Shown here in pieces: positions 1 to 64,000 of a stretch of 64,000 nt of DNA. This DNA comes from Eledone cirrhosa (Eukaryota), in NCBI GenBank assembly GCA_964016885.1, contig OZ024740.1:351540001-351604000 (forward strand), written 5' to 3'. Position numbers and translations under genes: made by a program. Within the stretch, counting starts at the first letter, position 1; each line of letters opens with the position of its first letter. Below the pieces are notes generated by a model that made no database searches, was not told the DNA's origin, and saw only the letters and a program-made list of their open reading frames with translations.

Positions 1-129
1 GTTTATTCAAACTACAATTATCTACTTATTAAATATATGTCCTTTTTCTACAAAGAATAAATAATGGTTGACCTAGAGTACAGCTGAGTACATTTTATGT
101 TTAAAAAGATTACTTCTGATCAGATAGGT

Positions 130-295
130 GCTGTCATGGCTGTTTGGTTAAGGCCTTCACTTCTCAACCATATGGTTCTGGATTTAGTCTGGCTGTGCAA
201 CACCTTAGGCAAATATCTTCTACCATAGTGTCAAGTTTACCAGGGCCTTCTGAGTGGAATTTGGTAGATGGAAACTGAAGAAGACTATCATGTAT
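130..295 (+). mobile_element. Older tRNA-derived SINE (family 2), diverged
   Basis: TGGCTGTTTGGTTAAG...CACCTTAGGCAAAT...ATTTGGTAGATGGAAACTGAAG...; related copies at ~27715-27815, 36975-37135, 42945-43030(-), 53365-53520, 53920-54065(-), 60540-60625(-). Confidence 0.7.
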
Positions 296-305
296 ATATT
301 ATATA

Positions 306-1029
306 CTAGCAGTGGTACCTGGCGTTGCACGGGATAAGGTATTTTGGAATGCGGGCTGCCAACAAACCTAATCGAGGAAAAACTGCATGCCTGGACAATA
401 TGTAAAGAAAATAAACCGAATTCTCTGATGGCTGGATAATCTTTAAGATTTTCCTCAATAAAGCAGGAAAAATGCAGGTTTTAAGGGATCAAGAAAATAA
501 AATTTTTTTATGTGAATAATATGCCTTGAAATTGCAGGAAAATCGACTAGACGTAACGCCTCAAAAAAGCCCTAAAAAGCTGAAAAAATGAAGTTTTTTC
601 ACCTAATGCGGGCCCTAGGCCATAAAAAAGTTGGATTTTGTGTGCATAGCACTCCCTGGAACATAAGTAATACACATGTAAAGTTTGAAAAACATCGGTT
701 GGGTACTTCTCGAGTTTTAGGGATTCAAACTCACAGACACACACACAGACATCCTCAGAGAAGTGACGTAATGCAGACAGCCAGACATACAGACAGATAT
801 TATAAGGGCGCGACGTTATATGTATGTATCTATCTAAAAAGAGGAAGACTAGGAATTATAGAGAGAGATCGCTAAATCGCCCAATGCGGTCCCTAGGGCA
901 TTGAAAATTTGAAATTGTTTTTCTCAGAACACTCCCTGAAACATAAGTATTACATGTGTAAAGTTTGAAAACAGTCGGTTGGGTTGTTCTGTACACACAG
1001 ACAGACATCCTCAGTTTTATATATATAGA
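306..1029 (-). mobile_element. Non-autonomous Helitron (family A)
   Basis: 5' TCTATATATATAAAACTGAGG; 3' hairpin CCCGTGCAACGCCAGG then CTAG|T; homologous to 47435-47914. Confidence 0.8.
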
Positions 1030-1556
1030 CTAGCAGAAAACCACCCAGTGGGCGGTTTTCTGCTAGCAAATCTAGTGTATATACTGATATTGTTGAGATT
1101 TGGATGAGAAATGTTTTCGGCACCACATGTTCACCGTCTCTCGGTGTGTCTTTTATGCATGCATAAATATATATGTTATCTATACGGTGAAATCTTTGAA
1201 ATAAATATATGTTAAAACGAAAAAGGAGAAAAAGATTAGTGACGGAAATATAAACGTTATGATATAACGATGGAAATATATCTTCAAATGGTCCTTGGCA
1301 TGGTGTCAAGTCAGAACCGCCTCGAACTGGTTACTTCTGGCTTGTGCAAGGTGTCTCTATAGCAACCAGCGATTCCCTCGGCCTCAGTGACCAAAGTCAG
1401 TGGAGAGGGGAAGGTAATGTTTCTATAGCGACAGTGTTTCTCTTGGTAGTACCAAAGTGGAGAAAGGAAGGGGAAGGTAATATTTCTGTAGCACCTACAT
1501 TTGAGTTTTAGGGAAGGATAGACAGACAGACAAACAGAGAAATGCCCATATATTTC

Positions 1557-1613
<57 letters not shown>

Positions 1614-1641
1614 CACACACAGAAATGTATATATATTTCTG

Positions 1642-1702
<61 letters not shown>

Positions 1703-2369
1703 CACACACAGAAATGTATATATATTTCTGTGTGTATATATATATATTACACACACAGAAATGTATATATATTTCTTAGAACAAAATTATTATTAATGTT
1801 TTGCTGTTCATAACAATTGGAATTGAAAAATTACTTTTGAAATTATTAGTTATTTTACTAATGCTTAGATATGTAAAAATGAAGCAATGTTTCTAATAAT
1901 TGTTTCTACTTTTGGCACAAGGCCAGCAATTACCCAGTACATTACTGGTTCTTTATTTTATCGACCCCGTGAGGATGAAAGACAAAGTTAACCTCAGTGG
2001 TATTTGAACTCAGACCGTAAAGGGACGTAACTCCATGCTATGAAGCATGGTGTCCGACTCTCTACAGATTCTGCCAATCCACCGCCCTAATGTCTGTACG
2101 TAATGAGGGAGTGAGAGGGGAGAGAAAGAAAGGCAGAGGTGAAGTGACGAAGTGACTCTCTCCTCCTCCTCCTCCATCTCCCCATTCGTCACAGCGATAG
2201 AGGGGAGGAATGTTAGTGTGTTACAAAGAGAAAGAGTGAGAGAAACAGACAGACTAAAAGAGAGGGAAAGCTGGAGAGAGAGAGATAACAACCACGCGCG
2301 CACGTGTTTCCACTGTCGGACAGACAGACAGACAGACAGAGAAATTGCTGGTTATATATTATAAGTAGA
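1030..2369 (-). mobile_element. Composite non-autonomous Helitron abutting family A
   Basis: 5' A|TCTACTTATAATATATAACC at 2369; 3' palindromic CTAG terminus at 1030-1066; contains a SINE and a minisatellite. Confidence 0.55.
1545..1776. repeat. Palindromic minisatellite interleaved with (TA)n
   Basis: Unit ACACACAGAAAT-GTATATAT-ATTTCTGTGTGT separated by (TA)n runs. Confidence 0.85.
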
Positions 2370-3033
2370 TGTGCATGTTCCATAACAAAAAAGTAATCGA
2401 TAAAATAAGTGCTGGGAGTGATGTGGTCAATTGAACCAAGGTAGTCTCCCTGCATGGCTGCATTTTAGTGACTGAAACCAGTAATAAGATAAAAGAAAGA
2501 ATGCTACAAATCTTTATCCAGATGGAGGAGCTTTGTGAAAGACATATACCATATATATTTGTGTATAAGTTACACTGGTAGTTAAGTTTCACTTCCATTT
2601 TACATACAACATTTACAATGTACCAAGAGGTGGTGTTGATGGGTGTGGGGGAGTTGGAGTAGTGGGATGGGGGTGTATATTTGATTAAGAGGTGCCTACT
2701 GACTGTAGGTTTCGCTTTGTACTTAGGCAAGGCAGGGCTTCTGTATTACTGCATATATTGGTATATATGGTGTACTTCATTATATATAACATAGAAACAA
2801 CAAAAATCATACTAAAAATGAGGCTGCCTCTTTATACAACAAAATACCTCAGATTTTTTAAACTATTGATGACTCACTACAAGGTACAAGTGTTACATTA
2901 GAGTACTGCTTATATATCTGAGATGGTGCAACTACTATACAAACAATCATTGAAGATGATATTCAAATACAGGCAATCTGATCGATTGGCAAACCATTAA
3001 TCACATGTTACAACCACTTCATTATACCGATGT

Positions 3034-6000
3034 ATCATCATCACCGTTTTACGTCCGTTCTTCCACGCTAGCATGGGTTAGATGGGTTGTCCTGTTGTGG
3101 GCAGTGTCTGGTCGGCTGACCATGCCTTGCTCATACAGGAACTGATTTGGCTTGATTTCTACAGCTGGATGCCCTTCCTAACACCAACCTCATTTACAGT
3201 GAGTGCTGGGTGCTTTTTCGTGGCGTCTACACGTCCACTTTACAGTGTGGGCTGGGTGCTTTTTTGCCGTGGCACCTCCACAACCACCTTGCAGTGGGGG
3301 TGTGGGGGCATATTGTCTATATGCTTCAGCTTGTACCCATGGGAGGTCGGGTACTCTGTATTACTGCGTGACGCCAGAGATCACGGTCGTGTGTCATCGC
3401 CTTTCAGAGGTGTAATTGGGTAAGGTCGGCTTTTATCACCTCATCCCAGGTCATCTTGGGTCTCCCCACTCCGCGGTTTCCATCGACTTCTAGTGCTCTG
3501 CACCTTTTTATGCAGCTGTCATCCTTCATACGCATCACATGTCCATCCCAGCGCAACCGCCTCTCCTGCACACAGCATTTGATTCCTCTTATGCTCAGTC
3601 TCTCTCTCTCAATTCATTTATGCTTTGTCGTTCGCGTATATTACTGTTACACATCCATCGGAGCATGCAGGCTTCGTTTCTCTCTAATCTACGTAAGTCT
3701 TCCAGCTTCGGCGCCCAGGTCTCACTACCATGCAACATCGCTGTTCGGATACATGCATCATACAGTCTGCCTTTCATTTTGAGGGAGAAGCCTTTTGCAG
3801 CTAGCAGTGGTAGTAGTTCCCTAAACTTCTTCCATCCCGTTCTTACCCTAGTTATTATACTTTCTGAACACCCACCTCCACTGCTAATTCAGTCACCTAG
3901 GTAGCAGAAGCAGTCTACTGTTTCTACAGAGCCCTCCCAGAGATTGGTGGTACTTGTTTCCTGTGGCTGTTTGCTGCTTGCTGTCCCAGCATAGCTGCTG
4001 CATGTGAAGCCTACATTCTTAATTAAGCTTCCTGAGATCCCGCTACATGTCTTGTGTACCCATTGTTTGCATTTGGGGCAGAGAATGGAGTTCCTACCTA
4101 CACCTTTCCTACATACTGAGCAAGGCCATTTCCCTGAGGGGATCTGGGTTCTGTTTTCTCGTCTACTTACAAGGACCTTAGTCTTTGTCATGTTGACTTT
4201 GAGACCCTTTCTTTCTAGTCCCTGCTTCCAAGTTTGGAATTTCTTCTCTAGTTCTACCATAGATTCAGCTATAAGTGCGAGGTCATCAGCATACAGGAGT
4301 TCCCATGGGCATCCGGTCTTAAACTCCTCCGTTATTGCCTGCAGGACTATGATGAACAGGGGGGGCTAAGAACAGAGCCCTGGTGGACCCCAACCTGTAT
4401 GCTAAATTCCTCGCTATACTCATTGCTAATCCTAACTTTGCTGACTGCTCCCCTATACATGGCTTGTACCACTTTCACAAGCCATTCATCTACTCCTAGT
4501 TTTCTAAGCCCACCAGATTACAGCATGTGGAACTCTGTCAAAGGCTTTCTCAAGGTCGACAAATGCCAAGTAGAGTGGCTTACTTTTAGCTAGGTACTTT
4601 TCCTGTAACTGCCTGACAAGGAAGAGGGCATCAGTGGTGCCTCTTCCTGGTACAAACCCAAATTGCATCTCATCTAGTTTCACCCGGTCCCTAATCAACT
4701 GTGCTATAACTCTTTCTGATACTTTCATGACCTGTTCCATCAGCTTTATACCTCTATAGTTTCCTCTATCTAGTGCATCACCTTTACCTTTGTAGCAGTT
4801 GACAATGATGCTACTGCACCAATCTTTTGGTATGACACCTTCTAGTATTACCTGGTTAACAATACGTGTGGTTATAGTGTGACCTACAGACCCAGATGCC
4901 TTCAGCATCTCGGCAGCTATACCCAATGGACCGGTTGCCTTCCCCATCTTCATATCTTTGATTGCCTTACTTACTACGTTGCTGCTGACTTGTACTGCTG
5001 GCCCCTCTATAGGGTCTACTTGGGGTAGGGTCTCTTCTTCCCATGCATTCTCCTCATTTAGTAATCTATCATAATGACTCTTCCATGCATCTTGCTTCTC
5101 AGCACTTGTGAGGGCAAGCTCACCTTTATCATTCTGGATACACTTCTCTCCAATGACATCACAATTCTCTCTGACACACTGCCTCGCAATCTTGTACACC
5201 TCCTGTTTCTGGTCCTCACGTTGCAAAACATGCTTGAATTTTCTATCCTCTGCTTCCCTCCTAGCTAAGTATACTTGTCGCCTAGCTTCCCTCTTGGTCT
5301 CTATGTAATGTACCCTGCTCCCCCCGTTCTTCCATTCTTTCCATGCCTGTCTCTTGGCCTTAACTGCCTCATCTACCTTATTGTTCCACCACCAAGTCAC
5401 TCTCCTCCTGCTTGAGGTCTTACTCCAGCAACAGACCTCATCCGTCGCCTCTAGTAAGTTATTTTTTAGGAACTCCCAGTTCTCTTCTACATTGAATGTC
5501 TCTATCTGTTCTTCTTTACTGTCGTAGGCATTGAGTAAAATATCTTTAAATCTGTTACTGGTTGAGGGGTCTTTCAGCTTCCAGATCTTTCTTCTCCAGG
5601 TTGGCCTCTGTTTCCAGGTTCGTCTAGTTCTGACAGTGAGGTCGCTGACAACTAAGCTATGTTGGGATGTACATTCCTCACTAGGGAAGACTTTTGTGTT
5701 TACGACTGTCCATCTGTCACGTCCTCTGATGAGGATAAAATCTATCTGACTAGAGTGCTCCCCTGATCTATAGGTCATCAGGTGGTTGTTGGGTTTTTTA
5801 AAGTTTGTGTTACATATCGACATGTCATTGGCGTCGCAGAATTCTAGAAGTCTGAATCCTTCCTCATTTCTTGTGCCAACCCCATGGCCTCCATGTACTC
5901 TATTGAAGCCGTCGCAGTGTTTACCTACGTGTCCGTTAAAATCTCCTGCGATGATTAGGAAGTCATTGTCGTCTGTTAGAGCAGTAGTGTGCATTAGGGA

Positions 6001-6098
6001 CTCGTAAAACCTATCCTTAAGTTCGTCTGGCAGCCCTGATTGGGGTGCGTAAGCTGATATTATTGTGGTAATTGTTTTATTCAGGACTAGTCGTATAT
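3034..6098 (-). mobile_element. RTE-clade LINE, 5'-truncated and frameshifted (APE-RT-PHD, long 3' UTR, (GAT)n tail)
   Basis: ORFs 4504-5994 (GDFNGHVG, QIDFIL, QFGFVPGRGTTDA, FVDLEKAFDRV), 3889-4260 and 3595-3777; SAYAPQ APE motif near 6045; tail appears as catcatcatc on +. Confidence 0.95.
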
Positions 6099-6312
6099 TC
6101 TTTCTTTTTCTTCTAGCACTAATGCAATGATACTTGCTCCTTTATTTCTACAAATGTTAATTTCCTCATAATAATGTATGTATGGGTCCATAACTCCTGA
6201 TTGAGTTGTGGGTTACTGTAGTGCCACACATCATTTCTTTGGGTAGTTTTTAAAAACTTGGTGGAGCACATCTCCCTTTCCAGTTCTGAACACAGCTGTT
6301 TTCCTCCAGAGA

Positions 6313-6364
<52 letters not shown>

Positions 6365-7434
6365 AAGTGAGAAAGAGATATAGAAGAAGAATTGACCCTA
6401 GTACTAAATTGGTACTTCTTTTATTGACCTTGAAAGATTGAAGGGCTAAGTTGACCTTGGCAGGATTTGAACTCAGAGAATGCAAATAGCCGGAATGAAT
6501 ACCACAAAACATTCTATCTGAGGTTTTAACAACTCCACCTACCTGTCTCCTCTTAATAATAACTGGTGGTTTTTCTTGGCAATCTCATAATCATAACAGA
6601 GAAAACTGCACTTGAAATACTAACTTTCCTATTCAGAGCCAGAAAATACTTCTCTGCTGAACAGTTTTTGACTTTACAAGTTTCAAGTGAAACCCACAAT
6701 AGAATATTGTTCCCCCCTCTGGGATGGTGTTACTGCTACACATACTAATATCTTAGACCACAAAAAAAGCTATCTGACTACCAGAGAGTAACTCACAAAC
6801 ACACTTAAATTTCTAGTTCACTTAAATTTCAGGTTCTCGCTGTTTATTTTCTACTGCTCTTCAAAGTAATTTAGTTCCATATCACCTCTCCCAACCACAC
6901 CTGATATACTTGTTTCTTTCTCTCTTCTCCACTCATCACTCATTCTATGTCTCCCTTTCATAACCACTATACCCAATTTGTTTTCCAGCAGTCATTGAGT
7001 CACAAATGTTCAAAATGAACATCAACCACATCAATCTCACCAGTTTCAGAGGATCTGCTTGGGTTATGGGCACAGCCATAATATTTTTGGTGGGGGGAGG
7101 AGGGGAGGAATTGTTGGTTCGATCCTCTCCAATAGTTAACTGCTACTTATTTTATTGTCCATGGATTATTTAAAGGTCAATGTGATGTTGGCAGAATTTG
7201 AAGTTAGAACATAAAATAGACATAAATGAATACTGCAAGGCATTAAATTAACTCTTAGATACTGTATACATATATAGCATATGAGTGTGTATTGCAGCCC
7301 ACTGATGAAATAATTGACTGGAGTAAAGTTCCAGTCAGATGATAGGTGACATGGTTATGGAATTGAATTATAAATAGAGCCATAAAGGTTAAAAGACAGG
7401 CCTGAAAAGATCAAAAGGAAGATGGCAGCCAAGA

Positions 7435-7620
7435 ATAATTGTTTCTACTTTTTGGCACAAGGCCAGAAATTACCCAGTGCATTACTGGTACTTTATTTTA
7501 TCGACCCCGTAAGGATGAAAGGCAAAGTTAACCTCGGCGGGATTTGAACTCAGAATGGCAAGGGCCGTAACTCTATGCGTCAAAGCATGGCATCCAACCC
7601 TCTACCGATACTGCCAATCC
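7435..7620 (-). mobile_element. SINE family 1 copy with 16-bp TSD
   Basis: Flanked by ggcagccaagaataat on both sides (7424 and 7624). Confidence 0.9.
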
Positions 7621-7904
7621 AAGGGCAGCCAAGAATAATACCAAGTAGCTAGAAGAGAAGCTAAACTTCAGGTTTACATAACACAAAAAGAAGCTGAAAG
7701 CAAGGTTCACCAATATTCTGTGAAGAGAAGATCAGAGGCATGAGATGTTCTGGATTGCAAAGTAATGTGTCAGTGTCAATCAAAAATTGTTGGGGAAAAG
7801 TGTGTTTGAAAAGATATTGGTGAAGTTAGCCTCACTTTCACTCAGGAGAAAGATGCTTGGAAATGTTAGTATGAGTGCAGAGAATGAGTGATAGGAAGAA
7901 GGCA

Positions 7905-8630
7905 TACTGCTATTTGACTCAACAGAGGGATCAGAGAGAAGCAACTATTGAGGCATCAAACTGATGGGTCAAGTTATGAAAGCAACCAGAATGAGTTTTA
8001 GCATAACAAAATAGGAAAAGAATCAAATTAGATGAAATACAGTTTAGATTTATGCCAGGATAAAGTAACACTGATTTTCACTTATTAGTGAGACAACTTC
8101 ATGAGATGTTCCTGGCTAAGTATAAGCTGCTATATTTAGCTTTCATTGATCTGGAGAAAGCCTTTGATAGAATAACATGATCTGTTGTCTGGTAGTCATT
8201 AAGATGAATGGCTCTCAAGAACATGCAAGCCATGCACAAAGATGTTATCAACGAAATAAGAGCTAGCAATGAGTTTAATGATAAATTCAATGTACATGTG
8301 GATGTTCATCAAAGCCCTGTTCTCAGCTCACTCTTGTTCATTATAGTTCTCCTTATCATAGCAGAGGAGTTTAAGACTGGCTGCTGATGGTAACATCTAT
8401 GTGTTGATGTCATCATATTTATATTCTAATTTGAGGAAGATTTTGAAAAATTCCAGGTGTGGAAATAGAACCTAGAATTGAGAGGCACCATAGTAAATTC
8501 ATAGATACTAAAATCTTTGCAAGTATGAAAGAATATAGGATGCTGCTGCCATCAGAGAAATGGTTATGCTCAATGAACAGAAAAAGAATTTGTAGAAACT
8601 CCATACAGAGTAAACAGTAGGTGCACATGA
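7905..8630 (+). mobile_element. Old degenerate RTE RT fragment
   Basis: Decayed LDEIQFRF, LYLAFIDLEKAFDRI and VHQSPVLSSLLF motifs with many stops; an opposite-strand RTE remnant follows at ~8640-8875. Confidence 0.8.
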
Positions 8631-8967
8631 AGTATTACAATTCATCTAATTTGACTATTTCCCTAATTAGTTGTGCTAACACTCCCTCACTTTCATAACT
8701 TGATCCATGCTTTATGCCTCTGTAGTTGCTCTTTTCTAAGATCATGCCCCTTTCCTTTGTAACAAGTAATGATTATACTGCTACTCGACTCATTAAGTAT
8801 AACTGATTAACTATGCAAGTAACTCACTTGATTCTTACATTTCAGTATCTCAGCAACTAACTTTGATGGTCCAGCATATATATATATATATAGTTACAAC
8901 AGTGACATAAACATTTATATAGTCACATAGCTATTTATACTAAACTTTTACTACGGTATATATATAT

Positions 8968-9248
8968 ATCATCATCATCATCATCATCATTTTATGTCCG
9001 CTTTTCCCTGCTTGCAAGGGTTGGACGAGTCCTATTCAGCACAGCATCTCTCCACCTGTCACGGTCCTTCGCCATCTCCTCCGTGAGTTTCAGCGATCTC
9101 AGGTCTGCTCTCACCACCTCCGACCATGTTTTTCGTGGTCTACCTCTACTGCGTCTTCCCTCCACTGGGACTTCCTGGCACTTCTTCACCCATCGGTCAT
9201 CCTCTATGCACATCACATGTCCATACCATCTCAGCCTTCTCTCCTGCA
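8968..9248 (-). mobile_element. 3' end of a second RTE subfamily (short 3' UTR)
   Basis: ERRLRWYGHV...GRPRKTW...[13 protein letters not shown] directly followed by (ATG)n. Confidence 0.9.
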
Positions 9249-9277
9249 CACATACACACACACACATATATATATAT

Positions 9278-11867
9278 AATAAATTTCAAAGCATATTACT
9301 TGATGCTTTCGACAGTAAGGAAGAGCATCTAGAGTCGGATAATATAGAGGGACAGTGGGAATTTCTGAAAGCAAACCTGCTGTTGGCGACAGACGAAGTC
9401 TGTGGCTGGAGCAGGCCTGTAGGCAGGAGGAGAGTAACATGGTGGTGGAACAGTAAGGTGGAGGGGTCAATTAAGGCCAAAAAGCAGGCTTGGAAAGTAT
9501 GGCGGGATGGGGGAAGTAGAGTAGACTATCAAGTGGCCAGGAGGGAAGCTAGGAGAGAAGTGTACTTAGCAAGAAGGGAAGCTGAGGAAAGAAAGTTCAA
9601 GCATGCTCTACAACGCGATGACCAAAAACGTGAGGTGTTCAGGATTGCTAGGCAATGCGTCAAGGAAAACCATGATATTGTCGGGGAGAAGTGTGTACTT
9701 AACGATGATGGCATACTTGCCATCACCGACACTGATAAGAAGGTAGCTTAGAAGTGTCACTATGAAAGGCTACTAAATGAGGAGAATAAATGGGAGAAAG
9801 ACAGTCTCCCCCATATCGACCCAATAGAGGGACCAGCAGTGTTAGTCGAGGGGAGTATAATAAGTAAGGCAATCAAGGATATGAAGACGGGTAAGGCGGC
9901 TGGGCCTTCGGAAATAGTTGCTGAGATGCTGAAGGCATCTGGCACGGTGGGACACACCATGGTCACCCGCATAGTTAACCAAGTCGTACAGAATGGGGTT
10001 GTTCCGAAGGACTGGCATAGCAGCATCATCGTTAACTGTTATAAGGGTAAAGGAGACGCCCTAGATAGGAGTAACTATAGAGGCATTAAATTAATCGACC
10101 AGGTCATGAAGGTCACGGAAAAAGTAATAGCGCAACTAATCAGAGAGAGAATTGACCTAGATGAAATGCAGTTCGGGTTTGTGTCAGGCAAAAGCACCAC
10201 AGACGCTCTTTTCATAGTACGACAACTACAGGAGAAGTACCTAGCTAAAGGTAAACCCCTCTACTTAGCTTTTGTCGACCTGGAGAAAGCCTTCGACAGA
10301 GTCCCCCGCTCCATTATCTGGTGGGCTCTTAGAAAACTAGGCATTGACGAATGGCTTGTGAGGGCTATACAAGCCATGTATAAAGAAACAGTCAGCAAGG
10401 TTAGAATTAACAACGAATATAGTGAAGAGTTTAGCGTAAAAGTTGGCGTCCATCAGGGCTCTGTTCTCAGCCCCCTACTATTTATTATTGCCCTTCAGGC
10501 TATAACAGAGGAGTTCAAGACAGGCTGCCCATGGGAACTCCTATACGCAGACGACCTGACACTCATAGCGGAATCAATGGCCGAGCTAGAGAAGAAATTC
10601 CAAACATGGAAGCACGGCCTAGAGTCAAAAGGACTTAAAATTAACCTGGCTAAGACCAAAGTTCTAGTTTGTAGGAAAGAAAACAAGGCGGCGGTCCCTT
10701 CTGGGAAATGGTCGTGCTCGGTGTGTAGGAAAGGCGTAGGTAGAAACTCCATTTTATGTCCTAAATGCAAAGTATGGGTGCATAAAAGATGTAGTGGGAT
10801 CACAGGTAAGCTAACTAAGAACATAGATTTTACATGTGGCCGGTGTTCTGGTGAAATAAGTAGCAGCAAGTGCCCACAAAATACTAGCTCTTTCAATTGC
10901 GCAGAGGGTTCTATAGAAATAGTGGACAGCTTCCGTTACCTGGGCGATAAAATCAGCTGTGGGGGAGGGTGCTCTGAAAGTACTGTAGCTAGAGTCAGAA
11001 CTGGTTGGAAAAAGTTCAGAGAGCTTATACCACTATTAGCTGCTAAAGGGTTCTCTCTAAAAATGAAAGGCAGGTTGTACGATGCCTGCATACGAACAGC
11101 AATGTTGCATGGCAGTGAAACCTGGGCATTGTGTGCAGAGGATATACGCAGACTAGAGAGGAACGAAGCTTGCATGCTCCGCTGGATGTGTAACAGTAAT
11201 ATACGTGAACGGCAAAGCATAAACGAACTAAAGAAAAAATTAGAGATAAGAGGGATCAGATGTTGTTTACTCGAGAGAAGGCTACGTTGGTATGGACACG
11301 TGATGCGCATGAAAGTCGATAGCTGTATAACAAAGTGCAGGGCAATAAAGATAGACGGTAGCCACGGAATAGGCAGACCTAGAAAAACCTGGGACGAGCT
11401 GATAAACTCCGACCTCACACACTTACACCTCTCCAAGACAATGTCACTGGACCGAGACCTTTGGCGGTACTCAGTAACAGAGAAGACCCGCCTTGCCAGT
11501 AGGCATCTCTAACAAAATACACCCCGTCCCGCCACCACCACCACCCCATCCACACCACCCCGTTCTATGTAAAGTTATGTTGGTGCCGCGCCATCCAGGC
11601 CGAAACAAATGAGATCGTGTAGGTGTCACGACAAAAAAACACACAGTCCACGCTGTAATGTGGCCGTGTAGGCAACACGGTAAAAACCTCCCAGACCCAC
11701 ACTGTAAATGTGGTTGGTGTTAGGAAGGGCATCCAACTGTAGAAAACCTGCCAGACAGTCCTATGCGAGCAAGACAATCACTCTTGCCTCAAGTGGGACT
11801 ACCCCCGTCCAAACCCATGCAAGCGTGGAACACGGACGTTAAACGTTGATGATGATGATGATGATGA

Positions 11868-11870
<3 letters not shown>
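9278..11870 (+). mobile_element. RTE-clade LINE, 5'-truncated, RT region nearly intact
   Basis: ORF 9839-11512 (557 aa: FVDLEKAFD, GVHQGSVLSPLLF, LYADD, PHD, RRLRWYGHV). The upstream frame continues past a single TAG at 9749-9751; ends in (GAT)n then (TA)n. Confidence 0.95.
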
Positions 11871-11955
<85 letters not shown>

Positions 11956-12146
11956 ATAGGGAGAAAGAGACGATTATGAGGAAGAAAAATTTTGTTTTTT
12001 TCCCTTTTTTTTGTCTCTCTCTTTTTTCTGGGTTAGAAAATGATTAAAACGAAATGTTTTACTTTGTGTGAAGTGTTAAGGTATTAGTTGATTTATTTAT
12101 TATTTAACAATGGCATTTATTTATCTATTTATATATTTAATTATTG

Positions 12147-12189
12147 TCTATTACCGGTTTCTGCATTTACATGCATTATCAAATGATAG
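12147..12189 (-). ncRNA. Minimal type I hammerhead motif (U3-A8 variant), Penelope-like
   Basis: Minus strand reads UUGAUAA UGCAU-GUAA-AUGCA GAAA CCGG UA; palindromic minimal stem III; stem I weak. Confidence 0.65.
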
Positions 12190-12593
12190 TGAAATGTATT
12201 AGTGTGGTGTCACACATGTTAAACAGAAGGTGCAGAAAGAATAATGTTATTTACAAACAAGGTTGAAGAAGTGAAAAGAAAAAAGAAAAAGGAAAGAAAA
12301 ACGTCCATAATGTGGAACGTAAAAAGTCAATGTGGAAGAAAAGTTAATGTTATTTACAAGCACATATATATATATATATATATATTTGTTTTGCAAGGTT
12401 TTTGATATGAAATCGTGTGTCGAAACGAATATAGTTATACATGGGGAGGGTCATATTGTTGTAATATTGCCAGAAATAATAACAGAAAACACTCACTGTT
12501 TGGTTGGGTTTCGCTTCTGTATCTTTTATATCTCCATAGTTAATTTATCTGGCAATATATATATTTATATCTGTATTTTTAACCGTTGGTCAA

Positions 12594-13068
12594 TCTAAAC
12601 TATTATAAAGTAAGGAGTGCGGGACTGCGTCCAGAACATGTTTTTTTCTCCCATTTGTAAAATAAGTACGATTACTTTGAATAAATAATGAATGAATATT
12701 ACATAATTTATCTACTAAATTTCGCTATTCTTGATTAAATATAAATTTTGTTGGTTATATTAAGATTCACTTCTTTAAAACTTTCAAATGTCAACACTTC
12801 CGGTTAGCGATCGCTTAAATAAACATTCATATATATCCGTCACTAATTTTCTCCTAATGCAGTTTATATATAATATCGTCTTTTTTTAATGTATCATGGA
12901 TTATGTTACTGATTACATATGATAGTTTTCGTTCAATTTCTGAGTATATTGTCAATTACGATTTTATTTGATGTATCATATCTACATGTATATATACTTG
13001 CGTATAATATCAATATGTACACTACACATGCTAGCAGAAAACCACCTTAAGGGTGGTTTTTCTGCTAG
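12594..13068 (+). mobile_element. Non-autonomous Helitron (family B)
   Basis: 5' TCTAAACTATTATAAAG; 3' palindrome CTAGCAGAAAACC...GGTTTTTCTGCTAG; second copy at 30218-30847 (-). Confidence 0.7.
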
Positions 13069-13581
13069 CCAATCATAAACATTGATTGTCAGATAAATTA
13101 ACTATGGAGATATAAAAGATACAGAAGTGAAAACCAACCCAAACCAAACAGTGAGTGTGTTCTGTTTTTATTTCTGGCAATATTATAACAATATGACCCT
13201 CCCCAAGTATAACAATATATATATATATATCGATCATGGAATACCACAAGCTTACGTATTATATAAGTTGGATGGATGATTTCGGATTCATAGAAACATA
13301 TTCGATGTATTGCAGAATATCGTTCAACACGTCCAGGTCTGTTGTTTTACCTGATTAGTTCTTTCGTTGTTTTGGTATTGTATGGTTGGGTTTTGCCTAC
13401 CACAATTTTCAATTTGTCAAGCTTTTAAACGTAATGTTATTATGTCCTTAGACCTACCCTTATTGAGTGTTTTGCTACTCATTCCTTATTGTAGGTCGGC
13501 TTTGCTTGGCCGCAGCCAAAGCTTCGATTTTACTAAGCTTCCACTTGTATATAATATATATATATATATAATATATATATA

Positions 13582-14807
13582 TCATTATTTATAAAAGGCA
13601 GGTTGTTGTGTGTGTGTGTGTGTGCATGTTCCATGTTTATACATTTGCACAATTTCAAACCGATTCGACTCAAAGTCTGTAAAAATGTTGTAAATGGTCG
13701 AACTTAGGTCAACGACTATTTATCTCATTCAAACTCACCCATAATTACAGAAATAATCGATAAAACTAAATACATGACGTTTTACCCCTCTAATACAATC
13801 AGATTTCCTCTGTCTACTCCCCTTCATCAGAGAAAGTTGCAGCATGTATGTAGTTTTATCGAATTTTAAGGGGAGTAGAGAGAGGGGTAAAGCGTCATGT
13901 ATTTAGTTTTATCGATTATTTCCGTAATTTATGTGTGAGTTTGAATGAAATAATAGTCGTTGACCTAAGTTAGACCATTTACAACATTCTTACAGACTTT
14001 GAGTCGAATCGGTTTGAAATTGTGCAAATGTATAAACATGGAACATGCACACACACACACACAACAACAACAATCTGCCTTTTATAGATAATGATGATGA
14101 TGATTAAACTTACAAACTTTAAGAGAGAGAGAGAGAGAACGTTTGTTTTTGAGTGTGGAACGGTCAAACATTTATTTACTTCAATGACAAAGAGAACTTA
14201 TTACATTTCATACGAAACAACAATTATTCAAAAGCAACAGATAAATTTATTCAACAACAACAAAAAATAGCGATAAATCTTTTTAAAAACATCTATCAAC
14301 GAACGTGGAAGAAAGAAGTATCAGTTCATTTACTATACACAATAATATCCTCTATGAGGTCACTAAACCTACTAGGAACAGCAGCTAACTCTCCCCCATA
14401 TCACACCACTCCCTACTGTCTTAAATTTAGAAAACATATCCTCTATGAGGTCACTAAACCTGCTAGAAACAGCAGCTAACTCTCCCCCATATCACACCCC
14501 TCCCTACTGTCTTAAATTTAGAAAACACACATTAGAAAACCATGCAGAACAACTTCATCGCAGCTCTGTTGTTCGGCTGGCATCGTCTACGTGCGTGTTG
14601 CGCAAGTACTGTGAAACAATAAATTTCAACACTTCTTTGCAGAGATAATATCCATAGGCGAAACTACAATTGTCACTGCTGGTGCAGCTCCTGCTTCGGC
14701 AGTCCAGGGTCTGCAATTCATTCACCCAGTGCCTGGCAGACAAAAAAGTGCTGCCATAAAACTTTGGTAACTTACTGACCCTGAGCAACGCCGGGCTTTA
14801 ATGCTAG
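13582..14807 (+). mobile_element. Non-autonomous Helitron with inverted duplication of its 5' end
   Basis: 5' A|TCATTATTTATAAAAGG; 3' CCCTGAGCAACGCCGGG...CTAG|T; arms ~13582-13792 and ~13880-14094 are inverted. Confidence 0.65.
14346..14527. repeat. Tandem duplication, 2 x 91 bp
   Basis: atatcctctatgaggtcactaaacct...gtcttaaatttagaaaac occurs twice. Confidence 0.9.
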
Positions 14808-16059
14808 TATAATATATATATAATATATAATATATATGTTAGATTTTTTCACATATTAAACAATATTGGAGTAAGTTTCTATGCAGTCACAAAAATAACA
14901 GCCAAATCTCCCATACATCGTACCCTAAAAAGACAAATGATTGTATAATGTAGTTTGAGATAAGCTGACTGAACAGACATGATGATCATGGCTAGAATAC
15001 TTTTGATCATATGCCTTTTCTATCAAGGCTGACTTGGTTTTGAAACAATCACCTCATCATATTTCACTAAAGTAGGGCTGAGGGAAAGTATCCAAGGGAA
15101 GATCAATATAATAGGTTCTTTAGTGGTCTTTGAAAAATGCTTCTTTACATTGTCATTATGGTTGTATGTGTCCCCCTCTCCTTTATAACCCATTAATAAT
15201 TCAGAATGAACCAGGAGCAGCAGAATGAAAGCTGTTTCTTCATTATCTGATGGTTAGTTTATCCTTTACATTCAAAACAGGGTCATACGTTAGTAACTGA
15301 AAACAGTAAAAGAGACTTATTCTACAAATAAACCAAAGATCATTCTTTTTTTTATTTTTTCAATATATTCATTTTTAAAATTCAAAATGTTGTTCTTTTT
15401 TCCCCCACGAAAAGGCCATTGTGAAAAATGTTAAATATCATCTCTCCATGGAGAATATTTTTGTTTTTAATTATATGTAATCTCCACCACCACCACCGCC
15501 ATCGCCACTGCCGCTGCCGCCACCGTCATCATCATCATCATCATCATCATCATTTAATGTCCATTTTCCATGTTAGCATGGGTTAGACAGGCTGTCCCAT
15601 TAGAGGCAAGTTGCATCAGGTGACCATGTCTTGCTCATATAGAACTGTTTCTGGATATATTTCTATGCTGGATGCCCTTCCTAACGCCAACCACATTTAC
15701 AGTGTGTGCTTTTTGTCATGACACCCACATGACCACTTTACAGTGTGGGCTGTATATTTTCCAGAATATTATTTGCTTTATTTATATGTACAAAATGGTG
15801 TGTATTGCAAATGATATATGATACCCTCTCGCTATATGTAGCTTCTAAATTTGAATTATTGGTGCTCTGAACCAAGAGCCATTGAACTTATTTATTGAGA
15901 AACATGATTATCATATATATCAAATATGTATTGCTACCTTAATATAGTATATATATTATTACATATATAAATATATAAATATATATATATATATAAGGAA
16001 AAAAGATGAAATTGAAAATGCAATTGGAGTCTTTTTTTAAAAAATATATATTTATTTGG

Positions 16060-16103
16060 TTCCTTTACTGGTTTCGCAGTTCTTCTGCTTTTCAAAAGTA
16101 GAA
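16060..16103 (-). ncRNA. Minimal type I hammerhead motif (U3-A8 variant), Penelope-like
   Basis: Minus strand reads UUC-UA-CUU UUGAAAA GCAG-AAGAA-CUGC GAAA C-CA-GUA AAG-GAA. Confidence 0.7.
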
Positions 16104-16347
16104 TTGAGATGGAGGGTTTGTGGTTTTTCTCACATCTGGTTGGTCTTTGAATGTTACTTCTGTTTTATATGGAAAAAAGTGGTTCGAAATGCCAGGTTTT
16201 TAGAGAAGTAATTTGATTGGTTGGTAAATAAGTATAATAAATTTCGCGCCAGTTCGTGTTACAAAGTTCTTATTATATTTGCCTTCAAACAATATATATA
16301 TATCATCATCATCATCATCATCACCGTTTTACGTCCGTTCTTCCACG

Positions 16348-16380
<33 letters not shown>

Positions 16381-16533
16381 ATATAGAGGGGAAAGACACA
16401 GAAGAGTGTGTTTTTCTTTACAGGAATTTCAAACCACCAGCGTGAAGAGAATATAAGCTAATAGAGGCATAGGAAAAACATTAAAATTAAAAGTATAAAT
16501 TAAAATGAGAAGCCAAACCTCATACCTAGATCA

Positions 16534-16611
16534 CACATGTTCAAACTCACCATGCGATTGTTTCGCCATTTAAGTGGGCTCCAATTTGGCCCTGTGGGTC
16601 ATCAGCATGTG
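16534..16611 (-). ncRNA. Degenerate type I hammerhead motif
   Basis: Stem I CACAUG/CAUGUG, core CUGAUGA and GAAA, stem III present; 10.1-11.1 is a C-C mismatch and the triplet is GAA instead of GUA. Confidence 0.6.
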
Positions 16612-16864
16612 GAGAGACCGATATTGTCCGCACTACTAGAGAGAGAGAAGTATAGTAAACCACCTGTAGCACGTGTAGATAAGGGAAATACGTGCGCGAG
16701 GCAGTAACTTCATGCTGGTGGTTTGAAATTCCTGTAAAAAAAAACACACTCTTCTGTGTCTTTCCCCTTTATATATTGTATTTTAAAATGCCCAGGAAAA
16801 CTCTTCCCTTTGAGCTCATTTAATTACAGGATTATACGTGAGTCCTTTGCTCCGTTATTTTACT

Positions 16865-16899
<35 letters not shown>

Positions 16900-17439
16900 A
16901 ATGGAAGTTTAGTAAAATCGAAGTTTGGGCTGTGGCCAAGCTAACGATATACAATTAGGAATGTACAGCAAAGCACTCGATAAGGTTGTCACCTTAGAGT
17001 AATAACTGTTTCTACTTTTGGCATAAGGCCAACAATTATCCCAGTGTATTACTGGTACTTTATTTTATCGACCCCGTAAGGATGAAAGGCAAAGTTAACG
17101 TCGGTGGGGTTTGAACTCAGTCCGTAAAGGGACGTAACTGTGCTACAAAGCATGGCGCCCGACCCTCTACTGATACTGCCAATCCAACAGAGTAATAAAT
17201 GTTTCTACTTTTTGGCACAAGGCCAGAAATTATCAGTGCATTACTGGTACTTTATTTTATCGACCCTGTAAGGATGAAAGGCAAAGTTAATCCACCAGAG
17301 TAATAACATACGTTAGATAGCTTGACAAATTGAAAACTGCGGCAGGCAAGCCCAGCCACATAATACCAAAGCAGTAAAAAGTAAACAGAAATAACAACAC
17401 AATCGGTTCAGTATATGGAAGGGATATATTAGGTTAATG

Positions 17440-17490
17440 CTTGATATAGCAGGAAGAGCTTTTCGGACGCTAGTCCTTAATCAGAAGAAA
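17440..17490 (-). ncRNA. Degenerate hammerhead motif in Penelope-like mini-element (~16900-17540)
   Basis: CUU CUGAUUA A GGAC-UAGC-GUCC GAAA AGC...GCU AUAUC AAG; G8U lesion. The homologous element at ~13230-13548 has a decayed motif at the same relative position (13273-13309, +). Confidence 0.5.
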
Positions 17491-17739
17491 GAATGAGAAA
17501 TAAGATAGATTGAGGGGACGGGAGGTTTGGAATTGGATAAAATGGCTTTAGATAAAAATAACAGGTCCATTCATGTTGACATCTCTTGCAAAACTGTTGG
17601 TGCTGTGTATGAGATAGATACTATAATGATGATGATTATATTATCATTATAACGTGTAGATACATATACACATATAGTTATGTATATTTCATAAAATATA
17701 TATACACATATATGTGTGTGTATGTTTGTATACATTAAA

Positions 17740-18013
17740 ATGTACGCAACTTAAACTTAACTATTGAGAAAGAAAGTAGAGTTTATAATTCAGCTGAAAG
17801 CCCGTTGTTTATGAGTGGTCACATTCGGAGCTGCTCGTTTCTTAACAACTGCGTTCCTTCTCTCTCATACTTTATACTCTCTCTCCACTTTTGTATATTT
17901 CTCTGTCTCTACATCTCTCTTTCATACCTTTCACTGTCTTTTTCTCACTATGTTGATATTTATCTGTCAATCTCTCACTGCCTCTTTTCATAGTATTTTA
18001 GTAATCGTGTAAT
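17740..18013 (+). promoter_or_regulatory. Putative promoter / 5' UTR of the CERK-like gene
   Basis: Non-repetitive, CpG-containing stretch followed by a pyrimidine-rich leader directly upstream of the ATG; the TSS cannot be placed exactly. Confidence 0.45.
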
Positions 18014-18161
18014 ATGGCTGCCGATCAAAACATCTTGTTGTACGGAAACCTTGATGTTGATGGCCGGCGTAATGTTGTCCTTCTCACACCATACCATCTT
18101 AGTTGGGATTCAACTTCAAAAGCTGGGACTCCGGAGAGTCCGAATGTGGAAGTTATATCAT
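18014..18161 (+). CDS. CERK: Ceramide kinase-like gene, first coding exon (N-terminal PH-domain strands)
   Basis: ATG at 18014 opens MAADQNILLYGNLDVDGRRNVVLLTPYHLSWDSTSKAGTPESPNVEVIS, plus 1 nt, then donor T|GTAAGC. Phase 1 matches the acceptor at 59780 (T+CT = Ser). The pattern resembles the beta1-beta3 region of CERK/SPHK PH domains. Too short for the ORF track. Confidence 0.8.
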
Positions 18162-18189
18162 GTAAGCTTTCTTCGTCTATTCTTTATTA

Positions 18190-18221
<32 letters not shown>

Positions 18222-18434
18222 TAAAAATAAGTATTTATATATGCATAAAAATGTTTTACTTTTCTGCTAAGTATTTCTCGTAGTTCCTGGACCCTCACCC
18301 TAAGCCACGTATGTTTATTTCTAAAAAAATATTTCATTTAATGCTACCTGGTGGGATTGACTTTATATGATTCCCCTATCGATTAGTACATAAAAAAAAT
18401 TCTTTTAAAATCGGATATTCCAAAATAATGGGGA

Positions 18435-18467
<33 letters not shown>

Positions 18468-18561
18468 AGTCTCGGGTTCAATCGGAGATATCCACAGTAA
18501 GTAAGGTACTCAATACATTAGTAGAGTATATACGAAATTTAATATAGTAATATAGAAATAG

Positions 18562-18608
18562 CTTCTACAGGACTAGAACTGGTTCATTCGAAGGAAATCA
18601 TCAGGAAA
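18562..18608 (-). ncRNA. Degenerate type I hammerhead motif inside a fold-back element
   Basis: UUUC CUGAUGA UUUC-CUUC-GAAU GAAC CAG-UUCUAGUC-CUG UA GAAG; the opposite arm keeps GAAA but lacks CUGAUGA. Confidence 0.55.
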
Positions 18609-18714
18609 ACCCTTTCTTTCGAATGAAACAGTTCTAGTCCTGTAGAAGCCATTTCTATATTAAATTATATATATATAGTATTACTGATTTCAACTTATAT
18701 ATATATATATATAC

Positions 18715-18960
18715 ACAAACACTATTTTACTCGTTTCAGCGCATATTTACATGTGTGTGTATATATATACTCTTTCGCTGCTTGCAGCACATATATTTAT
18801 GTATACATATGTGTTAATATATTCTTTTAAACACCTTTTCACTGCTTTCCAGATGTATATTCCATAAACGTGTATATATACACTCTTTCACTGCTTGCAG
18901 CGCATATATTTATGTATACATATGTATGTATACACACTCTTTTACTGGTTTCACCATATA
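18715..18960. repeat. Diverged minisatellite, ~50-60 bp unit, about 5 copies
   Basis: Recurrent acactctttcactgcttgcagcgcatatatttatgt motif. Confidence 0.75.
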
Positions 18961-19129
18961 TATCTATATATATGTATGTACGTATATATATATTATATAA
19001 AGTATATATGTGTGTGTGTGTGTGTGTGTAATTGTATATCTAGCGATATACTGTATGTTTACAAATAAACACCTTCATTCTATCTCTGTATGTATGTATA
19101 TATATGTATACATACACACACACTTTTCA

Positions 19130-19175
<46 letters not shown>

Positions 19176-19496
19176 GTGCGTATATATGTACTTTTTACTA
19201 TGTTCAACATACACACATATATATAAGTTCTAGTTCAACCCCAGGACAGCTCTTATTTATTTTACTTATGAACAGTTCTTGCCATGACAATCCCATGTTT
19301 TCGTTTATGTGGGACTACATTGTTTAGAGTGTCCTTTTAAAGACGTTATGTCGGAATTCGAGTGACCACATAGACATCCTCGTTCTGTTTGTTCAGTATA
19401 GAGTCAGTAGAAAAAGAAATGCTTCCTGAAGTATTGAGTACTTTATTTTGTAAGCTTTTATCTTGTGAACAAAGACACAAAAATAATATGTATGTA

Positions 19497-19533
<37 letters not shown>

Positions 19534-19758
19534 ATATGTATGTATAACATTTTCTGTGTGTTTTAGTTTATATAAGTGTTTATGGCATCCCTCTCCGTTT
19601 TGTTTCCTGTTTTATTTTTAGTGTTTATTTTCCCTTTGACTCGTGATTATTTACTATACGATAGTCAGACAATGAAATCTGGATCAACCAAATAGACATA
19701 AATTCACTAGTTACTCAGTTTAAGTCATACAAATTCATACACATGGGTGTGTATATGC

Positions 19759-19789
<31 letters not shown>

Positions 19790-19813
19790 TGTGTATATAT
19801 ATATATATGTATC

Positions 19814-19845
<32 letters not shown>

Positions 19846-19924
19846 CTCCCATAAGTATGCTCATGCATGTTTCTTTCCTTTGTCATCTTCCTTTTGAGGT
19901 GTAGTGGTTTTGAGATCCATATTA

Positions 19925-22160
19925 ACTGCCTGTACTCGTGGTTTTCCTCTTCCGTGGCTTCCTTCTTCGGACTCATGCCACTTTTATCAATCACTCATAC
20001 GTTACGTTTTGTCGTTCACTGCCATGTAATATCGTACTTCCCATAGAGACATTATGCAATCTATCTTTCGCTCTGAGGGAGAACAACTTTGTTGCTAATA
20101 GAGGTAGTATATCCCCGAACTTTTTCCACCCACTTTCTTATTGTTACTGTGCTTTCAGGGAACCCTCTCCACTACTTATTAGATCATCTAGTTAACAAAA
20201 GCTATCAACTAGTCAGGGATTGGAAAGAGTTTATTTCACTGGTGCACTTATAAACAGCTAATCCTGTGCATCTGCCACATACAAAGTCCACCTTCTCTGT
20301 TAGTCTGTCTGCTATCCCACTACACTTTTTGTGTATTCACAGTTTACACTGGGTACACTACAGAGTTTTCTACCCACTGCTTTTCTACATATCAAGCACG
20401 GCAATTTTCCCTGATGTTATCAGATTCTTGACTTTCTTACTTTCTCTGAGTTTTTTTTTATATTTTACTCTAAGCCCTTATAATTCTAGCTTTTGGTTCC
20501 ACAACTAGAATTTCTTTTCTAGATCTTCTAGATTAGGCTATACGAAATAGGTCATCAGCATACAAGTTCCCATGAATAATTGGTCTTAAATTGCTCTGGA
20601 GCATTCGAATAAACAAGAGTTAATGACCATGCCTTGATGACCATCTGCTTCTACACTAAATTCTTCTCTGTAATCATTGCTAACTCTCACTTCACTGACA
20701 GCACCTTGTGCTGCTCTTATAGACCATTTGTCTATGCTTAGTTTTCTTACGACCCACTGGACTAGCGTGACAACGATCTCTAGATCAACAGATGCTAGGT
20801 ATAGTGGTTTACATTTGGAAAGAGACTTCTCTTCTAGTTATCTGACTAATAACAAGGCATCAATTGTACTCTGGCCTGGCACAAATCCAAACATCATCTC
20901 ATCTGTCTAACTCTTCCAAATCAGCTGTAATGACATTGATGCCAAGCTGTATTGGTCTATGTCTTTCTCTTGCACAACATTGACATAGAGAAGGATGAAT
21001 AGCATGCGTTAACAACTGCTGGTCTTTCACAAAATATCTTGTCTTGGAGAGGAATTTCCCAGGTGTAAACTTGAGGTCAGTTATGACTGAAGGATAGCCT
21101 TATGTCATGGCATTCATAGGGTATGCCACCTTCATGTATTACCTAGTTGACTGTGGGCGACTAGCTTAAGCTGTATTTCACCAGATATTTTCATCATCTT
21201 TGTGCCTATCTCAGATGGCTTAGCAGTTTTTCCAATCTTCATAACCTTAATGGCTTCTTTAATCATATAATTATTGACTTCAATAGCTGATCCCTCTGTT
21301 GTCTTCTGGGGACAAGAACCTCCTATTTATTCTCTACATTTAGCAACTTATAACATTTCCATGCCTCTCTCTTCTGAGCATCAGTAAGGCTAAATGCACC
21401 AATCATTCTTGACACATTTTCCCCCAACAATATCTCCATTAATGCTGACACCTGCCTAGTAATCTGGAACGCCTCATGCCTCTGATTATCACATTGTTGA
21501 ACATTGACAAATCTCTTGCTTTCAGCTTCTCTTTGTGCTATGTAAACTTGCGATTAACTACATGTTCTCTGCTGCTTCATTTCTTCCAGTCTTTCTAGAT
21601 CTGTCATTTAGCTATTATGGCTCCATCTACAGTACTATTGCAGCACTAAATCACCTTTCATCTGGCTGATACATTTCTCTAGTCATGTCTTGTCAATGGC
21701 ACACAATTGGTTGTCTCAGGGAAACTTCCAGTTGCCTGTTCTGTCATAGCCAATCTCTTTATCCTTGTCATATGCATGAACCTATATTTAGTTATAGAGT
21801 ATGTTAGTTTCCAAACTCCCCTCTAGATTGCTCTGTGTTTTTGAGTCTGTCTAGGTCTTGTTAGTTACTGTTCTATGTTGGGTTCTACATTCTTTCCTAG
21901 GAAAAGACTTAGTATTTATGACCATCTGCCTACCTTGTTTTCTTATGAGAAGTCAATCTGGTTTATGTTTATGTCAGAATGGAGTGATCAGAAGGCCAGT
22001 TGTTTTGCTGAAGTTAGTGTTGTAAATGGTTTGGCACAAAGCTTTGGGAGTCTTGAGCCTTTTTCATTTCTCAAACTATATGCTCAACTGCCATGTACCC
22101 CATAATAGCCATCCTTATACTGACTAACATGTCCATTAAAGTCACCAGCCATGAAGGCTA
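19925..22160 (-). mobile_element. Old degenerate RTE LINE (APE to RT C-terminus)
   Basis: Decayed AGDFNG (~22140), MFGFVPG (~20890), YADDL (~20555) and KKFG..LPLL (~20110) motifs on the minus strand. Confidence 0.8.
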
Positions 22161-25003
22161 CTCTCATTTCTTCTACAAAGTCTCCTTTCCAACATCTCCA
22201 CAACTTCATTCACCCTGAAATTTATTGTTGTCTATGTAGGTTTAACTGGCCTCCTATGTGGTTGCATCTCATAGGTTTTTCAGTTGTTTTAATGATAAGG
22301 GTTCAGTCCTATCATGAAAAGCAATGCAAAATGGAATATCTTGACCAAGAATACAACATGATGCCCAGTTAAGGAATTGAACCCACAACCTTATCAAGAG
22401 TCAAACACCCTAACTACTAGGTCACATATCTTCCACATCCTGAAATTTATTATCTGACATTGACTGGAATGCCCTTTGGCATCTGTACTATATCTAAACC
22501 TGAAAGGATATGTGTAATGGCTTGATGATGGTCAAGCGCTTCTCATATATGACTAGGTGTTTCCATTTAGCCATATGTGTTTATGTTTACAGTTTGCTGG
22601 TGGTACAAGAATATATAGAAATACGTGCCAGAATAGAAAAAACTAGTACTGGGATTGATATGATCAACTAGATCCTTTGAAGGTAATGCCCTGGCATAGC
22701 TGCAGTCTAATGACTGAAACCAGTGAAAGAAAATAAAAGAAATATATCATCATTAAAGCCTGAGTTAGACCTTATTTGGAGTTACTGCTTGACTAGACAT
22801 ATTCGAGGTTTGATCAAATACTTCTAACATAATCACTTAAGTGTATTGGGTGCATTTATCATAGCACCAACTCTAAAGTGGTTGCATTGACCTCTGCAAG
22901 GCTAAAAATTCCATTCCATTTTACATACTTTCCATTCTTCGAAGGCAAACATGATTAGCAGTGATTTGAGCAATGGCCAGTTGGTTGAAATGGGGTAAGT
23001 CATGGACGAGGGAAGTGGTCAGAGTGTTAGGCTGGTAGATGTTGATTGTTGAATTAACAGGCATGGAAAGGTATGAGTTTGTATATTACTTTAGCAAGGT
23101 GGTTACACTTAAGTGTGACGTGAATTTTGACTAATTTAGGGGTGGTGATAGAGATGGGGTTATTTTGGTCACATACGTTTTGAAGCATTAGCATCATTTT
23201 ATGATATCGGTGAGACGAATTTTGTCAAGATTTCTGTTCAACATTTTGCCAAAATATTTGAAAGAAGATAGACATACGCACGCACACACAGATATATATA
23301 TATTTATAATATAAATTGTGCGTATTACAGTACACGCTAGTTCGTTACAATCTTGGCAAATATATTTAATTGACAAATATTTTACGTTTTATTTATTTAA
23401 TTCATGTTCACTTCTGTCTCTCGCCCTTTCAATAAACATCCATCCTTTTTTCATTGTATTTCATATTACAATAAGCGATGTTCAGTAGGGTTACAAGTAT
23501 CCCATTATTATATTAATGCATATGTATACATGCACATTAGTTCACACGTCGATACGTAATGGATTAAATGTGTCAGTTTTATTTCAAGACGGAGGAAGGT
23601 GGTGTAGTGGTCTTTGAAATAATTGTTACATTTCTAGGTTGAAATTCTGTTAATTCCTTACCCTAAGCCTTCCCTTTTTTGCTTTTAAATTGGGTACACA
23701 CAACACGTGTTTCACACGTCAGCTTGCGTTTGGTTTCATGAAGTGTGGGATCCTCAATTAACAAGCGTACCAGCCAAGCTATATAGTGGCCACATCAGTT
23801 GGAGTCGGCTGCAAACATTGTATGTATGTATATATGTATGCATGTGAATGTTTGTGTGTGTATATATTGCGATAATGTTTATTTTTGTAATTTTACACAT
23901 TCTGGCTTTTCATCTTTACATGAACAAAACAAACGAGTTGGAATCCCACAGGGGGTCAGCTTTGCCTTTCATCTTCCCTAAGTCGATAAAATGAAGTACT
24001 AGTGAAGTACTGGAGTCGATCTAATCGACTAACCCTTCGCTTCAAATTTTCTGATCTTATACCTAAATTAGAAACCATTAGTATCGGTAGAGGGTTGGAC
24101 GCCATGCTTTGACGCATAGAGTTACGGCTCTTGCCATTCTGAGTTCAAATCCCGTCGAGGTTAACTTTGCCTTTCATCCTTACGGGGTCGATAAAATAAA
24201 GTACCAGTAATGCACTGGTAATTGCTGGCCTTGTGCCAAAAGTAGAAACCATTATTACTGGGAATTATTATTTCTTATTTGTCAACATCTTTACTGAAAA
24301 CTCGCTATTGACATTTACATGACGCACATTCACACAAGTGCAATACCCAAAACATATGTATGTATGCTTTATATCTGAAACCATAGTTATTGGTTGGTGT
24401 TATTTAGCCCCAGGTCAGCCCTGATCGTATAGTCCTTTGAATCGAAAACGTTCCAGCTGTGGCATTATATCCAATTTATCTTTTCTGTTTTTAAGACGTA
24501 AGATATGATGTGAGGGAGATTTGGCTGCTATTTTTGTAGCAGGACTACGTAGAAGCTACTTTGTTGTTGTTGGTAGTATTGGCTCTTCCTCAATGCTAAG
24601 ATATTTTCACTGCTCTTTAATATTATCGACGGTATGTATGAATGAGAGAGAGAGAGAGGGTAACTGACTGTAACCATCTATTATTTATATCTTTCAGTGT
24701 TTGTAAACAACCTCGACCATTCAACTTCAACCTCTCACTACAACTCTCATTTTCTACCCAACCTTTAATTCCATTCTCTGATAGTTCTCTTCTTAGAACC
24801 TAGGCCAAATACTGGCTGCTTTGGATATTTCTGATGTGAACTGTAGCACTACTTGTAGTAATTGTGGTGGTGGTAGTTTTTGTTTATAGTATAGATGAGC
24901 ATCAGTGAAATCAGTAAAGTTTGTTCCAATGATCCCTCTCTATCCTTGGTACAAGACCACACATTTGCAGGGAAAATGTATAGTCACCTGAGTTGATCCC
25001 ATT

Positions 25004-25495
25004 ATTGGCAGTATCGGTAGAGGGTCGGACGCCATGCTTTCCAGCATAGTCACGTCCCTTTACGATCTGAGTTCAAATCCCGCCGAGATTGACTTTGCCT
25101 TTCATCCTTACGGGGTCGATAAAATAAAGTACCAGTAATGCACTGGTTAATTGCTGGCCTTGTGCCTAAAGTAGAAACAATTAGATGATGACCCCGCCGA
25201 GGTTAACTTTGCCTTTCATCCTTACGGGGTCGATAAAATAAAGTACCAGTAATGCACTGGGATAATTGCTGGCCTTGTGCCAAAAGTAGAAACAATTATA
25301 TGATGACGGTGATTGGCAGTATCGGTAGAGCGCCAGACACCATGCTTTGCAGCATAGAGTTTGCCCTTTACGTTCTGAGTCCAAATCCCGCCGGGATTAA
25401 CTTTGCCTTTCATCCTTACGGGGTCGATAAAATAAAGCACCAGTAATGTACTAGGATAATTGCTGGCCTTGTGCCCCAAAGTAGAAACAATTATA
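25004..25495 (+). mobile_element. Tandem triplet of SINE family 1
   Basis: Full, 5'-truncated and full copies head-to-tail. Confidence 0.9.
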
Positions 25496-25710
25496 TGACT
25501 GGTACTTGCAAAACGTTCGGTCCCAAACTGTGGTTCCGGTTAGCTTTACTCCCACATCGAATTGAACTTAATTATAAACCTAGCCCTGATTAGACTTGAT
25601 ATTCCCTTAATTATTGGGTATATGAGATATATGTATGTATGTGTATATAAGTATGTGTGTATGTATATATGTGTATACATGTGTGTGTGTGTGTATATAT
25701 ATATGTGTGT

Positions 25711-25751
<41 letters not shown>

Positions 25752-25869
25752 TTAATCAATTTAAACGTCAGTATAGAGCTAGTAAGCCATGGCAGGACTA
25801 GGGAAAGTATCTAGTATTTCTTATAGTTGAGAAACAAAAAAAAAAGAGATTAAGTAAAAACGCGCGCAC

Positions 25870-25941
<72 letters not shown>

Positions 25942-26190
25942 GCATACACATACACACACGTGTATATATCTGTGCCCATGCTTATATAAATCAGTACATC
26001 TATTTGCATCCTTTTATGGACGCCAAAGGTTAAACTTAACTATTCGATAGAAATCGATAAAATAAATAAAATCAGAAGTACCCGGGGCGTTATGATGGAC
26101 TAAAAACATTTGAAGGAAATAGCTCAGCATGGTAAAAACAACTACATAGAATGTCAGGAATAACAATTAATCGTTACTGCTTGATTTGAT

Positions 26191-26520
26191 AGGAGAGTTG
26201 AGGAAAATAAACTCTTCAAATATCAGTCGCTCTCCGACAGGTTTGCGGTCGAGCCCATAGCAGTGGAAACTGCTTGTGTCCTTGGCCCTAGGGCCACCTC
26301 CCTATTAACCATCATCGACTCAGAGTTGTCTACCCGCAGGTGTGAACCTTTCGAGCTGGAATGGCTCTTCCAGCGCGTCTTTCTTACCACTCTCCGGGGA
26401 AACGCCTTCTGTATTCTGGCCCACGTGCTGCGGGCCCGTCAGCGCGTGGGCCCCCATTTGCTCATAAGGGGGAGAGACGGGGGTAATGACAGTGGGAGTT
26501 TGGTTCCTTTGTATTCGGAC
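26191..26520 (+). mobile_element. CRE-clade (RLE-type) non-LTR retrotransposon 3' fragment
   Basis: In frame EENKLFKYQSLSDRFAVEPIAVETACVLGPRATSLL...EWLFQRVFLTTLRGNAFCIL, matching the K..KY..L...F.PIAVET.G.LG....FQR.S....RGNA C-terminus of CRE elements. Confidence 0.75.
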
Positions 26521-26542
26521 CTGGTGTATATGTATGTTTATT

Positions 26543-26625
26543 TACCGCACAAAAAAAATAAAATGTATACACATTTTGATTAGAATGCTGTTGAAGTATG
26601 TATACATTTTTTGGGACACCCTGTA
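26543..26625. mobile_element. Tiny Tc1/mariner-type MITE
   Basis: Right end TGTATACATTTTTTGGGACACCCTG|TA; decayed inverted left end AAAATGTATACAC. Confidence 0.55.
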
Positions 26626-27488
26626 TAATATTCTGTTTGATGATTCATTTATTTACTTTTACACATGCCTAGAGTCGATGAGAGGCCAAGAATTCCATCA
26701 ATGATTTGAAAAGTTTTGTGATCCTTCTTCTCCTGTGTCAATGGAAATATCTAGGTGTGACCAGTATTTACGGATATTTGAGGTCATACAACTCCGTGTA
26801 CAAAGTGACTGATGATACACGACATATCTAATTATTTCGCTAACAAAAACTGTTGGGAAAAATGTTATTTTTATAAAGTATTGCCAAGGTGAAAAGTTAA
26901 AAAAAAAAAAAAAATGACAAACACTGGCCTAGATTGTTTGTGTGATGTTTTATTAAGCCATCATTAGTCAATCAGGTCAGCAGTTTTTGGACTACCGTAA
27001 CTACTGAGTTACTGGCGTTACTATTGAGTTACGACTATTAGAAATGTGATATGATTGACAGGTGGTGGGTCTTTATTGTGGTGTGTTTATGAGTGACATA
27101 CTTGCTAAATCTCAATGTCCATTTAGTGCTGCGTATGTGATGTCACGCCCCTTTACAATCTGAGTTCAAATCCCGCCGAGGTTGACTTTGCCTTTCATCC
27201 TTACGGGGTCGATAAAATAAAGTACCAGTAATGCACTTGGTAATTGCTGGCCTTGTGCCTAAAGTAGAAACAATTATATTTTGCCTTTCATCCTGACGGG
27301 GTCGATAAAATAAAGTACCATTAATGCACTGGGTAATTTGCTGGCCTTGTGCCAAAAGTAGAAACAATTATATTTGTCAACAGACAATGCTTAAAACTTG
27401 ACGGCGCTTTGTAGTATGTATGTTCTTAATATTCGTAATATTTATGCCCATTTATGTATGTGATTACATAATATATAATTTATAAGTA

Positions 27489-27658
27489 CAGCCTGTTTGC
27501 TTTTTACGCGAATTAAATATTCACTCTGCACGAATAACGCGCTATAGCGCGTATGGTTTTTACTTTTTTTTTTATTGGAAACTTAGACTCGAATTACGCA
27601 AATTTGCTTTACGCGCAGCTTTCTAGAACGCATCTTCGCGTAAAAAGCGAACAGGATG
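27489..27658. mobile_element. Pogo/Tigger-like MITE
   Basis: TA|CAGCCTGTTTGCTTTTTACGCG ... CGCGTAAAAAGCGAACAGGATG terminal inverted repeats. Confidence 0.7.
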
Positions 27659-29998
27659 CATATATACGCCTGAACGTGTTTACTTTACTATTGACATGTG
27701 TGTGTGTGTTGTATATCTCTTGGTTAGTTTAATCCCACTATGTTGCACCTTAGCCTTTGCCTAGATTCGGCTGAGGTTTTATGAGTGAAATTACGTAGAT
27801 GGGAACGGTGCAAGCTCATGGAAGGGACCGTTTCTGTTTGGGAAGATTAGACTTACTCCGTCGTACAGAATACGCTACCACTCAATCCTTGGGTACCTTT
27901 AGCAGAGTCCAGTTACAAAGGTTCTGAAAAACGCTAAGCCATTAAGGATAACAAAAGGTATTCCGACCTTGAAAAACCTGTCTTTAGTTTATAGAGTTGA
28001 TACTATGTCATTAGTGATTTCGCTGCTATTTCTAACTTGTCGAAAGGTTCCATTCTTAGGCTGGAGTATATGCGTGATGTAAAAAAATAATTTAGAAGGA
28101 AAGGGAAAAAAAATCTATTTTTGTTCCACTGGAAGTTGGTTAACATGATATTACATAAAAATAAACCACAATTTGTGACTAAAGTTTATCTCTTATTTAT
28201 TTGGTTTTTAACATACAAAGGCCACATAAGTGTGTGTATTTTGGCTTAACAGGAGGAGCTTAAGAATCAGTTAAAATATCTGCTGTTCTTTGTTTTGATA
28301 TTTATTACCATATATACGCTTTGTTGTTGTTTTGGAACTTTATCATATCAACAATCAGCCAGCTGTTTTCAAATACGCGCTGAATTGGCAGTATCGGTAG
28401 AGGATCGGACGCCATTTACGTCCCTTAACGTTGACTTCAAATTCCGCCGTGGTTAATTTTGTCTTTCATCCTTACGGGTCGATAAAATAAAGTACCAGTA
28501 ATGTACTGGGATAATTATTGGCCTTGTGCCAAAAGTAGAAACAATTATTATTTACTGTTTAGTTAGAGAAGGAAAGGTAGTATCTATGAGCCTTTCAAGG
28601 CATTCAAGTCTGCTAAGAGGAAGTTATCCTTAAATGGGAGATTTGTTCCAAATACTTGCAATAGAGTGCACTCCATTAAAGGCACTCGTGTGTTTGGTAG
28701 CAACGTTAAACGAGGTGACAGATTAAGTCAACCATCCAAGAAAGCCACTATGATTTTAAGATTGTGGGTTCAAGCCTTGAACAAGTCACTTCATTTCATG
28801 TTGCTCCAGCCTACTCAGCTGAAAATAAGTACCAATAGCAGGTAGGCAGTTAAACTTGTAATGGACTGGCATCCCATATAAAGAGGAGTTGTGTACTTGT
28901 CACTTAACGTTACATGAAACTAGGATAAGCCTTGGACTGATGAACCTCTAGGCTAAAGTAAGGCTTAAACTTTTAAAGAAACATCATAAAACCAGAGTGT
29001 TCAGGTGGAGAGAATAATACCTTGATGCCTGGACGTGCACACTAGTTCTCTCCTGATTTTCACTTCTGGCTCTGGGACATTTTTCAGCCACACCCCAGTA
29101 ATTGCTTCTGCTGGCAGCCTAAACTTAGTGAAATGGACTCTGCCAAGCACTTCTAAGGACAACTGAAATGCTATAATGAACACACAATCAAATGTCTAGA
29201 GTGGCATCCAATGACTGGCTGCACCAGTTGCAAGAACTTCATTGATGATAAACGTTTATCATGTACAAAGACAGTTGTATTAATTTCCAAAAAAAGCAAG
29301 TGTATGGTGTAGTTATTGTTTAGACATCTTCCTGATTGAAGGATTGTCCATAAGCTCAAATGCATGTGTGGCTCAAATATCCATAGGTAGAATCTTTACT
29401 TGGTGAATATGCTTTAAACTCATTTAAACTCTTGCAATCATTCTTTCAGTAATTCCATTTGATTCTGGATATGGAGTTGTTTTCATAAGTTTATTTCCAA
29501 TTTTATAAAGTTATGTGCATATAATCATTATCATGAAATTCACAGGCATTGTCAGATACAAATCTTTTTGGAACAGTATTTGTGGAAAACATCATCATCA
29601 TCATTGTTTAACATCTATTTTTCATACTTGCAAAGGTTAGACAGTTGTCATGTGTTGAGGCAAGACTGATCAAGTGACTTGGTCCTGCTCATACACTTTG
29701 TTTTTGTTTGGTTTCTATTGTTGGATGTCCTTCCTAATGCCAATTACTTTGTGTACTGGGAGCATAGTTTCTACACCTGGACACCCTTTCTAACACTAAC
29801 CACTTTACAAAGTGTACTGGGAGCATTTTATCATGACTGTCACTACCACCTTACAGGGTGGAGTAGGTGCTTTTTGTTATGGCACCAGCACTACCACCTT
29901 ACAGGGTGGATTGTGGGGGTGTTGTTGTGGCATTAAATTTCCACTTAACTGTTTCTGCTTTTGTATTCCCAACATTTATTATTTCTGTCCACCTAGAG

Positions 29999-30955
29999 CA
30001 GAGGTTCTCAAAGTGGCTCTAATGCAGCCCCGGGACCATTGAGAACTTCCATGGGTGTGGTGGGGTTGAGGTAGAGATGTTATAATAGTATATTAAATAT
30101 CAAATTATACATATATATATATAGTAAAATAAAAAATATATATTTATTTATACATAGCATATATTATAATATTTATTATGTATATATAAATTAACGATTT
30201 TATTTATTTATATATTACTAGCAGAAAACCACCGTTCAGGTGGTTTTCTGCTAGCATATGTAGTGTGCATTACGCAAGTATATATGCATGTAGATATGAT
30301 ACATCAAATAAAATCGTAATTGACAATATACACAGAAATTGAATGAAGACTGCGTTATACTGTCATATGTAATCAGTAACATAATCCATGATACATTAAA
30401 AAAAGACGATATTATATATAAACTGCATTAGGAGAAAATTAGTGACGGATATATATGCAATGTTTTTATAAATGTTATAATATAACCGGAAGTGTTGACA
30501 TTTGAAAATTTTAAAGAAGTGAATCTTAAAATAAGCCACAAAATTATTTATATTTAATCAAGAATAACGAAATTTAGTAGATAAACTATGTAATATTCAT
30601 ACATTATTTATTCCAGCATAGTTACATCCCTTTATAGTCTGAGTTCAAATCCCGCCGAGTTTAACTTTGCCTTTCATCCTTACGGGGTCGATAAAATAAA
30701 GTACCAGTAATGTACTGGGTAATTGCTGGCCTGGTGCCAAAAGTAGAAACAATTATTTATTCAAAGTAATCCAACTTATTTTACAAACGGGATGAAAAAA
30801 TATATTCTGGATGCAGTCCTGCACTTCTTACTTTATTATAGTTTAGATTTACAATTTGCGTTTAGACAGGTCTCTCTGGAAATAGGTGTGGGGGCGCTGA
30901 GTGTATTATGTAGCCGTGAAGTGGGGCAGTGGCCCAAAATGTTTGAGAACCTCTG
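29999..30955. mobile_element. hAT (Charlie-like) non-autonomous element
   Basis: TIRs CAGAGGTTCTCAAA / TTTGAGAACCTCTG; 8-bp TSD acctagag / accttgag. Confidence 0.85.
30218..30847 (-). mobile_element. Non-autonomous Helitron (family B) carrying a SINE
   Basis: Reverse-complement homolog of 12594-13068, with a SINE at ~30613-30757; inserted between A and T. Confidence 0.75.
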
Positions 30956-31539
30956 ACCTTGAGTATGCATCAACATGAAATTCTTAGCATAAGCAAGATC
31001 CATATGCACATATATCCAAGTTGTAATTTCTTTAGGTCTTGTGTGTACTGTGTGAAGTAATTCTGGTATTATTCTAGCATATGTTGGACAGTTTCTTACA
31101 TATTGTTCCACATCTTCACAGTAACCTAACCACCATACTTATAATTTCAACTAATTCATTGTTGCCATTGTGCCACAGTGTACACCACCATGCACATTTT
31201 TTTTATTATTGATGTTCTCAAACAGGTTGGTGGAACAGTCCATTATACAGGTAGCATCTTCAACTACTAATTTGTTTTCTAATTACTTAAATGGCCTTTC
31301 AACAATGGAATAATTGCTCCAATTATAAAATCCTTTTTAATATACCAGATAAAATACCATTGGTAGACTCTAATTTTATATTTTCAGATTTCTATCAGTT
31401 TCTATTGGATAGATGAAAACAATCAAACCATTAATAATAAATTCCAATCATGATAATGCAGCAACATATGATATTTCAGATCCCTTTACATAATATATAT
31501 CTTAATAAAATGATGTCATTTGTAAGGCTCATCTTAAAA

Positions 31540-31727
31540 TAATGCATAACTTTTTCAAAATATATATTCTAATGCATAACTTTTTTCAAAATATATATTC
31601 TAATGCATAACTTTTTTCAAAATATATATTCTAATGCATAACTTTTTTCAAAATATATATTCTAATGCATAACTTTTTTCAAAATATATATTCTAATGCA
31701 TAACTTTTTTCAAAATATATATTTTAA
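31540..31727. repeat. Tandem repeat, 6 x 30-31 bp
   Basis: Unit TAATGCATAACTTTTTTCAAAATATATATTC, no spacers. Confidence 0.95.
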
Positions 31728-34700
31728 TAGCCTATGATCCGAAAGCAGTTAACAGTTTTGGCCAAGCAGAAAATTATATGCTCTTCAAGTTACCAATATT
31801 TGAATATCTTGTTTCATTTATAGTTAATGTCTCTTGATAAATATTGTACATGATGGCTATTGTGTGAAAGTATTTCTGATAGAGCCAATTCTTAAAGTAA
31901 TTTCTTTCAGGTATCATAAATCTTGACCACTGGCTTTAATACTAACATTAGGTTTATATACTCAATTATCTTTTATTGTTGGACTCTCAATGAAAATGGT
32001 TGCTCTCTTTACAATGAGATACAAACAACAACACACAGTCTGGGTGTTGATCAATATATTTTCTGTAGAAATCGACAAGTCCAAGAAAAGATTCTAATTG
32101 CTTCCTGTCTTTTGGTAGTTTATGAGATAATTCTCACAAGTAAAGGATGATCTAAGGATATAACATATTTTGTCAATCTGTCTCCAAAAAGACAATTCAT
32201 CAATCTGTAACACAGGCTTAACTTGATTGATCACCATGATCAGGCTTGATATTTCCAATCTTTTTACTATCTTATATGTATTGAACTGTAGAGTTTCAAC
32301 AATTTAGCACCAATACATACCATCATTTTCATATATAATAATACTAACAATGTCATTTCCAGCAGCATGTTCCATTTCTCTCAGAAACATAGCACTGATG
32401 GTATAAATTTGGCCATTTGTATTCGCAATCATATTCTTTCATAGGTAAGGGTTCGCATAAATACCGAATTGAAGATAGCAAGTTTTGTTTTTAAATCTAC
32501 CTCCCTTCTCTTGACTGAATGCTGAAGCTGGTGCATTACTGTACCAGCTCCTGCAATTCTTGCACTTAATTCTGCCTCTTGCCTTCCATCACTTGTGAAC
32601 ACGGCTTCAGTGGAATTCCATTCACATGTAGAGTGCTCTGTGCAGGTTTCCTTGAGAAGATGAGTTTCTTAGTTTTCACAGCATTGATTTTCATTCCTGC
32701 CATGCAGCACTCGGAAGCAAAATATTAGCATAACAGTTACATAAGATTGTTTTCATTTGACCAGTGATTCAATGCAGTATGGTATCTTTGCATAAGTTTT
32801 CACCCTACATTGTCTTTGCTGAGAATCTTTAATCATCTGTCAAATTTTCATTCTACCAGATAATCTCAGTTCTTTGCTATCTTCTACTTCATCTGCCCTT
32901 TCAGTTCTAACTTGTGGTACTTTTTCATCAGCATTTATCCTCTATTTGTTTACTAATTTATTTGCCTATTTCATATCTATTAACTGATACACTTGACATT
33001 TATTTCCTTAACTTATTTGCAGCCAACCTATTTCCAAAATTTAGGTTCAACACATAACAGCCCACACACTCACCTATAATTTGGTATTCTAACTCTACTG
33101 CTCAACTTTTACTATTACGCATCATCTGTTCCAACTCAGATATGGTACAGTCTATCCTTTATTTGGGTTTTATGCCTTCTGTGTTCAATTCTCACCAAGG
33201 TCACCTTTGCATTTCCTCCTTTCAGGATTAAATAAATAATATACCAGTGCAATGTTAGTGTTGGAGAGAATAACTTGCACTATCCGATCCAGCTCTGTGC
33301 ATTCAGACATTGACTCTATATAACTGTCTTCCTATTGGAACATCTTATTTCAATCTTTGTATACTGTGTTAAATTGGGCAGTGGATTAAGTCTACCACCC
33401 AAGTAGATCACAGTGGGATTTGAACTCAGAATGCAAAGTGCCAGAACAAATACAGCAAAGCATCTTATCTGACACTATAACAATTCTGCCAATCAACTGC
33501 TCTGAACTGATTCTTTATTTCATTGACCCTCAAAGGTTAAAAGGCAAAGTTAACTGGCGAGATTTGAATTGATAGTGCAGAGAGCCAAAACAAATACTGC
33601 AAGGCATTTTGTTGTATGCTTTAATATATTTACCAACTTGAAGAAGATTTGGCTACTATATCTTGCAGATTTATTGACTGTGTGAGGTTTCTTCACCGGT
33701 TTGTTATTGTTTCTTTTCTTTAGTACTTTACAAAAGAAAATGCAAAGTTAGTAGAAATTGGGTGTTAAGTTATCGGTTTTAGGTTCAAATACTGTCATGG
33801 TCAACATGATATTTCATCTATTCAGGATTGATAATGTAAGTTACATTATTTTCACATAGTAACAGTACATTCAAAAGTTTATCCCTAGCTTAGAGGATCA
33901 CCAGGTGGGAACTTATATCAGTTTCATTGGTTTTATATGCCTGAAAATGCAAGGAGACCTTAGACAGGATACTAGCCCATTGAAATGTTAACCTCCAGCT
34001 GTTGGTAATAATTTTTTTCAGTTGGGTTAATTAGGGCTACATGAAATGAAATGTCTTGCTTAAGGAGACAGTGTGCCACCCAGTTTGGGAATTTAACCCA
34101 TGACGTTATGGTTCACAAGCCCAACATTCTTACCATTTGTATGCCTTCACAAAGAATGGCAAATCTTCTACTCCTGCTTTTGCTTGTTTTTACACATCTG
34201 ATATTTTCTTTCCTCTTAAGACATGTACACCACTTAATTAAACATTGAGCACATAACATTACTTCTAATTAAAATCTTGCACATACCATATAAATCTGAT
34301 TCTCTTGTTAGGAATATTGATATGTTGATATCTGTTTGTGGATGTCAGTTAAATGCAGCTTGTTATTAACTTTCAATGCTGTGCTTGTTGCCAAGAAACA
34401 CTGCTACATTCATTACTCTCAGAATCCATCTCTCCTTTTAGCCATCATATTGTTAGTAAATGTTGTGTGTCAGTTAATCAATTATAGTGCATTTACCTTG
34501 TGTAAGTGTGTTTTTGTTGTTTAGTCAGAGGGGAAGGGAGGGTCAGTGTCCATGGCCAATTTTAAGAGCCTCTGAGACTTGTAAGAGTGAAAGAAAGGAA
34601 AATGTCTTCAAACTTGAGACCTTACTTGAATTCTTGCAATAGAGTGGATTCTGCTAAAAGCACCCAATGGCCAGGAGATGGTGGTGTTAAACCAGCTGGT

Positions 34701-36535
34701 AGATTAAGTCTACTACCTATGTAGGCCACAAAGGAGTTTGAACTGTGAGACTCTAACAGTTCTGCCAATCCTCAGCCCATGACTGGTAGTTTATTTTTTC
34801 AGCACTGAAAATACATCTAATGCACTCAGTAAAGTGGTTGGAGATAGGAAGGGCATCTAATCATAGAAAACCTACTAAAGTGTTGGAAGAACTCTTCAGC
34901 TGTGTCAGACATGACAATCTCCCTAGTGCTGGTGCCATGACAAAATGCACATGGTAGAGCACGGTAACCTATGCAAGCAAAATGTAGTCCTTCACCCTTT
35001 GTTAGCAGGGAAGATGGGTGTTAAATAATGATGGAAAGGCAAAATTGTCCTTAGTAGAATTTTAAAGTGGAATTTGACTATTTAGTCTTTTGTAAACAGA
35101 TCTATCTAATAACAAAGGATTATCCTGATTGCTTTCTCTAGCCTGTTGCTAGATTTCAGCTTGACACTGCAAACTAACGAAAGATGTGTCAATTATACAA
35201 AACCTGATGGTAGCTAACAAGAGAGCCTCTATGTTGTTTCTTGTCTTACTAGAAGTAGCTGCTAAATCTCTCAAACTTTGTCTCACTATTTTAAAAGGTG
35301 CATTGGATAATTTAGTTTGGTGCACGTGAAGTTTGAAGAAAAATGACAGGAGAATCCTGACTAGAATGCTTTTGATCATATGTTTGCTTGATCTGGGTTG
35401 ACTTGAGTTAAACAAAAAAGCTTATTAAAGCAATATCATCAAGTGTACAAGGTATTGGACTAGTTGCTCGTAGGTTGTGAGTTCAAATCTTTATGCAGAC
35501 AGCTTGTTGTTTATTCCAAGTGAAGCTTCATCCACCAAACCTATAATGAAAACTGTTCTAACTAAGACCATCTTATCATTTTAATATTATATAGGACTAC
35601 ATTATCTAACGTTACCATTAAAGACAGTAGTGTATGATTTGAAGGAAATTAAGCTGTTATTTCTAGCATATTGAGCAATGACATAGATGCTTCTTCATCA
35701 CAGGGACCATGAAAAGTGTCATGGACACTACCTCCCTCCTTAATTAAACAGTTTAAAAAAACAATGTTATAGCAGTTTAAGTAATTAGGGTGTCTGGCTA
35801 ACAGCCAAAGGTTCAATTGTTTATATTTCCCTACTAGTGCACTATAACTATCTACTGCTGATTTGAACAGCTGCAGCTGATAATTGAACTATTTAATGAT
35901 AATTGATTTTTTAGAAAACAGCTGCTTCAGTTATTTTTCACTGCTTGAACATTCTTTGTACTTGGTAACTTTTGAAAACAAAGTTAGACCTGAACCTTTA
36001 TTCCTAGCTGCTGTTTAGCACCATTTCAGCTCAGGTTGAGTACACCTTTGATGAAGGGCATTCCAACTGAGGTCATCAGTATTTTTTTCTATTTAGATAT
36101 TGTATATCTCAGAATACACTATCCTATGGTTAAGGCACATGGTCTAGTAGTTAAGATGTAGGACTCACAATCAGAAGAGTGATAATTGAGAGATTTGGCT
36201 GCTAATTCTATCAGGTTGAGCACCCATGAATAACTTTGTGATGATATCTTAGATCTTAACCTAGTTTAAGGCAGTCTCAATATCAACCTGATTATACAAT
36301 GTGGCAGAAACTTTAATGTTTCATAACACTACATTTTTTCCTTTGATCTTTGAAGTTGAACTCTCACCAAATTTTACTTAATATTTCATTGGTTCACTGT
36401 CAATAAAATTAGTACCTGTTAATACATCAGTACTGACTGATGTATTTACTAATTATAATCTCTACCTTGCAAATTTGATGCCTTGTACCAATGTGAGAAA
36501 TCAATATTCATCTAATTGAAATTATCTGTGTTTAA

Positions 36536-36744
36536 CCCTTTAGCATTTACATTACTCTATATTATACTATTATATTTTCCCAGTAAAGGCTTTACCTCAC
36601 ATGATATCGAATCTATGAGATTTTGTTATTATTTATTTTGAGAACAATACCTTAACATCAATATGAGTGGCCAGTTACAGCTGATTTGAACAGAAAGGGG
36701 TGAGAGAATTTTGGCCGGATATGGCTGGTTTAGATGCTAAAGGG
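36536..36744. mobile_element. piggyBac-like MITE
   Basis: TTAA|CCCTTTAGCATTTA ... TAGATGCTAAAGGG|TTAA. Confidence 0.85.
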
Positions 36745-38669
36745 TTAATGTTTCAGAACACATCATTTTGTCCTTTGATCTTTGAAGTTGAACTCTCACC
36801 AAAGTTTACTTACAATAAAATTAGTACCTGTTAATACATCAGTCAGTGTTTACTAATTATAATCTCTTTCTTGCAAATTTGATGCTTTGTATGAATGTGA
36901 GAAATCAATATTCATATAATTGAAATTATCTGTGTTAAGTTGATCATGCTGAAGTAACTTGACATGTGTGCTGATATGGCCATGTGGTTAAGAAGTTCAC
37001 TTCATAATCATATAGATACAAGTTAGACCCCAATATGCTATATTTTAGCAAGTGTATTCTACCAGATCCTTGATATAGGCTCAGTCCTTGTTAGTGTAAC
37101 TGGATAGACAAAAACTTTATGGAAACCTGTCAGATGTGTCACGGTCTTCTCATTTTCTCGTAGCAATTTCAGAGGCCCTCTAAAAGTCTTGGGTGTCCTT
37201 CCAGTTGATTATGTCTTAAAAAGTAGCATATGTTGCTATTATTTTAGATTGTTTTGTGTTGACCCATGTAGAGCTGTTACTGAGGTAGAAACTAGTCTTT
37301 AAAAATTAGGCTTGGTAAAAGAAACAAATGGTTATTAAGGGTGAACAGTTGAGCCTATAATTATGTGATTTATCTGCAAAGATTATTTACTATCACTATA
37401 AATATTCTTGTTTGCTTTTTGAAATGCCTTAGTAATAATTGTTTATTTCATAGATGGAAAAGGCTTTGCAGATGAAATAGCTTTTGATTAAAGAATCTGA
37501 TGCATTGAACTTTTGAAAAAGTGCCAAATTTAGATGAAGCTTGACAGTTGTAAATAGAGTCTACATCAGTAATGTCTGACCTCACATCTTATTTATGTTT
37601 GTTATCATTTTCAATGTAGTGTGTCTATGTGTGTGTGCGGGGGTGGTTGTGTAAAAAAACAGTATCCTGTTAACCAAACCAGTGGTTTGACATTTTAAAC
37701 TGTAAATATATTATTTTAGAGAATTCTTTTTGTTTGTTTGAAACGACCATATAAGTAGGGTATAGAGTTTTATTTGTACTATCACTCTTGGTTACAGTTG
37801 TTTCATATGGCCGATGAAATTGGAAAAACAGGAAAGCTCACCAAAGATCATGAATCATAGCATTTGTAGCGACATAAAGGATTTTAATTACTTACTAGAT
37901 AGATGAAAATATTTTCTGTATTAGATATGTATTCTAGAAATTGTATTTTGGTGGGGCATGTTTAAACATTTTTTTGCGTGGAAATGTTGTCATAGAATAA
38001 ATAGACAGTTCAAATTTTAAAACTTCTCTCTCATTCTCTCACTTATACATATTTCTTACAATGTCATGATGTTCCATATTTACAGTAATAGATTTGGAAG
38101 TTGTGATATCCACACCACTCCCCGAATGTATTAGTGATATTGCTGTAATAGTTCAACAAATGATCAAAACTAGTTTGTAAACGTGTACATAGTCCTTGTT
38201 GGTGGCTGTGAGATAGGCAGGCATGTAGGTATTGGTCAGAATACAATAGCTGTTTGCTTCAGCATCTCAGCTCATGCTTGGAGTGAGACAGGCTATTGAT
38301 GCTGCAGTTATTTTGGTGTGTTTTTTCATTTTTGTGTTTGAAGGTATTATTGTATTGGAGTCAAGAGTTTTTTTGTTGTTTTTTTTTTGCTCCAGATTTG
38401 TTCTCTTCAGCAGACCTGTGCCAAAAAGGTATTAGGTATTCAGTTTAATGACCTGCTAGAAATAGCAGCTAAACTTCAGTCTAGATCTTAAAAGTGGTTA
38501 AATATACTAGATAACTTAAATCCGGGATATGATATACCGAAAAAGATTTCAAGATGATCATTGTTTTCTAGTAGTGTTATTGATGTATCTGGATGTTTGA
38601 GATTAGTTTAACATGTAGAGATAGGACTATGGGTTGAATCTTTATGCAGCAGTGAAATTGTCTCATTTG

Positions 38670-39330
38670 TCCTTACTGATGTTCGACTCATCCTTCAAAC
38701 CATCAAAACATTGCATTTAAGCCGCACACAAGGCAAGGAGCTCTCTTTTTCTTATACGACGCTCCTTTGCCAAACTTACTCCAGAAATGTTCAGTCCTCT
38801 CTATGTCGCCCTCATGAGACCGCACCTAGAATATGGCATCCAAGCATCAAACCCATATCTCATCCGGGATATCCATCACTTGGAGAGGGTTCAACGACTA
38901 GCGACTCGAATGGTACAGGGTCTTCATGAGCTGCCCTACGAAAGCCGGCTGCAGAAGCTGAACCTCTTCTCCTTGGAGCGTCGACGGCTAAGAGGCGATC
39001 TCATTTTGGCTTACAATCTCTTCAATGGCCATTAAGATCTCCCTCAAGATCTCCTATTCACTCCGGCACTTGAAAGGGGTCTACGTGGACATGACAAAAA
39101 GCTGTTTCACCGCCGCTTTCGCCTAAATAGACGGAAAGCTGCTTTCTCAATCTGCATCTCTGGACCCTGGAATTGGCTTCCAGAAGAAGTAGTCAACGCA
39201 CCAACCACGCAACAATTCAAGGCGAAATTGAACCGGTTTTGGACTGTGTAAATTTTGCCCCCCTCCCCTCCTTACATGGCATCTGAAGCATCTGTTTTAA
39301 TTTCTGCAAAATATATTGAATTGAATTGAA
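38670..39330 (+). mobile_element. CR1-clade LINE 3' end
   Basis: LYVALMRPHLEYG...LERVQRLATRMV...LERRRLRGDLI...RGHDKKL...WNWLPEEVVNAP; ends in an (ATTGA)n tail. Confidence 0.9.
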
Positions 39331-39991
39331 CTTCGGACATCATCCTGTCATGAATATTACAAAAAAATTTCACAGAAACTGTATATAGGTTTGTCATTTT
39401 TTTTCAAGTTCAGTTCTTCATTAGAGCTCTGGTTGTGAAATAAATAAAAAAAAGTGTTATTGGTTCAAGGTGATCACTCAGATTTGTGCAAGTTTGGATG
39501 CTATCTTCTATATCTTGCAATATTTTAATGTTACCACTGCTTCTGTGCATATGTTTGTGTGTGGCAGGCATCCATGTGCTTGTTGTGGTATTTGTCATTA
39601 GACTGGATAGTTGCTATAGTAGTTATAATTTAGCTGTTTGTTGTCTGATGCATCTCTATTCTTAATGCCATTATCAGATCACATTTTATGTCAACTAATA
39701 TTTTGATAATCATGACATTTAATTTGTTTCATTGATTTGTTGAAAAAATAAAAGATTTTAGCCCACTTTCAATAGTCACAATCTCCCAGAGCAATATCTG
39801 ACAAAGATGTGTAAAACTAGTTCTCTTCTCATAAACATCTGGTTGTATTTTGTACTCAAAACATAATTGATGCTTGATACTCATTTGTAGAGATATGTAT
39901 ATGTATATGTGGTTATTGTAATCTTCAATGAGAGAGCATCAGCTGAAGGTTATAGTATGATCATTAACACATGGACTATATAAAATCAGTT

Positions 39992-40124
<133 letters not shown>

Positions 40125-40399
40125 ACACATACACACAAGCACGTGGGTGTAGGACCTCTGTCTCTTCCAACAATGGCTTCTCCAGTTATTTGACAACAGA
40201 ATGGCTTGCTCATGAAATTAACATGCAAGTGGCTGAGTGTTTCATAGATGTGTGCATCCTTAATGTAGTTCTAAGGGAGATTCAACCTGACAAAGTTGGG
40301 CATTCGAATTACAGGTACAATGTATTTTTTGCCAGCTTCATTAAATTTACTTTTAGGACTTTTGATTCTATTTTTCCATATCTAGAATTTCACCTTTCA

Positions 40400-40615
40400 C
40401 TGATTTGGTTCTAAGAGTGAGATCATCAGCATACAGGAGTTCCCATAGAGTGCCAGTCTTAAATTCCTCTGTTGTAGCCTGAAGAACAATAATAAACAGA
40501 AGTGACTGAGGACTGAAACCTGATCAACCCCTACCTGCACTTCAAATTCAAGACTGTACTCATTGCTAACCCTCATCTTGCTGGTTGTACCTCTATACAT
40601 GGCTTATATGGCCTT
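40400..40615 (-). mobile_element. RTE RT fragment
   Basis: MYRGTTSKMRVSNEYS...VGVDQVSVLS, then ELLYADDL in another frame. Confidence 0.8.
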
Positions 40616-43578
40616 CAAGAGCTGTGTGTACATATACATATGCACGCACATGCAAATGTTCTTTTCAGTATACAGGAGCAACATTTTCAACAACTGGTGA
40701 CGTTTGTTTATGTCTTGCACGATCAATATGGTTTGCTTTGCAGTTTGATGGGACTAGATGATGTCAGTGAGATTTAAACTCAAATTGCAGAGTGTGGGAA
40801 CAAATATGACAAGGAATTTTGTCCTATGCTCTAACTACTCAGCCAAAAAAAAAATGAAGTTATGAACTGGCAAAGATCATAATGTAGGATACTTTATCCT
40901 GTGTCAATTTATCTTGCTCACTGATGTGAAAGTAACTTGTCATGGATTAGTGACTTGCCTCTGGCTATATTTGTTTGCCATTACTTAATGCCACACAAAC
41001 AGTAATTCAGTAGCAGCTTTATAAACTCATATATAGTTCTTAAAAGGATTAATATTTTTTCCTATATGTTTCTACTTCATATAAAATCCAGTGCAACCAT
41101 TTGAATCTGCTTTTATTGTTTCCATTTGGCATAGATCAAACATAACCGATGATCAATGTCATTCTAGCCATGGATAATCTAGTATTTTCAGATATACTGT
41201 ATATATGGCTTCATCGTGAAGACATGTGGCCTTGTGATTAGTCTGTTGAACTCATGCTCATATGGTTGTGGGTTCAGTTTCTGGACTGAGCAGTGCATTG
41301 TGTTTTTGAACAAGATGTTTCATTTTATTTGGGGCTGGGACTCCTATCAGAGTAACCTATGACATGCAACCTCATGGGGGCCAACAAAACCTATATAGGT
41401 GTGAGCTGTTTATTTCATACAAAATATATAATGTTATTCCTTTTCTAAATGAATTAAAGGATATGTGACTGTTATTTCTAATAGGTTAACTTAGAGACTC
41501 CTTCATTGACATGTCTGCTATTATTATAGAGTATATATAGTCTGGAATTTGGGAAACAGATGAGTATATGAGTTTGTTGGCAACAATTAATCCCAAACAG
41601 ACTTTGAATAGGCACACTATGTTCCTGCATGTCATAAGGCAACTAAAAATGTTGGTGCCAAGAAGTATCCCTTGAACAGTATAAAATCTATTATGGTGCT
41701 CGCAAGTTTAACCTCATCTTTAGTGAGGAAAACGACCTGAAAATGTGTTTTGTTGTATTTTTTTTTAGTTTGTAGATGAAGTTTACAGGTTAACAAAACC
41801 TCTGTCTTTCTCCACTCTCTGTTAAAGGGCAGGAGCACAAAATGTTAGATTTGCTACTCTTCACTGTAATCAAACTTATCAATCTTCTACAAACTCTTTT
41901 TGTTTCTATTATATCATTGACATATAAAGAGGTGGTAATTTTTTTTTTTAAATTTAATTAGAGAGGGAAGGGCAGTGCCTATGACCCTTTTCAGAGCAAT
42001 GTGAAAGATGGAGGAGTGTATCCTGGCTCCAATACTTGCAACAGAGGACTCCATTAAAGGTATCAAAAGGACAGGTGGTGGTATTAAACCAGGAGGCAGT
42101 TGAAGTCAACCACCCGAATGAATAAGATATGAGGCTTGTTTTGGGGTCATGAATTCAAATCCATTGCTTGTTGTTTGTTGTGTTTCTATGCCAAATACAC
42201 CACAGCTTGTTGAGTTCCATATGGTTTTGATTTCACACTGTTGTGGTGATTGTTGGTTACAACAACATATTCTACATTGAACTCCTCACATAAAGAACAC
42301 CCATCATGTGGTATTCCTACTTTATTATTGAGGGCCTAATTTCATCTTGCACTTTTACCTTTTATTAGATGTGTTACAAGTATCTGCTGTGTGTTTGTGT
42401 TTGATGTAGCTATTCAAAGTTTGTTTGGAGTTAATTGTTGCCAACAGGCTCATACATTCATCTGTTTTCTTTGAATTGTGTCAAGCACATGACAGCCTCC
42501 CAAGTGTTGATTTACATGATAAATACACTCAGTATATGTTGTAGAGTGGTTGTTGATATGAAAGGCATCCAGCTGTAGAAAGCTTGCCAAAAAAAAATGT
42601 TAGGAGGACCCTTTAGTTGTGTTAAAGACATGACAACCTCTCTTGTGCACTTGGTAGAACATGAGACTGTATGGAAGGGAGATGCAGACTCTGACTTGTT
42701 TGGGAGGTCAGTAACCCTGTTTCAGTGCTAAATTGGTCTATGTAGAACTACAATCCTTGCTAGAAGGGAAAACCAACGTTAAATGATGACGATATATGAT
42801 CCTACAGTCATGTCAAGGACATGACAATCCCTAATGCTGAGCTGATGTCAAGATAAAATGCACTCAGTATGCCCTGTAAAGTGGTTGGCATTAGGAAGAG
42901 CATTCCAGCCATGAAAAAACATATATATATATATATATATGATGGCACAGTTTCTGTCTATCAAATTTCACTCATAAGGCACTGCTTGGCCCAAGGCTAT
43001 ACTAAACACCTACCCAATGTTCCACACAGCTATAACTGTGTTTCTGTTATTTTTCCAGATCTTTTCTCATTACTAATATTTCCATCCTAGAATTCTAATT
43101 TTAATTTGGGGATAGAGTTCAGTTCTTACAGGTGAATAGGACAAGTTCAGTCAGTAGTTTACTACTGCTACTACTAATACTGCTGCTGCTACTACTACTA
43201 CTACCACTACTAGTACTACTACCACTACTACCACCACTGACAGCAACAGCACGGTAGCAATATTATGCCCAAGGCTTGTTTTATCAAAATGCTTTATGTT
43301 GTCTTTTGTATCATATAACACAGCTCTTTCTGACATGTTTTGTCTCTGTGTAAAACTTCCATTCCCACAAAAACAACTAATAAATACATTGAGATCTTAA
43401 TGCCATGTTTATGATATAGAAAGAGGAATTACAGTAACAAACAGAAAAAACACAAAAAATAAAGTTTATCCATTCAAATTACTCAGCAATATTTGATGTT
43501 TCTGGTGTGAAAAATAGAATAGTAAAGAATATCGAAACAGACACACACATATATATACATATATGTATGTATACATAC

Positions 43579-43623
<45 letters not shown>

Positions 43624-43631
43624 CATATATA

Positions 43632-44047
43632 CGAGGGGGGATCAAAAAGTTTGCGGAATTTTTCAGAAAATATTCTATTTTTCAAAAAATATGATTTAAC
43701 TTCAATTTATTTTTCTACATAGTTGCCATCCAGGTCAATACACTTCACAAAGCAATGCTTCCAACTCCGTCAGCCGTCTCTAAAGAAAGTTGAAGGCCTT
43801 GTTCGAAGCCATGTGTTGGCAGTGTTTTTAGCTTCTTCAACACCACTAAAACGGGTTCCTTTTAGCATTTCTTTGAGTTTTGGAAAGAGGAAAAAGTCTG
43901 ATGGGGCTAAATCTGGACTATAAGGCGGGTGAGGAAGCACTTCCCATCGAAATTCTCGAAGAACTTCTTTTGCAACCCGCGCAGAATGCGCTGGTGCATT
44001 GTCATGGTCAAACAAGATCCCACCATGAAATTTCCCTTTTCGTTTCT
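43632..44047 (-). mobile_element. Mariner (DD34D) transposon, 3' half with TIR
   Basis: HDNAPAH and PHPPYSPDLAPSDFFLFPKLK motifs; terminus TA|CGAGGGGGGATCAAAAAGTTTGCGGAA at 43630. Confidence 0.93.
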
Positions 44048-44394
44048 TCGCAGTAATACAGAGTACCCGACCTCTCATGGGTACAAGCTGAAGCATATAG
44101 ACAATATGCCCCCACACCCTCCCACTGCAAGGTGGTCGTGGAGGTGCCACGGCAAAAAAGCACCCAGCCCACACTGTAAAGTGGACGTGTAGGCGCTACG
44201 AAAAAGCACCCAGCACTCACTGTAAATGAGGTTGGTGATAGGAAAGGCATCCAGCTGTAGAAATCAAGCCAAATCAGTTCCTGTATGAGCAAGGCATGGT
44301 CAGCTGACTAGACACTGCCCACAACAGGACAACCCGTCTAACCCATGCTAGCGTGGAAGAACGGATGTAAAACGGTGATGATGATAATGATGAC
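44048..44394 (+). mobile_element. 3' end of the long-UTR RTE subfamily
   Basis: Near-identical to the reverse complement of ~3034-3370, ending in (GAT)n. Confidence 0.9.
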
Positions 44395-45381
44395 ATAACA
44401 GGCGTTTAAGACTGGCTGTCCATGGGAACTTCTCTATGCTGACGATCTGGTTCTTATAGCAGAATCAGTAGAGGAGCTAGAGAATAAATTCTGGCTATGG
44501 AAACAGCAGTTGGAAGCAAGAGGACTGAGAGTGAACCTAGCTAAGACAAAAGTGTTGATGAGTAGAAGAGGACAAAAACTCTGATTCCGTCAGGGAAATG
44601 GCCATGTTCGATATGCAGAAAAGGAACTGGCATAAATTCTATAAAATGCACACAATGCAGATCCTGGGTATACAAGAGACGTAATGGGATAGCAGGCAAA
44701 TTAACAGGTAGGGAGAAATACGTATGCAGTAGATGTACAGGAAAATTAGACAGTAGAAGTCGTATTGATAGACATATTTTTCAAATGCAGGCGGGTGCTT
44801 ATGAAGTGGTACCTAGAAGATCAGATTAGCATGGGAGGGGGGTGTTCCGAGGCCATAGTATCTAGAATGACGGGTTGGAAGAAGTTTAGGGAGCTCCTTC
44901 CTCTGCTGACGAAGAAGGGTTTCTCCATGCGTACGAAAGGCTGGTTATATGATGCCTGTGTGAGGAGTGCGATGCTGCATGGTAGTGAGACATGGGCAGC
45001 AGAGGATATGTGATGGCTGGAGAGAAATGAGGCAAGCCTGCTCCGTTGGATGTGCAGTGTCAATGTGCGTGAACGACCCAGCATGAATGTGTTGAGAGAG
45101 AAACTGTCTCTGAGAGGGATAGAATGTAGTGTGCGAGAGAGGCGACTGAGGTGGTATGGACATGTGATGCGCATGGAAGATGACCGATGGGTGAAGAAGT
45201 GCCAGGAAATGCCAGTTGAAGGAAGATGTGGTAGAGATAGACCACGAAAAACATGGTGAGAACAGACCTCAGATCGCTGGAGATCATGAAGGACCGTGAC
45301 AAGTGGAGAGATGCTGTGCTGAATAAGACCCGTCCCACCCTTGCAAGCAGGGAAGAGCGGACGTAAAATGATGATGATGAT
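44395..45381 (+). mobile_element. 3' ~1 kb of the short-UTR RTE subfamily
   Basis: FKTGCPWELLYADDL, PHD remnants, RRLRWYGHV; same 3' end as 8968-9248. Confidence 0.9.
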
Positions 45382-45877
45382 ACATATATGTATATATACA
45401 TACATATATGTATATATACATACATATATATGTATTATTACATATGTGTATGTATACATACATATGTATATGTGTATATTTATATGTATAAATGTGTATA
45501 TAGTTATTATATAATAAAAACAGGTCTAAATTATCTTTTAAATCAAATCACCTGTTCTGCTTGTCAAACAGGAATAATATAAGTTATTTTCCTCCCTTTG
45601 TTTACTTTAGTTACTCCTAAATTGTTATAGTATATGCTTCCTTGTTTTAGCTTTCTTTACCCCCCCACCCCCCCTCTCTTACATACGTAAATAATAGTGT
45701 TATGATGTGTTATTTTTACATTCATAAGGAGGATTCAAATAAACTTAGTTCTTGGATACCTAGCTACCACTTGCTGACACAGAAACGCAGAATTGCTTTG
45801 TCATTATATTTACAATAGAAATTGGTGCTCTATCTAGTTTATGGGGTGGGGAGTCAGTGTTATTGATATTATGCAGT

Positions 45878-46071
45878 GGATTGGCAGTATCGGTAGAGGG
45901 TCGGACGCCATGCTTTGACGTATAGAGTTACGGCCCTTGCCATTCTGAGTTCAAATCCCGCCGAGGTTAACTTTGCCTTTCATCCTTACGGGGTCAATAA
46001 AATAAAGTACCAGTAATGCACTGAATAATTGCTGGCCTTGTGACAAACGTAGAAACAATTATTATTATTAT
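45878..46071 (+). mobile_element. Young tRNA-derived SINE (family 1), full length
   Basis: A box TGGCAGTATCGGT, B box GAGTTCAAATCC, central GCCTTTCATCCTTACGGGGTC domain, (ATT)n tail. Other copies at ~1895-2085(-), 7435-7620(-), 17002-17293(-, x2), 24078-24256(+), 25004-25495(+, x3), 27143-27370(+, x2), 28384-28550(+), 30613-30757(+), 46806-46892(-), 62182-62364(-). Confidence 0.9.
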
Positions 46072-46382
46072 TGTCATCAAATTGCTACAAAACATTTGGT
46101 GTTACTATAGAGTTTATCTAGTAGTGTTGCTCAGTGTTATCAATTGTCTGTATATTTATCAAGACTAGCATCATACCATAAGTCTGCCCAGCTCCATAAT
46201 CCTCATTGTCATCACTGACATAGCTTTAGTCTACAGAAAATGCTGCAGCTATCTGGCAGCAATATCCATCATCACTGTGATGAGGCAAGTTGAGTAGAGC
46301 ATCCATGGTTAGCCATCCTCTTAATTATCATCATCATCACTGCCATAGGTCTGGTCTATCAACAGTGAATGACTATCTATCA

Positions 46383-47914
46383 TCTTTATATATATAAAAG
46401 CGAAGATGTGTGTGTGTGTGTGTGTGTACAACTTGGCATGCATAAGGCTTTCACAATTACCAACTGAATTTGACCAAATTTTCTGTGCATGTTGCACAGG
46501 TCGCTAAGATTGTTACATCACAAACATTTTTCAAATCGACCCCCGTTGAGCAATAAAAAATCGATATCAAAATTATCGGTAGAAAAATTGATGTAAGGGA
46601 AATAACAAACTTTATTGACAATCCTTATCTGCCTGTTTTTTTTACAGATTTGCAACGTGTATTGTCTTTAATCATTTGTTTAACTACATCCTGTTCAGTG
46701 TTTTCCTTCATTATCAGCATAGTTTTATGTGTACAAAGATTGCACTAAATATTCGTTTGCATTAATTATTGAAGGCTTCTGCTTATTTTGACAGGTCGGG
46801 GACAAATAATTGTTTCTACTTTTGGCACAAGGTCAGCAATTACCCAGTACATTACTGGTACTTTATTTTATCGACCCCGTAAGGATGAAAGGTTGGGGAC
46901 AAATAATGTTCTTCTTTTACTTCCTAGCTGTATATTCTTAGCATAATTTCAAACCCCGAGCAATGCCGGGTAAATCTGCTAGTCTATATATATAAAACTG
47001 ATGTTGTGTGTGTGTGTCCTCATTTTTGCAAAGTCTATAGAAATCCACATTTCTACTACGATTGACTGAATTTATATATTCCTTGCGGTCTAAAGATATT
47101 AACTGCAGCTTTTATTTTTCAATTTTCTGTTGTTAAAGGGGTGTTAGGCACCGGTTATCCATCTCCGTCGCGCTCTTATAATATCTGTCTGTATGCCTGG
47201 CTGTCTGCATTACGACATTCTGACGAACATTGATGACGTATTATGTTCGCTATTATCCGTTCATTGTCAGGGAATGTCTTCACGAACCAAAGTATCGTCT
47301 TCTGTTTTCCTTCGGTTGCAACGTTTTTCGAAATATTTACTTCTGCGTTCACAGATTGATGTTTTTAGTTTCAGAAGATCCCGTTAAGGGTGAAAGCAAC
47401 GATTCTTTGCTTAAACTATAATCTGCTATTTTAATCTATATATGTATATATATATAAAACTGAGGAAGGATGTGTGTGTGTGTGTGTGTGTGTGAAACCC
47501 GAGAAGTACCCAACCGATCTTTTTCATATGTATTACTTATATTTCAGGGAGTGTTATGCACATAAAATTCAACTTTTTGATCCCCTAGGGCCCGCATTAG
47601 GTAAAAAACTTAGTTTTTTCCAGCTTTTTAGGGGTTTTTTGAGGCGTTACGTCTAGCCGATTTTCCCGAAATTTCAAGGCATATTATGCACATAAAAAAT
47701 TTATTTTCTTGATCCCCTAGGGGCCCGCATTAGGTGAAAACCTGCATTTTTCCTGCTTCATCGAGGAAAATCTTAAAGATTATCCAGCCATCAGAGTATT
47801 CGGTTTATTTTCTTTACATATTGTCCTAGGCATGCAGTTTTTCCACGATTAGGTCTGTTGGCGGCCTGCGTTACAAAATACCTTATCCCGTGCAACGCCG
47901 GGTACCACTGCTAG
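46383..47914 (+). mobile_element. Chain of three non-autonomous Helitron units
   Basis: TC starts at 46383, 46983 and 47435; hairpin+CTAG ends at 46982 and 47914; flanked A|...|T. Confidence 0.8.
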
Positions 47915-48658
47915 TCATTGCTATAAGTTTAGTCGTCTGACATGGTGATGGTAGTATCACCATTACTATCCTGATAGTATCAGTATATCATATTACTATG
48001 GATATATAGTATATATTCACACACCCTTAATCTATACAGCTCCTTATCTTTTGTCATGCATGTTGCATGTTTGTATTGCATGATTGATCCAGAGTAGTTG
48101 TTGTTTTATAGATTATTGTGATTTTGGTGGGCTTTAATATTCAGTGAATTTCTCAGGCTATTTGTTTTCAACCTGTTTTTCAAGATCATGATCTTCTAAT
48201 ACAGGTTAAATTCAAGGACTCCGGGAAAATAACTGAGCCTATAAAGTACACACACACGCATGCACACACCACATCATCATTTAATGTCTATTTTCCATGC
48301 TAGCATGGATTACATTGGTTGTCCAGGTCTTGCTCATACAGAACTGTTTCTGGCTTGGTTTTTATGGCTGTGTGCTGGGTGCTTTTTGTTGTGACACCTA
48401 CACGACCATTTTAGAGTGTGGGCTGGGTTTTTATATATATTTATATATACTCATAGTCTGCGGTAAGGGGATCGGTAAGACCACAAATCAGTGTACTACT
48501 CAATACATGGCATGATGCAGAGTGGGTATATTGATATATATATGTAGTGTGTGTGTGCTGTCTGTCGCACAATGTTTTACTTATTCTCTTGCTATATGCA
48601 CCATTTGCAACATTTAGTTACCTAATTTATCTCTAGGTATGCTGTTGAGATAATCCTT

Positions 48659-48742
48659 ACTCCTGTTGAAAAGCCCTAGGATTATGTGACAGAGCCACTA
48701 ATTTTCGGCGAAACAAACTCTATCTGTAGTTTGTCCAGGAGT
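48659..48742 (+). ncRNA. Type I hammerhead ribozyme, complete (U3-A8 core variant)
   Basis: Stem I ACUCCUG/CAGGAGU; core UUGAAAA (48666-72); stem II GCC...GGC with extension; GAAA (48710-13); stem III ACAAACU/AGUUUGU; GUC triplet 48733-35. Confidence 0.85.
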
Positions 48743-50357
48743 TTAATAGTTATTGAAATGGTTATTTGATTCATTTTTTCCGGTTATGTATTTTCCGTTT
48801 GTTCATACATTGCACTAAAGTGGTTTCAGACCCATGTAATTCAAAACACATTTCTTTGTGTGTTTATTTCTATATATTATATATATATGAAGAGGACAAC
48901 TATATTTCTTCTGTTTGACCATAATACTGCTTAACACAATATTATCTTACAAAAATTATTTTGCACAGCTATTTTCCTGTATGCCACTAGAAGCTGTTGC
49001 TGCCCTTGAACATCATTCACTAGCTTGAAATCCTATACATTATACTGTTGGAGAAATGTTCATGATGATGATGATGACTTTTTATCTCTAGTATTAATTA
49101 GGTCAGTTAAAATTACCGAGCCTACTTCATCAAATCATTGAAACAGTTCAAAGTCCATCATATAATATTCAGTCAATTGACCTAATTAATAGTGCAGGCA
49201 GTGCACCAAATGCACTTTGTTAATCTATATAAAAATCATGTGGTACTCTTCTATGTTGCTCTTGGTTATTAGGAAGTGATTTTTTTTTTTACAAAATGAA
49301 AATATGAAATCTGATACATATTTAAAAAATGAAATGATGCATGTCAGAAAAACAGGCAGCATTGTAAATAAGCTGTAAATATTTGGGGAAAATAAAGAAG
49401 TGTAGTAACTGAATATACTGTGTTGGACTATCAGCTCATAGCTTGTTTATTCATAGTTACTGTTTCATTGTTTAAAATCCAACAAGTTTTCTAGGTAATA
49501 GCAGCTAACTCTCCTTCATATCACACCCTATCATCTCAAAAGATATATTGGATAACATAGTCCTAGTTAATCTTCTGTCTGGGATATATTTTTGATCATA
49601 TGTCTGCTCAATGGAGGCTGAATTGGGGCTTAACAACATTACAGATTTTTATGGAGTACCTGTATTAAGTTCACTTAGTATTGAAGTGAGTTTATCTGTA
49701 ATCTATTTGATGCTTCAAAATTTCCAGATAAACATTGGATGCATAAGCTATTGGAGTTTGAGTAATTGCTTATTTATTATTAATATACTAAGAATGTGCA
49801 GTGGGATTATATGAAACCATTCCTTGTGCTATAAAAACATATCAAGGAAGCACTTAGCCTGTTAATACCCCCTTGGAAACAACATCAAGAAGACAAAACA
49901 AGTGAACTGCCTGGTTGTTAGTGTTAATATCAAAGCCGTAACTTGAGATAGAATTAGTTTGTATTTATGTAAACATCTTTCCAGCCAGTATTTTTTGTAG
50001 GAGATAAATGTAAAATCTATACATAATATAAAAGAGAGATGTTTGTTGGTTGTTTTTTTTTGCGCATCACACAAAAATGAAAAGTGACAATCGAAAAGTA
50101 AGTACAACAATGGAATAAGGCTATACCCAGGAAAGTTTATTGATATTAATTTTATAACATCAAAGAAGAAAAACATCCCAGGTATGCTAACAAACCTGAC
50201 TGCTATTTCCATCAGGTTGGGAATCAACCATAAGGGATTCTCTGTGCGCATTCGTTGTTAGTGATGATCGTGTTTCGCAGTCAGCGTCTCCGATTTGAAT
50301 GCTGGTTTACACACACAATTACACGCACGCACGTACACACACATTTGCATATAATTA

Positions 50358-50767
50358 TCTATATCTATATCTACATAAAAGATAATATAAAAAATTGGAA
50401 CTTCCATCATCCTTTTGAGAAATGTGGACCAGCCACATCTATGCAATGACACATGCTTTACAGTCAGGTGGAAGATGAAACTTCTCTTAGAGGTCACTAT
50501 CCTTGGAGGCAATCAACAAGGAGAAAATGCATTGATTTCCAAGATTCCTCTCATCCCTTCATTTACCGAGCTGCCATTCAAATTCTCAAGACTTCAGTTT
50601 CCTGTTAGAGCCAGTATTGCTATGACCATACAAAAAGCTCAGGCCTAGGGTTTCAAAGTTGTAGAATTGTATACAAGAGAATCACTTTTTACCCATGGAC
50701 AGTTATATGTAGGTTGTTCACAATTGGGAACACTGTTTACCCTGGCGAAGCTGGGTACATCAGCTAG
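50358..50767 (+). mobile_element. Internally deleted Helitron with PIF1 helicase remnant
   Basis: IPLIPSFTELPFKFSRLQFPVRASIAMTIQKAQ...FTHGQLYVGCS; 5' TCTATATC; 3' hairpin ACCCTGGCGAAGCTGGGTA plus CTAG|T. Confidence 0.85.
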
Positions 50768-52087
50768 TATGATATATAAAGTGATATAGTTTATATGAAG
50801 CATTGTAAGATGTGAGGTTAGGGTTGTTTTAGGAAAGCTGGTACAATGCAAGTTAGAAATAAAAGGAATGAAAACTACAGTAAGACAGACAAAACAACAG
50901 TTTACACTTTTAACTTGTATTTCATATTTTGGAGTCTGTAGAAGAGCTTTGCTTGTCATCACCATTACACATTTTCCTTTCTTTTCAAAAAGGAGTCATA
51001 GCCCTGAAATGCATAAAATATTGGGTAAAAATTTAAGCTGTTTTGTTTTATTTGTCTTTACTTTATTTTAGACTTCACTAACTTGCATTATACTGGGTTT
51101 TCCAAAACAACCATAATGTATAAATATTATAATAATATATTCTGGTAGATGATAGGCCATGAACATTGAAAAGCTACCTGCTAGTATACCTGGTGTGTTG
51201 AATCTGTAGCTTAGACTCAGTTACTGTAGATCTGCCTATCACCACTATTTCAGATATCAGGTTCATTTATTCAGCAACTTCCCATTCCATCAGCTGTTGA
51301 ATGGGTTAGGGGAGTTCCAAATAAGTGACAACTTCTTGAAATAATTTTGGTGTTGGTTGGGTGTTTATTTCCTATGTATGCCAAGTTATATTATATTTCT
51401 CACATTGCTTCTGATTAAAAGTACCCCCATCCTACTAACACATTCCAGTTTCTTACACATTGTTTCACTATTCTTCATTTTCAATGTATTTCATTCCTCA
51501 TTTCTTCCTTGTCTCATCTTTGCAAATTATAAATTGCCATCTTACACTTTTAAACACCCAATGAAGCTACCTGTTTATTTATTTATTCAGATATTTCTTT
51601 ATTATTGTGATTTTTCTTTGCTCTTTTAACAATCAATGTCTTCATTGCATCTTGCTAGTTGCTTTTTTTACATAGAAATTTGTAATTACTCTGACAATTT
51701 ACTAAATCTTGTGGTGTTCTAATTAACTACTATTACTGCCACTGCTGCTGCTACCACCACCACCACCACTACTACTACTACTACAGTACAATTGCTAAAT
51801 TAGTTACCTGTAAGTTAGAGACATGGTTCAGTCCCATCTGTGAGCTTGCTGTACTTTAAATGTTACAACTGCCAACTTTGCCTTTGCTTTTTAGTCTTCT
51901 GGAGATGCTAAAAAAACAAAAACAATCCAAGTACCAAGGCCAATCAATATAAGCAACTGTATCCCACCCAAAACAAAAATGTGACCCTGTGCTTATGCTT
52001 AAAAACAAATAATTATTAATATACTGAGGTTGAATCAACTGATTACAGTCTTTCTAAAAATGTGTGGCCTCATGCCAATGTTAAAAA

Positions 52088-52328
52088 TGATTATTATTAG
52101 TCTTACTTCTATTGCATATCATCACTGCATTACCAAGCATAGCTCTGTGTGCCTTGGGTATGTGTGGTGTTGATTTTGTCTTGTTGTTTCTATTGTATTG
52201 AGAGTACGTTTTGTAATGTGTGTGCAGTGCCAAGCAGTGCTGTTTTCTGTATGCTGTACATATTTTTAAGTCCTGGGGTTATGGTGATGTATCTGTCTTG
52301 CTTTTTTTTTTATCATTCCCAGAACACC
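52088..52328 (-). mobile_element. R4/Dong-clade LINE 3' end
   Basis: IIGVLGMIKK...PGLKNMYSIQKTALLGTAHTLQNVLSIQ*, short UTR and (TAA)n tail. Confidence 0.75.
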
Positions 52329-53639
52329 TATTATTCACATTCTTGGCAGTAAAATCTACTAATTCTCATTCAGACTTTGCTTTAAATGCAGTTAAGCCTC
52401 ATGAGATAAGTCAAAAAGTTGTTGATTTTACTTGCTTAGCCTTTTTTAAAAATTAAATGTTTTTGTTTGTTTAATGCCTGAATGACTTTCTCAACTGACC
52501 TTAGGTGATATTCTTATTTAATTTAATAAGAAACCTGTTGCTGGGTCATGTTTGGTAACCGTAAATATCTATTGATGTAAGCTATGTATCCAGGTTTTTA
52601 GAGTAGGTACACCATATCCCTGCACGTGGGAAGAGATGACTAAAAAGGTTGGTGTTAGGTTGGGTATCTAACTGTAAAATATTGCCTCAAAACATCCTGA
52701 CCTAACCCATGCCAGCATGGAAGAGTGGATGTAAAAATGATAATGATGATAATGTTATATGCTGTATATACTATCATTGTTGTAACAACTGTGGGAGACT
52801 AGTAAGTAGACTGGTATCAATTATGTTATACTGAAGTGTTTACACATCATATCTCATCTCATCTCTAGGAGTATTCAGTTCATATATGATATTTTATTTC
52901 CTGTTAGTACTTCATGTTAGGCTGCTGTATTATATTTACTGAAGTATATTCACCTAACTTTGTTGATGTTTATTATTTTACTGCATTCAGTCAGTAGATT
53001 GTGGCCATGTTGTAGTACCTCCTTGAAAGGATCTAATCAATTATATCAACCCATAGAGGTTAGGGTGTTTGATTAACAATCAAAAGGTCATGTTTGATTC
53101 ATGGACTAGGTGACATGTGTTCTTGTATAAGATGCTTCATTTCACATTATTCATAAGGCTTGATGTCCTATCCTTAAAACCAAGAAACCTGTGAGATACA
53201 ACCTTATAGGAGGTCAGCTAAGCTTGCATAATTGTGAGCTGTAAAAAAAAAAAAAATAAATAAATAAAAGACTCCAGTATTTATTTTTTCAAGTCTCGTA
53301 CTTATTTTATCAACCTATATTTCTTGAACTGCTAAGTTATGAGACTTAAACAAACACAGTACACAGGCATGTATTGTGTGGTTAAGAAGTTATCTTTGCA
53401 ATCATGTGGTTTGGTGTTCACTCCTACAGTATTGCACATTATGCAAGTGTCCTCAGGGTGACCAATGTCTTGTGAGTGAAATTTGGAAGATAGAAACTAC
53501 ACAGAAGCCCATTCTATATATGTGTGCTGGTGTGTGTGCGTGCTGCATCCTGCCAGCCCATCAGAAAGGTCAGTAGCACTAAGTACTGACTTGGCCTGTA
53601 ACAATCCATCCAACCCAAACGGATGCTAGTTGATTATAT

Positions 53640-53640
<1 letters not shown>

Positions 53641-53724
<84 letters not shown>

Positions 53725-53897
53725 ACACCACACCACACCACACCACACCACACCACACCACACCACACCACACCACACCACACCACACCACACCACACCA
53801 CACCACACCACACCACACCACACCACACCACACCACACCACACCACACCACACCACACCACACCACACCACACCACACCACACCACACCACACCACA
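53641..53897. repeat. Compound microsatellite (CA)n then (CACCA)n
   Basis: Seen directly; explains the CGVVW / HHTTP ORFs. Confidence 0.97.
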
Positions 53898-55705
53898 CAC
53901 GCACGCACACACACTGGTCTTATACAGTTTCCATCTACTAATTTCATGCATAAAACATTAGGTCAGGTTGAAGCTTGTGCAAGCTACTTGCCCATGGTGT
54001 CATGCAGTGGGATGAAACCAGAAAGCACATGGTTGCAGAGTAAACTTTGTAACCATACACCATGTCTGTGCTTAGTACGGTTTTGAATTAATAATAGTAT
54101 AATTATTAGTAAGATTAATTACTTATTTTATTAATAAAGTTTCTTAATTCCTTACACCCACCTTTTTCAGAAATAGTTATATTACTTAACTCTGTTGATA
54201 TTCGGGTAATTTTATTTTTAATTACTAACATATATTCTCTTAAGATATCTTTTATCAATTTCTTTAGCAGTTATTGTTTTCAGAATGTTTTTGTTTCCCA
54301 TGCCTTTGTTATTTTGATAATGTCCAATGCATTGTTTGAAGAAGAATTAAGATTCATGTCCACTCTTAAGACTTGACACCAAACCATCTCTAGTTCTTGG
54401 ATATAAAACTGTTAGTTTCATCTACAATCCTTCCATTGTAATTTTATGTAAGAAGCTTTGTTAAGCTATGTTCCAAATGCCAACTAAATAATGTGAAAGC
54501 TAGTTATGTTAGTAAATCTCCAAATTCTTGATTATTTTCAAAATGATTTGAAAATTTGGGGCTGTCTTTCATTAGAAATATGGTAACCAAAAAATTAAAA
54601 TTATCAAAGACATTGTCAGCATTTGTTTTTGAATGGATTATTAATGATACATAGTCTGAATGCACTTTTCTTAGTATTCACTCATTGAATGAGGTTTTAC
54701 CATCAGATTAGTAAAAAAAAATCTTTAAACATTTCAGGTGGAAACTAAATATGTAAATATGCTAATTAGGTGTGTTAAATCATTGGACTTCAGAGTTACA
54801 AGAGACCCTTGACATTTGCAGTAAACATCTGTAGATAACAGACCAAGCCTTGTTTAACTTGTTCATATTTTTTTCTTTTCTCCTCATGTTATTTTAATAT
54901 CTTGTAGTTATTTCAAGCTGTTTCCAACCTAATGAAACCTGTGGCTTAGTAGTATTGTTCTAGGTCTTGCTGATTTATGAGTTTTGGGTTTGAATTATGC
55001 TTGGGTTTATTTGGCCATTAATTCATTAAACGCCCCCCCCCCCCCCAAAAAAAAAGATAGTGATATATTGATGTCTATTTGAGTTATATCCCTTAAAAGA
55101 TATAAATAGCATAAGGTTTTTTTACAGCAGCATACATAAATATTTGCATACATTTTGAATTTTTGCAACTGATTGCAACCTTTTTGTATCACCTAATACC
55201 CCTAAGAAACACTTGAACTTAACAGAAATTTATAAAAGGACTATAGTCTTGTAGTTATGTAAATAGAAATATCAATATTCAATAAGCTAAGACTATGTCT
55301 TTACATTGCTACAGTAGCAATGACATTATGAAAGTCATTTTGACGAATGACTTCTTTTAACTATTTTGTTTTTGTTTAGACCTAAATTGCCACTACTCAA
55401 GCAAATTTATGATCAGACATTCAAGCCATGAACATCCTCTTTTTCAGGTCTAATGTATTCCAGACTACATTGTGTGGCCATTTCTTAAGATAAGATGTGA
55501 TATGGGGGAAATTTGGCTTCTATTTCCAGCAAATCAAGTGATCATTTAGAGGCTCCCTTGATAACTCCTTTTGGCTCATTTGTGGTTGTAAATAAGTTTC
55601 AATACTGAAGTCAAATCAAAAGATATCTGAAATGCTTGTGATTAAGTAAACATTTCAATCTAAGACTTTATAGTACAAGAAATGATTCCTTGCATCATTT
55701 TAGAG

Positions 55706-55915
55706 CAGTGGTTCTCAACCCTTTTTTGCCAACGGCACACCTTGGAACACATGAAAAAATAGCGGCACACCTGGCTAAATATATATATGAAAAATATTTG
55801 AATTTTACAAAATAAAAATTGGGATCACATGGTTTTTTGCATTTTCTTAGTGTGCTGTTCAAAATTTCATGGCACACTTAGAAAGATCTCGCGGCACACT
55901 GGTTGAGAACCACTG
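55706..55915. mobile_element. hAT (Charlie-like) MITE
   Basis: TIRs CAGTGGTTCTCAACC / GGTTGAGAACCACTG; TSD ttttagag / ctttagag; internal GGCACAC repeats. Confidence 0.9.
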
Positions 55916-56054
55916 CTTTAGAGTATCAGCTATTTTAAAGACATTAAAGACATTATAGAATAAACTGACTGAATTTTCAGAACACAGAGAACAAATGAAA
56001 TCTTAGAATGTAGTTATGCATATTATTTACAACCATTTGCAAGATGATATTTAA

Positions 56055-56702
56055 CCTTTCCATTACTATATTTCTAATGAAAGGTGCTACTGCCTATTAT
56101 TTTGAAATCACCATTATTTCTCTATAGATAGGTTGAACCTAACATGTGATCATCGTTAACAGATCTTGCTGTTGAGAATATGATATCATTGAAATTATCT
56201 ATGTATTTTAAGATGGCTATATAAGCCTAATTTTTACATAGTTAAATGTGAATTGGAGTGCAACTGGGTCAATGAGTCCTTGTTATCAGTCTGCTTCCTT
56301 CCAATGATGTCTTCTGTCAGCCTCCTCTTTAGTTACTTTCAAAGTCTCATCCAAGATAGTATTTTTTCCTTGAAAGCAGGCAGTTAAATGCATCAACCAT
56401 CCATGAGGAACCACCTGTATTCAATTCTTTAAAGACTCCCTGTAGTTGATCCTTGAACTGGCACCTCAGAGCTTCTACTGGACATGTTCCTTCCAGCAAT
56501 TTTCCATATATTTCTATCTACCAAATTCCACTGACAAGGTACTGATCAAACTGAGGAAAAGATATCCAAAATGCCATTTTCTAAACACCAGTTTCGTGAT
56601 GAGAAAGTTATGATACTAAATCTCTTGACATTCTTGATTATTTTCCAAATTATTGGAAAACTAAAAGCAATGTCTTTCATTAGAAATATGGTAATGAAAG
56701 GG
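56055..56702. mobile_element. Older piggyBac-like element
   Basis: TTAA|CCTTTCCATTACTATATTTCTAATGAAAG ... CTTTCATTAGAAATATGGTAATGAAAGGG|TTAG; related ends at ~58193-58432, ~60940-60977 and ~54565-54597. Confidence 0.6.
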
Positions 56703-58509
56703 TTAGAGTTTGAAAACAAGAGTTAAAAGACTAGGTTTGGATGTTGCAGTAGTGAGATAATTCAAAAGAGTTTTCAAGAGATTATGGTTAGCTAAATTCA
56801 TTGGCTATGGCAGTTTGCTTTGCTGCCAAAGGAAATCATTGGTTATTGATCATCATTTGTCTGTAACTTAAGTTAGGTGATGAATAATTGGAAACTTTGA
56901 GGTTAGTTAATGACCCATTGTCATTACTTAAAAAAGAAGTGATATTTGTGAACAGTTTTCCAAAGAGCAGTGATTTATGTTCATTATAGAGAGATTTATT
57001 GAAAAATATTTTAAGGTACTTAGACTGATAATTTGATTAAGACACTTGTGTGTGTGTAATGCAGATTAACAGATTGTCAATAAGAGGTGAATTTACTGAC
57101 TAGAAATAGTAGCCATGACACCTACCATCTTGAACAAGGAAGGGCACATTAGATAATGTATTCTTAGATATAACTCTGAGACTGGTGGGAGCAAAAGGTG
57201 GAGGAAATTATCCTCAAAATATAAACCTGGAGCGAATGCTTGCAACATAGTGGACTCTCCTAATGGTACCTAAGGGTTAGGGGATTTTGTTAAGCTGGGT
57301 GACAGATTACCAATCAAAGTAGACCACAGCATATTTGAACTCAGAACATAAAGAACTGGAAGAAATTCTGCTCTAACATTTCTGTGACTTCTTTACCCTG
57401 GACTGGCACTTTATTTTATTGATCCTTAAAATGATAAAAGGTAAAGTTGACATTGACAAGGTTTGAAATTAGAGCAAGATAACCACTAAATACTGCAAGG
57501 CACTTTGTCCTATGCTCTAACAACTATGCCAGAAACTGGTGTACAGTGAAAAGCTATTCAAGAGCTGAATGTCATATTTGTTTGCTTATGACAGAATCTC
57601 AATGAGGACCAACTATAGATTCAATAGGATTCTTATAAATGGGTATTTTATGTTTTAAATGTTAGTAAATTAAACAATTTATTTACTAAATGATTATTAT
57701 TATCATCAGCAATATTTGTTTTCTTTGTCATGAATAAGAAAAGTCTGTGGTACAGAATATTGCCTATTGTCTCACTTTTTCTTTGTACACATTCTGATAT
57801 GTGTGAGTGTGTGTACATGCACATGGGATGTGTGTGTGATTTTGGAGAGCTTGCATAGAAAAAACATTTCTCTGGTATAATGTATTTGTTCTTTCAGAGT
57901 AGTTTGTATGTGTTTTTTTTTGTTTTTTTTTTGTTATAACATCTGCTTGAATAATTTTTTTTTCTGTTTGGCTTCTTGTACAATGATCATATAAGAATGT
58001 CTATGTAAATTTCCTTGAATTGTTGCAACAGGTGTTTCCTGCCACTAACTTTTCAACCATGCAATAACTCCCACTTTTACAGCTTGATAGACCGAGATAA
58101 GTAGCTTGCTAAGGCGGGCTCTTGCGTCAGGACACAGGCACTCATTTTTACTAACATCCACCATCTGTTCTGGGGTTGTTTGGATGAATTAATCTTTTCA
58201 TTACTATATTTCTAATGAAGGAAACTATCTATGATTTTCAAACTCTTTCATTTTTAAAATAATCAAGAATTTGGTGAGATTTAGTAATATAATAAACTCT
58301 CTCATTGAGATGTTGTTTGTAACATAACAATAAAGGTTCTTACATAATATTATGATGGAAGGTTTTTAGATAAATGGAAACATTTTAAAAGAAACAATTT
58401 TCTATTGTGGAACCAGGGTGCTATTAAAAGGGTTAAAGGAAGAGATATCTACAGAAACATCTCATTTGCTATCTTACTAAATTATAAAACCAGCCAACCA
58501 AATATTTTA

Positions 58510-59300
58510 TCATCATCCTCCTTTTATGTCATCTAATTTGACTCTTTCCCTAATTAGTTGTGTTAATACTCTATCACTTTTATAACAATATCCATCAGTT
58601 TTATGCCTCTATAGTTGCCCCTTTTTTTGAGCCTCACTTTTCTTTGGTACTACTCCATTATCTGATTGACTATGCAGGTGACTAGCTTGACTCTTACTTC
58701 ACTCGATTATTTCAGCAATTATCTCTGATGGTCCAGTAGCTTTTCCATTTTTATTTCTTTGATTGCTTCTTTGACTCTGTAACTGTCAACTTTGGTAACC
58801 TGGTTTCCTGTAGAGTCTTCTAGGAGTAGTCCCTCTTGCTTTTAGCCATTCACCATAATCAGCCCTGTTTCATCTGAGCATTAGTAAGGTTAAGTGTGCT
58901 AGAGTCATTTCGAACACACTTTTTCCATGACATCCTAATTCACACAAACACTGCTTTTCAATACTGAACACCTCCCATCTCTAATCCATAGTCACAAAAT
59001 GTTTGCAAACCTCCTGCTTTCAGCATTGTTACATGCTGTGTAAACATGTCATCTAGCTTCACTTTTAGCTACTTGATATTATTTTTTGCTGGCTCTGTCT
59101 ACCATGCCGTTCCATCACCAGGTCACTGTCTCTGTCTACAGTGCTGTTCCACCATCATATCACCCTTTATTTGGATGGTGCCTTGCTCCAGCAACAAGCC
59201 CTGTCAATGGTCTGCAGTATGTTGTCCCATAACAATTTTCAGTTGTTTACTGTCATATGTATCTATCTCCTCCTCCCTCTTATCATACACATCATGTAGA
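58510..59300 (-). mobile_element. Old degenerate RTE fragment
   Basis: Decayed NYRGIK / IRERVKLDD and downstream-of-APE motifs on the minus strand. Confidence 0.65.
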
Positions 59301-59779
59301 GCTTTTCTTAATTTATATTTAATTGTATAGTGTATGTTCGTAAATATGGAATTATTCAAGACCTGAGAGTATATTGCAACTCCTATATTTATAATGGTTA
59401 TTATATTTTATGTGAAAGCCATTGTGGCTAATAAAAAAAATCAATATTGTTTTGGCCATTGGTATGTGGCAATCAATGCCAGGGCAGCACTTTCAAGCAT
59501 ATAGTCTTGTCCATCCTCAGTTTGTTACAGGTACTTATTTAATAGCTTTGTAGGATGAAAAGCAAAGTCAGCCTGGATATAAAACATAACTATGCTTTAA
59601 GGGACGTAACTAAATAACACAAGGTGCAAATTTGATCTAGAGGTGTATGGCATTGTGGTGGAATTCAGGATATAAACAAATGGTTGTGACTGAATACTGA
59701 AGGTTATTTTGACTGTTGCTCCAACGATTCTGTCATTGTTTTATTTAAAGGCATGCAATTTCTATTTTTTTAATTTTAG

Positions 59780-60046
59780 CTCAAAACCGCTATACCATTG
59801 AACTGAATGAAGTAATCGGAGTAACAACAGAAAAATATGACAGTAGTAACAATGGATTTTCAACAAAAGATTCAAGTACCCTCTTTATGGAAATGCAAAC
59901 ACTTAAGCCCCATGTGTTTTCAGTTTTTCACATCCGCAGAATCGGTCATCATAAGTGGCGTGAACGTAAAGTAACATTTCGCTGTAGAGACAGCTCAACT
60001 TGCCAAATATGGGTAGAATCTATCCGAAAAGGCTTATGCAACCCAA
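59780..60046 (+). CDS. CERK: Ceramide kinase-like gene, internal exon (PH domain core)
   Basis: Acceptor ttttttaattttAG|C and donor A|GTAAGT; 267 nt, phase 1-1. Encodes QNRYTIELNEVIGV...KPHVFSVFHIRRIGHHKWRERKVTFRCRDSSTCQIWVESIRKGLCNP, which aligns by eye to human CERK KPYAFTVHCVKRARRHRWKWAQVTFWCPEEQLCHLWLQTLREML. Confidence 0.9.
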
Positions 60047-62021
60047 GTAAGTACTCTTGCTTTACAACGTTTTGTTTTTTCAATTACACTTCTGCTGCTC
60101 TCAGTCATTAGACTGCAGTCATGAAGCACCACTTTCAAGGCTTTTCAGTTGAATATATTGACCCCAACATGTTGTTTACTATTCATTTCTTCTATCTCAA
60201 ACCATAAAATAGCTAAGTCAACCTGAGCATTGAGAAAAACAACTGATACAGAACCACAAAGTATTTTTTTGTCTGAGATGCTGATTCTAGGATCTTACAC
60301 CAATATATATACGCACAAACATATGTAATCATCATTTTTTTTTGTCTGCTTTTCTTATGCTAGAGATTTATTGAGGCAGTATTTCTATGGTCAGATGTCC
60401 CTCCTGATGTCAACCCCTATTTTATTTTGAAATATCATATTTATCAATGACCTCCATCAAACCACTAACCTTTGTGACATTAACAAACATTGCCACTTTA
60501 AATAGTATCTATGTATGAGGACACACACACACATGATTGACTTCTTTACAGTTTCTGTCTACCAAACTCAATTGCATGGCATTAGTTGACTCGAGGCTAT
60601 GATAGAGCACATTTGCTGAAGGTGTCAAGCATCATCATCACCATTAAATGTTCATTTTTCCACACTAGCATGGATTAGATGATTGTGCCTTGCTCATACA
60701 GAACTGTTTCTGGCTAGGTTTCTAGGGCTGGATGCCGTTCCTAACGCCAACCACATTTACAGTATGGACTGGGTGCTTTTTATTGTAGTACCAAAACAAT
60801 TACTTTACACTGGACTGGGTGCTTTTTTTTTTTTTTTTTTTTTTACTAAGCTGTGTTCTAAACAACAGTTCAATAATGAAAAAGTTAATTGCATAATAAA
60901 ATTCTTGATAATTTAAAGAATTATTTGAAAATTACAAGCAGTATATTTCATGAGAAATATGGTATCAAAGGGGTTAACTTAGAAAAGAAACATAAGAAAA
61001 TAAAAAGATAGGAAAAAGAATAGAAAAAAAAAGCCTTGAGGTTTATAAAAATTCACCAGTAACTAATTTTCAACAAATGTTGTGGAATTGTGTTGGTGAC
61101 CAAATTGCAGAAGTGCAACAAAATGTTTTAACTCAACTGTTCTATTAATAAACAGAAAGTGAATATGTGTTTAGGCCAAAATGACTTTTCCACTAATTCA
61201 ACTATTATTTTGTAAATGATACTCTTCATTATAAGCACTGATATTGCACTGTACTATTAATTTACTACTTTGCAAGTTAACTACTAAAAGTCAGTTAACT
61301 ACTAAAAGTCAAGTTTTCTATCTTGATCAGTAATTACTGAGTTTGTATTGGTTGTGTCCTTGTCTAAAGTACTAAATTCTTCTTGAATTCATTGCAAGTG
61401 AAAGACTAGTTAGCGGGTTTACAAATCCAGCATTGAATACACTAAAAATATAAATGAGGATAATGTAAAACAATACAAACTCAAACTATCCATTAACTCC
61501 AATTATCACTAGTCGTTCCAGATGACCAATTAGTTTATGTGAATTCTTTCAAAGCCCTATTTCATAAGGTCATTTGACAAAAAAAAAAAAAAAAGAGAAA
61601 AAATAAACAAACAATTAAATATAGACCTACTATTAAGTATTCTTTTTGTATTTGAAATCAGTATTCAGAAGAAAAATGTTACTGTTATTTTTGACTGGAG
61701 ACTGAATTTTGCACCAGCTAGACCAGATAGAATGAAGCATTATAAATTTGAGATTCTGTAACTTTTGGTTACCTTATACAATGTCTGTGGTCTGTTCTAC
61801 GAAAACTGACTGAAATTAATCAACACCAGAGTATTAAACAAATTAAGTTAGTTTGAATAAGAAAATATTGTTCTTGGAAGTCAAATTATAAACGTCATTA
61901 TTTTATTCTATGACATTAAATTCAAACATACTATCTTTCCTAGTTAAGGAAAAACCAACAGTCACTTAATCTGCTAGATACAGAAGCTAGATCTTCCACA
62001 ATTTCCATGATACTGTCTTAA

Positions 62022-62386
62022 CCCTTTAGCATTTAAATCAGTCGTATCCAGTCAGAATTCTCTGTTAAAATCCACCATTCATACTGATAAGGTATTGTTC
62101 TCAAAATAAATAATATCGAAATCTCATAGATTTGATATTATGTGAGATAAAGCCTATACTGTGAAAATATAATAGTATATATAATTGTTTCTACTTTTGG
62201 CACAAGGCCAGCAATTATCCCAGTGTATTACTGGTACTTTATTTTATCGACCTCGTAAGGATGAAAGGCAAAGTTAACATCGGTGGGATTTGAACTCAGT
62301 CCGTAAAGGGACGTAACTGTGCTGCAAAGCAAGGCGTCCGACCCTCTACTGATACTGCCAATCCATATAATGTAAATGCTGAAGGG
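62022..62386. mobile_element. piggyBac-like MITE (same family as 36536) with SINE insert
   Basis: TTAA|CCCTTTAGCATTTA ... TAAATGCTGAAGGG|TTAA; internal sequence is the reverse complement of the 36536 copy. Confidence 0.85.
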
Positions 62387-64000
62387 TTAAACAAGGATAA
62401 ATCATTGGATAATGCACTCCATGATACAGTGGGATAAGTTTATTTGATTAGGGCTAACATTGCCTTATATGCTCAAATCCTGCCATAAACTTAATCCATC
62501 GTCTGGTTTAGCACTGTCCTTGGATGCTTTTAGCAGAGTACACTTTGTTGCAAACATTTGTGCCAGGTTTCTAGTTTGAGGATACCTTTCTCTTTTCCTG
62601 CCAATTGTTTCAGAGACCCTGACTAATCAGAAGAAAATTATACAGTTGCAAAAATCAGCATAATGCTAAGTACAAATAAATTGATTTTATTCAGGCAGTG
62701 TTTATGTAAATAATTCTAATAATGACCCACTATAATTGAAAATATATTTAGGCCATTTTTTCACTAAAGATCAAAAGAGAGTGATATGACTTAATGATTT
62801 GCTAAGCTGTATCCCACATGGCTACTACATCGTTAATTATTAAATACTGTTTGATAGCTTCATTATAATAGTATTCTTCTTTTTCAAAGGCCTAAATTCA
62901 TTTTGTCAACTTTAATTTTAATTAATAATAGTATGTTACTTGTTAGTATATGTCTATTTCTTATAGTTGATTGGTGCTAGCCTGTATATTCTTATAATCT
63001 ATAATTTAATTAAATAGCAGCTGTTTTTCTATTAATGACTTCCGCACCATTTAGTAGGCTTACTGATCAATATTTCGATATTTATGGTAAGAGAGAGAAT
63101 TCATATTTAATTTAGTTTCATTTTGTCTTTTTTAAACAAATCCCATCTTCTGTCATGGAAAAGATCAGCATTATCATTGCGTTTTTTAGAGGTCTGGTGC
63201 CTGAATGAATAAGGTACAAGATTCATCATCATCATCATCATCACTTTATGTCCACTTTCCATGCTGGCATGAGTTGGACATTTCATTATGGTAAATCAGT
63301 TTTTATTTGGAGCTAGAAGACTAGTGTGTTCCAATTTTTACATAGTTTCTACGACTGGATGTTTTTCTTAACACCAACCATGTTACAGAGTGAATTGAGT
63401 ACATTTTCTCATGGCACTAGCATAGTTGTGTAATGTAAGAGTTCAGGAACAAAGAAACATAAATGTGCAAGAGAGAAGGTTGTGCTGGTTCTGATATGTG
63501 ATGCATATGAAGGATGGCAGTTAGGTAAAAAGTGGCAAGCATTCCAACTGGAAGGGGCTTGTGGAAGAAAATAAACATAGATATGGGAAGAAATAATGAA
63601 AGCTAGATTTACTGTGAATATAAACTGAGGAATATGTGGCCCAAAAAATGGATGGTAAAGTTGGTGGGGGCGCTTATATTCGGTGTCTTATTTTGATTTT
63701 CACCAACTTCAAATTCTACCTATGTAAATAAGGTGCAAAAATATCTGGAGTGATTATTTTACAATGAAACATTGTTTTTCTCTCTTTTTCTCACTTTGCC
63801 TCTCCTCTCTCTCACTTGCTGTAAACAATCTACCTAAAGCATTGATATTTGTACGACATTAAATTGCTTCCAATTTTTTCATGGTACACATTTCATTTGA
63901 TGTGTATATTAGATAAAAATCTGATACATTTGAGAGATGGCATTATTGTTTGCTTTAAAAAAAAAGCAAAATACACCCAGGATTTGACTAGCCAAAAGTA

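Follow-up and report, generated by a model that had tools for sequence, protein, structure and literature searches.

A Type I Hammerhead Motif in the CERK Intron of Eledone cirrhosa, a Probable Passenger in an Old Penelope-Type Repeat with a Candidate Blocking Hairpin

Introduction

Penelope-related repeats commonly carry hammerhead ribozymes, and a further intronic copy is by itself an ordinary find. Most animal type I hammerheads have a helix III of only 1–2 bp and require dimers, and in PMC4209133 a large helix III is reported for fungi and protists only. Hammerheads in which core positions 3 and 8 form a U-A pair occur in nature (PMC3088659; PMC4209133). The mobile elements themselves leave characteristic marks in genomes, namely 5′ truncation, partial tandems, inverted 5′ copies, a tail, and insertion into microsatellite targets (PMC8557442). 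Animal retrozymes have been argued to derive from Penelope repeats; 42–44% of Xenopus retrozyme copies are intronic, and one of nine tested dimers cleaved (bioRxiv 10.64898/2026.07.22.740005).

Because most animal retrozyme RNAs are predicted to fold freely, how they keep their ribozyme quiet is a question left by the discussion in PMC7229834, where self-pairing is described as the block in viroids and plant retrozymes and not in most animal ones. Within introns, fast ribozymes are reported to abort splicing and slow ones to be without effect (Fong 2009, as cited in PMC10919898).

Here, we describe a type I hammerhead motif in an intron of the ceramide kinase gene (CERK) of the octopod Eledone cirrhosa, together with the repeat family that carries it. 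Our searches of the open-licence literature turned up neither a cephalopod hammerhead family nor the hairpin reported below, and the supplements of PMC4209133 and PMC7229834 may contain similar mollusc motifs. The word "ribozyme" does not occur in PMC13282606 on Octopus vulgaris repeats.

Results

A hammerhead motif on the sense strand of a CERK intron

The window analyzed is a stretch of 64,000 nt, in whose coordinates all positions are given; features lie on the plus strand unless marked otherwise. A descriptor match and the predicted fold identify a real type I hammerhead motif at 48659–48742, in which three helices of 7, 3, and 7 bp surround the core and helix I is open, as in type I; cleavage is predicted to occur after position 48735. 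The descriptor places the two strands of helix I at 48659–48665 and 48736–48742 (7 bp), and descriptor and family alignment together place core positions 3–9 (UUGAAAA) at 48666–48672, where the 3-8 pair is U-A. Helix II occupies 48673–48709 and consists of 3 bp (GCC/GGC, 48673–48675 with 48707–48709) closed by a 31-nt loop. The segment 48710–48735, assigned by descriptor and folding, holds the GAAA sequence (48710–48713), a 7-bp helix III that folding places between 48713–48719 and 48728–48734 with an 8-nt loop, and GUC (48733–48735). Core letters U4, G5, A6, A9, G12, A13, and A14 are all present, as are the A15.1-U16.1 pair, the NUH site, and the G10.1-C11.1 pair. Every element named in the initial annotation was found where it had been placed, and its identification of a hammerhead is upheld by descriptor, fold, and shuffles.

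With minimum helix lengths of 5, 3, and 4 bp and only Watson-Crick pairs allowed, the descriptor matches this site alone in the window, in agreement with the claim that no other motif there has three intact helices, and it finds nothing on either strand of 150 block-shuffled windows. An isolated piece of 101 nt adopts the hammerhead fold at −23.1 kcal/mol (z −2.0), with 9 of 200 shuffles folding equally well. In folding predictions, helix III has a probability of 0.97–1.0 in all 21 tests of context and temperature, and helix I ranges from 0.00 to 0.97 across seven sequence contexts at 37 °C. A model of the repeat family described below (R1) scores 135.7 bits at 48659–48742, this copy being part of its training set, and recognizes no second site in the window. 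The initial annotation had pointed to the Rfam hammerhead models; no Rfam family reached its gathering score in the window, and the nine matches at E ≤ 10 between 46000 and 51000 do not include hammerhead models. Pattern scans for the motif in metagenome contigs and in viral contigs returned no matches in either set.

A longer helix II had also been proposed, extended by AGGAUUA/UAAUUUU and GUG/CAC pairings. This extension is present in the minimum-energy fold of the CERK-intron copy, without covariation among 79 copies of the repeat, and it was rejected: the paired share is 77.2%, versus 77.2% when shuffled (280/500), and there are 8 two-sided changes versus 5.5 (73/500).

The first coding exon of CERK (18014–18161) was placed by alignment with the O. 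vulgaris protein, and an upstream untranslated exon is possible. Its peptide is identical to residues 1–49 of O. vulgaris ceramide kinase at 45 of 49 positions and has no Pfam match. The second coding exon (59780–60046) matches the PH_CERK profile (E 9e-13) and has a single match in the genome, and its peptide shares 94% identity with O. vulgaris ceramide kinase, in which residues 1–49 run straight into the exon 2 peptide with no coding exon in between. The exon borders delimit a first coding intron of 41,618 nt (18162–59779; GT..AG, phase 1). The hammerhead resides in its sense strand, with the predicted cut 11,044 nt upstream of the acceptor, so the position originally assigned to it, in a 41.6-kb intron about 11 kb before the next exon, is accurate. 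The site and the 5′ junction are identical in three sequencing runs of one sample, possibly the assembly's own source; reads of three RAD runs do not reach the flanks.

The window contains other repeats. Approximately 400 nt into the CERK intron, 18560–18665 is an inverted pair of another repeat's 3′ end, whose minus-strand copy resembles a minimal hammerhead, with CUGAUGA, a short hairpin, GAAC in place of GAAA, and a similar TA-rich end word. Two LINE-like reverse transcriptase copies at 3500–6141 (minus strand) and 9277–11512 (plus strand) are 74% alike and mutually inverted; judging by motifs, we take them to be of the RTE type. A 141-codon fragment at 43770–44195 (minus strand) is presumably mariner transposase-like, again by its motifs. 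A SINE-like repeat of 145–200 nt occurs at 1895, 7435, 17002, 24111–30755, 45917, 46805, and 62181, and near-identical copies of a 31-nt tandem repeat make up 31520–31759.

The motif lies within a copy of a non-coding repeat of ~525 nt

Identity to other copies reveals that 48554–48888 is a 5′-truncated copy, about two thirds in length, of a ~525-nt non-coding Penelope-type repeat. It begins at position 261 of a natural long copy used as reference (L009) and ends at the fixed 3′ end of the family. A 301-nt query returned 243 candidate loci, and the 40 that were scored, the window itself aside, have identities of 78–87%. Searching the genome with a 24-mer that bridges the cut site gave 104 matches with at most two mismatches (control, 0), and 46 of the 100 listed sites were newly added to the copy set. 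When mapped on L009, at least 119 distinct segments span the cut site, a few of which may be duplicated regions (e.g., L198/L199) or copies of the sister family described below. Most of these segments (93 of 119) share a common 3′ end, and their 5′ ends are spread through all nine 50-nt bins; 31 of the 119 enter a tail of ~75 nt, 25 carry an inverted copy at the 5′ end, and 6 are longer than one unit. DNA resembling (TA)n lies beyond 35 of the 62 tail-less 3′ ends. In the CERK intron, a (TA)n target sits at the 3′ end of the copy (48879–48889), and the same 11 letters recur at 48534–48544, possibly as a target duplication of low complexity. The fixed 3′ end, variable 5′ ends, inverted 5′ copies, optional tail, and (TA)n targets of the repeat bear out the link to Penelope elements made in the initial annotation.

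Five copies (L005, L009, L012, L053, and L063) continue from the 3′ end through the tail into the same unit again with no frame between, which defines a closed unit of ~525 nt. The unit has a GC content of 34%, and in three full-unit copies its longest open stretch is 56–69 codons, with no reading frame for reverse transcriptase (RT) plus GIY-YIG. On inspection, the flanks common to copies consist of the tail, inverted copies, microsatellites, and common repeats, with no shared coding continuation. Among the 100 listed of the 104 sites, no intact two-ribozyme tandem was seen, the one same-strand pair carrying an internal deletion. The cut site was considered as a definer of copy 5′ ends and rejected, since the starts within positions 400–500 of the reference scatter over 403–492, with only 1 of 19 at the site; the copies thus bear no trace of cleavage. 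The abundant SINE-like repeat of 145–200 nt is often inserted in, or adjoins, copies of the hammerhead repeat.

A sister family reveals variation in the ribozyme core

A sister family with ~70% identity to the hammerhead repeat (1,204 candidates) has the same layout and the same closed unit. Among 77 copies of the main family, N7 (48670 in the window) is the only core position that varies freely. The 3-8 pair is U-A in 70 of these 77 copies, and among 29 sister copies it is C-G in 12, U-G in 8, and U-A in 6. The initial proposal that U3-A8 is a compensatory version of C3-G8 is strengthened by this covariation inside the lineage and by the reported activity of a U3-A8 hammerhead in vitro (PMC3088659). 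In helix I, 70 family copies have U-A at 48661-48740 where 26 sister copies have A-U, and the 10.1-11.1 pair of helix II is G-C in 53 family copies, G-U in 6, and A-U in 5. From these comparisons, we conclude that selection acted on the ribozyme in its source elements. A C occupies core position 4 in 13 of the 29 sister copies (L211–L240), whose helix III has an internal pyrimidine loop.

A hairpin joins the 5′ flank to loop II

Covariation and folding point to a hairpin of ~21 bp formed by a 5′ arm just upstream of the motif (48636–48657) and a 3′ arm inside loop II (48678–48699), which a 7-nt linker (48700–48706) connects to helix II. Across 79 copies, the inner helix (48646–48657 with 48678–48689) is 82.4% paired versus 79.1% when shuffled (0/500) and has 35 two-sided changes versus 16.9 ± 3.4 (0/500), exceeding all six slid registers; the register was picked after being sighted in the copies, and the pair test is therefore not blind. 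In the main family, 8 pairs change on both sides versus 6.9 when shuffled (147/500), and the sister family alone has 16 two-sided changes versus 9.7 (7/500), with a paired share reached by 60/500; related copies share changes. Three of the top 9 among 780 column associations fall on the hairpin register, and of two pairs restored by compensation, one is found in 10 copies and the other in 8, with no copy in both sets and a single origin possible for each. The outer pair 48642-48694 is C-G in 56 and U-A in 5 copies of the family, and U-A in 9 and C-G in 6 copies of the sister family. Paired changes of this kind could also stem from DNA-level correction of near-palindromes.

In the sister family, the arms differ in sequence and still pair. 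The median energy of duplexes formed by the two arms of the same copy is −17.8 kcal/mol in the family (65 of 77 copies usable) and −18.4 kcal/mol in the sister family (29 of 29); cross-family duplexes have medians of −11.6 and −9.7 kcal/mol, and shuffled ones −8.1 kcal/mol. Folding predicts the hairpin for 38 of 65 family copies and 17 of 29 sister copies and prefers helix II in 6 of the 65 and none of the 29, an either-or that is overstated because the folding program does not admit pseudoknots. Two less decayed copies fold with z values of −4.3 and −2.8. RNAalifold, applied to the 79 decayed copies, returned no pairs and thus no consensus structure.

A helix of 21 bp extends for ~59 Å, which is greater than the span of the 7-nt linker. 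On these geometric grounds, a full-length hairpin likely blocks helix II and would exclude it in cis. If only the inner 12 bp remained paired, 17 nt would be available to span them, and a pseudoknot would become possible. The hairpin might instead act solely as an activating pseudoknot, with its inner part docking helices I and II to yield a fast monomer without an off state, the element still being a passenger. Such a role would suit a helix whose inner end lies 1 nt from the 7-bp helix I and 2 nt from the 3-bp helix II, uses no core letter, and has its strongest covariation in the inner 12 pairs, and a pseudoknot joining stems I and II is reported for ~40% of hammerheads (PMC3088659). However, outer pairs are also kept and covarying, as with 48642-48694 in both families, the full helix leaves a linker of only 6–7 nt, and the pseudoknots published in that source measure 4–6 bp. 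We therefore regard docking as the sole role of the hairpin as unlikely, and favor a hairpin that blocks.

Autonomous Penelope-like elements in the genome

The genome contains 10,596 candidate GIY-YIG frames, of which 150 were scored. One locus, L141 (G000:C1:145868000-145877000), encodes a 938-aa RT plus GIY-YIG frame; a repeat on either side of it contains a minimal hammerhead with the core UUGAAAA, and the element ends in (TA)n. L141, L142, L146, L152, and L154 represent a Penelope-like family with near-identical U3-A8 minimal hammerheads in the terminal repeats. No partner for the ~525-nt unit was found by blastn or by the family model in 40 GIY-YIG loci (the top 20, plus 20 chosen for longer open frames, of the 10,596 candidates). 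Since none of these 40 matches the unit, it is by inference that we consider its mobilization by the genome's autonomous Penelope-like elements likely.

At one further locus (L106, ~1648–1685, minus strand), the 3′ end of an L141-type element abuts a 5′-truncated copy of the hammerhead repeat at a TA run. At least five additional hammerhead-like motifs, belonging to other repeat families and mostly located 50–200 nt before (TA)n, occur at L143, L144, L146, L147, L149, and L151. The genome seems rich in hammerhead-like motifs.

Could the copy in the CERK intron represent a terminal repeat that belongs to an autonomous Penelope-like element yet to be found, rather than a self-contained non-coding unit? 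The terminal repeat of L141 is laid out alike, in that a TATA-like word, a possible promoter element, precedes U3 by 72 nt there and by 73 nt here (48593–48596) and the 3′ end follows 177–222 nt after U3; both end in a similar T-rich/TA word, and most Penelope insertions are 5′-truncated to one terminal repeat (bioRxiv 10.64898/2026.07.22.740005). On the other hand, the five self-closing copies pass through their tail free of any frame, the flanks of copies lack a shared coding continuation, and the sister family has the same closed unit, which together render a terminal-repeat origin quite improbable and favor the self-contained unit.

The copy is old, with an intact ribozyme and a weakened hairpin

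Within 48554–48888, 23 of 329 letters (7.0%) differ from the commonest letter of their column, the family median being 9.2% (rank 12 of 44), and 18 columns are deleted; the closest copy is 91% identical. A calibration from another species, in which a distance of 0.065 corresponds to 18 million years (PMC13282606), suggests a rough age of ~9–19 million years. The alternative of a young transposable-element copy, raised in the initial annotation, does not fit a copy with this divergence and these deletions.

None of the 11 private changes in the copy falls in the 44 constrained letters of the ribozyme, an outcome that neutral decay at the private rate of 3.3% would give with P = 0.22. An equally intact ribozyme is found in 10 of 79 copies, which were chosen by similarity, a procedure that favors intact ones. 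The intact ribozyme of this copy is unremarkable under neutral decay, and selection would also give the same result. Three private changes break pairs of the hairpin, at 48639 and 48647 in the 5′ arm and at 48692 in the 3′ arm, leaving 8 contiguous pairs (48650–48657). Because these changes weaken the hairpin, a hammerhead fold is predicted to form more easily in this copy than in most: within 48630–48754 the hammerhead is favored, with a helix II probability of 0.85, as in only 6 of 65 copies. The piece transcribed ahead of the 3′ half of the ribozyme is predicted to fold as the weakened hairpin.

Host co-option in the manner of the RECK hammerhead or the CPEB3 ribozyme, tuning CERK splicing through a cut 11 kb before exon 2, might be read from the sense orientation, the 44 of 44 intact letters, the weakened hairpin, the place among the six hammerhead-favoring copies, and the precedent of the mouse Cpeb3 ribozyme, which is located 9,931 nt upstream of the following exon and influences its mRNA (PMC10919898), but it is highly improbable given that the motif still lies within a whole repeat copy, that its intactness is both expected by chance (P = 0.22; 10 of 79 copies) and the reason it was noticed, that its fold is context-dependent (helix I probability 0.00–0.97 in seven contexts at 37 °C), and that domesticated cases are defined by orthologous conservation (PMC3088659; PMC10761166; PMC6155905). 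The initial suggestion of a host role meets at least 119 copies, conservation within the range of neutral decay, and the loss of family hairpin pairs at this very locus, and a function in CERK is unsupported.

Discussion

We conclude that the CERK-intron hammerhead is probably a passenger in an old, 5′-truncated copy of a Penelope-type non-coding repeat, and that this repeat probably carries a blocking hairpin. According to the mechanism we propose, source elements would be transcribed as more-than-unit or circular RNA, and a Penelope reverse transcriptase would copy this RNA with priming at (TA)n DNA. Given the stable helix III, the weak-helix, dimer-only control of most animal hammerheads would not be usable; the hairpin would control the ribozyme in its place. 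It would be complete before the 3′ half of the ribozyme is synthesized, and at full length would leave 7 nt to reach back over ~21 bp, such that helix II could not close in cis. Opening of the outer half would free helix II, whereupon a pseudoknot formed by the remaining inner pairs could dock helices I and II.

A fast cutter in the single-copy CERK gene would likely be selected against, which makes slow or partial cutting the likelier state; slow or partial cutting of the CERK pre-mRNA as a side effect of decay is plausible. A stronger version of the proposal describes an animal retrozyme lineage in which the 21-bp hairpin leaves the core unpaired and blocks helix II of a monomer-competent hammerhead by geometry alone, with release by partial unzipping or by trans pairing of two copies, and in which neutral decay has unlocked the CERK copy to cut the pre-mRNA fast enough to rival splicing. 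Taken as a whole, this version appears doubtful to us.

The covarying hairpin offers, for one lineage, a testable answer to the question of how retrozyme RNAs are kept quiet, and the same lineage displays C3-G8, U3-G8, and U3-A8 cores side by side. If decay unlocks copies, hundreds of old intronic insertions could become accidental cutters, and accidental unlocking of this kind, if true, may be one way in which the domesticated intronic hammerheads of amniotes arose.

Compared with the RECK hammerhead and the HDV-like CPEB3 ribozyme, the CERK-intron motif shares the sense strand of a long intron and, with CPEB3, a distance of ~10–11 kb to the next exon. Those ribozymes are isolated and conserved across species, whereas the CERK copy is a decaying member of a repeat family. 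As in pseudoknotted hammerheads such as human C10orf118 (PMC3088659), loop II pairs with a strand beside helix I, but with 12–21 bp here versus 4–6 bp there, a length predicted to suffice for excluding helix II in cis.

With the hammerheads of Penelope pseudo-LTRs, including the U3-A8 hammerhead of Schistosoma Cercyon (PMC4209133), the repeat has in common the U3-A8 core, the near-3′ position, 5′ truncation, inverted copies, a tail, and (TA)n targets. It differs from Penelope pseudo-LTR elements in lacking an RT/GIY-YIG frame and in having a tail of ~75 nt rather than the 30–40 nt of Penelope-like elements (PMC8557442). Animal hammerheads in PMC4209133 are of minimal form, in which helix III is short or missing and helix II is long, unlike the 7-bp helix III and 3-bp helix II found here.

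The closest likeness is to non-LTR retrozymes, which are likewise non-coding, have a GC content below 45%, contain a type I hammerhead, exist beside autonomous Penelope-like elements, and commonly have intronic copies. The differences are that our repeat occurs mostly as dispersed sub-unit copies with inversions and not as tandem arrays, that its unit is 525 nt versus 170–400 nt (PMC7229834) or 51–972 nt (bioRxiv 10.64898/2026.07.22.740005), that its helix III is 7 bp versus 1–2 bp in animal retrozymes, and that it has a covarying, putatively blocking hairpin, whereas in most animal retrozyme circles the ribozyme is predicted to remain free (PMC7229834). Because no intact two-ribozyme tandem was seen among the 100 listed sites, we file the repeat as a retrozyme variant and not as a strict member of that class, one that by analogy would work like a Penelope-mobilized retrozyme.
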